Positions 1 through 64,000 of a stretch of 64,000 nt of DNA are shown here, in pieces. Source of the stretch: Phallusia mammillata (taxonomy: Eukaryota); NCBI GenBank assembly GCA_965637545.1, contig OZ281496.1, positions 2,480,001 through 2,544,000 on the forward strand. The letters are read 5' to 3'. Below the pieces are notes generated by a model. It saw only the letters and a program-made list of their open reading frames with translations. It searched no databases and was not told where the DNA came from. A program made the position numbers and the translations under genes. Within the stretch, counting starts at the first letter, position 1, and every line of letters begins with the position of its first letter.

Positions 1-6
1 CTAACT

Positions 7-38
7 AACCGTGACGACAACTACGCACTGTCGTCACT
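7..38. promoter_or_regulatory. Conserved dyad motif AACC-GTGACGAC-N11-GTCGTCAC-T upstream of the zinc-finger gene
   Basis: Perfect 8-bp inverted repeat (11-18 / 30-37) with 11-nt spacer. Near-identical copies at 36409-36440 and 36531-36562; partial copies at 766-779 and 37435-37452. Confidence 0.45.
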
Positions 39-910
39 TTACCAATAGTCAACTTACAGGCATCAGTGCAATCAGTCTGGGCCGAAGCCATTTAAAGCTT
101 TGTGCTAGAAACGTATTGACTTAGGTTTAGGCGAGATACAAAGTTTTATCTGCGCAGTACAGTATTTGATGATATTTTTAACAACGACAAACAGGATATT
201 GCGATTTAAGCAGAAACACCATGCTGCATTTAATGTGTTTTTATTTTGAAAGAGTCTTATCAAAACACACAAAATTTAATTTAGGCTAATAATTTTGTCT
301 AAAATATATCATATAAGCGTAACCACTGTTCATGGTAGTGTAGTTGATGGATTTTTAGTAGCGCAGTAAAGTTGGTAAGTTATTGATTTCGTTTTAACTG
401 CACCAAGATAAATGACGCTTGTTGTGCAGCAGACTGCCACATTGCGAAGCCAGTTGAGGTAAGTTGGCTTATAAATTAAGTCCAGAATTTGGCTTTTCAG
501 ATATTATGAAACGCATGAAATAATTGGTTTCGCTGCTTACAGCATCTTGTGCAAGTTTTAATAACCGCTATACTTTGCGAAGAAATGTGGTTATCTCTGT
601 AAATCTATCTGTTTAGATAAATTCAGATTTAAATATGGATGTGTGTTATATGACCTACGCGATCCTGGCAACCAGCAAAAAAAGGCGCCAGCAACCACGC
701 AAAGGGTGCACTTTCGACCCCTATATGCTTGAACAGCCAGTCAGCGCTGTATTGACAAAAACAATGCACTGTCGTCACTTCACCAATGGTCAAGTTACAC
801 GCAGCAGTGCACTCAGTTGTAACGAATGCACCTTGTTTGGAGAGCAATGCAGGCTGAACATTAAATCAATACACTATAGTATTCTTCTTTGCAGAACATA
901 GGATGGTAAC

Positions 911-1618
911 ATGTTGACTGAAATTAACGAGAAACCTCATCGATGTGATGTTTGCAAAAAAATATTTGCTCAAAAGGGAAATTTGAAAAGACACATGTTG
1001 ATACACACCAATGAGAAACCTCATCGATGTGATGTTTGCGAAAAAAGTTTTGCTCAAAAGGGAGATTTAAAAAAACACAAGTTGATTCATACCAATGAGA
1101 AACCTCATCAATGTGTTGTTTGTGAAAAAAGATTTCGCCTAAGTAGAGGTTTAATAACACACATGTTGATACACAGTAAGGAGAAACCCCTTCAATGTGG
1201 TGTTTGTGAAAAACGTTTTGCCCAAGGTGGAGATTTAAAAAAACACATGTTGATTCACACAAATGAGAAACCCCATCAATGTGTTGTTTGTGAGAAACGG
1301 TTTCGCCGACATGGACATTTAAAATGCCACATGTTGACACACACCAAGGAGAAACCTCATCAATGTAATGTTTGTGAAAAAAGTTTTGCCGAGAGTGGAA
1401 ATTTGAAAAGACACATGTTGACACACACAAAAGAAAAACCCTATCGATGTGATGTTTGTGAAAAAAGTTTTACCGGAAGTGGAGATTTGAAAAGGCACTT
1501 GTTAATACACACCAACGAAAAACCTTACCAATGTGATGTTTGTGAGAAAAGGTTTAGACGGGCTGGACACTTAAAAATCCACGTGTTGACACACCAATGT
1601 CAAACCTTATCGATGTGA
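911..1618 (+). CDS. Tandem C2H2 zinc-finger protein, 8 intact fingers
   Basis: Eight CxxC-x12-HxxxH units with T(N/K)EKP(H/Y) linkers at 84-bp period. Polypyrimidine/AG acceptor at 881-894 precedes the ATG. Confidence 0.9.
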   Translation: MLTEINEKPHRCDVCKKIFAQKGNLKRHMLIHTNEKPHRCDVCEKSFAQKGDLKKHKLIHTNEKPHQCVVCEKRFRLSRGLITHMLIHSKEKPLQCGVCEKRFAQGGDLKKHMLIHTNEKPHQCVVCEKRFRRHGHLKCHMLTHTKEKPHQCNVCEKSFAESGNLKRHMLTHTKEKPYRCDVCEKSFTGSGDLKRHLLIHTNEKPYQCDVCEKRFRRAGHLKIHVLTHQCQTLSM

Positions 1619-2335
1619 TGTTTGCGAAAACAGTTTTGCCCGAAGTGGAGATTTAAAAAAGCACTTGATGATTTACACAAAAGAAAAACCTCATCGATGT
1701 AATGTTTGTGAAAAAAGATTTAACCAAGTTGGTGGTTTAAAAACACACATGTTGACTCACAGTAAAGAAAAACCTCATCAATGTGATGTTTGTGAAAAAA
1801 GATTTAGCTTAGGTGGCAATTTAAAACAACACAACTTGACACACACAAATGAAAAAAACCATCGATGTAATATTTGTGAAAAAGTTTTGCCTCGGGCGGA
1901 GCAATAAAATCACACATGTTGACTCACCCCAGAGAAAAAACTCAATGTGATGTTTGTGAAAACAGATTTCGCACAAGTGGACATTTGCGAAGACATATGC
2001 TCATTCACACAAAAGAAAAATCCTATCGATGTGATGTTTGTGAAAAAAAAATTGCCCAAAGTGGAGATTTGAAAAGGCATATGCTGATTCACACAAACGA
2101 AAACCCCCACCAATGTGATGTTTGTGAGAAAAGATTTCGCATAGTTGGAACTTTGAATAGACACAAGTTGACACACACTTAGAGAAACCCCTTCTATGTT
2201 TGAAGATATAGCTGACAAGATTGTTTAGAAAAAAAACATGTTGATTCAACCAATAAAAAACCTTGATGTAATGTTTGTAAAAAGATTTTGTTTTGTGCAA
2301 GTTTGAAAAACACAAGTTGACTCAGACTAAAGTTA
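1590..2335 (+). pseudogene. Frameshifted 3' continuation of the zinc-finger array (fingers 9-15 plus decayed remnants)
   Basis: 2-nt loss in an (AC)n run near 1590 and 1-nt loss in an A run near 1880. Fingers continue in ORFs 1665-1907 and 1916-2182, then TAG and degenerate finger-like sequence. Confidence 0.8.
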
Positions 2336-2625
2336 AATTTAGTTGAAAAGAAATTGTAATTTGATTCAACACATGCCTAATGTCTTGAACTTAAATCTCA
2401 TTTACATTTAAGTCTAAAACTGCAGGAGTGAAACAGATGTCCAAATCCATATGTTGGAAAGTGACACATGTGTAAGATGTATGAAAATCTGTTTGCTTTA
2501 GTAAACTTTTGCATGTTTTGAAAAAAGTGATTTGCAAATTTGAAACCACAGTGTAAAGCATTCAGGGAAGGGCTGTATTTGACCGTTGCTTTCACAAACG
2601 GATATGTAAAGCAGTCACTAATAGA

Positions 2626-3987
2626 CAAGGATGGCAGTACGGTACGGTACGTATTGCGTTGACCGTACCACGTACCTCGTTACGTAGAGCGTACCGTACC
2701 AAATGTCAAAAATCAAAGCGTACCGTACCACCGTACCGTACTCAAGGTACGGTACGAAAATTCGCGTACCGTACCTTCAAATAAACCAATCGGGATTAAG
2801 TTGGATACATTTTATGACAATATGACATGCACTTAAAGGAGAGTTGTCTAAACTCTAAACAAGCTGTCCCATTACAACCAGCTTATTCGAAATGAAAGGT
2901 TGATCCGTTTTCTACGATGGGCTCGTGCAGTGACAGTGTGTAATTTTCAACAGCATGTTTCTTAAAATCATTGGTGCGGAAGAGAATACAACACTAGCTA
3001 GCTTTTTCAACTAACTGAAGAATCAATTACAAATGCCGAGCTGATCTCTGTTCTTTGTGTGCGCGTTTTAATAATACGTCTACGGTACGTGTAACCACAG
3101 GCGCCGAGTTTTATAAAAATGCAAGGTGGCGGACGTAAATTATGACGTCGCTTTTTGTCACGTCACTAATGCGTACAACCACACGAACCCACTTTAAAGC
3201 CCAAGAAACTTTCAATAGAATGTAACATTCGTTAAATTCTTTAAAAAAAACATTTCTTAAAAAAATATTCAGTTGAAACAATTTGCTATAACGTTTTATT
3301 CGTTTAGCAACGTTTAGAAAATGTTTCATCAAATTGTTGCTCCTGTATCGCTTTAAGTATAAACTAACCATTCATTACAGTGCAATCGCATTGTACATAA
3401 TAGTGGCCATACATTCACTGTCAACAATTTGTTTAACGTCATAAACAAAGCTCTAACCAAAACACGTTGTAGTTTCCACCCGTTTTGTTGCTTTTTTGTC
3501 AGCATGCTCGTATAGTTTCCAAATTTCTTCAGATTTTACGATGTTTCGTACTATACCGCTACAAACAAATCAAAATTTCCACAGTGGCCGCCACTGTACT
3601 TCACAAACTCACCCCACCACCGCCCACTCGGCAGTCGGCGTCTATGCGTGTAACCCTCCTTCTGCATAGTAAGCACACATTATTAAGCAGTGACGTCATA
3701 AACTTTTTTGAGTCCTATTTTGATACAGGGCACTGTGATGAAATCATGTTTCAAACAACTTAAATTCAAGTGTCAGACAATTTTGATATTATCTGCAAAT
3801 GGTAACGATTCAAAAATGATCGTTTAATCAACGTTTAATATGCAGTACGGTGGTACGGTACGCTTTTAGTACGGTGGTACGCTCTAGTGATCGACCGTAC
3901 CACGTACCGTACCCGTACCTCAGCTTTCTTTGCGTACCGTACTTTTTGATGAAATTTGCTGCGTACCGTACCGTACTGCCATCCTTG
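2626..3987. mobile_element. Non-autonomous hAT-type MITE with GTACG/CGTAC subterminal repeats
   Basis: 26-bp perfect TIR CAAGGATGGCAGTACGGTACGGTACG; 8-bp TSD CTAATAGA / CTAATAGG. Confidence 0.9.
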
Positions 3988-4359
3988 CTAATAGGACAAC
4001 AACGGGTTACTAGAATCCAGCAACCATGTCACTTATTTTGCAACAGCTTTTTTGTTCCTTTGTTTGTTTTTTGAATATTGTCAGTTTTTTTTTGAAACCT
4101 GTTAGTAATGAGTTTTACTATTTTATGCTGATTTTTGGATTTTAAAATGTTTGGTTAAAAAGTTGGACAGTAATTATGCTGGACGCCTAACTGAAAATAG
4201 CTTCTTAATACGTTACTGCCCTATCATTAAATGTCTGCAAACAGATATTCGAAATAATTGACATTATGTTTGGATCTATATATATACGTATTAAGATAGG
4301 TCGAGTATCCATTCGATTATTCTGCGTTCCATGTTCTGTTTGACATATTTGTTGTACTG

Positions 4360-5077
4360 TGTGGCGCCCAATCTATAACGGTTGGGTAAAGCCCTCGAAC
4401 ACTGCACTAACGGCTAGTCACGATAAACCCTAGTTTAGACGCATTCGAGCACTGCTGTCTTTATTTAAAAACACTAAATGAAACTCTACAATATTGGCAA
4501 AGTCACTGCGCTGCACAAACTTCAACACAACTGAATAGTACGACAGCCGGGGAAGAACTCCCGCAACAACCCGTGGCCGGCAAAAGGACTGGAAAATACA
4601 CGAAAAAGGGATCGCGGCGAAACTGGTAAAAGAAACAAGAAAAATAACACGTCACATGGTCCAAATCCACTTGATAATAGTCATAGCCCTAGCGGCTTAC
4701 TTTAGCAGGTTACACCTGGGATTTTAGCCGGAATGCTACGAAAGGCAACCACAGGGGAGGAGTTAAAACAGGTGCAGTGAACACAAAGTGTGCGGTGGGT
4801 TAAATTCCCGTATAACCAAAAACAATGCACTGAAAACCAATCGAACAGTTAAAAGGTAACCGTAAACGTAACAAAAAGATGTGGAGCGGAGTTAAGTGAA
4901 AAACATGAAAAACACATCGTGAAATTAAGGTAACTAACTTCCGTTTTAGGAAAATAAGCACACATACACAGAAAACAACTCTTGACAAACAAACTTAATA
5001 AACTAAAGTCAATACAATACACAGGTGACTAACGTGAAACAAAGTGATAACATAACAACGCAAAAATTACGGTAACA
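4360..5077 (-). repeat. 3' LTR of Gypsy element 1 (~720 bp)
   Basis: Starts TGTTAC right after the PPT, contains AATAAA on the minus strand, ends GCGCCACA. The exact left boundary could be 4358 or 4360. Confidence 0.65.
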
Positions 5078-5516
5078 CACCCCCCCACCTTCATGTCGTG
5101 GCTGCTGCTGTAATGTTGGGGTATCACCTTGAGTCGCAATATTCATATATCGGGGACACCGTGTACTGTCAGCCACCGACAGAGGTAAAGGTCCCAGGAT
5201 ATCTATTTCCATCGGCTTTAGTTCGCCTGAAGGCCCCCTGGACCGAGCATTAAACTTCTTACTTCTTTCACATTTTGTACAGCTCCGAACGTAGGCTTCA
5301 ACTTCCACACGCCACCCTGGCCAAAAGTGCCGATCGCAAACTTTGGAACACGTTTTGGCCACTGCAAGGTGTCTGCCGCCGTGAGAGGGGTCGTGTATCA
5401 CATCAGGTCGCATCTTTTGTGGGGTAATGAGTCGGTCTACTACACGAACGCCCGGTTAGTGTAGAGAGTCTCCTGTTTGGTAAAGAACATTATTTACAAG
5501 TCGTAAACTACTAAAC

Positions 5517-6174
5517 CAGTGGTTCCCAACCTTTTTTGTTACATTCCTCCCTTTGCCAATTTTCGAACTATTCATTCCTCCCCATAAGATGAAAAACAAA
5601 TATAAAATACACAATTTTAGCAATTTAAAATATCAATTTATTTCAGATTACTACTCAATGCGAAATTTGCTCTCGTTTGCGCTCTGAAAGTAGTTGTATT
5701 GGCGGCACAGTTCTTTTGATACTACTCGTCTCTTTTAAATACTGGTAGTTGACTAAAACTTCGGCTACAACTAAAATCTACACAAACAATGATATGCAAC
5801 TAAGAATCTAGTTTCATTACACATACTGTTTACTAACTGTCGACTGTTCAGTTTTTAAACAACTTAGCAAGGCAACAGCCATAGTGCCAAAAACAAAAAT
5901 GTTAAAACAATAGACTTTGTTATGACAATAATCGATTAATTTAAGCACCTGAAACGTAGCATGCGGCCCTATATACAAGAAGACTTTATAATTAGATGTC
6001 TATTTCAGAACCCTTTACAACCAACCGGTTTCAAATGTGAACCGGATCCAAATTATAATGCATATCCCTAATGTATATGCAAAAATATTCTGTTACATTT
6101 TCAACAGAATTTTTTATACAGTTTTTGTTAAATTCCTCCGTGGGGAGGAATTCCTCCCCGGTTGGGAACCACTG
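5517..6174. mobile_element. hAT (Buster-type) MITE nested in Gypsy 1
   Basis: TIR CAGTGGTTCCCAACC; exact TSD TACTAAAC (5509-5516 / 6175-6182). Removing it restores the Gypsy frame HLWGQFSSLRLVNNVLY. Confidence 0.95.
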
Positions 6175-8810
6175 TACTAAACTGTCCCCATAAATGCTTT
6201 GTCATCGTAGACGCGGATTTGATCGTTCGGTACCGTGGTCTACGTTGCAATTCAATCCACCTGAAAGCGGGTGAGATTTCTGGGTCATCTCGTTGTGCTT
6301 CACTTATTGTGTCGACGGACCACCCTATTGCATTTCTAAAGTCTAGCGGTAATACTGCGCATCGGTTGGCGTGTTTCGGATCTGTCGAGTAGCTAACGTT
6401 TACCGAATACGGCATAGGATCGTCGTTTGTTTCGAAAACACGGCTAAGGGCAGCAGCATTGCCGTGTTTTGAACGTTCCTCACCACTCTGCTTAACGTTT
6501 GTAACCACTCTGGTTCTACTGACATCTTGTGGTGGGTCCCTGGAATGTATAGACCGCTGCTTCCTACGTGAATTCGCCTTGCAATTTCTCGCCAAATGTC
6601 CTTCGGCGTTACACATAAAACATTTCCGTACTGACTTACTTGCTGGACGAAAGGCCGGACGGTGCCTGTCGTATGCCGTCAGACGACGATCTTGATAGCT
6701 TATCCTTGCAACTTCTGTCCGTATCTCGTCGAGTTCACGTTGAAGCATACAAACGGACTGGTGTAGGTGTTCGTCCATCTTGGACAACATCTCTTTTAGT
6801 TCTTGACTTTCCGTTGGGTCTTGAAGCATCGTCACTGGAAGAATATGAGGTTGGGCGTCAATTTCGGCAACTCTGCTGGCTGCGGTGCAAAAGTTGCGTT
6901 GAACAATTTCACGCCGTAAAGAGACCGCAAGCTGGCGGTCGCGGAGGCCGCGCAATAAAGCCAAAAACAAGACTTCATTTTTAACCGCAGCTTTCCCCTC
7001 GGCAGGATACGCGCGCTCACCAAGTGATTGCAGGTCATAAACAAACGCACGTCCTCCTTCCTGAGGTCCTTGTGCACGATTTATGAGTTCATTACGTAAT
7101 GTTGTAAAATTCGCGTGACTGTTTCCCCGGGCTTTTGTCTTTGTCACAAGTTCTTCACAAGATAATTGGTACACGTCGCCTGTTTCTTTGCTAAGGTCCC
7201 ACAAACAGACATTGGGCCATTCGTATTCGAATGCATTCGAATACAGGTTTTGGCACCTTCGTGCTGTATTCGAATGATTTTGGCTTTCGTTCGATAGTCC
7301 ATGAATACAATTCGAATAGTTGAAGTTAACTTTTGAACCAACAATTTATGAATACAAAAACTTGAGTAAATTTATTCGAATACAATTCGAATTGTTGTAG
7401 GTTTTTGCCAACCTAAGAATTTGCAAATTCGAATACACGATATTTTTTACGAATACAATTCGAATTGTTGTCGGCCTTCGGCAAGGTAACAATTCGTAAA
7501 ATCGAATACATGACTACATTTTTACGAATACAATTCGAATTGTTGTCAGCCTTTGGCAACGTAAGATACGTAAAATCGAATATATGACTACATCTTTATG
7601 AATACAATTCGAATTGTCGATTACCTCCAGACTAAAAGTAGTCGAGAATATTTTGCTATATTTTTGCCAAATAGATTCGAATACAATTCAAATTGGCAGT
7701 GAATGTGACCTGATTTGACAAGGTTTTGTTTATGTTACGAAACAATGACATATAGAAGTTAATTGTGACGTTACATCAATGGAATTGTGTTACAAAGCTT
7801 GCAACATTGGGTTGTTCTCAGCACATGACAGGTGTATCGTGTTCATGAAGCAAACATTTCATGTAAATTTGGTGAAATTTTTATAACGGAGACTTAAATC
7901 AGTCAAGCTAATGTGGCAACAAAGCTCGTTGGTTTACATTTTCACCAATAAAACTGCAATTCATAAACCCATGTTACTTTTTGATCGAATACCTTTTAAG
8001 TTTCGGGGCATTTTATTTCTTTTATTTTCTGTAACTTATTTCTTTTATTTTCCGCAACAAATTGAATGTTATTCGATTTGTTTGCTTCTTACAACAACTG
8101 AACAATTCGTGAATACAAATAACTAGAACTATTAATTCGAATTTCTACGTCTCAAAAAATAAGAAGTATTCATGAATACGAATACACGCTTGGGGTTTAT
8201 TCGAATAGTATTCGAATTACACGTTGTTGTTTTTTGGTCAACTATTCATGAATACAAATACTTGATTCGTTTTATTCGAATACCATTCAAATTGCTGTCA
8301 CTCAAAAATTGCCAAAAGTATTGCTGCCACCTTAAGATTACGAAACAATTCGTGAAAGGAATACCTGATTCGCATTATTCGAATGCAATTCGAATTGCCG
8401 AACTTTAAAAAGTGCTTAGAATTCATGAATACGAATACATGCCTTGGTTTATTCGAATAGTATTCGAATTACTTGTCGTTGTAGTTTGGTCAACATTTCA
8501 TGAATACAAATACTTGATTCGTTTTATTCAAATACGATTCGAATTGCTGTCACTCAAAAATTGCGAAAAGTATTCATGAATTCGAATACAGTCATGCAGG
8601 TATTCGTAAAGTATTCGAATACAGGACGCGTGTATTCGACCCCATGTCTGCCCACAAATAGTCTTTATCGACGTGGGTTAAAAACAGATGGCGTTTGACG
8701 TCGTCTGTAGCCTTGACACTTGCACAATATGAGTTAAAAAGCATAAGAAAAGTAATAAAATTGTCACCGCATTTAAAATACGGAGGCGACATACTTAAAT
8801 TAAAAGACAT
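6175..8810 (-). pseudogene. gag: Gypsy gag fused in frame to the RNase H tail/integrase linker, split by a MITE
   Basis: ORF 8810-8651 (MSPPYFKCGDNFITFL...) joins ORF 7204-6175 at LW once 7206-8650 is removed; zinc knuckle CFMCNAEGHLARNC. Confidence 0.8.
7206..8650. mobile_element. hAT-type MITE rich in ATTCGAAT palindromes
   Basis: TIR CAGACAT(T)GGG / CCCATGTCTG; exact TSD CCCACAAA (7198-7205 / 8651-8658); many ATTCGAAT/CGAATAC motifs in both halves. Confidence 0.92.
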
Positions 8811-8893
8811 TATAAAATCAACATCAACCAGAGCCCTAACCCTGTGCTATGAACGCGCCTGCGTGACTGCAGTGTTCTGGCGTGCTCGCCAAT

Positions 8894-8956
8894 TTTAGTC
8901 GGCGTGGAAATTTAAAATACCACATGTTGACACACACCCAAGATAAACCTCATCGC
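8894..8956 (+). pseudogene. Isolated C2H2 zinc-finger fragment
   Basis: Translates FSRRGNLKYHMLTHTQDKPHR; closely resembles 1393-1440 at the DNA level. Confidence 0.75.
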
Positions 8957-9697
8957 TTTTTTCATATGTGGTGTGGCAAACTTGGTGAAGCCAAGTGGTC
9001 CGTTGTTACGACGTAGCTTTTGCAGTATATTAACACGTAACGTTCCCGCAAATTTGTTTATACTTGGAGGTGCTATCAACGTACGTCACAAGTCGTCAAG
9101 CTAGTTATGATGTCGCAATATATTTGTGACGTAATGGCTGCAGTTTGTGACGTACACACTGGATATAGGCTAGAAAGGTCTGGTTGTGCTGGGGAGCATT
9201 ACTATCCGTAATGAAGCAGAAATATCAACTAATTTTACATTTTCAATTTTCGAATGAGCGTTGCAGTTTTGATAGGTAATTTACGCGCACGGGTGACCAC
9301 TTTAATTTGATTTCGCCGTTTCTGGCAAAAGGAAATGTATAATAATAAAATTCAAAGTTTTCTGAGAAAACAAGTATCAAGTGATTTTTGTCAGCCTCAA
9401 ACAAAATAATATTTCTTTTGTTACTTGCAACAAACCGTATAAGTGACCAGACATAGACCGGTATAGGCAAAATATTGATATGAAAACAAAATAAAGACAA
9501 ATTTTGCATAATTAGAAAACTGATAAATGTTCTTTTGTTCAAACTGATTTATATTCTATTTTACACTTATTGATATGAATTGATTGATTTTTTTATAAAT
9601 TTTATGTCAAATGTGCAAATGTGATAAGTATAATTGTCCTTATTACAGTATATTATTTTTACTGTTATATTTCAGACAAGTAAGACATCACATAAAT

Positions 9698-10289
9698 CAG
9701 CGGTCTTCAACCTTTTTTACAAGTGACCCCAATTTCAAAGAAATTTAAATCAGCTTTTACATGCGACCCCACTTTTTCCGATAGGGAGAAAAATGTTTGA
9801 AGTAATGCCGAGACTGAAACTATTTTCATGTACATTTGCCCGCTTTATTTTTAAGTAGACTTTAACTATGAGCATTCAGCGTGCATTATTACGATCGAAT
9901 GTTGGAACCCAAAAGTTTTGTTTAATTTGACCAATCTAATTCGCGTTAAAGGTCACGAGTTTGCAGAAAATAATACATTTATGTATTTTCCCCTGTATCC
10001 GCTGTATTATTTTGTACACAACATGTCATTCATGGGGCTCTGTGGCGATCTATGGCGTAACAATGGGTTGGACAACTTGTGTTTTATATAAATTATTGCA
10101 TCACAATGTTTAGATTGTGACACGGGGTACCAAGCTGTATTGCAAAACATGGGCAAAGATTGCAAACTAAAACAAGAACGTATCATTTTTGTAACAAATT
10201 TAAACGCCAATAAATTGAATATATAGCGACCCCAGATGAAGTTTAGGCGACCCCACTTGGGGTCGCGACCCACAGGTTAAAGACCACTG
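9698..10289. mobile_element. hAT MITE (GGGTCGCGACCC family)
   Basis: TIR CAGCGGTCTTCAACC / GGTTAAAGACCACTG; degenerate TSD ACATAAAT / AATTAAAT. Relatives at 44632-45162 and 49892-50206. Confidence 0.8.
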
Positions 10290-11145
10290 AATTAAATCAA
10301 TAGCAATTAACAAAACAAGAAAATTTCATGCAACAAATACCAGGATCACATGGCTAGAAATATCTACGGCACTTTATCTTAATTAAACACAGGTGCATTT
10401 AAAATCGTTTGTGTGTTGTTAAATATACTTTTCCAACAGTAAAATGATTAACGAATTACAATATGAACCTATCCCGCATTGCTCTCACACAAGCAATGTA
10501 AACCATATCCCTATTCATAGCGAGGTTAGTGGTTGAAGTCCTAGGCAACTTCTCAGTGATCAATGTAACAACCATGATTTTTTCCAGAATCTGATTGCAA
10601 CTAGAACCAATGTTGAAGTGACAGTATGTAGCTCTGCTGTCCTTCTATTGCAATTTGGTGATGGTTCAAATGTCGTTATATAGATCTGCTTTGCACATAT
10701 GAGCTCTCGCAAATCACATAAAGCGTTTTTCCATTGTTACTAAACCTGGATATTTGTGCCTGTGCGAATATTGTTGTAAAGCTTATTCTTAATTTCAAAG
10801 TTATTATCTGTGCCACTAAATCCTAAATCATTTTTTCAGCTGTTCTAAATGTAATTATCACTCTTTTCAGATTTTACACTTTTGCTTTATCCCTGAAACA
10901 CATTTCGTTCTATGTTTTCAACTTTTCTTGACAACATATCACTTAGTTTCAATTTAAATCATCTCCTTTATAATTGTTAGAAATCATACCTTACTCAAAA
11001 ATTTTCAACAGTAATGCGTATTTACACAATCATATCTACATAATGAAAATCAAATTAAGTACAACATGATTTGATACTTGGACAACTTCAACGATTATTT
11101 GTGGGATATTAATATTGTTTTAGTTTATTTTTGATTTTTCTTGTT

Positions 11146-14100
11146 TCATCCAATGGTCTCAACCACTATGTCGCCTTCTTCATCTGCACGAGCATTGTAT
11201 CTTACAGCTAAATCTGATGAGTGATTTGTAGACGCTGGTAGAGATGACAATTTCTCCACCAGCGATTTCTTTGCCCTGCCAAGTTGTTTTTCCAATAATT
11301 TTGAGTAAAGGAAGGGATTTACGGCGCTGTTGATTGGAAGCAACAGACAAGCGCTCAACACATAAGCATCTGGTGGCATCTTGATTCCTCCAACACTCAA
11401 GTATCCCATGACGCAAATTGGAATCCAGCAACAGAAGTCGGTCAAAATCAACCTCGAGATTCTTTTCTGCATCTTTGAGCTCACATCGTTGCTTCTGGAC
11501 CCTTTCAAGCGGTTGCTGTGTTTGTAGATGAGAACATATGCAACAACCATGTAGATGAACATAAGGAAGTTGATTGTGATGAGGAAAGTTGAATATTCCC
11601 AAGCAAATTCGCTGGTTGTGGCAAACAAACGTGGCAAACAGACGCTTGTTTCTCCATAATATCCAAATTCTCCTTTGATTGGGTTGCGAGGAAAAGTTTC
11701 TTTGATAGTTTTTTTCACTTCAATCCAACTTTTGAGTTCCACACCCGTAATTTTTTCTGCAAGAAGTGACATATTTTCCCTTGAAACAAAATCATTTCCA
11801 AAAATGTTGTTTGGAAACCAAACATCAGTTATAAAATATCCTGAAGTGACTTTAAGCAAAGGAACAGTTGCCAATACAACAGCTGAAATCCAGCAGAACA
11901 GTTCCGCAAGTAAAATTCTAAGAACACCTACACTTCGGATTGTAAATGGTTTAAAGGTTGATACAAGGCGAAAAGTGGTCATTGCTGTCATAGTCATGGC
12001 CGATGCTTCAGAAGAAACCACAGCAAGTGCTCCAAGTCCTGAACACAAACTACTTGATCTCCATTCTTTATCAAACAAACAATACGAGCCAGAAAATTGA
12101 GTGGCTTGAATTTAACTACAAGCAGATAAATCCCCATGAGGAAATCTGAGCAACATAGGTTAAGAAGAAAAATACTTGTGTTAATAACAACTTTTTTGTT
12201 TCTGTCTACATTCCATAAGCTGTGGGCAGTTGCAATGAACACAAACAAATTTCCTCCCACTGCCAGTATAGCTGTTATCCAGAAAATTGCTCGGTATATT
12301 GGATTGGCAATCATTTCGTTGACATCTGCAAACGCGTCTCCAGCCAAGTTCACACATTCGTCACTTCCGTCCGAACAATCGCGAATTCCATTCTGCACCA
12401 GTTTCCTTTCAACCGACAAAGGTTGTTTATTTGTGCAATAAAATCTATTTTTTTCACAGCGGCATTTGCTTTCATCAGATTCATTATCACAATCGATAAT
12501 TCCATCACATACTGTTTTTCTGTCAATGGAAACCCTATCTTTGCCCTTACAATAAAGCTGGGTTTTGTTGCAAAGGTCAAGAAATTCATCTGAGCCGTCG
12601 TCACAATCGACATTTCCATCACACACCTGTGTGTTTTTAATGTTGATTTCTCCTTTTGAGAAACAATAAAACATATTTGGACAATTCATTTCACCACGTA
12701 ACCACAGGCTGTCCTCAACTTTTCCATCACATATTGAGTTCAACAAAACTCTGACTTCAACTCCATTGCTTAGCTCATACTGAAATTTGCTCCTCAACCA
12801 TTGATTGTCATTTCTCGCACACTCAAATACTTTGTCAAGTTCAAGTCCTTTAAAGTTTTCTGATAAACACTGAATTTGTTCCAAATTATTAGCAGATGAG
12901 CAGTATTTTGTGTTTATTTGACCAACACATTGCACGCTTGAGTTGCACAACTTCCCACTTTGAACAGAACATACAGATTTATTTTGACAATGCATCTGAT
13001 TTGATGGACAAGTACCCCTTATATCATTGCACAAACTTTGATTGAAACACAAACACTCATCTGACATATCAAAGCAATCCACTACACCGTCACAAACTTG
13101 CGTGGGCGATATGATTAACTTTTTATCCAAGCACTGAAAACATTTAAACTTTCCATTAACAAAGCAAAGATCAGATTTATCAGAGCATTGAGTCACTGAA
13201 TCGTAAACATTGGTTTGGGGTAAAACACAAACACCTTGTCTCGATGATCCAGGGCATTTAAACCCAAAACCTGACCTAATTTCATCACTATTGTCACTAC
13301 AACTACTAACTCCGTCACAAAAATCACTTCCTGCTATAAATTGTTTGTTTTCACAAACGACATAATTCTGACAATTTTTTTCTGTTTTGTTGCAGTTTGA
13401 GGAGACACAAATCACATTCGTGCGTTCACATCTGTTGATGTCATCAGCACACGATGGTTGGATTACTGTGTTGCACTCTGCTGGAACTGTTGAATGAACA
13501 ACATACCTGGCAAGTTGTTCACTCTTACAAGTTGTGGCAAACATAGTACAAGATTGACATGTGAAGTTGGAAACTGAACAAAGCTCGTCACTCCCTTCAT
13601 AGCAATCCATAAATGTGTCACCAATCCAACCAAAAGGTATGCATCTTCCAGTGGATGGGCAATGTTTGTTACCAGGATCACACGGACATCTGGCATAAAC
13701 TCCAGAGCAGTTACATGTGTAATGTGTCTCATCACTACCGTCAAAACAGTCATGATTTCCATCACATAAGAAAGATCGGTCAATACAACTTCCCACCATA
13801 CCTATACATTGTTTTGTGCCAACACATGCACATTGAAACTTATTAGCTGGACAAGTGCAATTAACTTCATCACTCCAATCTCCACAATCATTATTTCCAT
13901 CACATTGCCAGTTGTTGTCGATGCAACCATATCCAGTTGTGCAGTTCTTTGTTTTGTAACAATCGCATTCAAACTCTCTATCAGCTGGACAAGTGCAATT
14001 AACTTCATCACTCCAATCCCCACATTCATCATATCCATCACATTGCATGTTTTTTTCTATGCAACCATATGTAGTTGTGCAGTTCTTTGTTTTGTAACAA

Positions 14101-14942
14101 TCGCATTCAAACGTATGAGCTGGACAACTGCAGTTAGCTTCATCACTCCAATCTCCACAGTCATTAATTCCATTACATTGGCTGTCTTTGTTTTTGCAAC
14201 CATACTTAGTTGGGCAGTCCTTTGTTTTATAACAATCACATTCAAAGTCTCTATCAGCTGGACAAGTGCAGTTAGCTTCATCACTCCAATCTCCACAGTC
14301 ATTAATTCCATTACATTGGCTGTCTTTGTTTTTGCAACCATATCTAGTTGGGCAGTCCTTCGTTTTATAACAATCACATTCAAACTCTCTATCAGCTGGA
14401 CAAGTGCAATTAGCTTCATCACTGCCATCTATGCAGTCTATCGCTCCATTACATTGCAACACCTCCCACAAACACCCAACACCAACTTTACAAGTTGTGT
14501 TGAAGCAGTCACACTGAAACCTGCCTATAAGACAAATGTCACCAAACTCGTCGCTCCAATCACCACAGTCGTTGTCCCAGTTATTTACCTTCGACATCTC
14601 AATACATCCTGTTTTGTCCCCACACCGACCAAACTTGTGACAGGCACATTCGAACATTGAGGAAGGGCAGCTGCAGTTGGGACCGCGGTACGGTTTCACG
14701 CACACCGAGAGATTTTCAGGTTCTGTGAAAAAGATGCAAAAAAAAGGTTTTACAGAAAAGTAAAATGTTGCACAAGTTGGAAAGAAACACATCAGTTTAG
14801 TTTGCTTTAAAACATGTGCTATTAACTTTTTAATGGAGGTAAGCTTACTTGTATAAGGTCGAGGAGCGAAACTGAAATCCTCGCCTGGACATTTACCTTC
14901 CGCGCATCCGACGAAAAACAATAGAAGTAATAACCACAACAT
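11146..14942 (-). CDS. LDLa-repeat GPCR (relaxin-receptor/GRL101-like 7TM, no LRRs), copy A; one apparent 1-nt frameshift
   Basis: Signal-peptide exon 14942-14849, GT-AG intron 14848-14723, many CxDxSDE LDLa modules, 7TM motifs LAVGGN, NLCCSDFLMGIYL, TDFCCWIP, PINSAVNPFLY. Frame changes at 12111-12113 relative to copy B. Confidence 0.88.
13854..14402 (-). repeat. Four coding tandem units of 138/135 bp (8-Cys LDLa variant)
   Basis: Units CPADREFECDCYKTKDCPTRYGCKNKDSQCNGINDCGDWSDEANCT; 3x138 + 135 = 549 bp. Confidence 0.9.
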
Positions 14943-15229
14943 GTTTGTGATTTCAATATAGAAACTGTTAATATAAGAGATTCATTTGTTTCTGTAAAAA
15001 AACCTACCTATTTATTTTTTTCTTTATTTGTACCAAGTTAAGTTGTGTTACTTGTAGTTGTGAGAAAACAAACCGTCTGTGCAACACTTTATAAACTAAA
15101 CCCGATCCCTCTAACCGTGAACTTAAAACTACTTTGCCTGTTTTATGAATTCATTAACAACCCCTAGAAAAAATACCTGTTTTGTTTTGGGCTTTCATGT
15201 TTGACAAATTCATTCATTACTTTTACTAA

Positions 15230-16330
15230 AACCTTTGTCAAACACAACATACTACGAACAAATCCGGGCAAAATTATTTTATCTTCCATATAGAAACCGA
15301 CACGACCTAATTTTTGCCCCAGAAGAAAAAAAATACCCCAGAAAAAATAGAAAATCTAAAATCATAATGAATAAAATGTCTCCCTGGACGATGACAGGCT
15401 TCCAAGTCTGTAATAAAAAATTGGCACCCGATTCAACTTTTAAAAGCAGACTAAAAAGATATCAGCAAAACCGTCTGACTACTAAAAAAATTAAATTAAA
15501 AATTTCTATTAAGCAAAAATGCGTTCTGATTAATAGATACATACATCATATCCGTTACAACCTGCAATACCGTCAATCATAAATTCGTTCACCGAATTTT
15601 AAAGATCCCAAACATAGATGAATATACTAGATCGTGTGTAAAATACTATACCAAAAAATTACCAGGAAAATCAACGTAAATGGTACCACAACTGAAAAAA
15701 TAGATATCAAACTGGGAGTTACCATATACCAAAACCTAATTAATGCGGCAAATAATTGAAAGAATATAAATGGATTTAAAATTGGAAAAATTAAAACAAA
15801 AATCCCATAATACGCGGACAATTCAACGTTTTATAAGTTAAAAAAAACGTTTATCCTCATTTTATTGAAACAAAGATACAATTTTAGCTCTAATTTGTAA
15901 CTCAAGATCCTTCGATACAAGTAAACTTCCATTTATCGACAAAATTCCAATTATACATACCCTTTATTTTCACACAAAGAATTATTTATCGCTAGAATAG
16001 TAAAACCTACTCCTACACACAATAAACATTTTTTACCACGTTCCAATCCTTTTGGCTTCCCAAAAAATTTGAACAGATGAAACGAAATAAATTAATTTCT
16101 GTGACGAAAAACGGCGGGTTTAAACTTCCCGATTTAAACATCAAATGAAAGGCCTAACCTTGAAAAACTACCTGATCTAATTACAGTAAACAAAATAACA
16201 GATATCTAAAAACGCTGGAACGCGTACAATCTCAGCACTAAATTAAAATCTATCCAACCTATAACACTAAACGCAATGGAAAACAAACTGAAACTGACTC
16301 CAAGTTTATAACGCTTACTTAAGTGTAATT
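15230..16330 (+). mobile_element. Highly decayed non-LTR retrotransposon (L1/Tx1-like) ORF2 remnant
   Basis: Fragments NKMSPWTMTG and SFWLPKK...KRNKLISVTKNGGFKLPDL resemble the F.W...R...GGLxLPD region of L1/Tx1 ORF2; many stops. Confidence 0.5.
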
Positions 16331-16721
16331 GAAATAACCAACGATTTTAATTGAAAAAATGTCGCGTATATGCAAGCGAAACATAGTGTACTAAAAGCTG
16401 ACAATACTGGACCGGATCTTGTAAAACTTTAACTAACCAAGATTGCGCTTTTTATCTCGGTGTTATTAACGATATTTTATTACAAATGGCATTGTTTGGG
16501 TTGGTAACGTGTAACAACATCCCATATGACGCAGTGAAATTAACGCAACGTTGGTTTCGCCAAAAACGCCCAGAATTTTGTTAACGCAAATGGAAACCAC
16601 GTATTTAACATTTTAGAAAGAAAGCTTTCTAATCAACAACAATTTAGCAATGGGTGCTAGAAAAAAACCGATGTAAATTTTGCAAATTAAAAAAGACATT
16701 ATAAGTCCCCTCCTCTTAGAC

Positions 16722-18158
16722 CAGGGGTGCCTAACCTGCAGCCGAACGGCCACAGAGACTAGTTTGTGCGGCCGTGAACATGTATATTAAAAAATATGTA
16801 ACAATGCGAAAAAAAAGAAACAACAAGCATCACAATGTAGATTACGACTTCATAAACATTTAAGACTGATCTTCACGTTGCGCAGTTTGATCTGTGCATC
16901 AAGTTAGGGGCATTTTACGCGCCACTAGAAACCTTTTTTTAAAAATCAGTGATTTTAAACAACACCAAACAGGTAATTGGCGACCGTTGGTGAAATAAGG
17001 ATCTGCAATGTGGGCGTCGTAGCGAAAAGTTTATGCAGGCCTGTCTTGGACTGTTCCATTTTTAACAAAATTCTCCACCATTATAGACCATCAAACGATT
17101 CGGGTCCTTGCATCTCCTTGCAAACAAATTTAATACCAATCTCGAAACTAACCCTAACATCATAACCTTTCACCACTGTGTCTTGGAAACTCCATTATTG
17201 CAAGTTAAACCTTACACAATCTCGCACCAAAACTATTAAAAATTAGTTTGAGTTCTTAAATAAACTCGTCCACAATCAAAAATCTTTGCAAAGTGTATTA
17301 CCGCAAAAGTATTTGTTGCTTGAAATCTAGGTATACATACTGCGATAAAAATTTCGGCTATAACTATGTTGGAATGAAATTTGGCATTAATACAAATCTA
17401 ATAATTAATACAGCCACGTGGAGCAGACCGGTACATGTAATACTTTGTACCGCTATGTGCCATTTGATTTTTGATTTAGTATTGAATTGCCTTTGTGCAT
17501 GGCCCAAAAGTGCAAAACACAAAACTTGCTGTACATCAACATCAGAACACAAAAACTGCGGCATAATTACAAGTCAGAACATTAAAACCATGATGACACG
17601 CAGCTAAGTCAGAACACGAAAACCGTGGCACGCACTCCAAAGTCTGAACACGAAAACCGTGGTACGCACCCCAAATTTAGAACACAAAAACCGTGGCCCT
17701 GAAACCCTGAAAATTGGAGCCCGAACCAGAAAGTACAAGCCTGAAACTCGGCACGAACCCGAATCGTTTTAAAAAAAACCTTTTAGGCCCGAAAGTTTGA
17801 TTGGTAGACCTATATTTAAAGCCTCAGAAAAGACCAAGGCTACAAACACAGTAGTCAATCGGTCTTGAACAGGGATTTTTGACATTAGGCCAGGCTGGTC
17901 CAGCAAATGGCTAATTAGCTAGTTAAATTTATTTCACAAAATACTGCCACAAAGTGTAAAGTAAGGCCCGAATCAAGCCCGTTTTTTTTTGAAAAAATCT
18001 AAGCCCGAAACCGGCCCGAACCAGGCGCAAAGAGCCCGGCCCGACTTACAACTCTGTTGTGAGCAGCAACAAACAAAGTTTCGCCCCTACCGTTCGGCCC
18101 TTCAACGCAAGTCTGTTTCCTAAAGTGGCCCCTTACTAAACTTATTTACCCAACCCTG
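16722..18158. mobile_element. Composite of hAT-like MITE pieces, including a truncated CCCGAA-family copy (17700-18056)
   Basis: CAGGGGTGCC start and CCCAACCCTG end without a matching TSD; internal end GACTTACAACTCTG shared with 19209-19509. Confidence 0.5.
17541..17700 (+). repeat. ~34-bp degenerate tandem repeat, 5 copies
   Basis: Recurring TCAGAACAC(A/G)AAAAC(C/T)GTGG core at about 17541, 17574, 17608, 17643 and 17677. Confidence 0.75.
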
Positions 18159-18629
18159 GACTAAAACGTCTGATTATGGTTGATTTTATCCACTTGATGT
18201 TGCGATGAATTAAGTATATGAAGCAAAACATCACAAAACGAAATCTATTTAAAAATTTGATATAAACTAACCAATACACAAGTTAGACTAAAAATCTCCA
18301 GAGCTACTTTACACTGCAAACATAACTAAACCCTTCGGCAATCTGAAAATCCGCGTTACTGTAAGGGAAGCCAATTTCGCAAAATATTTATAGGCAGTAA
18401 AACGGAAACTACAGGTTAGACGTAGCACTGCCTTCTATCTTGCGATCTTACACATCGAGTGTAATCCGGCTTGTTTTCTGGAATCAAATGATGAACGCCA
18501 GTTTTCGCCACAAGCTGCACGTATGTTTTAATAGCAAAACAACTAAGTGGTTCTTAACACTAACATGTATATTGTAAGTTTCGGATATAAACAGCTTGTA
18601 TATAAACTTACATATAAACTTACACTTGC

Positions 18630-19208
18630 AAAGTCGTGCATGTTACAATCGCTGTGATTAACTGCACAAAGCTCGTTAGGAAATCCGCTTTAACCTGTCA
18701 AAGTCGTGCATGTAACAATCGCTGTTGTTAATGGCACGATTCTTGTTACGAAATCCGCTTTAAGCTGTCAAAGTCGTGCATGTAACAATCGCTGTTGTTA
18801 ATGGCACGATTCTTGTTACGAAATCCGCTTTAAGCTGTCAAAGTCGTGCATGTAACAATCGCTGTTGTTAATGGCACGATTCTTGTTACGAAATCCGCTT
18901 TAAGCTGTCAAAGTCGTGCATGTAACAATCGCTGTTGTTAATGGCACGATTCTTGTTACGAAATCCGCTTTAAGCTGTCAAAGTCGTGCATGTAACAATC
19001 GCTGTTGTTAATGGCACGATTCTTGTTACGAAATCCGCTTTAAGCTGTCAAAGCCGTGCATGTAACAATCGCTGTTGTTAATGGCACGATTCTTGTTACG
19101 AAATCCGCTTTAAGCTGTCAAAGTCGTGCATGTAACAATCGATATTGTTAATTGCACGAGTCTTGTTAGAAAACCTGCTTCAAGCTTGCAAAGTCGTGCA
19201 TGTAGAAA
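18630..19208. repeat. 70-bp minisatellite, ~8.2 copies, with degenerate copies resuming at 19510-19590
   Basis: Exact 70-nt periodicity (AAAGTCGTGCATGTAACAATCGCTGTTGTTAATGGCACGATTCTTGTTACGAAATCCGCTTTAAGCTGTC). Central units near-identical, terminal units diverged. Confidence 0.95.
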
Positions 19209-19509
19209 CAAAGTTGTAAACGGGCCTGAAATTGGAGCCCGAAACTCGGCCCAAACCCGAATCGTTTTTGAAAAACCCGTTTAGGCCCGAAAGTTTGATT
19301 GACAAGCCTATACATTGAAGCCTTAGGAAAGACACACATTGGACAATAATAGACATTTGGTCTGCAACAAAGCGTTTTAGGGCTGGTTGACATTTTAGCT
19401 ACTTAAATTTATTCGAAAAAATACTGACACAGAGTGTAAAGTCCAGCTCGAAGCAAGCCCGTTGTTTTGAAGAAACTTCAGCCCGAACCCGACCTGACTT
19501 ACAACTCTG
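19209..19509. mobile_element. hAT MITE with CCCGAA subterminal repeats
   Basis: TIR CA(A/G)AGTTGTAA; exact TSD TGTAGAAA (19201-19208 / 19510-19517). Confidence 0.9.
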
Positions 19510-22189
19510 TGTAGAAAGCGTCGTGGTCGATTCGTGATGCTCGTTAGAAGCCCCGCTGTATTTGTGTAAATTCGTGCACGTAACAAGCGCAATGACTTGT
19601 TTTGATCAAACAAAAAGCATGCAGACGTTTAGATGTTTTTTGGGGGGCATCGTTTTCATTAAGTTTTGAAAAATGCCGAAAAAAACTTTTTTTTGTAAAA
19701 CACGACGATCGCATAATGGCCAAGCATTACAAGACCGGTCTAACATAAGCATGGAAAATATACAGAATACCACTCTCTGGGTAATTTGTTAAAAGCACAA
19801 AGCTCGTCCTTATTAGAAAGCTTTCTTTGGTAAGCATGGGAAAATACACAAACGACCAACTAGGTGTTTTGTTATGAGCGCCAAGCCTTTCAGCAGGCAT
19901 AAGAACACGTTTAAGCAAGGATTGGAAAATAGAATTTGTCATGAGCGCAAGGTATTACTCCGCTGGTATCGAAGTTTTTAGTCGAGCTGTACATGACTGA
20001 ATGAAAACGCATACAAAGCTTATGGTTTGATGTTTTTGTTGAAAAGTGTTAAAAGATAAAGTCACGGTTATCATGAGGTGAGTAGCTAGTTGCAAACATT
20101 GTGACATCACTATCGTTCATAGCAAAGCGTCACTATATTCCATCATGCATGACGAGCCTTCCCATATGAGCTTAATGACGGGTTATTTCCTGCGCTTGAA
20201 AAACGACACCAGTAACACATTGGGATGCAAGCAAGCAAAACTGCCACTCTAAGACGGTGGTCAAAGTCATTGATGGTACACAAGCCACAAAACATTACAA
20301 CGTGGACATTAAATGAAATTTTACATTTCGTATTTAGTCATACATATCGGGTTTGTTAAATAATGTCACGTGATTAAACATGGCGATCTGATTGGTCGAG
20401 GTGTGCAGTGTATTAATCGCTGGCGTGCATAAAAACATTGAAGAGTGAAACAGAATTGGACTTTTACATCCCACTGAAATTTAGGTTTGGCTGATTCTGA
20501 ATATAACTACTGTACAATCGTGTACATTGAAATTTTAACGTACGTATTTTCTGAATCAAACTCTAACAATGGGATACAGCGATTGTGATTGGTCGAGCTG
20601 TGTCACCTGATTACATTACCTTCCGCAGGTAATTTAATATGAGAAACAGGCCCGTTGGTTAAGCATCATCCTTCCGCAGACATAGAACACTATTAGGCAA
20701 GCATTAAAAAATACAATTTGTCATGAGCGCAAAGCATTCTTCCGCTGGTATTGAAGTTTACCAACAAGCACGCATGCTGAACTGGTATGTCATACGCCGA
20801 AAAGTTAATGGAAACATCAACTGGACTAAAGCGCTTGCAATTACAACGACGCACTGCATAAAATATAAATGTTGTCGTTTATTTGTTGGCTATGGCAGAT
20901 CAAAACGCAATCAAAAGTTTCAAACGACTGAGCGAATGAGCGAATTTTTCTTGGACGATTGAGTGCTAAAATCCTACGATGCTCTTTGTATTGCATCAAA
21001 CCAGGACTTGAAGTTTTGTGCAAAGACCAAGCAATCATACCAACTAGAATTTTAATGTACGTTATATTTTTGACGATTCTCTAACACTAAAAAGAGGGAA
21101 TGTGTCAACCAAGTCACGTGATCAAATACGACAACCTGATTGGCTGAGCTGAGGTACATAACAGTCGTGTGGCGCTGCTTGAAGAAAGGTTTAATGACAA
21201 ACCACAACTTGATTTTATGAATCCTTGGGAAGTCGGAGATTATTTGCTACGAAATGTAGTGCTGTGTTAAAAAATTGAAAATGAAAGTGACGAAAATGTT
21301 GAAGTTTTCTCCACAAAATCTTTCCAAAGCCTAAAACAGTTAATTCATCAGGAAAACAAATAACACTGCGGAATTATGGGTTTGTGCCCATGGTAGTGAA
21401 TAAAATTGAAGGAACTTGTATTGTTGAATATATTACGCTTAGCTTAACTTGAGTGGTGTTTATTCCTAAAATTGAACGTTTTATTATGTTCTATCTAAAC
21501 TTCTGTGTAATTATCTAAACTGGTCTAACATTTCTTTAATTCTTCCTCCAACTTGATCATTTTATCATAAAATTTAATGGATTTGGATAAAAACATTCAT
21601 GGTAGATGATTTCCACACAAGTTTGTTTATTATATACTTTATTTCTTCCATATTTATTATGTTTTGATAGGTCATCGGTTAAGTTTCTCCCTAGACCCCT
21701 GGAGTTACCCTGTTGGCCCTGCACAATAAAATGTTTTAATGCATATGGTGAATGGTGAATGACCAGATAGCTGTGAAATGTACACAGGTAGAAGACTGGC
21801 TGTTACTCTACATCAAAATGTTCACCACAAGATCACCACAAGCAACTGAGTTTAAAATAATGGCTGCTGTCAATAAATCTTTCGCTCCTTTGTTGGGGAG
21901 AAAATTCTGGTCATTGGCAACTCCCCTTTGCCAAGTTTTGAAGAACAAATCACCGGAATGTACAAATATCTCTAACATATTGACATGTGTTGACTACTGT
22001 TTGTGCATCTGTATGCGCAATGCAACAAAACAGAATGACATTATAACCAGTCAGTCATCAAGCAGGAAGCCTCAGAGCTGTTTCGTTACCACTTGTTTTG
22101 TTGTGTAATAAAACAAAAAAATAATTGCATTTTCCCCATATTGTTTAATGGATTGGACTTCTTAGAAACAAGTCTTGACTTTTGTTGTC

Positions 22190-23150
22190 TGAATTAAACA
22201 CAGGTGCATTTAAAATTTGAATCATTTTGTGTTGTTGAAACTTATTTTCCAATGGTAAAATGATTAAAGTATTACAACAGGAGCTTTTACCCTATATTGC
22301 TTTTACACAAGCACTGAAAACCATTGAATGCTCTTTTGAACATTTGCAATTTCATTGCAAGAGAAATCACATCTTAGTATTTGGCAACAGATGTTTTTCT
22401 GTATTTTTGGTTAGTTTATTGTAGGGTCCTGCAACATACGGCCCAAAGCCAGAGCACGGACCGGCAGCTATTTGTGTAGCCCACGTTGACTATGTCAAGT
22501 GGTCATTGTTTTATAATTTTCACTATTAAATCGTAGGAAGTTCTTATTTGGCATTTTTGACATTGCTTTACAAGGTTAACTTTAAGCTCTCCGGTTCAAA
22601 ATTTTGCCCTCGTGGACCCTTGGAAACAACCCAGGGACCCTTGAGAGGGGTAAACTGCAGGTTGGAAACCACTGCAATAAAATGATTTTTTATCAAAATG
22701 TAACAAATTTACCTTCAGCATCATTATACATGTATATTGTGGCTCATTGCGATAAACAGTTGCACGCCCCTAGTTTATTTCTATCCCTAATCATAATGAG
22801 GTTAGTGGTTCAAATCCCAAGCAACTTCTCAGTGATTAATGTAAGAGTCTTGATTTTGTTTAGTTAATAGCAATTAAACCCAAACGTTGCGCAGCTGATT
22901 TTAATTTGGTGATTGTTTAAGTGTTATTACTTTGCTTGCTATCCTTCACTGATGCTTGTGTCTTATTGTACTTATGAAGAAGATTTACACAGACTCTTTC
23001 AACTGTTACTAAACCTGGATATTTATGTGCGTATTGTTGCAAAACTTGTTACGAATTACAAAGCTGTTATTTGCGTGACAAAAGGCAAAATTAGTTTTTA
23101 TGCTGTTTTAAATGTAACAATCATTCTTACTAGATTTAAGAAATCATGCA
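22190..23150. repeat. Paralogous 3' flank of GPCR copy B (tandem segmental duplication of ~10380-10900)
   Basis: Colinear blocks AATTAAACACAGGTGCATTTAAAAT, GAGGTTAGTGGTT..GCAACTTCTCAGTGAT and TGTTACTAAACCTGGATATTT at both loci; homology resumes at 26032 after the pogo element. Upstream blocks 20100-20270 and 35025-35190 also match. Confidence 0.85.
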
Positions 23151-23152
23151 TA

Positions 23153-26029
23153 GGGGAGACCGGGGATACTTCGGACGCGGGGATACTTCGGACCGGGTAT
23201 ATGACGTCACAGTAGCGCATTGTGACATCATTTTTAACAAATCTTCATGCTTCCATTACAAAGCAGCATGCTATTTGAGAGCATGCGTACTTCAACCGAT
23301 TAGTAAAATTAAAAGAAGTTAGTTTAACAGAAATATCTACTTTTTAAATTTTTTGTTGTAAGGATATAATTTGGTTGTTGGTAGCCGAAAGTAATTCTTT
23401 TGTGGTGGAAGTCGTAGTTTAGAAGCAACACTTCAATAAGCAAACGTTGATTTTGAGCAGGAGGTAAACAGGCGGCCATGTTTTTGCTTTTTTATGTCGC
23501 CACGTGTCTGGGGATACGTCGGACAACATGTCCGACGCATCCCCGGTTGAAGTAAGTGTATTATATTGTATGCTCACAATAGTTTCAGATCATAAAAAAT
23601 ATGGTAAGAATGTTTAAAAGAAAGACGACAGGAAAGTATGCTTCAAGCGACCAAATGAAAAAAGCTGTTTTGGCAGTTATTGAAGATGGATACTCGTACA
23701 GACAGAGTGCCATTGAGCACGAAGTTAATCGCTCAACCCTATCAGATTATGTCCGACGACATAAAAAATGTGGTGCATTGGCCTCATATTCTCCTAATTT
23801 TAAACAGAAAAAGATTTTTAGCGAAGAGCAGGAAAAGTCGTTGGCGGATTACTTGCTAAACTGTTCAAAAATGTTTTATGGTTTGACTCCAAAAGCGACT
23901 CGCCGATTGGCAAAAGAATACGCCATCAGCAATGGCGTAAAAGTCCCAGAGTCCTGGGTGACAAACCAGACAGCAGGAGAAGATTGGCTTTCAGGCTTTT
24001 TGAAGAGAAATCACAACTTGAGCATAAGAAAACCTGAAGCCACATCTTTGGCTCGGATGACTAGTTTTAATAGATCAAATGTCGAAAAGTTTCAGACCAA
24101 TTTGCGCAAACTTTATGGAAGATATCATTTTACGCCGTCGGAAATTTTTAACATTGATGAGGTACTTTTTTTGGTTTTGTTAAAATGTGTTACCTATAGT
24201 ATGCGATTCTAAGTGAACCCTTGCATTTAGACTGGAGTTACGACTGTCACCAAACTTCCAAAAGTTGTGGTCAACGTGGGGCAAGCCAAGTTGGCCAGGC
24301 AACGTCCAGGGAGAGAGGAGAACTGATGACCAAGGTTGGCATTATTGGCGCGAGCGGCGTTGCACTGCCTCCAGTCTGGGTTTTTCCAAGAGTGAGACAA
24401 AACCCAGCACGCATGCTCTGTGGACTTGCAAGTGGACCTTTGGCGTTGGCACATAAAACAGGATGGATGACATCCGAAAATTTTATTCATGTTTTGACGT
24501 TTTTCGTCCAGTTCACAAGATGCTCGCAGGAAAAGAAGGTATTGCTCATAATGGATAATCACGGATCACACTTAAGTGGCGAAGGCGTTAAATACGCCAA
24601 AGATAATGGGATTGTACTCCTGACGCTGCCTCCACACACCTCTAACAAGCTGCAACCACTTGATAAAACGATTTTTGGTCCGTTTAAAATCTTTGTCAGC
24701 CAAGGTATTGATGATTGGATGATTGCCCACCCAGGTCAAGTCATTTCTATATATGATCTTCCGAAAATCTGCATACAATCGTGGGATAGAGCCGCGACCC
24801 CAGTAAATATTAAGTCTGGATTTCTGTCCACCGGCATTTGTCCTTTCGACCAGAATATTTTTTCGGACGACGATTTCTTGAGCTCGTTTGTTTCCGATCG
24901 TCCTGATCCGGAAAGTTGTGCTGAAGCGGCAGAGAGTGGTCTGTTATCACGGGAAACTTCCCTTCCACATACAGAATCGTCCACTTTACGTTCTAAACCA
25001 GACGAAGAGAGTAGCGATGGAAACACTGTGCCCGGGCCTTCCTACATCCCGTGTTCAGTCCATGTCTCGCCAGAATGTGTCAGACCATATCCCAAAGCTC
25101 AACCACGAAAGAAAAGATCAGAAAAAGGAAGAAAAAGAGGCCGATCATTTATCGCTACCGACACGCCTGAAAAAAAGCTATTAGAAGAAAAGGAAAAACA
25201 AAGGCAAATAAAAAAAGTCACGGTTCAAAACAAGAAAACATCGCGGCGTGCAAAACGAAAAATTTTGGAGGACATTTCTTCCAGTGATGAATCTTTCACC
25301 CCTGAAAAATCTTTATCAACGGATGAAGTGTGTAGTGAAGAAGATATTTCCACACCCACGCTAAAAGAGAAAGCTGATTTGGGAGACTTCGTACTTGTAA
25401 AATATGATGCACATGGCAAGAAATCAGTATTTTATGTAGGCAAAGTGGTCGACTTTGAAGACTCCGATGGAGAGGAAAATGAAAAAGATCTCGACATAAA
25501 ATTTTACAGAAAAAACCCCAAAGCAGTGAATTCATTCGTTGAGCCTTTAGTGGAAGACATCCACGCCGTGGAAAGTAACCGGGTTGCCATGGTTCTGCCA
25601 AATCCCATATCAGTCGGGGGATCCAAAAGGCAAATGGGTGCCCTAAGATTTCCCATCAACCTTTTCTGTTTTAATATGCGCTAAAGTACCAGCTTAGCCT
25701 AGTCGACGTGTATATTAGATGATTCGTTATTATTTCGTTTGTCGTTTTTACCAAATGTGCCGAATAAAACAAAAAAACATAATCTGTCCGAGGTTACCCC
25801 GGCCATGTCTGATGTTACCCCGGTACCGGGGCAACATCGGACACTTGAGAGCCTTAGGAATTTGACCTTTTACATGCATTTCTAGTTTGCTTTGGCAATC
25901 GACACTCCCACCCTTTTTCGGCAAAGGATTACCCTTTACAACAAACTAACATTTAAATTCATGTGACGCATATAAAAAAAAATATTAGCAATTTTCAAAA
26001 AAAACGTCCGAACCATCCCCGGTCTCCCC
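23153..26029 (+). mobile_element. pogo-superfamily (Tc1/mariner) DD35D DNA transposon
   Basis: 25-bp TIR GGGGAGACCGGGGATACTTCGGACG (2 mismatches), TA TSD on both sides, subterminal GGGGATAC/GTTACCCCGG repeats. Confidence 0.95.
23601..25684 (+). pseudogene. pogo-like transposase (HTH_psq, CENP-B HTH, DDE_1); 69-nt intron and one frameshift
   Basis: AGEDWLSGFLKRN; NIDE|TG across GT-AG intron 24162-24230; LIMDNHGSH...LQPLD with 35 residues between D2 and D3; 1-nt deletion near 24268. Confidence 0.88.
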
Positions 26030-26259
26030 TACCTCTGAAATACCCTTTCACTATGTTTGTAACTTTCCTAACTTAGCCCTTGCCAAAATAACAACACATT
26101 TAAACATACTTCGACATTATAAGTCAAATTTTCACATGATTAATTTACATGACCACATGTACATGACGAAAACCAGATCGAGTATGACAACATTTAACGA
26201 TGCGAAAACTGCATCATATATTTGTGGGATATTTACTATTGTTTAAGTGTATGGTTATT

Positions 26260-29200
26260 TCATTCTCTGATCTCAATCACTTTGCCGCCTTCTTTATCTG
26301 CACGAGCATTGTATCTCACAGCTAAATCAGATGAGCGATTTGTAGATGTTCGAAGAGAGAAAAAAAAATCCATCAGCCATTTCTTTGCCCTGACAAGTTG
26401 ATCTTCCAATGTTTTAGAGTAAAGCAAGGGATTAAGAGCGCTGTTGATTGGAAGCAACAGACAAGCACTCAACACATAAGCATCTGGAGGCATCTTGATT
26501 CCTCCAATACTCAAATATCCCATGACACAAATTGGAATCCAGCAACAGAAGTCGGTCAAAATCAACCTCAAAATTCTCTTCTTCATCGTGGAGCTGACAT
26601 CGTTACTTCTGGACCCTTTCATTCGGTTGCTTTGCTTGTAGATGAGAACATATGCAACCACCATGTAGATGAACATAAGGAAGTTGATTGTGATGAGGAA
26701 AGTTGAATATTCCCAAGCAAATTCACTGGTTGTGGCAAACAAACGTGGCGTACAGACACTTGTTTTTCCATAATATCCAAACTCCCCTTTAATTGGGTTG
26801 CGAGGAAATGTTTTCTGGATTGTTTGTTTCACTTGGTCCCAACTCTCCGGTTCTAAACCGGTAATTGTTTCTGCAAGAAGTGACATATTTTCTCTAGAAA
26901 CAAAGTCGTTTTCAAACATGTTGTTTGGAAACCAAACATCAGTTGTAAAATATTCCGAAGTGACATTGAGCAAAGGAACAATCGCCAAGAGAACAGCTAA
27001 AATCCAAGAAAACTATTCAGCAAGCAAAACTTTCAGAGGACCCAAACTTCGAATTGTAAATGGTTTTAATGCTGATACAAGGCGAAACGTGGTCATCGAT
27101 GTTAATGTAAGCGCCGATGCTTCGGAAGAAATAATTGCAAGTGCTCCAAGTCCCGAACACAAACTACTTGACCGCCCCACTTTATTAATCAAACAATAAG
27201 AGCCAGAAAATCGAGTTCCTTGCACTATAATTGCAAGCAGATATATTCCCATAAGGAAATCTGAGATACAGAGGTTCAGGATGAAAATATTAGTGTTTAT
27301 AAAAATGTTTTGGTTTTTGTCTGCATTCCACAAGCTGTGAGCAGTTGCAATGAACACAAACGAATTTCCTCCCAAGGCCAATACAGCTGTTATCCAGAAA
27401 TTTGCTCGGTATATTGGATTGGCAATCATTCCGTTGACATCTGCAAACGCGTCCCCAGCCAAATTCACACATTCATCGCTTCCATCTGAACAATCGCGAA
27501 TTCCATTCTGCACCAGTTTCCATTCAACTGACAAAGGTTGTTCATTTGTGCAATAAAATCTCTTTTTTTCACAACGACATCTGCTTTCATCAGAATCATT
27601 GTCACAATCAATAATTCCATCACAAACAGTTTTTCTGTCAATGGAAATTACATCTTTGCTTTTGCAATAAAAACGGGTTTTGTTACAAATTTCAAGAAAT
27701 TCATCCGAGCCGTCATCACAATCGACTTTTCCGTCGCACACCTGACTGTTTTTTATGTTGATCTCTCCTTTTAAAAAACAATAAAACATATTTGGGCAAT
27801 TCATTTCACCATGTAACCATAGGTCGTAGTCAACTTTTCCACCACATATAAAGTTCAAAAAATCAATGGCTTCAAATCCAATACCTACCCAATACTGAAA
27901 CGAATATCTCAACCATTCATTGTCATTTCTCGCACACTTAAATATTGCGTCAAGCCCAAGGTCTTTATAGTTTTCTGGTAAACACTGAGTTTGTTCCAAA
28001 CTATTTGCAGACGAACAGTATTTTGTGTTTGTTTAATCATCACTTTGTACGCTTGAGTTGCACAACTTTCCTTTTTGAAACGAACATACTGATTTATTTT
28101 GGCAATGCATCTGGTTTGACGGACAAGTACCTCTTATATCATTACACAAACTTTCATTAAAACACAAGCACTCATCTGACATATCATAGCAATCCACTAT
28201 ACCGTCACAAACTTGCTTGGGTGATATGGTCAACTTCTTATCTAAGCACTGAAAACATTTGAACTCTCCGTTGACGAAACATACATCAGATTTATCAGAA
28301 CATTGAGCCACTGAATCGTATGCATTGGTTTGTGGCAAAACACAAACACCGTGTCTCGATGAACCAGAGCATTTAAAACCAAAACCTAACCTAATTTCAT
28401 CACTTTTGTCACTGCAACTATTAGTTCCGTCACAAAAATTACTCCCAGCTATGATTTATTTGTTTTCACAAATAAAATAATTCTGACAAAAATTTTCTGT
28501 TTTTTTACAGTTTGAAGACACTCAAATCATATTATTGCTTTCACATTTGTTGATGTCATCAGCACATGATGGTTGGATTATTGTGTTGCACTCTGCTGGA
28601 ACTGAGGAATGTACAAGATACCTAGCAAGTTGTTCACTCTTGCAAATTGTGCAAGATTGGCATGTGAAGTAGGAAACTGAACAAAGTTCGTCACTACCAT
28701 CATAGCAATCCTTAAATCCATCACCAATCCGGTCAAAAGGTATGCATCTGCCAGTAGATGGACAATGTTTGTCACCAGGAACACACGGACATCTGGCATA
28801 AACTCCAGAGCAGTAACATTTCTCATCACTGCCATCAAAACAGTCACGATTTTTATCACATAATAAAGATCGGTCAATACAACTTCCCTCCATACCTATG
28901 CATTGTTTTGTGCCAACACATGCACATTGAAACTTGTTAGCTGGACAAGTACAATTAACTTCATCACTCCAATCTCCACAGCTATTATATCCATCGCATT
29001 GCTCGTATTTGTTGATGCAACCATATTTAGTTGCGCAGTTCTTTGTTTTGTAACAATCACATTCAAACTTATGACCTGGGCAAGTGCAATTAACTTCATC
29101 ACTTCAATCTCCACAGTCATCATATCCAATGCATTGAGTGCTTTTGTAAATGCAACCCGACCCAGTTGTGCAGTTCTTGGTTTTGTAACAAGGGCATTCA

Positions 29201-32200
29201 AACTCTCTATCATCTGGACAAGTGCAATTAACTTCATCACTCCAATCTCCACAGTCATTATCTCCATTACATTGCCTGTTTTTGTTGATGCAACCGTATC
29301 TATTTGTACAGTTATTTGCTTTGTAGCAATCGCATTCAAACTCTTGAGCCGTACAAGTGCAATTAACTTCATCACTGCCATCTAAACAAGCCATCCCTCG
29401 ATCACATCCCCACTCCTGTCTCATACACCCAACAGAACCTTTACAAGTTGTGTTGAAGCAGTCACACTGAAGGTAGACTTCTGGACAAACCTCACCAAAC
29501 TCGTCACTCCAATCACCACAGTTGTTGTGCCAGTCATTTACCCTCCACATCTCAATACATCCTGGTTGGTCCCCACACCGGCCAAACTTGTGACAAGCAC
29601 ATTCGAACATCGAAGAAGGACAAGTGCAGCTGGGACCACGGTACGGTTTCTCGCACACCGGGACATTTCCAGGTTCTGTGGGGCAAAATGAACGAAACGC
29701 GTTTTGTAGAGATAAAAGTTATTTGTCAAAAGTTATAAAAATAGGCGACATATGTTACGTTGTTATTTTTGTCACCTACATATGTCGTCATAACTTATTT
29801 CTATGTCGTGTTCGCTGTAACGAGTTGTCGAGGGAGAATGAGAAGCCCGCAGTTGGAATTGGTGTTGAGCGGTGGTTGTGTCGCGCCTGTATATCTGCGC
29901 TACATGCCTTTTTATCGTTTTACTCTTTTGATATTTAAATACAAGTTACTTTGGGTACTGACAGGATTATTGTAGCAGAGCCGAAAAAAGGGCAAAACAA
30001 AAAATTTTGCGAGCACGCCAGGACTGCTGTTGTCAGAAGAATGGATTTCTTTGTACATCCTCCGAAGTTTGAGGCAGGAAGCGACATTCGGACTTTTATT
30101 AACATCTTTGAATCATTTTGTAAAAGCGTTGAGGCAATCTTTTATATTTTGAAATCTGAAAACGAAAACTTATATGATGTCGCTTAAGATGAGTTGAAGA
30201 AAAGAGGCACCGCTCTAGCCTGATGTAATTTCACACAAAGTAACGCAAGACTAACACTGACAAGACGCACTCAATCTGTGGATGAAACCAACCGAGATTT
30301 CGTGTCGGCTCTTGTGGCGCTTGGAAACCAAGCATTTCCAGAGAACAACAAACTAAGGAATGCAATGCTGTACACGTCTTTGCTTACCGGCCTCAGGGAC
30401 AAACGGCTCGCGGATACTTTACTGCGCGAGAATTGCTCGAAGGAAGAACTTCAGAGAAGCGCCGCGTCGAGCAATCAGCGCGGACGACTTTACTGGTAAA
30501 AGCGATAAGTTGCGGGACATCGATGTTGCCCTGTTGCAGCCCAAAGTTGACCCAGTCACCGATCAGTTAAAACGCTTGGCTGAGGAAATCAAACAACTGC
30601 GACTCGAACTAAACGAGGTGTGAAATGAGAACAAGAGATATTGCTCTCGTCGGTGCTCTAATTGTAATGGAGAGGGTCATTTTGAGAGAAATTGCAGGCA
30701 AAGAAGACCACGTATACAGAACTGGAAATTGCAAACAAGCGCCTAACAACCGACGTCTTTCCCCTATCAGGAGCCCGAGAGTTGTTGGTATTAGAACAAC
30801 TGCTTCTGTTTATGTGTCGTCGGATATCGCCGAGGAGTGTATTTTGGGCATAGATTTTCTACAGAACCATAGTAGTGTAGTAAACTACAAGTTGATGCGG
30901 TGTCCGGAAAAGAACCAATTGTTATTCGCCCAAAAACTGAAGTATCAGTTCCGTGCTCCTTTCATTCTGACGTTACGCTTCCCGATTCGACAGCGGTGAT
31001 CAAGAGAACCATGGAAGCGTGTTTGAAGTATGATGTTGCAGTTGCGAGTATGTGACAAACACAAGGGCTGAAAGCAATCAGCGTTTGGGGAATAAAGGAC
31101 ACCGAGATCTACTAAATGAACTTCGTGTTTCTCGGATGCCATCGCCAAAACAAGAAGAGGACGCGCTCGAACAAATAATGCAAAACGTCGTGCCGCATTT
31201 GCAGTTGGGTCGGATTCTCTAGGAACATTTCATGCGTTTGGACAACGTCCTATGCCGCTTGGAAACAGTCGGTCTTTAACTTAAACCATCCAAGTGTCAC
31301 ATAATGCGGAAAAAAGTTCAGTTTCTTGGTCATGTTGTGTCAGGTGCGGGACTAGCGTGTGATCTGGCAAAGATTAAAACGGTTCAGGAGTGGCCAAGAT
31401 CTTCTTGTGTCCGGAAAGTGCGGCAGTTTCTTGGATTGGCCTCGTACTATCGAAGGCAAGCATGGCAACGCTGACGCAATGAGCAGAATTCCATCAACAA
31501 TGCAAGATGAAGAGTCCGTACCAGGCTGGAAGTCGGATGCAGAGGACTACTGCCTTCGCTGTACACTTTGCAACGTTCGAAAACTATCAAACCCGAAAGC
31601 AACAGCTCCGGTGGATCCGTCAACTGAAGATGGATCAATGCAACGGATAGAAGTTGACATTCTTGGTGGATTGCCAACTTCAGTTGTTGGATATAGGACT
31701 GACTCCACACTTGCTGTTGTATGGTCGAGAACTTAGATTACCAGCCGATTTAGTTATTAATAGGCCAGCAAGCTCTCCAACCACAGCCAACGTAGCGGAG
31801 GTTCAGGATAGATTGCGGGAGGTAGCAGGAGAACGTCTCCACAACGTTCGTGAACGAATGAAAAAGCGTTACGATCGCAACTCGACAACTGCCACCTACT
31901 GCGTGGATGATTATGTTATGCTTAGAGACACTGTATTGGGACCAGATGAAGAAAATAAGTTTCATATGCCATATAAGGGACCTTTTCAGGTCCTGAAGGT
32001 ATTGCCCCCGCAAATTGCCTACTTTCTTGCCGGGCGCATATTTTGTTTTACCTCACTGCAGGCGGAATAGACCACAACCGACCATTAACGAACGACCACG
32101 TCGTCAGACACGACCGCCACAATTTTACCCAGCCCCCGAATAGATACGCAGTCAAAAAACGAATTATTCATGTCGTGTATTGATTGAGCGCCATACCTTC

Positions 32201-33247
32201 TTGCTGCTATACTTGACACATACGTAATGATACATGCTGAATGTTTTGTTGTGTGTTTCACAAAACCGTCGTGTTATCACGTAGTATTAACGGGAACGTT
32301 ATATTTTCACTTGTTCTGTCCTATGTTATATTTGTTACAGATTACATTTTGATGTGTTTCCATTAATATGCTTGACTTTACATTCACCTCAGCTAAGTCA
32401 CCTCGTTTATGTCAACTAACATTTCAAGTTCGAAAAAGTTGTTTGTTTAGTTGCACATCCGATTTGTTTCCCTCACGCTTGTTTTATTTCAATTTGTTAT
32501 GTAATACGCAATTCGTAAATTCTTTACACTCTTTCCTTGTTTGTTTACTACGTACTTAAGTAGCTTTCACTCTTTTTCACTTTATGTCTACGCCTGTATC
32601 AAACGTTTATGTCAGTTCATTCCGACACAAAACTTATCGTTATCATTGTCATGGTTTTAACTACATACCATTATACTGTTAGTTGTTTCGCGTTGTACCA
32701 GGGGCACAACAACATGTAGCGGGGGAAGTGTGTTATGTTTTTATTTTTGTCACGTATATATATGACGTCATACCTTATTTCTATGTCGTGTTCGCTGTAA
32801 CGAATTGTCGAGGGGACGTGGGCCCACGCGGCTGAGAAGCCCGCAGTTGGAGTTGGTGTTGAGCGGTGGTTGTGTCGCGACTGTATATCTGCGCTACATG
32901 CTTTTTTATCGTTTTATTCTTTTAATATTTTAACACAAGTTACTTTGGGTGCTGACAACCCGTTATTGCAGCAGATCCGAAAAAGGCGTAACACATACAC
33001 TTAAACACGCACTACAGCGCCCAAACTACATGCGTGCGTTTTAATTGAATAGTATTATTTGTTGCACTAATATCAGTTTCAAAGCAATTAAAAGTTTAAT
33101 TTACTGCAACGATTTGCGTTGAATATTTAAATTAAAAGCAGAAAAAAACTTACTTGTATAAGGTCGAGGAGCGAGACTGAAATCCTCACCTGGACATTCA
33201 CCTTCAGCGCATCCGACGAAAAACAATAGAAAAAGTAACCACAGCAT
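26260..33247 (-). pseudogene. LDLa-repeat GPCR copy B, with five in-frame nonsense codons
   Basis: Exon 1 33247-33154 matches copy A exon 1. Exon 2 from 29675 stays in one frame to 26260, with stops at 29104, 28522, 28456, 28033 and 27013. Confidence 0.9.
29753..32993 (+). mobile_element. Decayed, internally deleted Gypsy element in intron 1 of GPCR copy B
   Basis: LTRs 29753-29999 and 32731-32993 (TGTTA...ACA), 4-bp TSD CATA, PBS-like TGCGAGCACGCCAGGA, gag knuckle CSNCNGEGHFERNC, protease ILGIDFL, RT KPSKC...VQFLGHVVS, KHGNADAMSR, PPT GCGGGGGAAG. Confidence 0.93.
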
Positions 33248-33979
33248 GTCTATAACTTTTATGTGATAACTGTGCACAGTAAAACGTAGTTAGTTAACCG
33301 GTGACTTCACTATCGTCTACCCCCACCACATCAAAAATTGATTGAAACAATAAAAGCGTATGATCAGCAACATTATGCTATTGTCGGCTCAGAGTCACAT
33401 CAAACTATTGCCGTTTATGCTATACATGACTTGGTAAACCCCGCATCAGAAGCTCAGCAAGATTAAACTTTAACACAGCAGCACATTACTGCGTATCTTT
33501 TGTTTTAATGCAATCAATAAAGAACATCCGAAAAAACACTTTGACGGTTATAGCACAGCAATGGAACATTCAACAGAATGAGAGAACGTCTTCAAACCCT
33601 TTGTTTTTAAATTTAAATCACATGTCATGTGATGTCTCGTTGGAATTACACATAAAGGTCTGTAACTTTTGCGTAACTTTCGTTAGAAATTCCGTGACAT
33701 CCGTCACATCTTTTCCGGAAATATCTACAACGTTAAAACCAACGACCCGCAGCAACCCCATGTAATAAAGCGCTATGTGACGAGAGTTCACAAGCAAGTA
33801 AGTTTGGCGCACTGTAAGTAAAACACGATTGATATTTAAGGGCATTGAGGTCCAGGGGTTATTTTGCTTTTGGTTTAAAACTAAATTTGTTGGATGGAAT
33901 TGTGGGTTGTTCCTATCCGTGGAAAATGTCTTGGCAATACCATAAAAGTGTTATATCGGTAAAAACTGTCAAACTGAAA

Positions 33980-34232
33980 GTCTATATAAAACACCTATTT
34001 CAGGTTGTCCAACCCATTGTTACGCGATTAAGTCGCAATAGTCTCTCCATTTGATGTCCAAAATAATACAGCGGGTATCAAAAAACATATAAATGGATTT
34101 TAACGCGAATGTGATTGGCCAATTGGAATAAAAATTTTCGGTTCTAACGCTGTATTTATTTTGGACAGAAAATAGCTCCATATGCTTTGTTGCGTAACAA
34201 TGGGTTGGACAACTTGAGTTTTATGTAGACTT
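33980..34232. repeat. Small inverted-repeat element (MITE-like)
   Basis: GTTGTCCAACCCATTGTTACGC (~34003-34024) is inverted at ~34192-34213; the same motif occurs at 10066-10085. Confidence 0.55.
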
Positions 34233-35932
34233 TGCTCGTACCATACCTACTTATTGGTAATTTGGGCCCTTTGAGCAATCAACTAAGTTTACACCAGTAA
34301 TATGCAAGCAAGTATAACTGCAAGCTTACGGATTAAGACATGTAGTTTTTTGCTTAACATTTTACATTTAGAAAGCATTAACAGGTAAGCCGGCTGAAAA
34401 TTCTAAATTACAATAGCACATAATCGACAAAAAAACACAAAAAAGACTCACATGAAAGGGTAACAATTTAAGCACAGCAACGATATTCAACGAAACATAT
34501 TATGTATTGACTCTTTGGCGTCAAAATAAGGTAGTTGCTTACCTTACACGTATGTTCATGGAAAATTGTGACATTAGTCACAGCTTTTCACCGAATCCGA
34601 AAGAGCTGCACTAGGTTAAAACGGCATGAACTGCAAAATTTAGAAGGATACATCGGTGCAAAAGAGTGAAACGTGCTACAGCTACGCCGTGTTATAAAGC
34701 GTTATGTGACGAGGGCTCACAAGAAAGTAAGTTTTACGCACAGTCGATTGACTATTAACTACAATAAGATCCAGCGGTTCCTGCATTCCTAGTTTTGTTG
34801 TCCTTATTTTATTAACCAAACTAAAATAAAGTAAACTATTTAGTTTGTCTTTGTTTCAGGAATTGTGTGAGCCAACAACTTTAAACCGGCTGGAAATGAG
34901 AAGAATTTATTGCCATCCGTCCTTTTCAAAGAAAATAGTGTATTGCACCATAAAAGTTACATATATCCTTTTCACCGTCAATTTGCTACGAGGTGTACAG
35001 CAAAAGCAATGTAAAAAAAGGCATTTGTGACATCACTATCGCGAACGCGCCTTTATATTCGATCATGCGTGACAAGGCTTCCCTTGTGAGCTTGATGACG
35101 GGCTATTTCCTGCGCTTACAAAACGATATCAGTAATACACTGGATACAAGGCCAAACTGCCACCCTAAGAATTACGGCGCTCAAAGTCATTTGTTTGCAC
35201 ACAGGTCATAAAAACATTGCAAGCTGAACAATTAATCAAGTTTATAGAATTTTTCTGGCAATTGTATTTTTATTCCAACGTTTCGACGACCTGTATAGGA
35301 CGTAAGTTGGGTAACTGATGGAGTTTAACACTCAACAGTATAAAATATACAACCACAAGACAATCAACAGTCATGTAAAAATCTGATCCAAATCAGAACA
35401 TGCTTAGAATTCTGAGCATTAGAGGTGTTATTAGCAACATTCGTTAAGGCCTTTGACGTCATAAGGCTGTAGTAACATATGGTCTGTTGCCTTTATTACA
35501 CATGAATCTTTTGTTTGTGGTGCGCAGCTTGGGTTATCAAGAAAATCGAAGCAGATGGCGCGTCTGCATAACTGTATTTACCATCTGTGAAAGTTTTATC
35601 CAAATCCAGCTAAGATTTCATGCCAAAAGTGCTTGGACAAACTTCGGCGAAAATAAAAATAGTAAAATCAAGATGCATAAATACGATAACCAAACACATC
35701 ACATTCTGTACTTTTCTAATAAGATGCGTTTTTTAAGATGCGAGGCCCCAACCAGCCTCGACATATGACGACCGTCTGATAATCTTGTAGTTTCCAGTTT
35801 AATTAGACCGAAACAAAGTACGCAAAAAAGAATTGAAAACTACTGAAAAATAAAGGGTTCTTCCTGAAGTAGACAGGTGGTTACTGTAATACCGTCTCAT
35901 CAGTGTATACCTTAGGTCGAAACACTGTACAC

Positions 35933-36065
35933 CAGTGATGGGAAGAGTCGAGTCAGTGACTCGACTTGAGTCCGATTCGAGTCACCTTTTTAATAGACTT
36001 GACTTGAGTCGAGTCTCAGCTGTGAAAATACTCGACTCGACTTTAGTAGAGACTTGACTCGTACT
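35933..36065. mobile_element. Truncated hAT MITE end with GACTCGA repeats
   Basis: CAGTGATGGG start followed by clustered GAGTCGAGTC/GACTCGAC motifs; partner end not found. Confidence 0.6.
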
Positions 36066-36408
36066 CGTTATTTCACCAACAAACAAATTACGTCATAACA
36101 GATTCTGGCAATGTGGTCCAATAACACGACATTGCATCTGACGTGTATTTAGGGTTGAGGGTTATACGATGTTACAGAATGTTTTAGCCTTTAGCAGCTA
36201 TTTTCGACTTGGTGCAAATTGTGTTGCTATGTATTATTTCACAAAGCGAATCAAATACAACTTGACTTACATTTGTAAGGTTTAGGCCCCGGCAAACCCG
36301 CAACTTTAAGGGAACCGAGTGTTGGAACTGATGCATGTTTTGCGCATGCCTACATAAGTGCCATGGATATGCGCAAGTTTCCTTTTCCACTTTTTCTCGT
36401 GTCTACTT

Positions 36409-36562
36409 AACCGTGACGACAACTACGCACTGACGTCACTACACCAACATAACGTAAGGCTTAAAGCGTAATAAAATTAACCAACACAGGGGTTATTCTA
36501 CCTGCCACCCTGGGCATTTTCTACACATTTAACCATGACGACAACTACGCACTGACGTCACT
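36409..36562. promoter_or_regulatory. Two further copies of the GTGACGAC-N11-G(T/A)CGTCAC dyad (second arm forms the CRE-like TGACGTCA)
   Basis: Direct sequence match to 7-38. Confidence 0.45.
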
Positions 36563-36741
36563 ACATCAGTGGTCCGGTTACACGCAAATTGAAGACTTTG
36601 TGGTAGGACAAATCTGTAAAGGCAGAGCTAAAAACTGTTTACTATATTTTTAGGGCGAGAGGCAAAACAGATGTGGTAATAAATGACATGTATACTTTCC
36701 GTAATAAAACAAATTATTACTGCTATAAATAAGGGAGTAGA

Positions 36742-36990
36742 ACCGGAACCAAACCCTATTTTTTTAAAAAGCAGTCTGTATTACATTTTGTGTTTTTTAA
36801 ACAGTACACTGAGGAATATGGTGTAATGCGCGGTCAAAATAAAAAAGACCGGGTTTGCTCAAACCGCAACAAAACCCGAACCCGAAAATATACGTTTTTC
36901 AAAACTTGAACTGAACCCCTACAAACAAAACCAAGTGAACCCGAACCGAACCGAAACCCTTATGATAAGCGGTTCGACTTTCTGATCTAG
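36742..36990. mobile_element. Degenerate MITE with CCGAAC repeats
   Basis: Clustered AACCCGAACC/CCGAACCG motifs; ends poorly defined. Confidence 0.4.
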
Positions 36991-37755
36991 TTGCTTCAAA
37001 ACATATGTTAATTTCCACGTTGAACCAGATACAGCCAATGTTGCTCAATACAACCTACTTTGCATGTTTCAAGTATTTTGCGCACAAACGTTTTCTTTGG
37101 CAATCACTGACTTGTTTAATAGTCCTTTGGTTCTGTATTGAAGAGTCGTCCTTTGTGTCCGTTGCTACTCAAAACCACAGTTGTCTATTTACTAACCGTT
37201 GTATGTAAAATAGCATTGCCAGGTGAGGTACTTTATTGCTATTAATGGTAAATTTGTTGAATGTGTTGAATTTATGTAGAAACTGAAGATACGCTCTAAA
37301 TCAGCTCAAAAAATGCGTTATCATCAGTCCCTACATAAATTAAAGGCATCGAGCATTAGAAATAACTGTAGAAATGTCTCCTTTGATCTGCAAGTCAGTA
37401 CTGTATGTAAGGCGAGCTTTTTTCATGTCCACTCAACCGTGACAACTACGCAGTACACACGCATCGGTGCGGTAGAGTTACTAACACGATAACGAGGATC
37501 TACCCCCCAAAATGACCTAATTTCCGGTAGGTGGCGCAATAGATCATTCCGCGCCAAAAAGGCGTTTGCGCCACGTTTGCAACAGTTTAATTAAGTGGCG
37601 TTTAATTAAGTTTTTAGCTATAGGTGAATTAAGCTGAATTTAATTTAGTGTAGCTTAGTGAAATTTAGCGTCAGTGAAATTAAGCTAAGCTTTAGTGAAA
37701 TTAAGCTAAATTTAATTAAGTGTAGCTTGAAAACAATTAATTTTCGCAAGCAAAC

Positions 37756-40700
37756 ATGGTGAAGGACTCAAATGCACAAGATATGACTCCATGCAATGCT
37801 AAAGAAGCCACGTAGGTTGTTTTGTAAATAAATTGAGAACAAAAGGATAGTTATTTTTTTTGCAGAGATGAAAATGCAAGAACCTTGCATGAATTTGATT
37901 TTGCAACATTAAACCAAATTCAAAAGGTTGGTAATTGCGTGAAAATTTTGATACATGACTTAAAGTATATTTTTTTGGCTGCAGTGGTTTCAATGTAAAG
38001 AAACTGCAGAGAAATCATTTATGCAATTCCAAACTGTGACGGATTTAAAGCTACATTTGCATAAATCAAAGACATATGGTGGGTCTACATTTTAACCTTA
38101 GTTTAAAGAAATTTATTCATCTGCATATATGTAACATTTCAATAACATATTTGTATATGTACACATATATTTAAACACATAAACTTACAGACATTAAAAA
38201 AAGCAAAGTGTGTTGGAACAATGACACTCCATACATTACTGTTCAAAGTAATTGCTGGAAATCATTTCAGCAAAATGAGGAGATGGTTTTCAAGCATGCT
38301 TACACGATAACAATGTTTGAAGTTGCTATGTTTCCAACCTTTAAGGTATCAAAGTTGAAAGTTTAATTATTTTAAAAATATAATTTATTTTAAAAAGAGA
38401 TAAGGTTTATTAACAACCTGTCCTTTAGACATGTTCTTTGTGTTGTGATAAACAAATATTTCAGATACTTGGTCACACAATTTTCTGCTTTATATGTAGA
38501 ACAAGTCACAGTTTAGACGGTGGGTAGTAGGCAAACACATCAAAGAAGCACTTTCAACTGGAAAGCAGCTGTCTCAACATACAGCATTTTACTTAAACGT
38601 TATAAAAATTCCCATTGACATGGTTTGTATAGAACTAAATGTACTTAGTTTTCCTTTTGTGAACGTATAGTTGTTATAAAAGAAACATGTCCTTACATTA
38701 AATATTTTTCAGCTCCCCTAAAGTCATTTTATTATATTTGTAGCAGTTAACGGAGACATTGCCTACAGAAAAAATATGCAAGTAACTCAACCAAGTAGAT
38801 GAAACAAATTTGAAAGTTTTGTTGTCCTATACTTTTTATGTGGTTTAATAAACTATTATTCTAATACATTTCAGTGGTTTTCTACGTTTAAACAAGCCGA
38901 AAGGGCAGTTGAGAAGTTTGAAATTACCACTTTAACCAAATTTATTGTGTACCAAAAAAAGTGTTATGGTATGTGAAACATTTCTATTGTATACTATTTT
39001 GTAAAAATCAACGGTCGCGTATTTATTGCTGATCATGTTATGTTGACAAAGATATCTCAAAAAGTGGTATTCGATGGGACAAAGATTTTATCCCATATGT
39101 TATTGTAAAAAGTGTGTGGCTGGAGTGCCAACATGCCAAAGATCAAAATAAGAAAATAAATGAAAAACGTAAACCATGCATTCCCAAACAGGTATGCTTG
39201 TGTGTTACTCATTACATTGACTAAAAGACAAAAATAGTATTTTGTTGTTGTGTGCAGTTGCTTGATCATCCAAATCCTGCCAAAAAAAAGATGTGTATTC
39301 AAGGTTCAAAAAAGTGCAACTGCAAAGCAAAAATACTAATACAAGAAATACTAAGGTTTCCCCAATTTCAAGTGAGTATTTTTTTCATGTTAATACTCCA
39401 ATAAAAAATAATTTCATATTTACTGATGTTTGCTGTTGTTAATATCAGGTTATGGCAAGATCTCGAAACCCTAGGAATAAGTCAGCTGTGCTTATTCACA
39501 AGGCTTTGAAAGATGAAGCTTCAAGGGTCCATGTTATTGGAGAAGTATGTGATAAACACCATTATTGATTCCAACATATAAATGTTTTTTTTTGATTTTT
39601 TAAATCTTTACCTTTTATTCTTTCTACCAAATATCTCCATAAGTGATCATTGTTTCACCTAATATAATAATTTGACATACATATATGTGTTTGTTTGTAT
39701 TGTAGGCGGCAGGATTTCTTCAAATGGTTGATAAGCGGATTATTGCTAAAATTGATGAAATGGTAAATGAAGGCATATGCAACATTGGGGAGATCATGAG
39801 AGGCCTAAAATTATTTGTGGTGCATGAACTGTTTAAAAATGATAATGTACCATCAAACACAAACAGAAGATTTTTTCCGACAAGAAAGGATGTCGAGTTT
39901 TGTACCAAGTGACTACTATGCCTTCCCCTTCACACAAGGTAACTTCAAAAGCTCCCATTGTCAAGCCAATTTTGAACAGTTTTACACCAAGTGTAGAAAG
40001 CCTTAGAGCAGTGGTTCTCTATCTTTTCCGGGTCGCGTACCACCTGAAATTTTTTTTGTATCGCTGCGTACCACCTAATGTCTCAAACCCTGTTTGAATA
40101 GATACCAAGAAATAAGCCAATTTTCTCAACCCGGCTAGCATATTTAGCAATTTCAAAAGAAAGTCAAAAAACACGAGTTTCGCCCAAACCAGGGCTGATC
40201 AGTTGGGTCAGTTGAGTTGCAATTTTAGATTGGACGTAAATTAGGTATCGCAGAAAGCTACTCGCGTACCACCTGAAAAGTCCCGGCGTACCACTGGTGG
40301 TACGCGTACCACAGTTTGAGAACCACTGCCTTAGAGGTTACAAACGTAATGAACAAATTTTGGTAAATGGAACAGATTACCTTTCAATTGTGGAGTTAAA
40401 GTCACTAGAACCAACTTTACCAAAACATGAAGAGCAACTATTAAAAAGAGTTGATGAACGCTTTGTAGCTGGATGGCTTTATGGCGAAGTAATTAACAGT
40501 TTTTTGTGGCAGATAGTTTTTGCCAACAACCATACTTTGTATGTCTGTTCTATGGTGGCACAACACCTTGAAAAAAAGGGTCCCATTGAAAATCTTTGGC
40601 GCGGCATGTCCCTTACAGACAAAAAGCTTATTTTCATTCCATGGAACCCATCGCAGAGCCACTGGATTCTTTTGACAAATGATATTAAAAAACAAAAAAC

Positions 40701-41150
40701 TTATTTACTTGGATCCTATTGATATGCCTTGTATTAGGACAAGTACAAAGCTTCAAGCTGCAAAGGAGTTGGCTGATTACCTGCTGGCTGAAAAATTCCA
40801 TTTCCAACTAGAATCAGTGGAAGTTCCAATGCGAACCCCACAAAACGATTCTTCTAGTTGTGGTGTTTTCATTTGCATGTACGCAAAATGGCTTGCAGCA
40901 GGCACAAACCTTATGCAGCCTGCTTTCACATTTGTATGTCGAAAAAATATGTTCCACTGTGTTTCTGGTAACTGTCTTCAAGGAAGTCTGAAGAGAGACC
41001 AGTGTAAAATATGTCAAACTGGCACCATGTTAGACAATACCAGCATTATGTTAAGGGAATGGGTTGAGATGCAAACAAGGATTTCACACCAGCTGTCTTT
41101 ACACAATTTCACAATGTTCCATTGTGGACAATAGGTTTATATGCCCTTAA
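37756..41150 (+). pseudogene. Multi-exon CaRF(ALS2CR8)-like domain + Ulp1/SENP C48 protease + degenerate PHD finger
   Basis: Exons encode WLECQHAKDQN, QGSKKCNCKAKI and ELFKNDNVPSNTNRRFFPTRKDV; then GWLYGEVIN, HWIL, YLDP, QNDSSSCGVF; then CKIC...CKQGFHTSC...FICP. Broken by a MITE and homopolymer frameshifts. Start codon tentative. Confidence 0.72.
40009..40328. mobile_element. hAT MITE inserted in the Ulp1 coding exon
   Basis: TIR CAGTGGTTCTC; exact TSD CCTTAGAG. Removing it joins FTPSVESLR to GYKRNEQ in frame. Confidence 0.95.
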
Positions 41151-41287
41151 ATGCTGCAATATCTAGTTGTGCATGTAATATACAAAATATTTTTTTTGCA
41201 TTACATTGTTTAAAAAGTTTATCAGTATCAGTACAAATGCTTTAAAAGTGTTATTACCTAATAAGCATTTTTCCTGAAACACATTAT

Positions 41288-42000
41288 TGTGGTCAACCCT
41301 TAAGCTTATTCGCTTGAACGCCTGAGTGTGGTTAACCGTTAAGCTTTTTTGCTTGAACGCCTGAGTGTGGTTAACCCTTAAGCCAGGGGTGTCCAAACTT
41401 TTTTTAATGGGGGCCAATTTTTACCAGGTAAAGACGCTCGCGGGCCAATTTTTTTTAGAATTAGATACAAATATACGAGATTTTTGAGGAAGTTGTGAGA
41501 TTTCGTTGCGTCAGTACCATGTACACTTCATTTTTACCAGTAAAAAAGGTTCCATGGAAAGCTTTAAAGCTTATCCGGGAAGTCACAAGTCGCCACAACC
41601 CAAAACCTTAATCCAAACTATGGCAGGCCATACGCAACCCAATTAAAAAACAGCCGCGGGCCACGTGAAATGCCGCCGGGGGCCGCATTTGGCCCGCGGG
41701 CCGCACTTTGGACACCCCTGCCTTAAGCATTTAGCTTCAACGCCTGTGTGTGATTGACTCACTGCAATAGTATTTTACTATTACGGCAAGAAGTTTTGAA
41801 CACTTCAACAGGTGTGGTTAGCCTTAAGTCTGCAGATTTAAACCCTGTAGTCTTGAACGCTTAAAGGTGTGGTTAACCAAAAAGCCTAAGGCAGTAAAAA
41901 AACCCAAGGCTTGAACGCTCAACAGGTGTGGTTGTACTACAAACCCCCAGTTTCATAGGGCTACTGGCGAGGCGTCTGGGTTATCCCATGGGTGTGGTTG
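41288..42000 (+). repeat. Dispersed short repeats CTTGAACGC-N4-6-GTGTGGTT
   Basis: About 7 TGTGGT(T/C) cores near 41288, 41326, 41366, 41812, 41867, 41926 and 41993. Confidence 0.7.
41384..41720. mobile_element. hAT MITE (GCGGGCC family)
   Basis: TIR CAGGGGTGTCCAAA; exact TSD CCTTAAGC. Confidence 0.95.
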
Positions 42001-42197
42001 GAATTCTCATGATAGTTTACATGAGTTCTCATATTAGTAAATAAAATCCTAAATATTGTTATCTTTTCATCATAAACATAACTGCCAAAGAACTTGTATA
42101 TATGGAACACATTATGCAGACACTTTAACAATCACTGTTGTGATCATCAGCACATTGTTATTTTTACTTAAAAACTTTCAAAAAAGACACTATAAAC

Positions 42198-42706
42198 TAG
42201 TGATGTACCGAATCGGCTAAATTTCGATTCGGCCGAAACCGAATATTCGGCGGTTTTGCCGAATAAATTCGGCCGAATCAACCGAATCATTTATGACGTC
42301 ACGCGAAGTCGTACGCTACGCGTTTGACGTGAAAAAATGTTTATCTACCAGGCAGCCAGTGCAAAATCGTTGTGTTTCGTCCTTATTTCAGTTCTGTGGG
42401 GTTTAAAATTGCCTTAAGCATGATTGGCAACCTGCCAATGAATTACTAATTTTTTTGACTACCGTGGGAAAAACGATAATGTGTTGAAAAAGATAAACAT
42501 TGACGCAATTTTCGTTATGTTTGGGCTTTTGAAAGATTGCGTGGACCTTAATAAGCAGAAAAGACACGTTTAACGCGTTAAATTTGTGTTCGTAAAAGAT
42601 TCGGTTTGGGCCGAATCGCAACAAATTATTCGGCCGAAACCGAATCTTTGCAAAAATGATCGATTCGGCCGAATAAATTCGGCAAACCGAATATTCGGTA
42701 CATCTA
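42198..42706. mobile_element. hAT MITE with CCGAAT/ATTCGG repeats
   Basis: TIR TAG(TG)ATGTACCGAAT; exact TSD CTATAAAC. Confidence 0.92.
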
Positions 42707-44631
42707 CTATAAACCACTTGTTCATTTTAATTTCTCTTCTTTCTGCAAAGCACAGCAACAGTTTCAAAAAACTTCACACTTAAAGGCTTTTACCATACTT
42801 ACATTTTCCACTGGGGTGTCCTACAAAAATGGTGATGTCATTAGCTCTATCATAGACATAGTCAATTGGCATAAACACCTTACTGAAATCCACTGTCTAT
42901 GTGTTACAAATAATTCTACATACTTACTTTTTTTTAATGGGACTCTTCTTAAGTCTAAAAACACAATGTTGTCATCTATTTTATAAACAGGCATATTTTA
43001 AAAAATTGGTCTTACTTCTGTTCTGAAATTTGCTTCTGGGAAGCCATCTGTAAATAATAATGCAATAGATGGATTAATTACACCAAATTTCAGTTACACC
43101 ACATTGCTTACTTTGCATTTGGAAATATTTTATTTTGTCTGTGAAATATAAGACATATAATAGTAACACATAGTATGGTAATGGTTATAAACAGGTCACT
43201 TACTGTTGTAGGGCCCTAAATTTTCGATAAGGCATAAACCTGTAAAATTGAACATATATACAGCATTTTTATTTATGTTAAATCATCGGGCACACAGATT
43301 TCCTAATTAACAATCAACTTTATTACCTTTTTTGGCAATTTTATTTATTTATCTGTACAATAAACACAATAAATTAAGTTCTCTTGCTAAATTTTTAACG
43401 ATTACTTTACAATTTAAAACAATTCACTTTGCTGTCAGCTTGTTGCTGCAGCTCTATGTGACAATTATCACAGTTTATAAATTTTACGTCCATTTTTTGG
43501 CAACTCTACATGATAATTAATAAATTTAATGTCAATTTTATAAAACAAATAAAACATATTTAAACTACGCACCACAATCTAAGTACACTTTAAATGATAC
43601 ACCTTTTTGGCGCGAATGCTCTATTGCGCCACTTACTGGAAATTAGGATCATTTTGAGGTGAGATTCTCGTTATGGTGTAAGTAGCTCTACCGCTTATCG
43701 GCTTGTCAAGTCATGTTAGAAACGAAAGAGATGGAGCAACACAAAACAGGCGTTTGTGCAGAGACAATGACGGTAAAATAGAAAGACCGATGGCATACTT
43801 TGATGCGCATAAGTAAAAACGGTGGTGAGGTCACTATAATATTACATTTGTGTCGGGTTAGTTTTGTTGTTATTGTCATATGCAGCGGTTTATTGCAGTT
43901 ATATCATATTGTAAAATGCAAGTAAACAGCTATATAGTTAAGTTAATTTTGAACCTGCAATATAAAATAACCGTTTAATCAACATTTAATTTGCGTGCAA
44001 GTACGGTGGTACACCCTGGTGATGGTGCGTCTAATTTTCATGTATCTTGAATAAGCACCTCGCTACATCCATTAAAAAGTGATGCTCAAAAAAGTTTTTG
44101 TTTAATACTTTTATTTACACTTACAATAGATAACATTTACAAAAATTTAACTGACATGTGCTAAGGGAATAAGAGTTAAAAACTTTAGGTAGAACAGTTT
44201 ATCTATGTAAACAAAAGGTTTCTTGTCGCCCGATGGACAAATGTTGCAATAAAGGGGCAAAAGATTAAAGCAGCCCTTCTCGTATTGCTTTGAGCAAGGT
44301 TTAATGCTGACACATCATAGTAGAACGTAGTTTCATCTGCCACAATTTAGTATAAAAGCGATGGCGAACATTTTTAATTAGAGTACATAACTCGGAAAGA
44401 AACAAAGTGAGTACAGATTTTATTATATGTCAACATCAATGAGAAACTTGTTGCTGCATCTTCTTTGCAAGTCTTGCAATCCTAAGCTTGAAATGTATAG
44501 TTTTTAGCCTAATACACGCAGCAGTCATATCTAAGGCGAGACGAAACGTCCTACCACAAGAATTGACTTCGGGTTTCAATTTTCTTTCATTGCAATCAGT
44601 TACTAGCAAATAATTCTAGATTAGACTAAAC

Positions 44632-45162
44632 CAGTGGTTCTCAAAGTATGGGTCGCGACCCAAACATGGGTCGCGCAGGGTCACAAAATGGGTCGCGCTG
44701 TGGTGATTCAATTCTGCCCAAACGAACTTTGTTCATTTCAATTTTCAAGTATTTTTAATTCTCAGTCATGACTGAATTATTGTATCATAGGCATTTTATG
44801 TGGCTTTATCTTAGTAACCTTGGAGTATTGCAGCATAAGTAAATGGTTTTCTGAGAGTTTTGATAGCACCGTAGCCAAATACAGCCTCACTCGACAACGC
44901 TATGCAGTAAAATGAACCAATCATTATAACATGCAGACAATAGCCTTCCAATTATCTGTTACGCACACGGCGATTGTAACACGTTAGCACGGGGAATGAT
45001 AGGAGGTTAATCATACCAAAGTGAATTTTGGAAAGTAACAGTTAGCGTTGATAACTATTCATACAAAAATAAAAAATACATTTTTGTTGTTTGAGGCTTG
45101 GGTCGCAAGATGTTCATAAATCTCAGATTTGGGTCGCGGTCAAAAAAGTTTGAGAACCACTG
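44632..45162. mobile_element. hAT MITE (GGGTCGCGACCC family)
   Basis: TIR CAGTGGTTCTCAAA; exact TSD GACTAAAC. Confidence 0.95.
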
Positions 45163-45909
45163 GACTAAACAGTATAATTTTAAACCTTCAAATAAATCAA
45201 TTTAGAACCTTTCTTTGCCAAATGAAGTTTAGGGGGACTAGCACTTCAGCAATTTACGTTTTTAATTATACATATGTATCTGCCTTTCCACGAGCACGGG
45301 TTTTATTCTGTATCTTGTCTGGAAATCTGCATTTTGTTTACGCCAAATTTCCCTACCGGGTTGACTATGGAATGACCAGTACAACATGAATGCCATCAAT
45401 CCTAAGCATTGAAACTGGTATGGAGCAAGTTGTACGTTTATATAAACATATTTGTTGCCCAACAATTGACTCAACAACCTGTATTTTAAGACAATAGGCA
45501 TTCTGGTTATAGGCTTGAAGTTAACTGTTGTGTTGCGTTTTAACAATCATTATAAATTTCTGAAACTACAAGTGGGTCACTGAAATTCACGTGGCGGACT
45601 ACTTCGTGACCCGCGGATCAGTGGTTTCACAATCTCTGTTCTAAAGCGAACTTCTTAATTTATTTGTTTTAATCAAATTCTCCTCTTCTCAGTTGGTAGG
45701 GTCAGCTACTAAATTTTGTTTCAGCGCAAAGAATAATATAATAACAGTGTACATTAAAGATGTATCTACGCGTAGAAACAAAAGGGTTCTGCTGGAGCTA
45801 CAATAGCTGTTTAGCCGTATTTAGTTAGGTGATCCCGAATTTGGCCTAAGATTTTGGGGAAAGGCGAGAAAGTTATCTTTTACTAAATAAAACTAGCTTA
45901 CCCAACCCT

Positions 45910-46610
45910 GACCACAAATATAGCGGAATCACCGCCCCTAACTTGGTAAAAACCAGGTCAGCCTGCACTAACGGCTTGTCGCTAAAACCAAAGTTGAGAT
46001 GGTCACACCGAACAGGGCCTCAACTAAAACAAGTTTAATAAAATATATAAAAGGCGGTAACACTAAATAACGAGCCCCTTTCAACGTTTCAACACAATAC
46101 GATACAATACAAAATCCAGCGCTACCACGTTTTTCCACTGCACTTACAAGTCACAACACTGCGTACCACACGAGGCCCAAGCGAGAACTGCCTCAAATCT
46201 AAAACGAAGCACGGCAGGCACAAAGTCACGTGATCTCTGCGTCCAATTACAACGTACAGGTGCGACACGTCGACGCCCAAATCATTGGTGCGAGACAATT
46301 GATAAAGGAAGCGAATGTAGCGGTACATTAAAACGTGTGAATACATAACGTGAAAACGAAAATACAAACAAATATAACGTTAAATAAAAGTGTGAGTGGT
46401 AAACATTATGAAAAATGTGCGTGGTAAATATTATCAAAATATAAACAAATATTAACAACATTGTGAAAACAAGGTACATTAAAACAAATAGTGTAAAAAA
46501 TCATTAGGAAAACAACTGTGAAAATAAAGTAACAAACTTATGAAACATTAATTATTACCGGTGCAGGAATAAAACAAAGAAAATAACAATGTGCGTACGC
46601 GCTCATTACA
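45910..46610 (-). mobile_element. Solo-LTR-like sequence related to the LTR of Gypsy 1
   Basis: Minus strand starts TGTAATGAGCGC; shares CTGCACTAACGGCT.GTC and TATA(A/G)CGG blocks with 4370-4420; similar length and strand asymmetry. No TSD confirmed. Confidence 0.55.
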
Positions 46611-48856
46611 GCTGTCTCTATCCGTTTAAACAAGGCAAATTTGTGCATAAATGTTTTTGAAAAAGGAGAAAGTGAGTTCTGCGTATTGACTGCAATTTTG
46701 GTAAATTCAATTAAGCAAACGTCGCCAAGTACTTGAAGAAAATACATGGGCGGACAGACAATGAGGTAATAACAATTAAAAAAGTTGACATTTCTGCGGA
46801 CAAAAAATTAGCCCATATGCAGGCAGGGTTATTGGAAAACTGCATTTTTTAAACAAAACACTCGTGGCATATAAATAGTGGACCTCGTGGTGGTACATGC
46901 ATATAGAATTTATCGCATGACTGCTCATTTGTATGTGAAGAGGAAAAAAAATTGCAATCGCTACAAGTACAATACGCCATGTTTTTGTGCAACAAACAAC
47001 ATAAGGTTAACGCGTTGTTGGACATTAAATATACAACACAAAACTATACAAAATTGTACATTTTAGAAAGTTTCTAACAATGCAAACGCAGATTGCCTGC
47101 ATTAGGCGTTTGAAACGGTTTTATACTTTTCAAGGACAAACAACAGTCGCTTTACACCATATTTTGCCATCGCAAATTTCAGACGTAACGTTGTTTTTTG
47201 TTTTGTTTCTAGAGGTTGTTTATAGTTGCCAGGCAGTGGGTTATATCCTTTGGTGTAGTGAATATCCTTTGGTGTACTGAAATTGACAGTTCTCCGCTCT
47301 TGAGCACAATAGTGGTTAAAATCACGTCGCTTCTAAAATCACAAGCAGAATAAAGAAATAATAATGACATATTTTACTATTTTTTTTCTGCGACTAGCAG
47401 CAATACCAAATGCAGTTTGGACAAACAATCTTTTTTATGATTTTTTTAATGTGCTTCAATAGTACCTAATATTGTGGTGGAGCAGCGTCTTAAGTGCCTG
47501 GGGATCGAACTGTTTTACAATTTGGGCATACAACCAATTCCGCACTTAAAGGGATAGTTTCGGCTAGCTATTACTGACAAACATTTTACAAGAAATTAAT
47601 ATGTTCGATAAAAACAGAACACGAATAAAGTTTTATTTAAAATACGTAAATATAGTTTGCATGTATTTAAGATGGAATAAAGGGTCGTATAATAATGTTC
47701 ATTATTCATTTCCTCGAAAATAATAAAATACGCATATCGAGTCATGCTCGGAATCTTTGACATGCTTCGCTTGTTCCCTTATTTGGGCGGCTTTAAAGAC
47801 TGCCTAGTTAGCGTACGATGCTATGTAGCAGCACTGTTGGCATAAACAATATATTCCTACATGGTTTAGCTTGGGAAAATCACCAACACGATTGTGTACT
47901 TGTATAGTTAAACTACGTGATACTTAGGCCAGGCGCGGTCTACAATGTCGAAAACCTGTATAGAATACTTTGTGGACATGGCCGTTACATGCGGAGCCAT
48001 GTAAAGATTTACTTTCGTGGAACCAAAAACTAGAAAGGTGGCTTTCTAATATACTTCCATTTTTTTTATTCTTATATCCTACATACCAATTTACTATGCA
48101 CATCATTTGATCCACACATATGATTGTTTTTGCAACCAAAAACTAATGGGTCCGCACACGCGTGTTTGTGCAGACTTATGATTGACAAATGTTCCGGTTA
48201 TTTTTAGATTCTCAGGGACAAATTATCAGAAAGCATTAACCCGACTTTACAAAAGTTTTATCCGTATTCTTTTTGGATCATTATTGACATATAATTAAAA
48301 AAAAACAGTAAAAAAGAAACGGAAAAAAATTAAATTAAATCTCTTGCTTTGATCTTGATATTGTCGTCCAAGGTCAGTTTTTAAACACAAATCTTCCTAT
48401 AAAGCCTTAACACTGGTATTACAGACACTATAAATTAAAAAGCTATTTGCTACAAAAGGTATACAGCATAACAAAATGTTTTTCACTTAACTTTGTTACA
48501 CAAAACGAATACCATTGACTTGTAGTAACCTCTCACGGTTCAGACGCCGAACGACCGTTTAATGACCCTTTCGCACCGTTTTCAATAGCACGCAGTCCTT
48601 AATATTTAACAATATCGTTTTCCCTTTTTTATACATGACTTAAGTATTGATTCTTGAATTGGTTTGTCAAAAATAAAGAAGCAACGTTGTGACGAAAAAT
48701 CGTTCTTAACTGTGCGGCCAAGCTGACAACGAAAATTTAAAGACCATTTATCGCGGCTTTCGAAAAAGTCGGTCTTTATTTTTGCACGTTGTGACGTGCT
48801 TGCGTTTTATTGTTTTTTTCCTTTGTTTATCGTGCACTGTACTAGTCGAATTCAGT

Positions 48857-48910
48857 GTTATTTAACCTGATGAAGACGACCTGTATAGGACGTCGAAACG
48901 TCGGAATAAA
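48857..48910 (+). ncRNA. Minimal type I hammerhead ribozyme motif (Penelope-like element)
   Basis: CTGATGA (48867) - A GACG...CGTC stem II - GAAA - palindromic ACGT stem III - GTC cleavage triplet; TTATT/AATAA stem I. Confidence 0.65.
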
Positions 48911-49272
48911 AATACATTTGCCAGAAGAGCTCTTTGAACTTGATACTATGCCTGGCAGCAATAGCTTATTTATCAACTTTGATATTATGCCGTTAACTAA
49001 AAATTATTCTATATGTATGAGTATAAAAGCAATCTTAACTGTTAACAAGGTCGAATGGCATTGTTGACCAGCGATTGATTCATGGTCGCGTCTTTTCGTG
49101 CTGATTTTGCCCAAGTAGTTAAAATTTGATATATTGTCCTGGTATGTGTTAATTTGCTCTAAATCCCCAAAGCTTTATTAGAAGTGAAATACTAAGACTT
49201 GTTTATCTAGTTTAAGTTATGATATTTGAAAATGCAAAAGTTTCGGGAATCTTGTACCTTTTAGGAGATGTT

Positions 49273-52200
49273 TTACTCGTCGTGCTGCTCGTGCGAATCC
49301 ATTCTCCGACGTTTGGCAGCTGGGCCGCAATATTCTGACGGCTCCGAGTCTTCACACTAAATTAAACATGGGTTGTAGATAGTTCATATTAACCAAGATA
49401 GAAATGAAACGTTTTGTTTATGCAATGCTAGTGTTAATATGCAATAGACATGGCTCTAAACCTAGAGTGCCAAACACAGGGGTCGGAATGGTCAATACAT
49501 GGGGTGATAAGCCTGTCATGGGGTCGCTGAGGTGTAGTCATGGAATGGCTGTACGAAACACTCTAACTTGGGGTATGATAACCATATTTCAAAGAGGTGT
49601 AAAAATGCGATTGCACCGGGCCTCCAAACAATCAGTACGCACGAATAAACTTGCAGGGCATTTAAGCAAATTTCATGAAAATAATAATAAAATGTTGAAC
49701 CACTGAAATCAGTAAATTGTTACCCAACTTGATGACAAATGTCATGGTTTTGCCAACTTTATCTGGTGATTGCAAAATGGGGTTTAGCAAAAAAATACAA
49801 AAAACTTACTCTTAAAATTTCAAATATGTTTGCGCCACTGCTATAGTTTCTGGTACTGAGCTCAAAATTAAAGCTTGTGAACCTCCTACAACAGTGGTGT
49901 TCAATCTTTTTCACCATACGACCTATTTTAGGAACCCGATGTAACTGACGACACCCAAACATTTTCATCGTTTTTGTCGCAATAAGTAAAATAAAATTTG
50001 AATGTAGGCAAAAATAGTGGTCTGAGTTCTCGCAGCTTTGTTAACCGTACAGTGACAAGTAACAAAGTATTTAAAATCATCATTTTTGATGTCGTCCTGT
50101 TATAATAGGCCGGAATTTGAATATCGAGACATAAAAAAGTTAAGGACTTTTTATTGCATATAAATGTTTTACTTTCGGGTCGCAACCCACAGGTTGAAAA
50201 CCATTGTTTTAGCGATGTTTTAATCGCAACGACAAAAGTTACTTGTAGAACAAGTTTATCTACCTGAGGAGTTTGACTGGTGGAAAGCACACCTGTAACA
50301 TATAAAACTTATGAATTAGTAACATATAAGGGGGACAGATATTCAGAGGTCATTTCAAATCTAACTTACGTTTGGTGGTATCAACGTTCCCTTGAGATCC
50401 TACTATTGATCCTCCGTCAACTATTGCCCCTTCCATGTGAACGTTCTGCTCTTGTTTTCCTTTATTGACTGTGTTTAAATGGCGTTTCAGTTTATTGCTA
50501 ATTTATAAAGTATTTTTTTCTTGCTATAAGCTTTTTTGCTAGTGAACAGTGTTTGTATTTGGTGTGTACATCTTTTCATAAAACTGATGAAATGACATAG
50601 AATTGTTGTCGTAAACTAATCCTAACTTTACTAACACAAGTTTCTGAAACGTTATTTTACCCCAATGAAACTAACAGCTTACTGGTTATAGATACTGCTG
50701 CAACATCTGCTTTTTGTAACTTTTTAGCAAAGGGATTCATAAAAAAAGTTCCTTCATCTCCTTTTCCATAAACAGTTGATTTTCCGTCAGTTGATTTGAT
50801 TAAAATTTTGAATTTGTCGTCTGTCTCTTCACGGTTATTTTGGTAAATTCCTATTTGAAATTCAAAGAGTGGTTTTGTACAAATTTCATATATGTCCAGT
50901 GTCGTTGGATCAGTGTCAAACCCGACAGGGCTCAAAATTTCGAATGATGCCCTTTCCGAACTGAAATAAAAATTGAAAAACTAACAACCCTGCCTCGTAT
51001 TGTGCATCGTATTTTATACCTAATTTTAAATGATCCTTGGTGTACTTCTTTTCTTAGGTAGTCAGAATTTAATAAATGAACAGCAGGAAAGTCGCATATA
51101 GAAACATATAACAACCGCTTTTTTGATTCCTCGGAAATAGACTCGTGGTCAAGCTTACATTTTAGAATTTTAGTTTTCGCCCAAAAATAATCCTTTATTT
51201 TTTCTAAAACATACCTGTAAAAAAATAATTTCATTAAAAAAATGCCAGGACGTTTACAACGACCGATTCTTGCCAGGTAAAATGAGTTGTATTGAACTTG
51301 TGTTTGAAATCACCATTGTAAAAAACGGTTTCAATGTCCTTCCATTTCAAACCATCAACACTTTTTTTTATCTGAAGTGTGACAACAAAGTTAAAAATTA
51401 ACAGTTAAACCAAAAAATTAAAAATTAAATTTAAATGATACCACAATCTGTTGTCGAACTTCCGAAACGTAGCATGTTGGTAAAGTGATAGAAATATCTC
51501 TTTTGAATTTTAAATGATTAGGTTCGCATTTAAGCATTGGAGTCAATTGGTCCTAAGCGAAATTAGAGGTGGTTAACTTTAGTTTACTGACACAAATTTT
51601 GTTTACCGTTTTGCTACGTCTTCCGTAACATGAAGTGAGTTTGATTGTGGTCGGTTGACTCAAAGCATTTTGTGGAATATCAACAATACATCCTCCAACC
51701 GTAAGTGTTGCTCCCTCGGATCCAACAATTAACGACTTAGTTTCAAAAAACTCGTAGTCGTCCTAACAAAACACAGCATTTTTTACAATATGCTTTTAGC
51801 TTGGTACACATTTATTGAATGAATAATAGTGTTCTGGATAAAACGTGGTGCTAACTAATTATAGCGCATTAAACATTTTTTATGGAAATAGCAAACTAGA
51901 AACAAAATCAAGCACACAACGGTCCTTAAAAACAGAAAGTTAAAAAAAACTTACCCGGTGTTTCAGCAACTCCAGTTTTGGTTTAATAATTTTCATCACA
52001 TCAGCAGGCAAGTTGCCAGATTTTTCATAATTTTGGCGATCTTCTATATTGTACAAACAAGTCGCAATGTGCTCACCACCTTCGTTGCCAAACAAATTTT
52101 CTCCCACATCAAAATATCTCATCTAGCAAGACAAGTAGATAAGAAACGTGTTTGGAACAGGACATAGCCGAATTACACATATACGAGTAACATTCAAACA

Positions 52201-55200
52201 AGTTATATTGTAGTATTTTCTGACTGAAAGCGATTGATAAAAAATAATGATACAGAAAGTTTACTATTAAAGCCAAGTTAATGGACGTACCTAAACTTTA
52301 CGCAACAAAGCAATTGTGCATATTAAATAGTTGAATCCCGAGAGCTAAAATTGAGTTTAACAGAGTTGAAACTCAATATAAATTTGACAACTTACTAAAA
52401 CCTACGTGAAACCAAACCAAAAAGCCGAGTACGATTTGCACTTTTTGCGTACCGGGTATGGCCTTTTGTAGATGGCTGATGACAATTTGATTATCCCACT
52501 ATCAGTTATGAAACAGTTTTGGAGACAAAGTTCATCAATGTTGTGTATGCAAGATGCTAAATATTTTGCTCCGTCATCTTTTACTTGATTCCACTCGAGC
52601 GATAATCTTTCCATCTGAAAAGTCAATGTCCAAAAATGTTAACCTTTATATGTAAATTATGTTGGTGTTTTCAGTAAATATCAAAACAAAACGAATATTC
52701 AAAGTACAAGAAATTTGAAACAAACTAAATCGTAAACGACAAAAAAATCGTTTTATAGCTTTCCCGATAAACGAAGTGCGTTGAAAAGTAATATTATTAT
52801 AGTTGACTATTTGGTGACATATTTAAAAAATATTTAGGGTTTTCGGAGAAGAATTTTAACTTTTAGGCGTATTTGTGGGGGAAAATCATGTTTCTGGATG
52901 AAGGTACAATATTTTGCTATGAATAACAAAAGCTTTAAAGTTGAATTTTTGAAAAAAAGAATTCAGCAGTGAAAAGGTTAAAACCAGCCCTGCAGAAAGC
53001 ACTCTAATTGAAACTGTTTAAATAATCGGCAAACTTCCGAAGCAACCGAAATTCTTAAATTTTATCAATTGAAGAAATTTGGTTTCATCACTGCTTGTTT
53101 TATCGCACTGCAAGTTTCAAAAAACAGTACGACTAAACAACGAGCGAATTTAAACCAAATACACTTACCCACCCTATAACAATGGATTCAACTGAGTCAT
53201 ATCGCTCCATGGTTTAGGCCAGTGGTTCCCAAACTATGCGCCGCGGCACACTGGTGTGCCGCGAGATGTCATTAGGTGTGCCGCAAAAAATATGGAAATT
53301 AAAATCAATCAAGTAGAGTAGCAGTACCAGGTGCTTAGACCACTAGGCCAACATGCTCCACGTCTCTGAGATGTTCAACTAGGCTATTTAACTATGAGAG
53401 TGACCTGTATAGCGGCTTTATGACTTTATAGTCAGTGCCTTTGTCAACATATGTTTTATTCAAATGTTCGAAGTGCGCCAAATATTTTTTGTTTTTTCTA
53501 AAATGCGCCTTAAAAGAAAAAAGTTTGGGAACCACTGGTTTAGGCCAACACGGTTAATAATAATAAACAGAGTTGCCCTATGACGAGGAAAACGGACATT
53601 TTGGAACGAAAACCAAAAATGTGCGAAACCGGTTAATCGTAGTTGATTTATAAGGTATTTTGGTGCTTTGTTTTCCGTGACCTTAAAATTAATGTAAACA
53701 CCAAATATCAGAAATACTTTTATGCAGCAGACGGCCATTTGAGGACAAATAAAAAATAGTTAAAATGACATGCTACACATCCGAAAAATGACTGTGTCAT
53801 ACCTTTTGCTTTGGGCGGTTATGAGCAACAGTTAAGTCCAAATTTACAATTTTTAAGCGTTGTTTGACAAACAAAAAACGCTTAGTAAATTTTCGTCCGA
53901 TGACCACCAAAGAACACAACAACCAATGAGATTCACACTAAAATTCAAAGCTTTTCGTATTAAACAAGGCGACTAGTGGTCTGCATGTTAGGTTCATTGC
54001 GTGATGAGAGCGATCTTACGTCGTCAAATGCGTGATACGATATTTCGATAGTGCCACACCGATTTTTTTTTATAAGAAGCATCCTTCTAGGTATTGTGTT
54101 TGTAGCTAATCTTTCCTGTGTGAATTTGAGACAATTTATGTTCTTGGTCCAAGCTAGTTCATTTGGATTTAGATCAAGAAGCGCGATGCATTTACAAACA
54201 AAGTTTACAAAATTACCGGCTTGGTCCGATCGCTGATGGCTGATGACAGGGCTTTGGTGCCCCTGCTCGTGATTCCACAATCCCGAAGTCCAAGTCGGTC
54301 AATAAAATGGATGCAAGTAGCTAAGACTTTCGCTCCACCATCTCTAATCGGATTGCGCGCCAGCTCCAATTTGTCCATCTATGGGGCAATTGTATGTTAA
54401 CGGCTTTATTAATGAAACAATTATTAGAATATAAGCTTATATGTTTATATTTAAACAAGCACCCGATTACGCGAGTTTCTCAGTTTACATCTATACCTTG
54501 CTCTCTGTAGTCAAATTTATGACAAATCTCCCGAATAATGCAACAATTCATATTAGTCACCACCCCCTCATCCCGGAACACAGAATTTTAGAAAAAAGAA
54601 TTCAGCAGTGAACGGGTTATAACCAACCCTGCAGGGAGCACTCTAATTGAAACTGTTTAAATAATCAGAAACTTCCGAAGCAACCAAAAACTCTTAAATT
54701 TTATCAATTGAAGACATTTGATTTTATCACTGCTTGTTTTATCGCACTGCAAGTTTCAGACAAAGTACGACTAAACAACGAGCGAATTTAAACCAAATAC
54801 ACGTACCAGAGGGGTGACTAATATGAACTGTAGCATTACGTTATAGTGTTACAACTTTAGATGGTTTTCAACTTTCGTGTAATTCTTAGCAAGGGGGCAT
54901 GTAGTCATAGACATAAACTTATATATTTGTAATATCACTGAAGTTTAAACGATTTTATAATATGCTTTAAGGTTTTGTAATAAAACTTGATATGATAGTG
55001 TAGTTCTTTGAGAATGGGATGAATCGTAGAAAATTTAAATCATTTGTATACACGTTGAAAACCAACGCCTACCGAGTTTGTCCGTTTGCTGATGGCTGAT
55101 GCCAACGCTTTAATACCACTGCTAGTAATTCCACAACGTTCAAGGTCAAGTTTTTTAATGTTATGTACGCAAGTTGCCAACTCTTTCGCTCCATCATCCT

Positions 55201-58200
55201 CGATAGGATTGAAACAAAGGGACAACTTCTTAATCTGTAAATCATTTCATAGTTACGTATTAGAGATTGTTGTCTTATTGAAGTTATACACTTAATTTCT
55301 TAAAATGCAGCAAATTCACTGATCAGTAAAAATATTGACTACCACAGCAGGATTGATGTAAGATATTAGAAATTATTTTTGTCAAAATCGTTTGGCCTGT
55401 GAACAAAAAGTCCCCACCTAAGTAAACTTAAATATATCAAAGTCACAGATTGAAACTTAAGTAGAGGGGAAGTAATAAATTCTTAGGATTTTGTACCTGG
55501 GAAACCCATCGTTTTAAAAATCGTTTGCGGGTCACCACTTGTGTGAAACCTTGCGAATTACTGTAATGAGCGCAACAAAGCTAACGGGTCGTACAGTGTG
55601 TAAACAGCAGTTTGTACCCTGTACCGTATCGTCTATATACAGAACACGGGAAATAATTTTGCTCTTTCCGTCAATGAGATTTGATAAAAGATAATTTATT
55701 GTTGGACGTTTGGTCAGATCAAATCCTCCCTTCTATAAGTCAACAACGCCAAACTGTCGTATAAAAGTCGACCGACAAGCGTTTTTTTTTTACGGACCAG
55801 AGCTGTTGTTCCGCCATGTAAAAATATCCATAGGTGTGTTTTACTGTGTTCATTTCATCATACGCAGCAACTTTCGATTTTACACTAACGTGGGAGAGGA
55901 CAAATATTTGTTTTTACTGGAACTCCACTCCAGGGCCGCTACAATCAACACGGTCGCTTATCTGGGGGAAATGAGTATCTATAAATCTTTTACCGACGTT
56001 GGACCTCGTAACTTATTTCGGGTTTCTGTTGATTACAAGCAGAACGGTTGAATTTGGTGTAAAAAGTTGTGTGATCGGGGAGCTCGTGCGTTATGATGAA
56101 TTGACCAATTGACCGACTTTTTTACCATTGTCACAGAGAAATGACGATATGCAAATTGTTCATTACGTTGTACTAGGTTATGTCGCTGGGAGTGACTTGG
56201 ACACTGAGAGCGGGGCTTTGGGGTAAAGTTTTGTGTTTGCGTATAGTTTTGTTATTGTTGGACATGCTTTTTTTGTTAGGTACAAAACCTTGACGAGATA
56301 GGCAAAATGGATAGTACATAATAAATATATCAAGTGTCATGGTTGCGGGACTTGCGTTTGTGGTCACAGTTGTCATTTTTAACAAGCAGCCGTTTTTCCA
56401 CTGGACTTGACCGGAAGTTTCTTATCCTAAGCATGTGGGCAAACATACAATTGACCGGGTAAAATATTTGGAACGTTAGATTCCTCTTCGATGAATTAAA
56501 CACCGCGAAATGTGATTGCCCGCCACTGTTTTGTACAGTTCGTGCGACTCAGCCGTGGCATAGCTGTTTGAGCAGTTTGTAATAAAACTGCAAGGACTAC
56601 CATTGTAATACAGTGTTTTGTCAGCAAAAGTCAGTTTGCCGAAAATATAACATTTGGGGTTTATCACTATTGACTGCAATGTGTCCAAGTTCTCATTTGA
56701 CTCTTTGAAACTTGACTACGGGTTGATTAAAAAGTTATCACTTGGACGAATCAAAATCAGCGATGATAAAGAAGCTTTACCCTATTTAATTTGTAAAATA
56801 GCTGGTAGTAAAATTAAAAAGATTTCATAAACGTGTTATTAACTAAGACAGTTTGCGAATTTATTGATATAGTATTAAAAACTTTTTCAATTTAAATATG
56901 CTTGCTTGTTGGCAAAAGAATAAGCACGATTACCCAGCTTTGGTCAAATGAACAAATGAAAAAAAGTCAAATTTTTTAATACGTTAGGTATCTAGTGCGA
57001 AACACGATTCTTACTGGATTCGGTCGCTTGCTGATCGCCGAGGACAATGCAACAATGCTTTCGCTAGTGATGTCACAATCCCAAAACAAGAGCTGATCAA
57101 TATTATGTATACAGTTAGCAAATGCTTCTACATCGTGGCATTGAAGTGAACTGCTGTTGAACAATATTTTTTGTATCTGTAAAGCAATGATATAATTTGA
57201 ACTTACTACTTGTTACAGAAACAATAAAAACACCTGAACATAAGTGACTGGTCAGCAGTAAAGTTTACGAACGAGTTTCAGCGTCTTCATTTTAAATTGC
57301 TGTGATCAAAAATCATAAAGCACGATTTTTGGTAAATTTTAGATTTTTGAATAGAACGTGTTGTCAACTAGAAAGGTGGCGATCCTATATAGTTCCAGAA
57401 ACAATCTACAAACATAAAAAACCGAAAACACATGTGTTCATGCGAATTAGTTGCGGTAAAAAAATGGTGCAAATATTAACCCAAAGTTATAACAGTTTTG
57501 TCCACTTTCGTTTTACTACATTATATTGTCAAATATTTAGGTAAGTAGTTAAAAAAAAAAAGTTCTTCCAATACTCTTGGAATTTTACTCTGTAGCTTTG
57601 ATCTCAATTTAGCTGTCTAGAACCAGTTATGTTAAAATTTCCTAAAAAAACATTTTTCACTTTAATGTTATTCAACAACGTTTTGTCTGACATTTATCGA
57701 GTTCAAATCAAGCCTAAAGTATGAAACCTTCGCCAAAACTAAAAACGCACATGCTAACCAAATAAAACCATATAGCATTGCTGCGCAAAAACAGCTGATT
57801 TCAATCATCAAAAAGACTGTCTAGTAAAACGTCTGTTTGAGTTTGAAGCACAGGTCTACCAAGGGAATCACTCTCATGTGATTTGTGTGCTCTGGGGCGT
57901 GAAGGTTTAGCGAACCTTTTTTTTTTTTTGTGCAAATATTGGGGCTGTAAGGGTAACCAACTGGTCCGAACAAGCTAAATTTTTAACACGAAACGCACTA
58001 CAAACAAATGGTCAGCGTTTCAGCACATTAGGAGTTCTGTTTTCCTGAAGCACTGGTAAACCTAAAAACAAATACTTGAGAATAAAGGGGTAAAAATAGA
58101 TAAATTCAACAAATTTTGAGTGGAGCACTTTGGGTGAATAACTAACAGGTGTGTGAAGTTTTGTTTATAGTTGTTTGGTATCGGTTTAGTTCTACTTGCT

Positions 58201-59769
58201 TACTGGTTTGTTTAGGTTTGAGATTCCTTCAGCAAGATGTTGAATGTCTTCAGTTTTGATTTTACAGTGGCGAAATTCCAAACTGTTTACTTTATGCAGA
58301 CAGTTGACGAAGATGTTTAGTGATCCTCGGGGCTACATAAAGTCATAAAAACATACAGAATTATATAGCTTGTGCTTCGCGTACTACTAATTTGTCGTAT
58401 CGTCGCAATTCATATGCACAATATCGTATCAAAAGCGAAACAAACTTAACTCAACAATTTTGATAGCCGCAGCCTAAACAATGGTGTCGCATTTGAAAAA
58501 AATCGTCCAAACTAAGTATTATTTGGTTAACAAACATATTTTCCTTTACAACGCGCCGATAAGCTAAAGCAAAACTGTAAAAATCACTTTTTAAATTAAA
58601 CTTTACAACAGTTTCTCACTTACCAGTATAGAGAGGTTGAGATATAAATCGTGAGATGTTATCGAGTGACAAATCAAATCCGTCAAACCAGTTACCTCTG
58701 AAGTCGACAAAAACGTTTTTTCGTAGCGACCAGTAGTTGAAAATTTTGGATTAACCCTAATCCGCTTTGGAATTTGATCCGCTATTTTACGAAAAATTGC
58801 TTCATTTTGTGCTTCGTACACTAATGAACACCACGTTTTCAGTTGACAAGCCATGTAAGGTTTATAGGAACTGGACAAAATGGTTGTCAACATTCGACTT
58901 CTTTGCATCCATTGTTTGTCTTTGAATAGTTCATAAAATTGTGATTGAATATTAGGATTGAGAAAACCAAACATATGGCGATCGACAGGCAAAGTTTTCA
59001 AAGGAAACTGTTTTACTAAACTGTTTAATTGTTGATTTGACATAAAAACAGCAGCATAAATAGCTGCAAAGTAAAGTTTCCAAACATCATGTGTAAATTC
59101 ATTGCTACAATCCAACAACTCAAATTGAAAGCTGGCTGCCTTGTCATGAAATGTCGATGAAAACATTGACAAATTTTTATACGATTTATCAGATGTAAGC
59201 GACTTTTGAGTTTGATTCCATGCTAAGCGTGCTAGCCCTTCCAAGTTTAAATCTTGATTTTTAAGTTGTTCAGATTTAATAAGCATCGAAAACATTGTTG
59301 TCAATATTTCCGTTTCTGTTTTAAAATCTCTTTTCGGATTTTTGAAAACTACGTAGATGATTATTCTTCGCACGTACTCGTCATCACACGCTTCAAGTAA
59401 AACTCTGCGTTGTTCTAAATACTTGTAAACTTTTTCCCAGTTTTGACCGCATATCTCTTTGCAAACGTCTAGAAGGAGAAATACAAGCTAACTATGTCTG
59501 TGTATGATATGCTCTATACGCTTCGTTTGGCCTAAGCGTTTGTAAAATTGATTTTGTCACATTCTACGTTAGTTATATGAAATGACCATTCGGTATTCAA
59601 TACAAAGTTGTAGCATTAACATGGCGGTTGCGGATCAATTTACACAAACGATTGCCAATTATGTTGCAACTGCATTACAGCTTGTTGATATATTAAACAA
59701 ACTTACGTTCAATGTAATAAAATCTGAGAAAATCAGACGATGTCGGGGCCTGCAAATTCAAAACACAAT
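49273..59769 (-). CDS. NLR-like protein: degenerate NACHT-associated region, LRRs, ZU5-UPA, C-terminal Gly-rich motif
   Basis: Phase-consistent exons: 59769-59707, 59468-58624, 58332-58204, 57176-57015, 55234-55073, 54378-54217, 52614-52453, 52122-51955, 51762-51607, 51552-51442, 51371-51274 (GC donor), 51214-51020, 50960-50683, 50468-50370, 50292-50264, 49356-49273. No internal stops found. Probable further 5' exons up to ATG 61303. Confidence 0.8.
49440..49700 (+). mobile_element. SINE-like 3' fragment
   Basis: GC-richer block ending in an AATAATAATAA tail; similar SINE-like scraps at 47475, 53330 (minus-strand A-box TGGCCTAGTGG) and 63770. Confidence 0.3.
49892..50206. mobile_element. Degenerate hAT MITE (GGGTCGC.ACCC family)
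   Basis: CAGTGGTGTTCAA / TTGAAAACCATTG ends; no clear TSD. Confidence 0.6.
53220..53537. mobile_element. hAT MITE (TGCCGCG family)
   Basis: TIR CAGTGGTTCCCAAAC; exact TSD GTTTAGGC. Confidence 0.95.
54546..54832. mobile_element. TIR MITE; its internal ~210 bp recurs at 52960-53170
   Basis: TTCATATTAGTCACC..CCCC / GGGGTGACTAATATGAA ends; ~90% direct repeat of 54590-54810 at 52960-53170. Confidence 0.7.
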
Positions 59770-60920
59770 CTACGTAAATTTAAGCAATGGGGACAAAAAA
59801 GTTCAGACAAGTGTTAGACGTGTAAAAGCAGCAAATTGACAAGTGGTGACTTTCATGTACATGTGTAATTATATATACTACGCCCATTTAATAACTAGCA
59901 CATAAACCATTTGCTGTAAATACAAAAAATGCACACGTTACATAAATTACATTGGATCCCTACGTCTGGCATAACACAACATAATTGAGAATTTATATAG
60001 TTTTATCTGTCAGTGTTAGTGTTGTTTAAAAGTTGCTGAAACACTATACTCGTGTCCAAAGTTAATTCTAAATAATGCTTCTGCCAGAAATCCTAACAAG
60101 CGTTACACACACTTATTAATTGTTACTTGTTTCACGGGCAACGTATTGTTCCTAATTGCGTTAGGAAATGTATTTCTATGGACCAACAGTTACCTCCTGT
60201 CGTGCGGTAGGCAAAAAGAGAAAACAAAACTATGACTTTTGACGCTTTTACTTTATCACAATCTAATGTATCTTTTGGCCCAAAAACGGAAGTATAGTTA
60301 TTTCACTTTAAGACCAACGTATGGAGAATCGCTTCCTGTAGGCGCATAATTAGGTAACTTCAAACATCTCTATGTCATTGGCACCTACAGTAAAGAACGA
60401 AATAAACAAATCAAACCAAAACACACCTAATACGTAGACATAATTAACTTAAACTTGATGCTGTAGAAGCGAGCCCGTTCTTCGGTCCATGGCTAGAATT
60501 TTCAGATTAAACCAGCGCGATATAAACGTATTGTCTGGCGCGATACTTGGCGTTAAAACACACATTTCGTTACGTTTTTGGGGCTTGTAGGTGAATCAAC
60601 CAATTTAAGCTAAAATTTGCAGAGCACTTCTACAGAAACGTATCGACCATGTTCAAAAATTTTCTTAACTAATATGTAACACGTTTGTCAGAAAAAAAGT
60701 GGTAAAGACATTCAACGCAAAGGACAGACAACGGATACGACAGCATTTTAAAGTCTACCTTGCCCTACGGACATCATCATGCCCTCACATTGGTTTAAAT
60801 GTGAGAATTCTGACATTTAAATGGATTGTGTTAGTCAACTGGTGCATACCAAACTGTAAGTGCCGAGCTGGAAACTGAAAGGTTTTAATGGGTTCTTTCT
60901 TCGCACAGCCACAGCCATTT

Positions 60921-61303
60921 CGTAGAATTTCCGGGACCTGGCCATTTTCTTTCTCTGAAGAGTCCATTGTTTAGATCTTTAAGATTTATAAATGTCAGCT
61001 AATGCATAAATGTTGTTTGCAACATCTCAAATTTGAATATCTCTTACTTCTCGACTGATACTCCCCACCGTTCTTCTATCGTGTTCCAGAGTAGCTGGTT
61101 TGAAGGACGTATCTTAATGACACCCATTGTTAATTATTTGGTATTGCGATGCAACAAACTCGATAACTTCCAAACAAATAATAAATAATTAACGAGGCCT
61201 GTTTGTACATACTTGATAATGTTAATAAAAATGCTTTCAAACGTTTCAAAGTTAGTCTTTTTATGTCTTCTATAGCTTTGTCAAAATCCGTCACAAAAGC
61301 CAT
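60921..61303 (-). CDS. Probable 5' coding exons of the NLR-like gene
   Basis: Exons 61303-61213 and 61112-61048 splice in phase (MAFVTDFDKAIEDIKRLTLKRLKAFLLTLSNTSFKPATLEHDRRTVGSISRE), next acceptor at 60998. The link to exon 59769 is not resolved. Confidence 0.45.
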
Positions 61304-63031
61304 AACCATAAAAGCAAGGGGCGACGCAACGTTTATTAAAGCTAAAACACTCAAGCATATCACATGTAACCTGTCAACCACAGCAGGCTGGCTACAAACA
61401 AACTGACAACAATAATATTGACTTGGAAACAATGCATGGACATAAACTATGAAAACTTTACAATTAAACCTTAAACTTCACGCATTTATTATATGTCTGA
61501 ACTAACACCAGATACGTAAATACGACAGATATCGTTAAACTCGCCTGGTTACACATTCACTGACTTATTCTTCTCCACTTTTACTACCATGATACCTTTC
61601 CTTTCATCAGGGTTTTTTACATTAAATTTAAGGTACATTAAAATTCCGACACAAGCACAACCTCTTGACCTTACCTGCCGGCGTCTATTAGGGTTTTGCA
61701 AACTTTTTAACGCCGCGATGTGACGTGCGTACCAGGGTTGTATACACCAGCTCTAAAACCTACCATATTCCAATTAAAATATACCACAATCATGCCGTTA
61801 CATGGGCTGTAACAAACTGACCACAGGCAAACAAGTTAGGCAGTAGCGTATTGACTACCAAACAAAAAACTTGCAAGTCGTTAGCTGCCAAACAGCACTC
61901 AAGCAGTCAATGAAGCATGACGCAAACAGTGTGGTTAAAGCCGACGCAATTGTGCGATTGTGCGTGCGAGTGATTTATCAGTGTGGTTCGCCCTAGGCAA
62001 ACAATATAAAGTGCACCAGCTAGCCTTCCGGTATATTGTAAATAATGTAATATAAGTATGTATTTCTTCTTAAACTATCACTTGAATTTAAAAAAAGTAT
62101 TTGTTATGTCACGAAACGTCGCTGCATGTCGAAGCTGTCATGGCGCAACAGCCTCTGTTTAACATGAAACATTTTTCTCCTTCGACGTGACGTTATTGTT
62201 TACCAAGGTACTATATGTTGGCGCTAAAAACTGCTGTTCGTAAAACTTTCAAGTGACTTCAGTCTGAAGGGCAGAAGTATGTCCTAGGTTAAATTGACCG
62301 ATAAGATACATTTACTATAAACGGTCGTATCTAGTTTCACATACATTCTGTATCTAGACATTTTGCTCACAAAACATGATTTTGACCCAATGAATGACAA
62401 CTGCAGCAGCCAAGTCTTTATTTCTGAACTTTTCTATTCAGAAAATAAATTCCTTATTAAAAACTATCCATCACGTCTTTGGCAAAACAAATCACTACAG
62501 TCTGGCGTAACATGCGTGGCGCGCGAAGTTTTCGCCGATCGACCTTAGCAAACACACTTGCGATAACAAGTATATAGCATGTGACGCGCAAAACTTTCCG
62601 CAAATGAGCGAGCTCGTGTAAAACCGGCATTTTGGAGAATATTGAAATTGTTAAATGTCAGAAAATATAATTTGTCATTTGATTTGCTTTAAACATAGTT
62701 AGCAGTCTTATTTCTTTGCAATCAATAATGGCATTCAAGATCCAAATCATTAGGATTCGTGCATGTCCACTAGAAATATTGTTAATTAATACTCAAATCC
62801 GCATTCTAGAAAATGTGGCTTTCTGATGGTGTTTACAATATCAAAAGGGGACGCTGGATAGTTCTAGGCAGTTCCAATATACGCAATTTGGTGAAACAAT
62901 AGAAAACTGTTCCTGAAAAGGGCACTTATTCCAACTTCCTTTAACAATAACAATACCAATACGATTACACGTGAAAGACGCTAATTACAATTTTTGCATA
63001 CTCATGGGTCCTGAACGTAAACAAATAAAGT

Positions 63032-63098
63032 TAATTTAGGTAACTGCTGGCTACTTTTCCGAATACTGAAAAAAAGTAGCCAGCAGTTACCTAAATTA
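63032..63098. repeat. Perfect 27-bp-stem hairpin with 13-nt loop
   Basis: 63032-63058 is the exact reverse complement of 63072-63098. Confidence 0.95.
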
Positions 63099-63654
63099 CG
63101 AACGAGTCATGCCTCGATTGGCACAAATCGGATTAAATAATACTCGACATGATGAACGTATTTTTTTTATCACATCCACATTTAGTACCTTTTAAGCTGA
63201 ATTAAGATGGTGTCCTAGCAGTAGCACAAGCGGTTTACCTGACATTACCATCAACAAACTTTGCAACCATTTGCCCTGTTGTCCAAATCGCTCGTGATAG
63301 GAACTTGTAACAACACCAACGAACCTGCAGTCCCACAAATGTATGCCAAAACATGCTAAAACACAATTTCTTTCCTAAACCTTCCATACCTCGCTGTGAA
63401 TGTGAAACTGGGCCACGTGGTGCGGCTAGAGTGTGCACTGAACCGGACCCGAACGAAAAAAGCAGTTGTACTTTTATGAGTGCGCAAACATTACCGGTTC
63501 GTTGAACATCACCTTTTCACAGGTTTGTTTCTATTTGCCTGGTAGATAAACAATACGTACATAAAAGATATCATTATCGCCAGATATAGGCTTAAGCATT
63601 TGAGGTTATGTCATACAGGGGCTACATTAGCTCATATGGCCAATCTCTCGTCAC

Positions 63655-63697
63655 CAGCTACACTGATGAGACCTTATAGGTCGAAACTGTCGGAAGC
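63655..63697 (+). ncRNA. Minimal hammerhead ribozyme motif
   Basis: CTGATGA-GACC-TTATA-GGTC-GAAA-CTGTC: canonical core with a perfect 4-bp stem II and GTC triplet; stem I only partly paired. Confidence 0.65.
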
Positions 63698-64000
63698 TTA
63701 TCAGGTTATGGTTATGTATCAACTTTTATAAAAGTCTTCTATAACGAATGATTGGGCCTCTAATCTTTGAGCAGGTGCCTGTAGCACGCTGAAAGCATCA
63801 CTGTTTTGATGCTCATTGTGTTGCCCCGTTGGTAAATATGCCATCACTCAAGAAATAATCTTTTCCCACAAAACAAGTAGACATGATGTTTTTTTTATAA
63901 TTGTAAAGATATAGTAATTCTTTTCTTATTATTGAAATCTCCTTTCATGTAAAACGACGGCGACGATTCAGAGTCATTAAAATCAGATCAGTCTGTCGCT

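What the first reader, a model, noticed from the sequence alone, without database searches (positions are those of the whole stretch)
37469..43694. TIR-bounded element carrying a spliced CaRF-like domain fused to a SUMO protease and PHD finger
Seen: ~94-bp imperfect TIRs enclose a multi-exon gene. Its motifs (LECQH, GSKKCNCKAKI, ELF...P...NRRFFPT..DV) match my recollection of the CaRF/ALS2CR8 domain, followed abruptly by an Ulp1 His-Asp-Cys triad and a broken PHD. No DDE core is visible. Known: MULE and Zisupton-type transposons often carry SWIM, Ulp1 and PHD modules; vertebrate CaRF is treated as a host transcription factor. Inference: a deletion derivative of a transposon family whose DNA-binding domain is CaRF-like, which would support a transposon origin of CaRF.
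Basis: partly seen in the sequence, partly recalled or inferred. Interest (0 to 1): 0.7.

Follow-up and report, generated by a model that had tools for sequence, protein, structure and literature searches.

The report
Dead Mutator transposon with CaRF-type domain
This is a broken, internally deleted copy of a sea-squirt Mutator-type jumping gene whose DNA-binding part is the same domain as in the vertebrate neuronal transcription factor CaRF, which points to (but does not prove) a transposon origin for that supposedly unique factor.

Summary
Window 37471-43692 is a 6,222-bp element with ~95-nt terminal inverted repeats. It holds a multi-exon gene whose exons match Pfam ALS2CR8 (the CaRF domain), then Ulp1 (C48) and a broken PHD finger.

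It is a dead, non-autonomous copy of a multi-copy Mutator-like element (MULE), not a Zisupton. At least 40 TIR matches occur in the genome, which is Phallusia mammillata by a 99% protein match. Six of six complete copies have perfect 9-bp target-site duplications. Longer copies carry about 2.0 kb, missing here, that encodes the MULE DDE/RNaseH-like core and a SWIM finger.

In the window the deletion joint is out of frame, with a stop four codons later. So there is no CaRF-Ulp1 fusion protein here. The copy also has three nested MITEs, two further frameshifts, a 60-bp deletion in the zinc site, mismatched TIR subfamilies and no TSD.

More broadly, ALS2CR8+MULE(+SWIM, +PHD) proteins occur from Hydra to frogs. 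A confident model of the domain is most like the WRKY-GCM1/FAR1/AFT fold plus a helix-turn-helix. Canonical vertebrate CaRF was not compared directly.

The scan had already noted relatives elsewhere in this genome (s1-375522, s1-394874).

The parts
37471..43692 (+). Whole element (6,222 bp): dead, internally deleted MULE copy. The left half resembles subfamily A (L031-like) and the right half subfamily B (L034/L039-like). The flanks CATCGGTGC / GCTTATCGG give no clean TSD.
37471..37565 (+). Left TIR (starts GGTAGAG), subfamily A type
   Evidence: 95-97% identical to the TIRs of L031-L033
43598..43692 (-). Right TIR, subfamily B type. It is 85.6% identical to the left TIR.
   Evidence: 92-94% identical to L034/L039 TIRs but 87% to L031
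37756..38345 (+). Four small 5' exons (about 37756-37811, 37866-37926, 37985-38078, 38191-38345). Exons 3-4 look like a degenerate duplicate of the first half of the ALS2CR8 domain and lack its Cys ligands.
   Evidence: frames and GT-AG borders. No Pfam hit for 38175-38363, the only part scanned. The borders of exons 1-2 are approximate.
38875..38968 (+). Exon encoding the N-terminal strand and helix that precede the zinc module (FSTFKQAERAVEKFE...)
   Evidence: tblastn to P0008 residues 35-62 and P0002 residues 59-86
39052..39191 (+). Exon with LECQH, holding the first Cys ligand. Matches ALS2CR8 profile positions 10-51.
   Evidence: 21.4 bits; invariant Cys in alignment A4
39258..39371 (+). 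Exon with GSKKCNCKAKI, holding the second Cys ligand. Matches ALS2CR8 profile positions 55-90.
   Evidence: 28.2 bits
39449..39544 (+). Exon that has lost 60 bp (20 codons) in frame. The loss removes ...CSVSFPSSGDHSG, that is the first His of the conserved H-x2-H.
   Evidence: alignment with L031, L032, P0002 and P0008
39706..39897 (+). Exon for the helix-turn-helix half of ALS2CR8 (ELF...NRRFFPTRKDV), profile positions 167-225. It ends at the deletion joint.
   Evidence: 46.6 bits; 56-60% identical to P0008 and P0002
39898..39912 (+). Deletion joint: GAG|TT|TTGTACC with 2 bp of filler. About 2.0 kb (MULE DDE core, SWIM, post-SWIM motif) is missing. The joint is out of frame, with a TGA stop at 39910-39912.
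39900..40719 (+). Pre-Ulp1 region and the N-terminal half of the Ulp1 (C48) domain, including the catalytic His (SHWILL). It is interrupted by MITE 1.
40009..40327 (.). Nested MITE 1 (TIR CAGTGGTTCTC...), inserted in coding sequence with an 8-9 bp duplication (CCTTAGAG). Absent from the other copies.
40676..41131 (+). C-terminal half of Ulp1 (Asp in LDPID, Cys in SSSCGVF) and the broken PHD finger. It is reached only through a frameshift in an A-run near 40700, and there is a second frameshift inside the PHD.
   Evidence: (22.6 bits)
41377..41727 (.). Nested MITE 2 (TIR CCAGGGGTGTCCAAA...)
42198..42705 (.). Nested MITE 3 (foldback rich in TTCGGCCGAA). It occurs at a different place in L037.

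Best explanation
The stretch is a dead, non-autonomous copy of a Mutator-like (MULE) cut-and-paste transposon family of the ascidian Phallusia mammillata.

The family's transposase gene is split by introns. It encodes, in this order:
- an N-terminal ALS2CR8 (CaRF-type) DNA-binding region, which is a C-C-H-H zinc module of WRKY-GCM1/FAR1 type followed by a three-helix HTH;
- the MULE DDE/RNaseH-like catalytic core;
- a SWIM zinc finger;
- a conserved helical motif;
- a Ulp1 (C48) SUMO-type protease domain;
- a C-terminal PHD finger.

Inferred mechanism: the ALS2CR8 region presumably recognises the ~95-nt TIRs, the DDE core cuts and pastes, and integration makes 9-bp duplications.

The window copy lost the core, the SWIM finger and the helical motif through a 2.0-kb internal deletion with 2 bp of filler. 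That is the usual mark of interrupted gap repair, and is an inference here. The loss brings the CaRF-like exons next to the Ulp1-PHD exon, but out of frame.

The copy then decayed further. It has three MITE insertions, frameshifts in Ulp1 and PHD, and a 60-bp loss in the zinc site. Its two ends come from different subfamilies and lack a TSD, which suggests recombination or template switching between copies.

This copy can at most be moved in trans, and even that is doubtful. It makes no CaRF-Ulp1 fusion protein.
For: TIR family:
- There are at least 40 matches in the genome.
- Paired copies run from 6.2 to 15 kb.
- Six of six complete pairs have perfect 9-bp TSDs, and their TIRs are up to 98.9% identical.

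The deletion:
- The window lacks about 2.0 kb between 39897 and 39900 compared with L031 and L032.
- In L031 and L032 that stretch hits PF21056 (25.4 bits) and PF10551 (22.8 bits).
- The next exon, a 548-aa ORF within a 579-aa open frame, hits SWIM (26.2 bits), Peptidase_C48 (53.5 bits) and PHD (16.4 bits, below its 24-bit cut-off).

The same order in database proteins:
- Ciona P0002 has ALS2CR8 at 127.6 bits, RNaseH-like at 46.9 and MULE at 36.7.
- P0008 has ALS2CR8 at 134, MULE at 48 and SWIM at 31 bits.

MULE catalytic motifs can be read directly in L031 and L032: LLDATYKT, FMTDKCDAE, CDFH and NNGVERQN.

Joint and lesions.

Species: P0001 is 99% identical to a Phallusia mammillata UniProt entry.
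Against: - No fully intact autonomous copy was shown. L031 and L032 have frameshifts in the core, and L033, L034, L036 and L039 have other deletions.
- No transcript or read evidence was obtained for this copy.
- Binding of ALS2CR8 to the TIRs is inferred, not shown.
- The window copy has no TSD, so its own insertion event cannot be reconstructed.
Confidence: 0.93

Rival explanations
1. It is a Zisupton/KDZ-type element, or a derivative of one. These also combine SWIM and Ulp1 domains.
For: Both domains are present in full-length copies.
Against: - The TSD is 9 bp in six of six copies. Zisupton makes 8 bp (from my own knowledge).
- The core hits MULE PF10551 and ZSWIM1-3 RNaseH-like PF21056.
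- No KDZ family appeared in any Pfam scan at E up to 0.1-1.
Confidence: 0.02
2. It is a host gene, or a decayed duplicate of one, encoding ALS2CR8-Ulp1-PHD without a transposase. It would be like the expressed single-copy Phallusia genes P0001 and P0012, and only happens to lie between repeats.
For: - Such genes exist. P0001 (C3:24.69 Mb) and P0012 (C3:27.91 Mb) are single-copy and appear in transcript-derived protein records.
- Ciona has LOC100185158 with the same order of domains.
Against: - The window sequence is 88-100% identical over its length to TIR-bounded copies with TSDs.
- It is only 33-42% identical in protein to P0001 and P0012.
- Its joint is out of frame with a stop.
- It carries several disabling lesions.
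Confidence: 0.03
3. The transposon family captured a host CaRF-type DNA-binding domain, rather than CaRF descending from a transposase. In that case the element says nothing about the origin of CaRF.
For: - MULEs are known to acquire host fragments (Pack-MULEs; PMC6446971).
- The ALS2CR8 tree is poorly resolved: 36 of 75 inner branches are open. It was not rooted, and canonical CaRF is absent from it.
Against: - MULE-bearing proteins are scattered through the whole ALS2CR8 tree and occur from Cnidaria to frogs.
- The fold is closest to AFT2, WRKY and FAR1, which are the DNA-binding domain types native to MULE transposases (PMC1702500).
- A post-SWIM transposase motif recurs directly after ALS2CR8 in 13 of 106 MULE-less proteins, against 0 of 530 shuffled controls.
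Confidence: 0.2

Closest known systems
Mutator-like elements (MULE/MuDR superfamily), especially FAR1/FHY3-type and Jittery-type MULEs with an N-terminal WRKY-GCM1/FAR1 domain, a DDE core and a C-terminal SWIM finger
   Same: - Long TIRs and a 9-bp TSD.
- A PF10551 core with the D, D, CxxH and E motifs, and a SWIM finger after the core.
- An N-terminal zinc DNA-binding domain of WRKY-GCM1 type.
- Internal-deletion derivatives.
   Different: - The DNA-binding region is the animal ALS2CR8 (CaRF) family, with an added HTH half.
- The gene is split by many introns.
- It carries a Ulp1 plus PHD tail.
- The host is a chordate, where a 2019 survey found almost no MULEs (PMC6446971).
Plant KI-MULEs (Kaonashi) and other MULEs that carry Ulp1-like protease domains; Rehavkus MULEs with a PHD finger
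   Same: A C48/Ulp1 protease and/or a PHD finger is joined to a Mutator transposase. Earlier notes of this scan report MULE-SWIM-Ulp1-PHD families in this same genome (s1-399164, s1-358930).
   Different: - Here the Ulp1 domain lies between the post-SWIM motif and the PHD finger of an ALS2CR8-type MULE.
- In this family Ulp1 was seen only in tunicates. The Hydra and frog members have the PHD finger but no detectable C48 domain.
Vertebrate CaRF (ALS2CR8), calcium-response factor
   Same: The window's exons, and the full-length relatives, match the Pfam family built on CaRF over nearly its whole length, profile positions 4-231 of 235 at 128-138 bits. NCBI names some fragments of this transposon family 'calcium-responsive transcription factor-like'.
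   Different: - CaRF is a single-copy host transcription factor with no DDE core. It was described as having no homology to any DNA-binding family (PMC2877716).
- Canonical CaRF itself was not aligned here. Only 'CaRF-like' proteins of Ciona (P0211) and a fish (P0149) were.
Zisupton / KDZ transposons
   Same: SWIM and Ulp1 modules sit on a large eukaryotic DNA transposon.
   Different: The TSD is 9 bp, not 8. The core is MULE, not KDZ.

Membership tests
MULE / Mutator superfamily | Target-site duplication of 8-11 bp (typically 9) | tested here: met
   Six of six complete copies have perfect 9-bp TSDs. The window copy itself has none (CATCGGTGC vs GCTTATCGG).
MULE / Mutator superfamily | Long terminal inverted repeats | tested here: met
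   TIRs of about 95 nt, 98-99% identical within L031, L032 and L035+36, and 85.6% in the window.
MULE / Mutator superfamily | MULE DDE transposase core (PF10551 / RNaseH-like) with D, D, CxxH and E motifs | tested here: met
   - Absent from the window, where it is deleted.
- Present in L031 and L032 at 22.8 and 25.4 bits. These are fragments cut by frameshifts and fall below the cut-offs.
- Above the cut-offs in the close relatives P0002 (36.7 and 46.9 bits) and P0008 (48.3 and 52.4 bits).
- The motifs can be read.
MULE / Mutator superfamily | SWIM zinc finger C-terminal to the core | tested here: met
   PF04434 scores 26.2 bits in L031 and 31.1 in P0008, against a cut-off of 19.6. It is deleted in the window.
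MULE / Mutator superfamily | Demonstrated mobility (excision, new insertions, polymorphic sites) | not testable with these tools
   Only one assembly was available, and the read tool gave nothing.
Pfam ALS2CR8 (CaRF domain, PF15299) | Match to the family model above the gathering score | tested here: met
   - Window exons score 21.4, 28.2 and 46.6 bits, colinear, and the last is above the 28.9-bit cut-off on its own.
- All 78 aligned homologues match.
- P0001 scores 130.7, P0002 127.6 and P0008 134-138 bits.
Pfam ALS2CR8 (CaRF domain, PF15299) | Intact conserved C-C-H-H positions | tested here: not met
   C, C, H and H are invariant in 78 homologues. The window copy has lost the first His through a 60-bp deletion.
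WRKY-GCM1 / FAR1 fold superfamily (for the N-terminal half of ALS2CR8) | Four-stranded sheet with a zinc site; structural similarity to WRKY, GCM, FAR1 or AFT | tested here: inconclusive
   - The model has pLDDT 92.8.
- The best solved match for residues 1-163 is AFT2-DNA (Z 6.9, rmsd 2.8, 71 residues). Three WRKY domains follow at Z 5.2-5.3.
- A FAR1 cluster gives TM 0.61 by target over 109 residues.
- The Z values are below the tool's caution line of 8.
- A sequence link to FAR1 is only marginal (E 0.03-0.12).
Ulp1 / Peptidase_C48 | C48 domain with the His-Asp-Cys triad in one frame | tested here: not met
   The window has all three residues, but they are split by a frameshift near 40700 and a MITE insertion. 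L031 has the domain intact at 53.5 bits.
Zisupton / KDZ | 8-bp TSD and a KDZ-type transposase core | tested here: not met
   The TSD is 9 bp. No KDZ family appeared in the Pfam scans, and the core is MULE.
Vertebrate CaRF orthologue group | Orthology or direct alignment with canonical CaRF beyond the Pfam model | not tested
Only NCBI-named 'CaRF-like' proteins P0211 (Ciona) and P0149 (Channa) were in hand.

The most novel reading that the evidence does not exclude
The DNA-binding region of CaRF, published as unrelated to any known family, is the WRKY-GCM1/FAR1-type zinc module plus HTH of an ancient, pan-metazoan MULE clade. CaRF and CaRF-like host genes arose, probably more than once, from internal-deletion derivatives that lost the DDE-SWIM core but kept the DNA-binding region and a post-SWIM helical motif. 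That is the kind of derivative seen dead in this window and alive in two expressed ascidian genes (P0001, P0012).
Probability: 0.55. Interest if true: 0.65.

Novelty: new variant of a known kind. Interest (0 to 1): 0.55.

Why it matters
The window copy on its own is ordinary genomic debris. The family it belongs to matters for three reasons.

1. It gives CaRF an evolutionary and structural home. A 2010 study stated that CaRF has no homology to any DNA-binding family and called for a structure (PMC2877716). I found no paper that links ALS2CR8 to transposases.

2. It shows MULEs with clean TIRs and TSDs in a chordate. Relatives occur in amphioxus and are multi-copy in dendrobatid frogs. A 2019 survey had found almost no chordate MULEs (PMC6446971).

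3. The same genome holds three stages side by side: transposon copies, dead deletion derivatives, and expressed single-copy genes that lack the core. One of those genes has a catalytically dead Ulp1 domain and one has an intact triad. Together they form a natural series for studying how transposases turn into transcription factors.

Tried and rejected
- Word-based protein searches with the L045 ORF, with P0001 residues 40-330 and with a 27-protein alignment returned only 1-2 hits each. They did not reach vertebrate CaRF.
- A profile search of PDB sequences found nothing meaningful.
- Foldseek against the PDB gave no match at E <= 0.001. Only the exhaustive aligner gave WRKY and AFT2 matches.
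- RNA evidence: no run on record as RNA holds the stretch.
- The joined, spliced protein of the window gene or of L031 was never built or searched.
- A clean TSD for the window copy was sought and not found. The flanks share only ATCGG, offset by 3 bp.
- The Zisupton reading was rejected on TSD length and core type.
- The host-gene reading was rejected on copy number, TIR/TSD structure and the out-of-frame joint.
- I did not look for or single out an intact autonomous copy.


Full report
**1. What is in the window**

Inverted repeats bound the stretch. The repeat finder reports arms 37469-37549 and 43614-43694, 81 nt and 81% complementary. When the ends are fixed on other copies (TIR begins GGTAGAG), the element is 37471-43692, or 6,222 bp. 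Its two ~95-nt TIRs are 85.6% identical.

On the + strand there is a gene of at least nine short exons with canonical AG/GT borders.

- 39033-39221 hits PF15299 ALS2CR8 at profile positions 10-51 (21.4 bits).
- 39225-39401 hits positions 55-90 (28.2 bits).
- 39706-39909 hits positions 167-225 (46.6 bits; cut-off 28.9).
- 40333-40719 and 40676-41131 hit Peptidase_C48 (15.7 and 22.6 bits).

No DDE domain is present. The spliced protein was never joined. All searches were exon by exon.

**2. It is one copy of a repeated, TIR-bounded family**

The left TIR finds at least 40 places in the window's genome, which is 240 Mb in 312 contigs. Many of these form inward-facing pairs 6-15 kb apart. I fetched eight of them.

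Six of six complete pairs have perfect 9-bp target-site duplications: GAATTTCCC, GTGTTTGTA, CCTCTTTAT, GACGGCCAG, CAATATAGT and CATAAATTT. TIR identity within a copy reaches 98.9%.

blastn shows that the window copy is colinear with these copies at 88-100% identity across the coding part, falling to 78-85% against subfamily A in the non-coding right part. It lacks about 2.0 kb between 39897 and 39900, where L031 has positions 5103 to 3095.

Other copies have different internal deletions. L034 and L039 keep 1.0 kb of that stretch. L033 and L036 lose other parts. This is the usual pattern for non-autonomous DNA transposon derivatives.

**3. What the missing piece encodes**

In L031 and L032 the extra 2 kb reads LLDATYKT..., FMTDKCDAE, CDFH and NNGVERQN. 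It hits ZSWIM1-3 RNaseH-like (25.4 bits) and MULE (22.8 bits). These are fragments, because both copies have frameshifts there.

The next exon is a 548-aa ORF within a 579-aa open frame. It has SWIM (26.2 bits), Peptidase_C48 (53.5 bits) and a PHD finger (16.4 bits, below its 24-bit cut-off).

Database proteins give the same order without breaks:
- Ciona intestinalis P0002 has ALS2CR8 at 127.6 bits, RNaseH-like at 46.9 and MULE at 36.7.
- P0008 has ALS2CR8 at 134, MULE at 48 and SWIM at 31 bits. It is 48-77% identical to L031 over its tblastn pieces.

With long TIRs, a 9-bp TSD, a MULE core and a SWIM finger, the family is a Mutator-like element. It is not a Zisupton: no KDZ hit appeared, and the TSD is not 8 bp.

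**4. State of the window copy**

- The deletion joint reads GAG|TT|TTGTACC, with 2 bp of filler. The ALS2CR8 frame runs into TGA at 39910-39912. So the 'fusion' of a CaRF-like domain to Ulp1 is a juxtaposition of DNA, not a protein.
- A MITE (40009-40327) sits in the pre-Ulp1 coding sequence. Two more MITEs lie at 41377-41727 and 42198-42705.
- There is a frameshift near 40700 inside Ulp1 and another inside the PHD finger.
- A 60-bp in-frame loss in exon 39449-39544 removes the first His of the conserved H-x2-H.
- The left part, up to about 40008, is closest to subfamily A (L031-like). The right part, from about 40328, is closest to subfamily B (L034/L039-like).
- The flanks (CATCGGTGC / GCTTATCGG) are not a duplication. 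I infer recombination or template switching between copies, but this is not shown.

**5. Species and host relatives**

A 565-aa open frame elsewhere on the same chromosome (L045, C3:24692694-24694388) is 99% identical to a Phallusia mammillata UniProt protein (P0001, 751 aa). The genome is therefore taken to be that ascidian.

P0001 is single-copy. It has ALS2CR8 (130.7 bits), a Ulp1-like region aligned colinearly with the transposon's but with His changed to Asp and Cys to Ala, and a good PHD finger (29.8 bits). It has no MULE or SWIM domain.

A second single-copy gene, P0012 (C3:27908068-27910326), has the same core-less order. So does its Ciona counterpart LOC100185158 (P0080, P0153). Both have ALS2CR8 and C48 (43-44 bits) with an intact triad.

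Phallusia also has two CaRF-like genes without Ulp1 (L043, L044). L044 is 62-65% identical to Ciona 'calcium-responsive transcription factor-like' P0211.

In an ALS2CR8 tree, the tunicate transposases and the tunicate core-less genes form one clade with SH-aLRT support of 100.

**6. The wider family**

A profile of four tunicate ALS2CR8 regions found 1,428 cluster representatives at E <= 0.001. Of the best 150, 45 also carry the family's MULE region and 22 carry its SWIM region. Nearly all of those with 700 aa or more do.

Named examples come from Hydra, Lottia, Pecten, Mizuhopecten, Pinctada, Procambarus, Acanthaster, Diadema, Branchiostoma, Ciona, Lineus and the frogs Phyllobates and Ranitomeya. 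In the frogs and in Hydra they are multi-copy.

The Hydra and frog members end in a PHD finger. Ulp1 was seen only in tunicates.

NCBI names some Hydra fragments of these transposases 'calcium-responsive transcription factor-like'.

**7. Fold of the ALS2CR8 region**

In 78 aligned domains, two Cys and two His are invariant. AlphaFold2 on this alignment gives a model with pLDDT 92.8.

Foldseek against the PDB found nothing significant. The exhaustive aligner gave the following:
- For residues 1-163, AFT2 bound to DNA is first (4lmg_A: Z 6.9, rmsd 2.8, 71 residues). Three WRKY domains follow at Z 5.2-5.3.
- For residues 163-248, the matches are homeodomain or Myb-like three-helix DNA-binding domains at Z 5-6.7. 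They include HTH domains of the Tc3, Mu, IstA and TnsB transposases.

These Z values lie under the tool's caution line of 8.

The ESM Atlas shape search lists these neighbours (similar):
- a cnidarian ALS2CR8/MULE cluster;
- a chordate 'CaRF-like' cluster (TM 0.50 by query);
- a FAR1 cluster (TM 0.61 by target, 109 residues, rmsd 2.9);
- an AFT cluster.

WRKY-GCM1-type domains are the known DNA-binding domains of MULE transposases (PMC1702500). Together this makes a WRKY-GCM1/FAR1-type module plus HTH the best reading. It rests on predicted structures and middling scores.

**8. A shared motif after the core**

A helical motif (roughly C..LL..I..LTY.v.d...L..l...L) follows the SWIM finger in transposases from Hydra to frogs.

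A profile built only from proteins that carry both MULE and SWIM scores 10 bits or more in 13 of 106 MULE-less ALS2CR8 proteins. In each case the match lies about 20-45 residues after ALS2CR8. Controls gave 0 of 106 reversed and 0 of 530 shuffled sequences, with a maximum of 6.3 bits.

Crinoid CaRF-like proteins score 25-28 bits. The Ciona and fish CaRF-like proteins have a look-alike segment at the same place, but it is not significant on its own (1-4 bits).

This fits repeated loss of the DDE-SWIM core from a transposase. Some of the strong hits may simply be gene models on deleted transposon copies.

**9. Literature**

The CaRF paper states that the DNA-binding domain has no homology to known families. 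It also reports only one CaRF-like gene per species, including Nematostella and amphioxus (PMC2877716).

None of these searches returned a paper linking the domain to transposons:
- ALS2CR8 with transposase;
- CaRF with transposon;
- PF15299;
- 'calcium-responsive transcription factor' with transposase.

Neither the WRKY-GCM1 survey nor a 2023 survey of transposon-derived animal transcription factors mentions CaRF. The 2019 MULE survey found almost no chordate MULEs.

The library covers open-access papers only. The domain co-occurrence is also visible in automatic database annotation.

**10. Earlier notes of this scan**

First readers flagged what I find to be the P0012 locus (s1-394874) and a full CaRF-like MULE on another contig (s1-375522). 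Follow-ups on other MULE-SWIM-Ulp1-PHD families in this genome state that this tail is 'already noted in print' (s1-399164). I did not check that claim.

**Verdict**

The family is MULE, not Zisupton. This copy makes no fusion protein. The link to the origin of CaRF is well motivated but not proven.

Noticed in passing
L045:4694-6388 (G000 C3:24692694-24694388; upstream exons at C3:24691909-24692909): A single-copy gene present in a Phallusia protein record (P0001, 751 aa). It has ALS2CR8, a Ulp1-like region with catalytic His changed to Asp and Cys changed to Ala, and an intact PHD finger. It has no MULE or SWIM domain. It looks like a domesticated, core-less derivative of this transposon clade.
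   Followed up: partly
G000 C3:27908068-27910326 (P0012); Ciona P0080/P0153: A second single-copy core-less gene, with ALS2CR8 and Ulp1 with an intact His-Asp-Cys triad. Ciona LOC100185158 has the same order of domains. The sequence passes from the segment just after ALS2CR8 straight to the segment that follows SWIM in the transposase, as if by an in-frame deletion.
   Followed up: partly
L043 (G000 C7:18589001-18599000) and L044 (C7:17375001-17385000): Two CaRF-like host genes without a MULE, Ulp1 or PHD domain. L044 is the likely orthologue of Ciona 'calcium-responsive transcription factor-like' (62-65% identity).
   Followed up: partly
L031:3300-3500 (minus strand) and database proteins P0093, P0072, P0123, P0101: A conserved helical motif after the SWIM finger in ALS2CR8-MULE transposases from Hydra to frogs. 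The same motif occurs directly after ALS2CR8 in 13 of 106 MULE-less family members, against none in reversed or shuffled controls.
   Followed up: yes
window 37985-38345: Exons 3-4 read like a degenerate duplicate of the first half of the ALS2CR8 zinc module (WFQCKETAEKSF... / ...CWNNDTPYITVQSNCWKSF) and lack the Cys ligands. Several database relatives (P0003, P0006, P0016, P0046, P0117) also carry two or three partial copies of the domain.
   Followed up: no
window 40009-40327, 41377-41727, 42198-42705, and 44626-44662: Three different MITEs are nested in the element. A further copy of the first MITE's terminus lies about 1 kb downstream of the element.
   Followed up: no
database proteins P0123, P0176-P0185: ALS2CR8-MULE-SWIM-PHD proteins are multi-copy in dendrobatid frogs (Phyllobates terribilis on 10 or more contigs; also Ranitomeya). 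This clade may therefore be recently active in a vertebrate.
   Followed up: no
   Followed up: no

What the first reader, a model, noticed from the sequence alone, without database searches (positions are those of the whole stretch)
49273..59769. NLRP1-like sensor: pseudo-NACHT, LRR, ZU5-UPA and an amyloid-like tail with no CARD/DD
Seen: 16 exons splice in phase without stops. They give a winged-helix remnant (FTHDVWKLYFAA, compare the NACHT motif FxHxxxQEFxAA), six RNI-type LRR exons, a ZU5 (IVGSEGATLTVGGCIVDIPQNALSQPTTIKL...TPMLKCEPNHLKFKRDISITLP), a UPA-like region, a Gly-rich motif and a PAAKRRR tail. The ORF track misses the ZU5 exons entirely. Known: NACHT-LRR-ZU5-UPA(FIIND)-CARD is the vertebrate NLRP1 layout, where the self-cleaved C-terminal fragment is released and polymerises. 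Inference: this may be an independently assembled invertebrate-chordate 'functional degradation' immune sensor with a different effector end.
Basis: partly seen in the sequence, partly recalled or inferred. Interest (0 to 1): 0.9.

Follow-up and report, generated by a model that had tools for sequence, protein, structure and literature searches.

The report
NACHT-less NLR-LRR gene with ZU5 self-cleavage module
A sea-squirt-type (tunicate) genome carries an expressed, selection-maintained gene built from the rear half of an NLR immune sensor (no ATPase), leucine-rich repeats and a PIDD/NLRP1-type ZU5 self-cleavage module, and it ends in a short conserved tail instead of a CARD or death domain.

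Summary
The exon chain is real. Fifteen minus-strand exons (59468-49273) join in phase with AG/GT sites (one GC donor) into 946 codons without a stop. Spliced RNA contigs confirm eight junctions exactly: LRR2>3>4>5>6 and UPAb>tail1>tail2>tail3, plus a 3'UTR intron. No contig covers the decisive LRR6>ZU5a junction or the 5' end.

Domains:
- The large exon folds confidently as NLR HD1-WHD-HD2. All top PDB matches are NLRs. No Walker A/B ATPase core lies within 20 kb, and C5 relatives start with Met at this very boundary.
- LRR_6 and ZU5 (24 bits against a cut-off of 21) pass Pfam.
- The motif TTHF|TW is invariant in six paralogs on three chromosomes.
- The 'UPA' fold is unproven: no Pfam, PDB or fold support.
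- There is no CARD or death domain. The tail lacks the RHIM core, but its short G/S/Q/N motif recurs in five of the family members held. The gene ends in PAAKRRR, which resembles a c-Myc-type nuclear signal.

Ka/Ks against a recent, broken duplicate is 0.41.

A same-strand NACHT(+P-loop)-LRR-ZU5 locus on C5 suggests that this subfamily derives from a full NLRP1-like layout.

This scan has already described NACHT-less LRR-ZU5 and ZU5-UPA families with such tails on other DNA of this genome.

Verdict: a new variant of a known kind. The mechanism is inferred.

The parts
58624..59468 (-). Large exon. It encodes the post-ATPase part of a NACHT module (HD1, winged helix with FTHDVWKLYFAA, HD2) and the first LRR unit. 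It begins in phase 1 after an AG acceptor.
   Evidence: The exon aligns to residues about 250-650 of NACHT proteins, just past the Pfam NACHT match. The AF2 model has pLDDT 85 and pTM 0.87. The top 50 Foldseek PDB hits are all NLRs, with E from 3e-5 and TMq about 0.6.
58204..58332 (-). LRR exon 1
   Evidence: AG/GT sites in phase. Conserved in paralog p100 at 61%.
57015..57176 (-). LRR exon 2
   Evidence: Its 3' end is spelled by the loose end of an RNA contig at 55234.
55073..55234 (-). LRR exon 3 (RNI type)
   Evidence: Pfam LRR_6 at 31.7 bits, above the 23.4 cut-off. An RNA contig covers exactly 55073-55234, and its loose ends spell LRR2 and LRR4.
54217..54378 (-). LRR exon 4
   Evidence: Pfam LRR_6 at 21.9 bits. 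RNA joint 52614>54217 in runs X1 and X10.
52453..52614 (-). LRR exon 5
   Evidence: Pfam LRR_6 at 25.5 bits. RNA joints 52614>54217 and 52122>52453.
51955..52122 (-). LRR exon 6, the C-terminal cap. It always lies directly upstream of the ZU5a exon in paralogs.
   Evidence: RNA joint 52122>52453. Paralog collinearity.
51607..51762 (-). ZU5 exon a
   Evidence: Window 51466-51735 matches Pfam ZU5 positions 2-83 at 24 bits, above the 21 cut-off, read through the in-frame 54-nt intron. The exon has 49 genome matches. The top ESM Atlas hits are ZU5, ZU5 and CARD8 FIIND.
51442..51552 (-). ZU5 exon b
   Evidence: Pfam ZU5 positions 56-82, E 0.0034, for the exon alone.
51274..51371 (-). ZU5 exon c, ending in ...NTTHF|TW. 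His is at 51284-51282, Phe at 51281-51279 and Thr at 51278-51276. The donor is GC.
   Evidence: TTHFT(W) is invariant in the window gene, the C3 duplicate, p125, p127, the C2 locus and the C5 locus. A C1 relative has TNHFS.
51020..51214 (-). First exon of the post-cleavage, UPA-like region
   Evidence: In phase. Conserved at 35-90% in six paralogs. No Pfam or Atlas hit.
50683..50960 (-). Second exon of the UPA-like region. It is beta-rich and ends in the conserved FFMNPF.
   Evidence: Conserved in seven family members. An RNA loose end at 50468 spells its last 13 bases. The AF2 model reached only pLDDT 60 and found no significant fold match.
50370..50468 (-). Tail exon 1, with the conserved motif ...AIVDGGSIVGSQGNVDTTK
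   Evidence: RNA joints on both sides. Related motifs lie after the UPA-like region in the duplicate, p125, the C2 locus and the C5 locus, and nowhere else in 694,000 six-frame residues held. Ten genome matches.
50264..50292 (-). Tail exon 2 (29 nt)
   Evidence: RNA joints 50292>50370 and 49356>50264.
49273..49356 (-). Tail exon 3: acidic stretch, PAAKRRR (49323-49303) and stop codon TAA at 49276-49274. The exon runs on as 3'UTR to 49258.
   Evidence: RNA contig 49258-49356. KRRR is kept in the duplicate.
47214..47332 (-). 3'UTR exon, reached by a 1.9-kb intron from the donor at 49258. The lower bound is approximate.
   Evidence: The 119-letter loose end of the X1 contig maps to 47303-47332, next to an AG acceptor.

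Best explanation
What it is. This is a functional, expressed member of a lineage-specific tunicate gene family. The encoded protein consists of:
- the HD1-winged helix-HD2 part of an NLR, without the nucleotide-binding domain;
- about 11 RNI-type leucine-rich repeats;
- a ZU5 domain ending in an invariant HF|T site;
- a beta-rich region of about 160 residues where UPA normally sits;
- a tail of about 70 residues with a conserved G/S/Q/N motif and a basic PAAKRRR end, and no death-fold domain.

Likely mechanism (inferred). The ZU5 module cleaves itself at HF|T, with Thr as the nucleophile, as PIDD1 does at HF|S and NLRP1/CARD8 do at SF|S. The two fragments stay associated non-covalently. Ligand binding to, or destruction of, the LRR/helical N-terminal part then frees the C-terminal fragment. 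That fragment signals through its short tail, by self-association or partner binding via the conserved motif, or by nuclear import via the basic end.

Origin. The subfamily probably derives from a full NACHT-LRR-ZU5 ancestor by loss of the ATPase core.

Shown: exon structure, splicing of most junctions, purifying selection, the NLR-helical fold, LRR, ZU5, motif conservation, absence of an ATPase core nearby, and absence of CARD or death domain.

Inferred: self-cleavage, the UPA fold, release of the fragment, and the signalling output.
For: Gene structure and expression:
- Gene model with canonical sites and no stops.
- Eight splice junctions seen in RNA contigs, all at the predicted bases.
- Ka/Ks 0.41 overall against a 91%-identical duplicate: 0.63 for ZU5, 0.45 for the UPA-like region, 0.32 for the tail. 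Exons are 88-96% identical, while aligned blocks that include introns are 75-87%.

NLR-derived N-terminal part:
- AF2 and Foldseek show an NLR HD1-WHD-HD2 fold.
- Alignments to NACHT proteins begin exactly where Pfam NACHT ends.
- No ATPase core by tblastn across window positions 45001-80000 or the paralog regions, at E up to 5.
- C5 relatives open with Met at the HD1 boundary, directly after an in-frame stop.

LRR and ZU5:
- LRR_6 is above its cut-off.
- ZU5 scores 24 bits against a cut-off of 21 at window 51466-51735.
- HF|T or HF|S is conserved across the family.
- Ser, Thr or Cys can serve as nucleophile in this class of autoproteolysis, and PIDD cleaves at HF/S directly after its ZU5 domains (PMC3210808).

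Family context:
- The LRR6-ZU5a-b-c-UPA order is conserved at C3 12.54, 12.74, 10.10 and 17.09 Mb and at C2 2.2 Mb.
- At C5 19.43 Mb a 612-aa NACHT ORF with a P-loop (Pfam NACHT 68 bits), LRR exons, ZU5, a UPA-like region and the tail motif lie on one strand.
Against: - No RNA contig spans LRR6>ZU5a or the ZU5a-UPAa exons, so the fusion of the sensor half to the ZU5 half rests on phase, the lack of a start codon and paralog collinearity.
- The first coding exon and its ATG are not identified.
- The UPA assignment is positional only. Pfam UPA and FIIND gave nothing. A PDB profile search gave nothing. The AF2 model of exon UPAb was poor, and rat NLRP1 FIIND appeared only at rank 20 with E 6.8.
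- Thr instead of Ser at the cleavage site has not been shown to work in a ZU5 domain.
- No biochemical data exist.
- The closest copy of the gene (C3 17.1 Mb) is broken by a frameshift and stops, so family members are decaying.
Confidence: 0.7

Rival explanations
1. These are two adjacent genes rather than one. An ATPase-less NLR-remnant/LRR gene would end after LRR6. A separate ZU5-UPA-tail gene would follow, kept in tandem in the paralogs.
For: No RNA contig bridges 51955 to 51762. Reading through the LRR6 donor reaches a stop after 4 codons, so a short isoform is possible. ZU5 modules in this genome are combined with several other N-terminal parts, for example a TPR-like ORF fused to ZU5a in one exon.
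Against: ZU5a starts directly at an AG acceptor preceded by an in-frame stop. It has no ATG before the ZU5 core, and the first Met lies in exon b. LRR6 ends and ZU5a starts in phase 0, with strong sites and only a 192-nt intron. The LRR6-type cap exon lies immediately upstream of ZU5a in five further loci on two chromosomes. Both halves are present in the same RNA run at similar contig depth, 5.2-8.9 against 5.8.
Confidence: 0.1
2. The gene is a decaying or non-functional NLR fragment: a transcribed pseudogene left after 5' truncation of a NACHT-LRR-ZU5 gene, with no signalling role.
For: The ATPase core is lost. The start codon is not identified. At least two close copies are broken: C3 17.1 Mb has a frameshift and stops, and C3 14.0 Mb has stops. 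RNA contig depth is low. No close homolog appears among 1.84 billion representative proteins; the best is 26% identical at E 3e-7.
Against: There are 946 codons over 15 exons without a stop, and all splice sites are intact. Ka/Ks is 0.41, and indels in the duplicate's ZU5 and UPA exons come in multiples of three. The ATPase-less layout is shared by diverged paralogs (about 50% identity on C3, about 30% on C5) that keep open frames, some with their own Met at the boundary. The truncation is therefore old and has been maintained.
Confidence: 0.12
3. It is an amyloid-signalling sensor. After release, the UPA-tail fragment would template a RHIM- or fungal-type amyloid through the G/S/Q/N motif and pass the fold to effector proteins carrying the same motif.
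For: The motif sits exactly where CARD or the death domain sits in NLRP1 and PIDD. It is conserved between paralogs that are only 30-50% identical elsewhere (SIVGSQGNVD, SIVGTQGKID, ITGSNVGVE/D). Similar exons occur at seven further loci, some not next to detectable ZU5 exons. Tail Ka/Ks is 0.32.
Against: The RHIM core tetrad [IV]Q[IVLC]G is absent. There is only one short copy and no repeat. No amyloid predictor or experiment was available. Two earlier follow-ups in this scan, on sister families of this genome, found the RHIM likeness no better than chance. The extra loci could not be fetched, so no effector partner is known.
Confidence: 0.08

Closest known systems
NLRP1 (vertebrate PYD-NACHT-LRR-FIIND[ZU5-UPA]-CARD inflammasome sensor)
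   Same: Both have NLR-type HD1-WHD-HD2 followed by RNI-type LRRs and then a ZU5 whose last residues form an xF|S/T self-cleavage motif. The predicted fold of the large exon matches human NLRP1 (7wge) among other NLRs. A probable full NACHT-LRR-ZU5 relative exists in the same genome.
   Different: This gene has no nucleotide-binding domain, no PYD and no CARD. Its motif is HF|T rather than SF|S. The Pfam FIIND model does not match, whereas the generic ZU5 model does. UPA is unproven. Orthology was not tested.
PIDD1 (LRR-ZU5-ZU5-UPA-death domain)
   Same: Both have LRRs followed directly by ZU5 with no ATPase in between, and an HF|S-type motif with a conserved His-Phe immediately after the ZU5 (PMC3210808). 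The tail carries a nuclear-signal-like basic stretch; from my own knowledge, the PIDD-C fragment acts in the nucleus.
   Different: This gene has one ZU5 rather than two and Thr rather than Ser. Its LRRs are RNI/NLR-type and are preceded by an NLR helical module. It has no death domain.
CARD8 (disordered N-terminus-FIIND-CARD)
   Same: Both are ATPase-less proteins whose output depends on a ZU5-UPA self-cleavage module. CARD8 is the working model for how an ATPase-less member could still act by N-terminal degradation.
   Different: CARD8 has no LRR or NLR helical part and ends in a CARD.
NACHT-ZU5 architectures of sponges, ctenophores and cnidarians (PMC12909245), and the ZU5-UPA families already noted by this scan in this genome (s1-382229, s1-349151)
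   Same: These are combinations of NLR parts or other sensors with ZU5 outside vertebrates. The sister families in this genome also lack a death-fold end and carry short tails.
   Different: The published examples keep the NACHT ATPase, and their function is unknown. The window gene keeps only the helical half of NACHT. The membrane-anchored family has a different N-terminal part.

Membership tests
NLR (NACHT-LRR) proteins | NACHT nucleotide-binding domain with Walker A (GxxGxGKS/T) and Walker B | tested here: not met
   tblastn with nine NLR ATPase cores against window positions 45001-80000 and four paralog regions found nothing at E<0.3. The exon starts exactly after the ATPase core. C5 relatives begin with Met at that point.
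NLR (NACHT-LRR) proteins | HD1-winged helix-HD2 module following the ATPase core | tested here: met
   The AF2 model has pLDDT 85, and all 50 best PDB matches are NLRs. The conserved F-x-H...W...FAA motif is kept.
NLR (NACHT-LRR) proteins | C-terminal RNI-type leucine-rich repeats | tested here: met
   Pfam LRR_6 at 31.7 and 25.5 bits against a cut-off of 23.4.
FIIND / ZU5-UPA self-cleaving proteins (NLRP1, CARD8, PIDD1, UNC5CL) | ZU5 domain | tested here: met
   Pfam ZU5 positions 2-83 at 24 bits against a cut-off of 21, at window 51466-51735. Exon b alone gives E 0.0034.
FIIND / ZU5-UPA self-cleaving proteins (NLRP1, CARD8, PIDD1, UNC5CL) | [HS]-F|S-type motif at the C-terminal end of ZU5 | tested here: met
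   THF|TW lies about 120 residues after the ZU5 start. It is invariant in six paralogs, and a C1 relative has HF|S. The nucleophile is Thr rather than Ser.
FIIND / ZU5-UPA self-cleaving proteins (NLRP1, CARD8, PIDD1, UNC5CL) | Actual autoproteolysis | not testable with these tools
   This needs expression of the protein and a T-to-A mutant at the HF|T site.
FIIND / ZU5-UPA self-cleaving proteins (NLRP1, CARD8, PIDD1, UNC5CL) | UPA domain after the cleavage site | tested here: inconclusive
   No Pfam UPA or FIIND match. No PDB sequence match. The AF2 model of exon UPAb has pLDDT 60 and is beta-rich, and rat NLRP1 FIIND appears only at rank 20 with E 6.8. The spliced domain could not be submitted to the fold tools.
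FIIND / ZU5-UPA self-cleaving proteins (NLRP1, CARD8, PIDD1, UNC5CL) | C-terminal death-fold effector (CARD or death domain) | tested here: not met
   An RNA contig joins UPAb to tail1, tail2, tail3 and the stop codon. The tail is about 70 residues and has no Pfam hit.
RHIM amyloid motif | Core tetrad [IV]-Q-[IVLC]-G in a stretch of about 18 residues | tested here: not met
   The tail reads ...GGSIVGSQGNVDTT... and contains no such tetrad.

The most novel reading that the evidence does not exclude
The released fragment (UPA-like region plus tail) would signal without any death-fold domain. It would act through the conserved motif of about 12 residues ([ST]-I-[VT]-G-[ST]-[QN]-x-[GNK]-[VI]-[DE]..TT), used as a templating or oligomerisation element that is shared with motif-bearing partner genes at other loci, possibly combined with nuclear import via PAAKRRR. 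That would be a chordate counterpart of the NLR-associated amyloid or short-motif signalling known from fungi and bacteria, sitting on a functional-degradation type sensor that has dispensed with its ATPase.
Probability: 0.1. Interest if true: 0.85.

Novelty: new variant of a known kind. Interest (0 to 1): 0.5.

Why it matters
NLRP1 and CARD8 are the textbook cases of sensing by 'functional degradation', and they are mainly known from vertebrates. A tunicate family would place this design in the sister group of vertebrates. It joins NLR-derived helical and LRR parts to a ZU5 self-cleavage module with an invariant HF|T site. It shows that the design tolerates loss of the ATPase, and it raises the question of what replaces CARD or the death domain as output.

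The family offers natural variants for testing which parts of the module are needed for cleavage and release:
- with and without the NACHT ATPase;
- LRR or TPR-like N-terminal parts;
- HF|T or HF|S cleavage motifs.

The scan has met sister families in this genome before, and NACHT-ZU5 layouts are already published for early animals. This is therefore an extension of a known theme, not a new kind of system.

Tried and rejected
1. Structure or Pfam test of the whole spliced ZU5-UPA region. Exon UPAb alone gave a poor model (pLDDT 60) and no significant fold or PDB match. ESM Atlas gave PLAT-like hits at 0.86 for UPAb and nothing for UPAa. I treat these as uninformative.
2. Pfam FIIND and UPA searches of the whole genome returned nothing anywhere. 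That is probably a sensitivity limit of exon-wise search, not absence.
3. Search of 1.84 billion representative proteins with the large exon found only distant NLRs (26% identity or less, E 3e-7 or weaker; best from Ciona and Clavelina) and no annotated ortholog to borrow a gene model from.
4. The 5' end:
   - tblastx against diverged paralogs shows no conserved upstream exon.
   - Ten upstream minus-strand ORFs have no Pfam hit.
   - A candidate ATG at 59622 with a phase-1 donor at 59603 is not conserved in the duplicate, so I do not assert it.
5. RNA for LRR6>ZU5a: there are no contigs there. This is a gap at low depth, not evidence against the junction.
7. RHIM reading: rejected, because the core tetrad is absent.
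8. Literature searches for FIIND or ZU5 with NLRs in tunicates or amphioxus found no direct precedent. The searches were few and cover open-access papers only.

Full report
**Setting.** The window is G000:C3:2480001-2544000 of a 240-Mb, AT-rich animal genome. The nearest protein matches of the gene's large exon are NLRs of the ascidians Ciona intestinalis and Clavelina lepadiformis. I therefore take the organism to be a tunicate. The feature lies on the minus strand.

**Observation.** I read the open stretches with their flanks and assembled 15 exons by sequence anchors:

| Exon | Coordinates |
|---|---|
| Large exon | 59468-58624 |
| LRR1 | 58332-58204 |
| LRR2 | 57176-57015 |
| LRR3 | 55234-55073 |
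| LRR4 | 54378-54217 |
| LRR5 | 52614-52453 |
| LRR6 | 52122-51955 |
| ZU5a | 51762-51607 |
| ZU5b | 51552-51442 |
| ZU5c | 51371-51274 |
| UPAa | 51214-51020 |
| UPAb | 50960-50683 |
| tail1 | 50468-50370 |
| tail2 | 50292-50264 |
| tail3 | 49356-49273 |

Every acceptor is AG. Every donor is GT except GC after ZU5c. The phases fit, and the joined frame has 946 codons ending at TAA 49276-49274.

The large exon begins with two bases of a split codon after a pyrimidine tract and AG. An upstream exon carrying the ATG must therefore exist. I could not identify it.

**RNA.** One run of the same species (X1, supported by X10) holds contigs that skip exactly my introns:
- 52614>54217
- 52122>52453
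- 50292>50370
- 49356>50264

Each skipped stretch has GT..AG ends on the minus strand. Loose ends spell the end of LRR2 at 55234, the start of LRR4 at 55073, and the last 13 bases of UPAb at 50468.

The same contig continues from a donor at 49258 into a 3'UTR exon at 47332.

The runs are labelled only as 'RNA?', but spliced contigs can only come from RNA. No contig lies on ZU5a to UPAa or on the LRR6>ZU5a junction. The large exon and the 5' end were outside the single 6-kb stretch that I was allowed to lay.

**The 'pseudo-NACHT'.**
- A bona fide NLR of this genome (736-aa ORF with GQAGIGKTT and a DGFDE Walker B) aligns to the large exon only from its residue 399 onward, just after the TSRP motif.
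- In 12 distant NLRs from a 1.84-billion-protein library the match starts at residues 250-450, where their Pfam NACHT match ends.
- With a 20-sequence alignment, AlphaFold gives pLDDT 85 and pTM 0.87.
- All 50 best Foldseek matches in the PDB are NLRs: NLRP2, 3, 7, 9 and 14, cytoplasmic-lattice (CPL) and SCMC complex entries, NOD2, NLRP1 (7wge) and NLRC4. E-values start at 3e-5, with TMq about 0.6.

The exon therefore encodes HD1, the winged helix (with the conserved F-x-H...FAA) and HD2, plus the first LRR.

The ATPase core is absent:
- tblastn with nine ATPase cores finds nothing in 35 kb around the gene or around four paralogs.
- Relatives on C5 (about 30% identity) start their open frame with Met at this same boundary, directly after an in-frame stop.
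- The diverged C3 paralogs start their conservation at the same residue.

The ATPase-less state is thus old and shared. It is not an assembly accident.

**LRR and ZU5.** Three LRR exons pass or approach the Pfam LRR_6 cut-off. ZU5 exon b alone matches Pfam ZU5 positions 56-82 at E 0.0034. Exons a and b, read through their in-frame 54-nt intron, match positions 2-83 at 24 bits against a cut-off of 21, at window 51466-51735. Language-model look-alikes of exon a are ZU5, ZU5 and CARD8 FIIND, which I take as a lead only.

**The cleavage motif.** About 120 residues after the start of ZU5 the protein reads NTTHF|TW. The exon boundary (GC donor) falls two residues later. TTHFT(W) is invariant in the window gene, its duplicate, two C3 paralogs and the C2 and C5 relatives. 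A C1 relative has TNHFS. PIDD cleaves itself at HF/S directly after its ZU5 domains, and NLRP1 and CARD8 cleave at SF/S. This reaction class uses Ser, Thr or Cys as the nucleophile (PMC3210808). The motif is therefore of the PIDD type, with Thr in place of Ser.

**The 'UPA' region.** The 160 residues after the site are conserved in seven family members, with an invariant ...F(F/S)(M/K)NPF end. They match no Pfam model and no PDB sequence. I could only fold the 92-residue exon UPAb. The model was beta-rich but poor (pLDDT 60). The rat NLRP1 FIIND fragment appeared only at rank 20 with E 6.8. I call the UPA fold unproven. The spliced domain could not be handed to the structure tools because it has no reference.

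**The end of the protein.** RNA shows that UPAb is followed only by three short exons and the stop codon. There is no CARD or death domain, and none is found by Pfam.

Tail exon 1 carries ...AIVDGGSIVGSQGNVDTTK. Related motifs follow the UPA-like region in the duplicate, in p125 (SIVGTQGKIDTT), at the C2 locus (TITGSNVGVDKITTTK) and at the C5 locus (NITGSNVGVEKITTTK). They occur nowhere else in 694,000 six-frame residues that I held. Seven further loci match this exon, but I could not fetch them.

The motif has no RHIM tetrad. Two earlier follow-ups of this scan, on sister families in the same genome, also found the RHIM likeness no better than chance.

The last exon holds PAAKRRRMD, kept as PAVKRRRTD in the duplicate. 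From my own knowledge it resembles the c-Myc nuclear localisation signal PAAKRVKLD.

**One gene or two.** The LRR6>ZU5a joint is not seen in RNA. Several points favour one gene:
- Both exon ends are in phase 0, with strong sites and a 192-nt intron.
- ZU5a has no start codon and follows an in-frame stop.
- The distinctive LRR cap exon sits directly upstream of ZU5a at five further loci on C3 and C2.
- Both halves are in the same RNA run at similar depth.

I put two separate genes at about 0.1.

**Selection and copies.** A segmental duplicate at C3 17.075-17.108 Mb is collinear over exons and introns. Exons are 88-96% identical, while aligned blocks that include introns are 75-87%. Ka/Ks is 0.41 overall, 0.63 for ZU5, 0.45 for the UPA-like region and 0.32 for the tail. 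The indels in the duplicate's ZU5 and UPA exons come in threes. That duplicate has a frameshift and stops in its large exon. A third copy at C3 14.0 Mb also has stops. The window gene is the intact member of this young group.

**Family context.** ZU5a-like exons occur at 49 or more places in the genome.
- At C5 19.432-19.449 Mb, one strand carries a 612-aa ORF with a full NACHT (Pfam 68 bits, GIAGVGKTT), LRR exons, ZU5a-c with TTHFTW, a UPA-like region and the tail motif. If these are spliced together, it is a complete NLRP1-like layout and the likely ancestral state.
- At C1 35.9 Mb a TPR-like helical ORF runs into ZU5a within one exon.

NACHT-ZU5 layouts are reported for sponges, ctenophores and cnidarians with unknown function (PMC12909245). 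ZU5/FIIND fusions in marine invertebrates are discussed in PMC8195603. I found no paper on such genes in tunicates, but my searches were few.

**Mechanism (inferred).** By analogy with PIDD1, NLRP1 and CARD8, the protein cleaves itself at HF|T, and the N-terminal part (helical module, LRR and ZU5) holds the C-terminal fragment. Without an ATPase, nucleotide-driven oligomerisation is unlikely. Activation would have to come from ligand binding to, or destruction of, the N-terminal part, as in CARD8. The output would come from the conserved tail motif, from nuclear import, or from both. None of this is tested.

**Verdict.** This is a new variant of a known kind: an ATPase-less NLR-LRR-ZU5 protein with a non-death-fold tail. 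It belongs to a family that this scan has already met elsewhere in this genome.

Noticed in passing
window 53215-53537 (inside the LRR4-LRR5 intron): RNA contigs of all four runs lie here at much higher depth (10-28) than on the gene's exons. They carry several differences and run on into unlike sequence on both sides, in records up to 1383 nt. This is probably a dispersed repeat or transposon fragment transcribed elsewhere.
   Followed up: no
G000:C5:19432001-19449000 (L040+L034), plus strand: A 612-aa ORF with a complete NACHT (P-loop GIAGVGKTT, Pfam 68 bits) is followed on the same strand by LRR exons, ZU5a-c (TTHFTW), a UPA-like region and the tail motif. This is a candidate full NACHT-LRR-ZU5 gene. 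Its splicing was not checked, and a 7-kb repeat-rich gap lies before the ZU5 exons.
   Followed up: partly
L030:4319-5260 (G000:C1:35947319-35948260), plus strand: A single 314-aa open frame joins a TPR-like helical region (Pfam TPR_1, E 1.6e-4) directly to a ZU5a-type sequence. The ZU5 module is therefore also fused to non-LRR sensor-like repeats in this genome.
   Followed up: partly
G000:C3:17075001-17108000 (L038, L035, L023, L028): A collinear segmental duplicate of the whole gene, with exons 88-96% identical. It has a frameshift and stops in the large exon but in-frame indels in the ZU5 and UPA exons. It is probably a recently inactivated copy, unless the frameshift is an assembly error.
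   Followed up: yes
G000:C3:13999925-14007393 (L013): A third close copy, 87-89% identical over the end of the large exon and the first LRR exons and 64-69% in the other fragments matched, with TGA and TAA stops in several exons.
   Followed up: partly
G000:C6:20728042, 24476553, 24559224, 25824051; C5:21901051, 21951599, 21995966: Further matches (38-60% identity) to the 32-residue tail-motif exon. Two lie in open frames of 150-156 aa, and one lies inside an NLR cluster on C6. They could not be fetched, so it is unknown whether they are tails of more ZU5 genes or partner proteins.
   Followed up: no
L019 (window coordinates 64145-65224, just beyond the window end): A coding-like stretch of about 1 kb is 42-58% identical at protein level to a stretch inside an intron of the C3 17.1-Mb duplicate. 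It is not collinear with the gene and is probably a transposable element.
   Followed up: no
G000:C5:17171784-17222350 (L015-L017): Three nearly identical ATPase-less relatives open with Met (MADKNERQELF...) at the HD1 boundary. UPAb-like exons lie 3-4 kb downstream of two of them. This looks like a compact tandem or inverted cluster of the same architecture.
   Followed up: partly

What the first reader, a model, noticed from the sequence alone, without database searches (positions are those of the whole stretch)
51215..51284. PIDD-type autoproteolysis motif TTHF|TWY completed only by a GC-AG intron
Seen: exon 51371 reads ...NTTHFTW. Every GT donor downstream gives phase 0 and an early stop, but a GC donor (CTG|GCAAGA, 59-nt intron 51273-51215, similar to neighbouring 54-70-nt introns) gives HFTWYVLEKIKDYFW in frame. 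Known: PIDD1 self-cleaves at HF|SW sites after its ZU5 domains, and Thr serves as the nucleophile in the GAIN HL|T motif. Inference: an intact self-cleavage site, with a non-canonical donor that could act as a splicing switch to a truncated form.
Basis: partly seen in the sequence, partly recalled or inferred. Interest (0 to 1): 0.8.

Follow-up and report, generated by a model that had tools for sequence, protein, structure and literature searches.

The report
GC-AG intron at ZU5 self-cleavage motif
A rare but normal type of intron (GC-AG) very probably joins the two halves of a PIDD/NLRP1-like self-cleaving module in a sea-squirt-type leucine-rich-repeat gene, leaving a conserved His-Phe-Thr site at the joint; the site is plausible but untested, and the idea of a splicing switch has no support.

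Summary
On the minus strand, exon 51371-51274 ends ..N-T-T-H-F-T-W(TG). A 59-nt intron (51273-51215) starts GCAAGA and ends at a strong acceptor (T-rich tract, CAG). Splicing it gives HFTW-YVLEKIKDYFW in frame.

No RNA read covers this joint, so support is comparative. The only homologue found, L001, has a 98-nt exon of the same length. It ends at the same codon position (TG|G of Trp) with a canonical GT donor. The spliced products align without a gap across the joint (blastp E 7.6e-37). TTHFTW is identical despite two synonymous changes. DNA contigs from two runs confirm the GC.

The module is ZU5-like: Pfam ZU5 E 0.0034 and the ZO-1 ZU5 domain E 0.08, both on exon C. The UPA half could not be verified.

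HFTW is also encoded without splicing, and one canonical GT donor gives an in-frame product through a poor acceptor. The "splicing switch" is unsupported.

A variant DNA contig carries a stop codon 30 codons after the joint.

Earlier notes of this scan report related ZU5-UPA genes elsewhere in this genome.

Verdict: a real and ordinary GC-AG intron; a plausible Thr variant of the HFS site.

The parts
51955..52122 (-). Last exon of the leucine-rich-repeat region (exon A), directly upstream of the ZU5 exons
   Evidence: RNA contig in run X4 covers 52006-52123. Its 35 overhanging letters, reverse-complemented, read as the end of the upstream LRR exon (..AIYKRPYP). Upstream exons match Pfam LRR_6.
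51607..51762 (-). Exon B, the putative N-terminal strands of the ZU5-like domain
   Evidence: Open frame continuous with exons A and C, with GT-AG borders. No Pfam or PDB hit on its own.
51442..51552 (-). Exon C, the ZU5 core block (LTPMLKCEPNHLKFKRDISITLPTCY)
   Evidence: Pfam ZU5 PF00791: E 0.0034, 18.1 bits against a cut-off of 21, profile positions 56-82 of 97. ZO-1 ZU5 domain 2kxs: E 0.082, same block.
51274..51371 (-). Exon D, the last ZU5 exon, ending ..FNTTHFT + TG of Trp. Codons: His 51284-51282, Phe 51281-51279, Thr 51278-51276. The predicted scissile bond is Phe|Thr.
   Evidence: The homologous exon in L001 (56-153) is also 98 nt and has TTHFTW identical, with synonymous changes in the Phe and Thr codons.
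51215..51273 (-). 59-nt GC-AG intron, phase 2 (CTG|GCAAGA ... TTTTTTTACAG|G)
   Evidence: It is the only in-frame join to the strong acceptor that keeps HFTW. L001 has a 357-nt GT-AG intron at the same position and phase. The GC is confirmed in DNA contigs. No RNA junction evidence.
51020..51214 (-). Exon E, the first exon after the site (presumed start of UPA): YVLEKIKDYFWAKTK..
   Evidence: 33% identical to exon E of L001, with E4 I6 K7 Y9 W11 invariant straight after the joint. No PDB hit.
50683..50960 (-). Exon F, the second exon of the presumed UPA half
   Evidence: Homologue P0005 found at E 4.3e-4 in 1.84 billion proteins; 32% identity. Its 3' end is confirmed by the RNA contig overhang, whose reverse complement is GTATCTATAACCA. 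The AF2 model is all-beta but has pLDDT 39.5.
50370..50468 (-). Exon G (tail)
   Evidence: RNA contig junctions F->G and G->H in X4.
50264..50292 (-). Exon H (tail)
   Evidence: RNA contig junctions at 50368/50290 (cut +2) and 50264/49356 in X4.
49273..49356 (-). Coding part of the last exon. The protein ends ..AAKRRRMDSHEQHDE, with the stop at 49275-49273. No death-fold domain follows the module.
   Evidence: the RNA contig continues through it.

Best explanation
The stretch is a real phase-2 U2-type GC-AG intron (51273-51215). It joins the last exon of a ZU5-like domain to the first exon of the following half, presumed to be UPA. The gene lies on the minus strand and has the order LRR, ZU5, presumed UPA, short tail. 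It belongs to a sea-squirt-type animal; that taxon comes from earlier scan notes and was not verified here.

The joint leaves His-Phe-Thr-Trp at the end of ZU5, the position of the HFS sites of PIDD1. The most likely working is inferred, not shown. Phe would anchor in the ZU5 core. The Thr hydroxyl would attack the Phe-Thr peptide bond (N-O acyl shift) and the ester would be hydrolysed. This would leave an LRR-ZU5 fragment and a fragment starting TWYVLEK.. that carries the downstream half and a roughly 70-residue tail. The two could stay non-covalently associated, as in PIDD, NLRP1 and CARD8.

My odds: the GC-AG intron is real, about 0.8. The site is homologous to the HFS site, about 0.75. Actual self-cleavage occurs, about 0.5.
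For: Shown:
- The sequence and the in-frame product.
- The donor has G at -1 and A, A, G at +3 to +5, as functional GC donors need. The acceptor has a T7 run and a TAAT about 22 nt upstream.
- The homologue L001 has a 98-nt exon D, a GT donor at the same TG|G position, and gapless alignment across the joint. Blastp of the spliced D-E-F products gives E 7.6e-37 at 36.7% identity.
- TTHFTW is 6 of 6 identical although exon D is only 69% identical in DNA, with synonymous changes in the Phe and Thr codons.
- ZU5 hits fall on exon C.
- From exon B to HF is 121 residues. From memory, that fits the length of a ZU5 domain.
- Glu lies 18 residues before the Thr in both homologues. That is the spacing of E1195 to S1213 in NLRP1 (PMC9700037) and of E279 to S297 in CARD8 (PMC3210808).
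- The gene is transcribed and spliced on both sides of the module (X4 contigs).

From the literature:
- Ser, Thr or Cys can serve as nucleophile in this class of reaction (PMC3210808).
- GC-AG introns are 556 of 113,879 (0.49%) in Ciona (PMC2760879).
Against: - No RNA contig covers the D/E joint.
- The ZU5 hit is below Pfam's cut-off and rests on one 37-residue exon.
- The UPA half has no detectable sequence relative in the PDB, and the partial fold was unusable (pLDDT 39.5).
- The His at -27 of the NLRP1/CARD8 triad is Val here.
- No characterised ZU5 autoprotease that I could find uses Thr.
- UNC5 and ankyrin ZU5-UPA modules do not cleave.
- A variant DNA contig in X1 and X2 has a nonsense codon in exon E. 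At least one allele or copy is therefore decaying.
Confidence: 0.6

Rival explanations
1. The intron is real, but the ZU5-UPA joint does not cleave. HFT-W would then be conserved for structural reasons (buried Phe, first strand of the next domain), as in the non-cleaving UNC5 and ankyrin modules.
For: The FIIND-type His at -27 is absent (Val in both homologues). Thr is unprecedented among the tested ZU5 sites. Conservation alone cannot separate structure from catalysis.
Against: The full H-F-[S/T] tripeptide is present, together with Glu at -18. According to PMC3210808, UNC5b has Leu at the Phe position, so non-cleavers tend to lack the tripeptide.
Confidence: 0.3
2. The GC is a disabled GT donor in a decaying gene copy. 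The intron is retained, and the product stops 16 codons after HFTW.
For: The homologue has GT at this position. A co-existing variant contig carries a nonsense codon in exon E, at depth 226 against about 300 in X1 and 94 against about 140 in X2. No junction read exists.
Against: All exons downstream remain open to a shared stop. They are spliced in RNA. The rest of the donor (G at -1; A, A, G at +3 to +5) is the pattern that working GC donors show. GC-AG introns are a normal 0.5% class in ascidians.
Confidence: 0.15
3. A canonical GT-AG intron is used instead: donor 51257 (GTT|GTAAAC) and acceptor 51193, 65 nt long, giving HFTWQESVV-DYFW.
For: It is in frame and uses GT-AG.
Against: The acceptor is purine-rich (AGAAAAAATAAAG; 7 of 20 pyrimidines). 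The model deletes the residues E, I and K that are invariant in the homologue right after the joint, and it moves the intron away from the conserved position.
Confidence: 0.05
4. The weak GC donor is a regulated switch between a full-length protein and an LRR-ZU5-only protein.
For: Only general knowledge that GC donors are weaker and enriched among alternatively spliced introns (from memory, not tested here). Retention gives a stop soon after the motif, both here and in L001, where TGA follows Trp directly.
Against: There is no expression data at the joint. The homologue has an ordinary GT, so a switch is not a conserved feature. A stop soon after an intron start is the usual state of introns.
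Confidence: 0.1

Closest known systems
PIDD1 (LRR - ZU5 - ZU5 - UPA - death domain), self-cleaving at two HFS sites (S446, S588)
   Same: The order is the same: leucine-rich repeats, then ZU5, then a further domain. There is a His-Phe-hydroxyl-residue tripeptide at the end of ZU5, with His at -2. PIDD1 cleavage is cited from PMC7883297 and PMC3210808.
   Different: Here there is one ZU5-like domain, not two. Thr replaces Ser. The repeats are of the RNI type (LRR_6). No death domain follows: the protein stops after a roughly 70-residue tail.
NLRP1 / CARD8 FIIND (ZU5-UPA), cleaving at SF|S with the triad E1195-H1186-S1213
   Same: LRR lies upstream of ZU5-UPA, as in NLRP1. Glu lies 18 residues before the nucleophile.
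   Different: The tripeptide is HFT, not SFS. Val stands at -27 where the triad His lies. There is no CARD. No Pfam FIIND hit on any exon. A NACHT domain is not shown: the large upstream exon only resembles STAND helical domains at 0.85-0.88, which is a lead only.
UNC5CL and the Nup98 HF|S autoproteolytic sites
   Same: The same tripeptide logic: a buried Phe at P1 and a hydroxyl nucleophile at P1'.
   Different: Nup98 has a different fold. UNC5CL is membrane-anchored and has a death domain. Neither was compared by sequence here.
GAIN domain GPS site (H-L|T or H-L|S) of adhesion GPCRs
   Same: It shows that Thr can be the nucleophile in an H-x-[S/T] self-cleavage site (abstracts listed).
   Different: An unrelated fold; the analogy concerns the chemistry only.
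U2-type GC-AG introns
   Same: GC..AG ends, a near-consensus remainder of the donor, and a normal acceptor. This class is 0.49% of Ciona introns (PMC2760879).
   Different: Nothing unusual. The homologous intron elsewhere uses GT.

Membership tests
U2-type GC-AG intron | GC at +1/+2 and AG at the 3' end, confirmed in the DNA | tested here: met
   A DNA unitig covering 51193-51364 is identical in X1 and X2.
U2-type GC-AG intron | The rest of the donor is close to consensus (G at -1; A, A, G at +3 to +5), with a pyrimidine tract at the acceptor | tested here: met
   The donor reads CTG|GCAAGA. The acceptor has 12 of 20 pyrimidines with a T7 run.
U2-type GC-AG intron | Spliced RNA joining 51274 to 51214 | tested here: inconclusive
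   The only RNA run with contigs on this gene (X4) covers exon A and exons G-I plus 13 nt of exon F, but not exons B-E.
U2-type GC-AG intron | Intron position and phase conserved in a homologue | tested here: met
   In L001, exon D is 98 nt, the donor is TG|GTGACT at the same codon position, and the protein alignment crosses the joint without a gap.
ZU5 domain (Pfam PF00791) | Profile match at or above the curated cut-off | tested here: inconclusive
   Only single exons could be submitted. Exon C scores 18.1 bits against a cut-off of 21, E 0.0034. The same block matches the ZO-1 ZU5 domain at E 0.082. Exons B and D have no hit.
Autoproteolytic ZU5-UPA module (PIDD1, UNC5CL, NLRP1, CARD8) | [H/S]-F-S tripeptide at the ZU5/UPA border | tested here: inconclusive
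   H-F-T is at the expected place, with Thr instead of the Ser seen in every characterised member. It is conserved in the homologue.
Autoproteolytic ZU5-UPA module (PIDD1, UNC5CL, NLRP1, CARD8) | Supporting Glu (-18) and His (-27), as in the NLRP1/CARD8 triad | tested here: inconclusive
   By spacing only, Glu is present at -18 in both homologues, while -27 is Val. His occurs at -2 and -8. No structural alignment was possible.
Autoproteolytic ZU5-UPA module (PIDD1, UNC5CL, NLRP1, CARD8) | UPA fold directly after the site | tested here: inconclusive
   No PDB sequence hit for profiles of exons E and F. The AF2 model of exon F alone is all-beta but has pLDDT 39.5. The Atlas lead is to PLAT-like beta sandwiches at 0.86 or below.
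Autoproteolytic ZU5-UPA module (PIDD1, UNC5CL, NLRP1, CARD8) | C-terminal death-fold domain (DD or CARD) released by cleavage | tested here: not met
   The RNA-supported exons G-I encode about 70 residues and then a stop at 49275-49273.
Autoproteolytic ZU5-UPA module (PIDD1, UNC5CL, NLRP1, CARD8) | Cleavage demonstrated, and dependent on the P1' residue | not testable with these tools
   This needs protein expression and mutants.

The most novel reading that the evidence does not exclude
HF|T is a working threonine-nucleophile version of the ZU5 self-cleavage site, in an LRR sensor that releases a UPA-plus-tail fragment with no death-fold domain. In addition, the weak GC donor is used as a regulated switch that yields an LRR-ZU5-only decoy when the intron is retained.
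Probability: 0.08. Interest if true: 0.6.

Novelty: new member of a known kind. Interest (0 to 1): 0.3.

Why it matters
For annotation, gene predictors that allow only GT donors will truncate or mis-join this gene at the most informative residue of its ZU5 module. The same may apply to other members of this lineage-specific LRR-ZU5-UPA family.

For biology, if the Thr site cleaves, it would be the first Thr-nucleophile ZU5 autoprotease that I know of. It would also add a death-domain-less relative to the PIDD/NLRP1 class in a chordate outgroup of vertebrates. That claim is modest and cheap to test (tagged expression with T-to-A and T-to-S mutants).

The GC-AG intron itself is an ordinary minor-class feature.

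Tried and rejected
- **RNA support for the joint.** Two run searches and the one read-laying run were used. X1 and X2 proved to be DNA. X4 is RNA but does not cover exons B-E. X3 had nothing.
- **Homologue searches with exon F.** The exhaustive HMMER search gave one true relative, P0005, and four repeat or low-complexity matches. The word-index searches gave nothing for exon F and only P0005 itself for P0005.
- **Paralogue in the window.** None found by tblastn.
- **UPA by sequence.** PDB searches with two-sequence profiles of exons E and F gave no relevant hit. Pfam had nothing on exons B, D, E, F or on the L001 exons.
- **Folding.** Exon F alone (pLDDT 39.5) and the 294-residue upstream exon (pLDDT 36.1) were too poor for a fold search, so none was run.
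- **Folding or scanning the spliced ZU5-UPA protein.** Not done. A spliced sequence has no reference in these tools, and I did not type it in.
- **Source of L001.** DRR090687 does not occur in the paper library, so I cannot say whether L001 is an orthologue or a paralogue.
- **PIDD paper.** The Tinel 2007 paper is not held.
- **Thr in a ZU5 site.** No paper was found that tests Thr at P1' of a ZU5 site.

Full report
**What is in the sequence**

The gene lies on the minus strand. Exon D (51371-51274) reads ..K-F-N-T-T-H-F-T and ends with TG of a Trp codon. The next letters are GCAAGA (51273 onward). Fifty-nine bases later the intron ends TTTTTTTACAG (51215). Exon E begins G TAT GTT TTA GAA.., so the spliced product reads HFTW-YVLEKIKDYFW. 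Without splicing, the frame runs HFTWQESVVVNVLAFF and then stops.

The neighbouring introns are 54, 70 and 59 nt, all GT-AG.

**How unique is the GC-AG solution**

I enumerated every GT, GC or AT donor against every AG acceptor that keeps exon D and exon E open and in frame.
- With the strong acceptor at 51215, the GC donor at 51273 is the only in-frame donor that keeps HFTW.
- The one in-frame GT donor for that acceptor (51297, CAA|GTTCAA) removes FNTTHFTW.
That acceptor follows AGAAAAAATAAAG, with 7 of 20 pyrimidines upstream against 12 of 20 at 51215.
- HFTW does not need the intron: read-through also gives TGG. The intron matters because it joins ZU5 to the downstream half in frame.

**DNA and RNA reads**

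Both run searches found two holders, X1 and X2, from one study. Laid on 49300-52300, they are DNA, because their contigs cross introns. A unitig covering 51193-51364 is identical to the window in both, so the GC is real DNA and no GT variant was seen.

Run X4 is RNA, because its contigs carry GT..AG joints on the minus strand.
- One contig covers exon A from 52006 to 52123. Its 35 overhanging letters, reverse-complemented, read as the end of the upstream LRR exon (..AIYKRPYP).
- Another runs from the last 13 letters of exon F (the overhang's reverse complement is GTATCTATAACCA) into exon G (50468-50370), exon H (50292-50264) and the last exon (from 49356).

The gene is therefore transcribed and spliced on both sides of the module. 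No RNA contig covers exons B-E, so the joint 51274/51214 has no direct support and no direct contradiction. The read tools are exhausted.

**Comparative evidence**

An exhaustive HMMER search of 1.84 billion proteins with exon F gave one true relative, a 102-residue ORF fragment, P0005. Its contig, L001 (1264 nt, a Logan assembly of DRR090687), still holds introns and carries homologues of exons D, E and F.
- Exon D of L001 is 98 nt, the same length as here. It encodes ..F-H-T-T-H-F-T and ends ACA TG|GTGACT.
- That is a canonical GT donor at the same place in the Trp codon. A 357-nt intron follows, then ..GATATAG|G TGG GGT ATT GAA...
- After the joint the two proteins read W-YVLEKIKDYFW and W-WGIEWIKNYLW. 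There is no gap, and E, I, K, Y and W are invariant.
- The spliced D-E-F products align end to end at 36.7% identity, with pairwise blastp E 7.6e-37.
- The next intron (E/F) is also conserved in position and phase.
- Exon D is only 69% identical in DNA (10 synonymous and 13 replacement codon differences). Even so, T-T-H-F-T-W is identical, with synonymous changes in the Phe and Thr codons.

This is the main argument that the GC-AG intron is real and that the hexapeptide is under protein-level selection. I could not tell whether L001 is an orthologue or a paralogue.

**What the module is**

- Upstream exons match Pfam LRR_6.
- Exon C matches Pfam ZU5 at E 0.0034, below the cut-off, on profile positions 56-82 of 97. 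It also matches the ZU5 domain of ZO-1 at E 0.082 over the same 26 residues.
- From the start of exon B to HF is 121 residues. From memory, that fits the length of a ZU5 domain.
- NLRP1's triad is E1195-H1186-S1213 (PMC9700037) and CARD8 uses E279, H270 and S297 (PMC3210808). That places Glu at -18 and His at -27.
- Here, and in L001, Glu is at -18 and Val is at -27, with His at -2 and -8.
- The site thus looks like the PIDD/Nup98 kind (HFS) rather than the FIIND kind (SFS plus a distant His).
- Ser, Thr or Cys can start the acyl shift in this class of reaction (PMC3210808). I found no tested ZU5 site with Thr.

The half after the site could not be shown to be UPA.
- No Pfam or PDB sequence hit was found.
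- The Atlas gave only weak beta-sandwich leads.
- The AF2 model of exon F alone was all-beta but unusable (pLDDT 39.5).
- The spliced module could not be folded or scanned, because a spliced sequence has no reference in these tools. I left that step out.

The protein ends about 70 residues after exon F (..KRRRMDSHEQHDE, stop at 49275-49273) with no death-fold domain.

**A caution**

A variant DNA contig is present in both X1 and X2. It differs from the window at 51125, 51133, 51144 and 51165. In the gene these are Ser30-to-stop in exon E, one Glu-to-Lys change and two silent changes. Its depth is 226 against about 300 in X1 and 94 against about 140 in X2.

Either another allele or a near-identical copy is therefore broken 30 codons after the site. 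This fits a fast-turnover gene family, and it keeps alive the rival that the GC is a donor mutation in a decaying copy. Three points count against that rival:
- The remaining donor letters are those that working GC donors need.
- All downstream exons are open and spliced in RNA.
- GC-AG introns are a normal 0.49% of ascidian introns (556 of 113,879 in Ciona, PMC2760879).

**Context from earlier scan notes (unchecked leads)**

The notes call this genome sea-squirt-type. They list other ZU5(HFS)-UPA genes that lack death domains, including NACHT-less LRR-ZU5 genes, and other GC-AG introns. I used the taxon only to choose the Ciona paper.

**Verdict**

- The GC-AG intron is very probably real (about 0.8) and ordinary.
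- The HF-T site is a conserved, position-equivalent variant of the PIDD HFS site. Cleavage is plausible (about 0.5) but untested.
- The splicing-switch idea has no support.
- This is a new member of a known kind, of modest interest, and mainly useful for correct gene models of this family.

Noticed in passing
window 51125-51165 (exon E), minus-strand gene: A variant DNA contig in runs X1 and X2 carries four changes. One of them (51125 G>T on the + strand) turns Ser30 of exon E into a stop, 30 codons after the HF|T site. It may be an allele or a near-identical paralogue. Its depth is about 70% of the flanking unitigs.
   Followed up: partly
window 49273-50468: RNA contigs support three small 3' exons (50468-50370, 50292-50264, 49356 onward). 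They encode a roughly 70-residue tail rich in Gly, Ser, Gln and Asn, with KRRR near the end. No CARD or death domain is present.
   Followed up: partly
window 58606-59487 (minus): A 294-residue single exon upstream of the LRR exons has no Pfam hit. It resembles NACHT/STAND-associated helical domains (NLRC4_HD2/WHD_NOD2, NCH2, SNaCT) only at Atlas scores of 0.85-0.88. The AF2 model is all-helical but has pLDDT 36. No P-loop exon was looked for.
   Followed up: partly
window 52400-57200 (minus): The LRR exons sit in repeated exon-plus-intron units. Even intronic reading frames recur, for example NLQCDKTSSD.. at 53116 and 54755, about 1.64 kb apart. This suggests recent tandem duplication of LRR units.
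   Followed up: no
window 51714, 50177 and 50211: DNA contigs of X1 and X2 leave the window sequence at these points and run on for about 250 unlike letters (table 7). This suggests paralogous copies or structural variants of this gene elsewhere in the genome.
   Followed up: no
window 51365 and 51382: A minor DNA variant, at about 30% of depth in X1 and X2, changes Lys3 of exon D to Glu and removes 3 nt from the C/D intron.
   Followed up: no
L001 150-160: In the homologue, the letters after the Trp codon are TGA. Retention of its intron would therefore end the protein exactly at HFTW.
   Followed up: no
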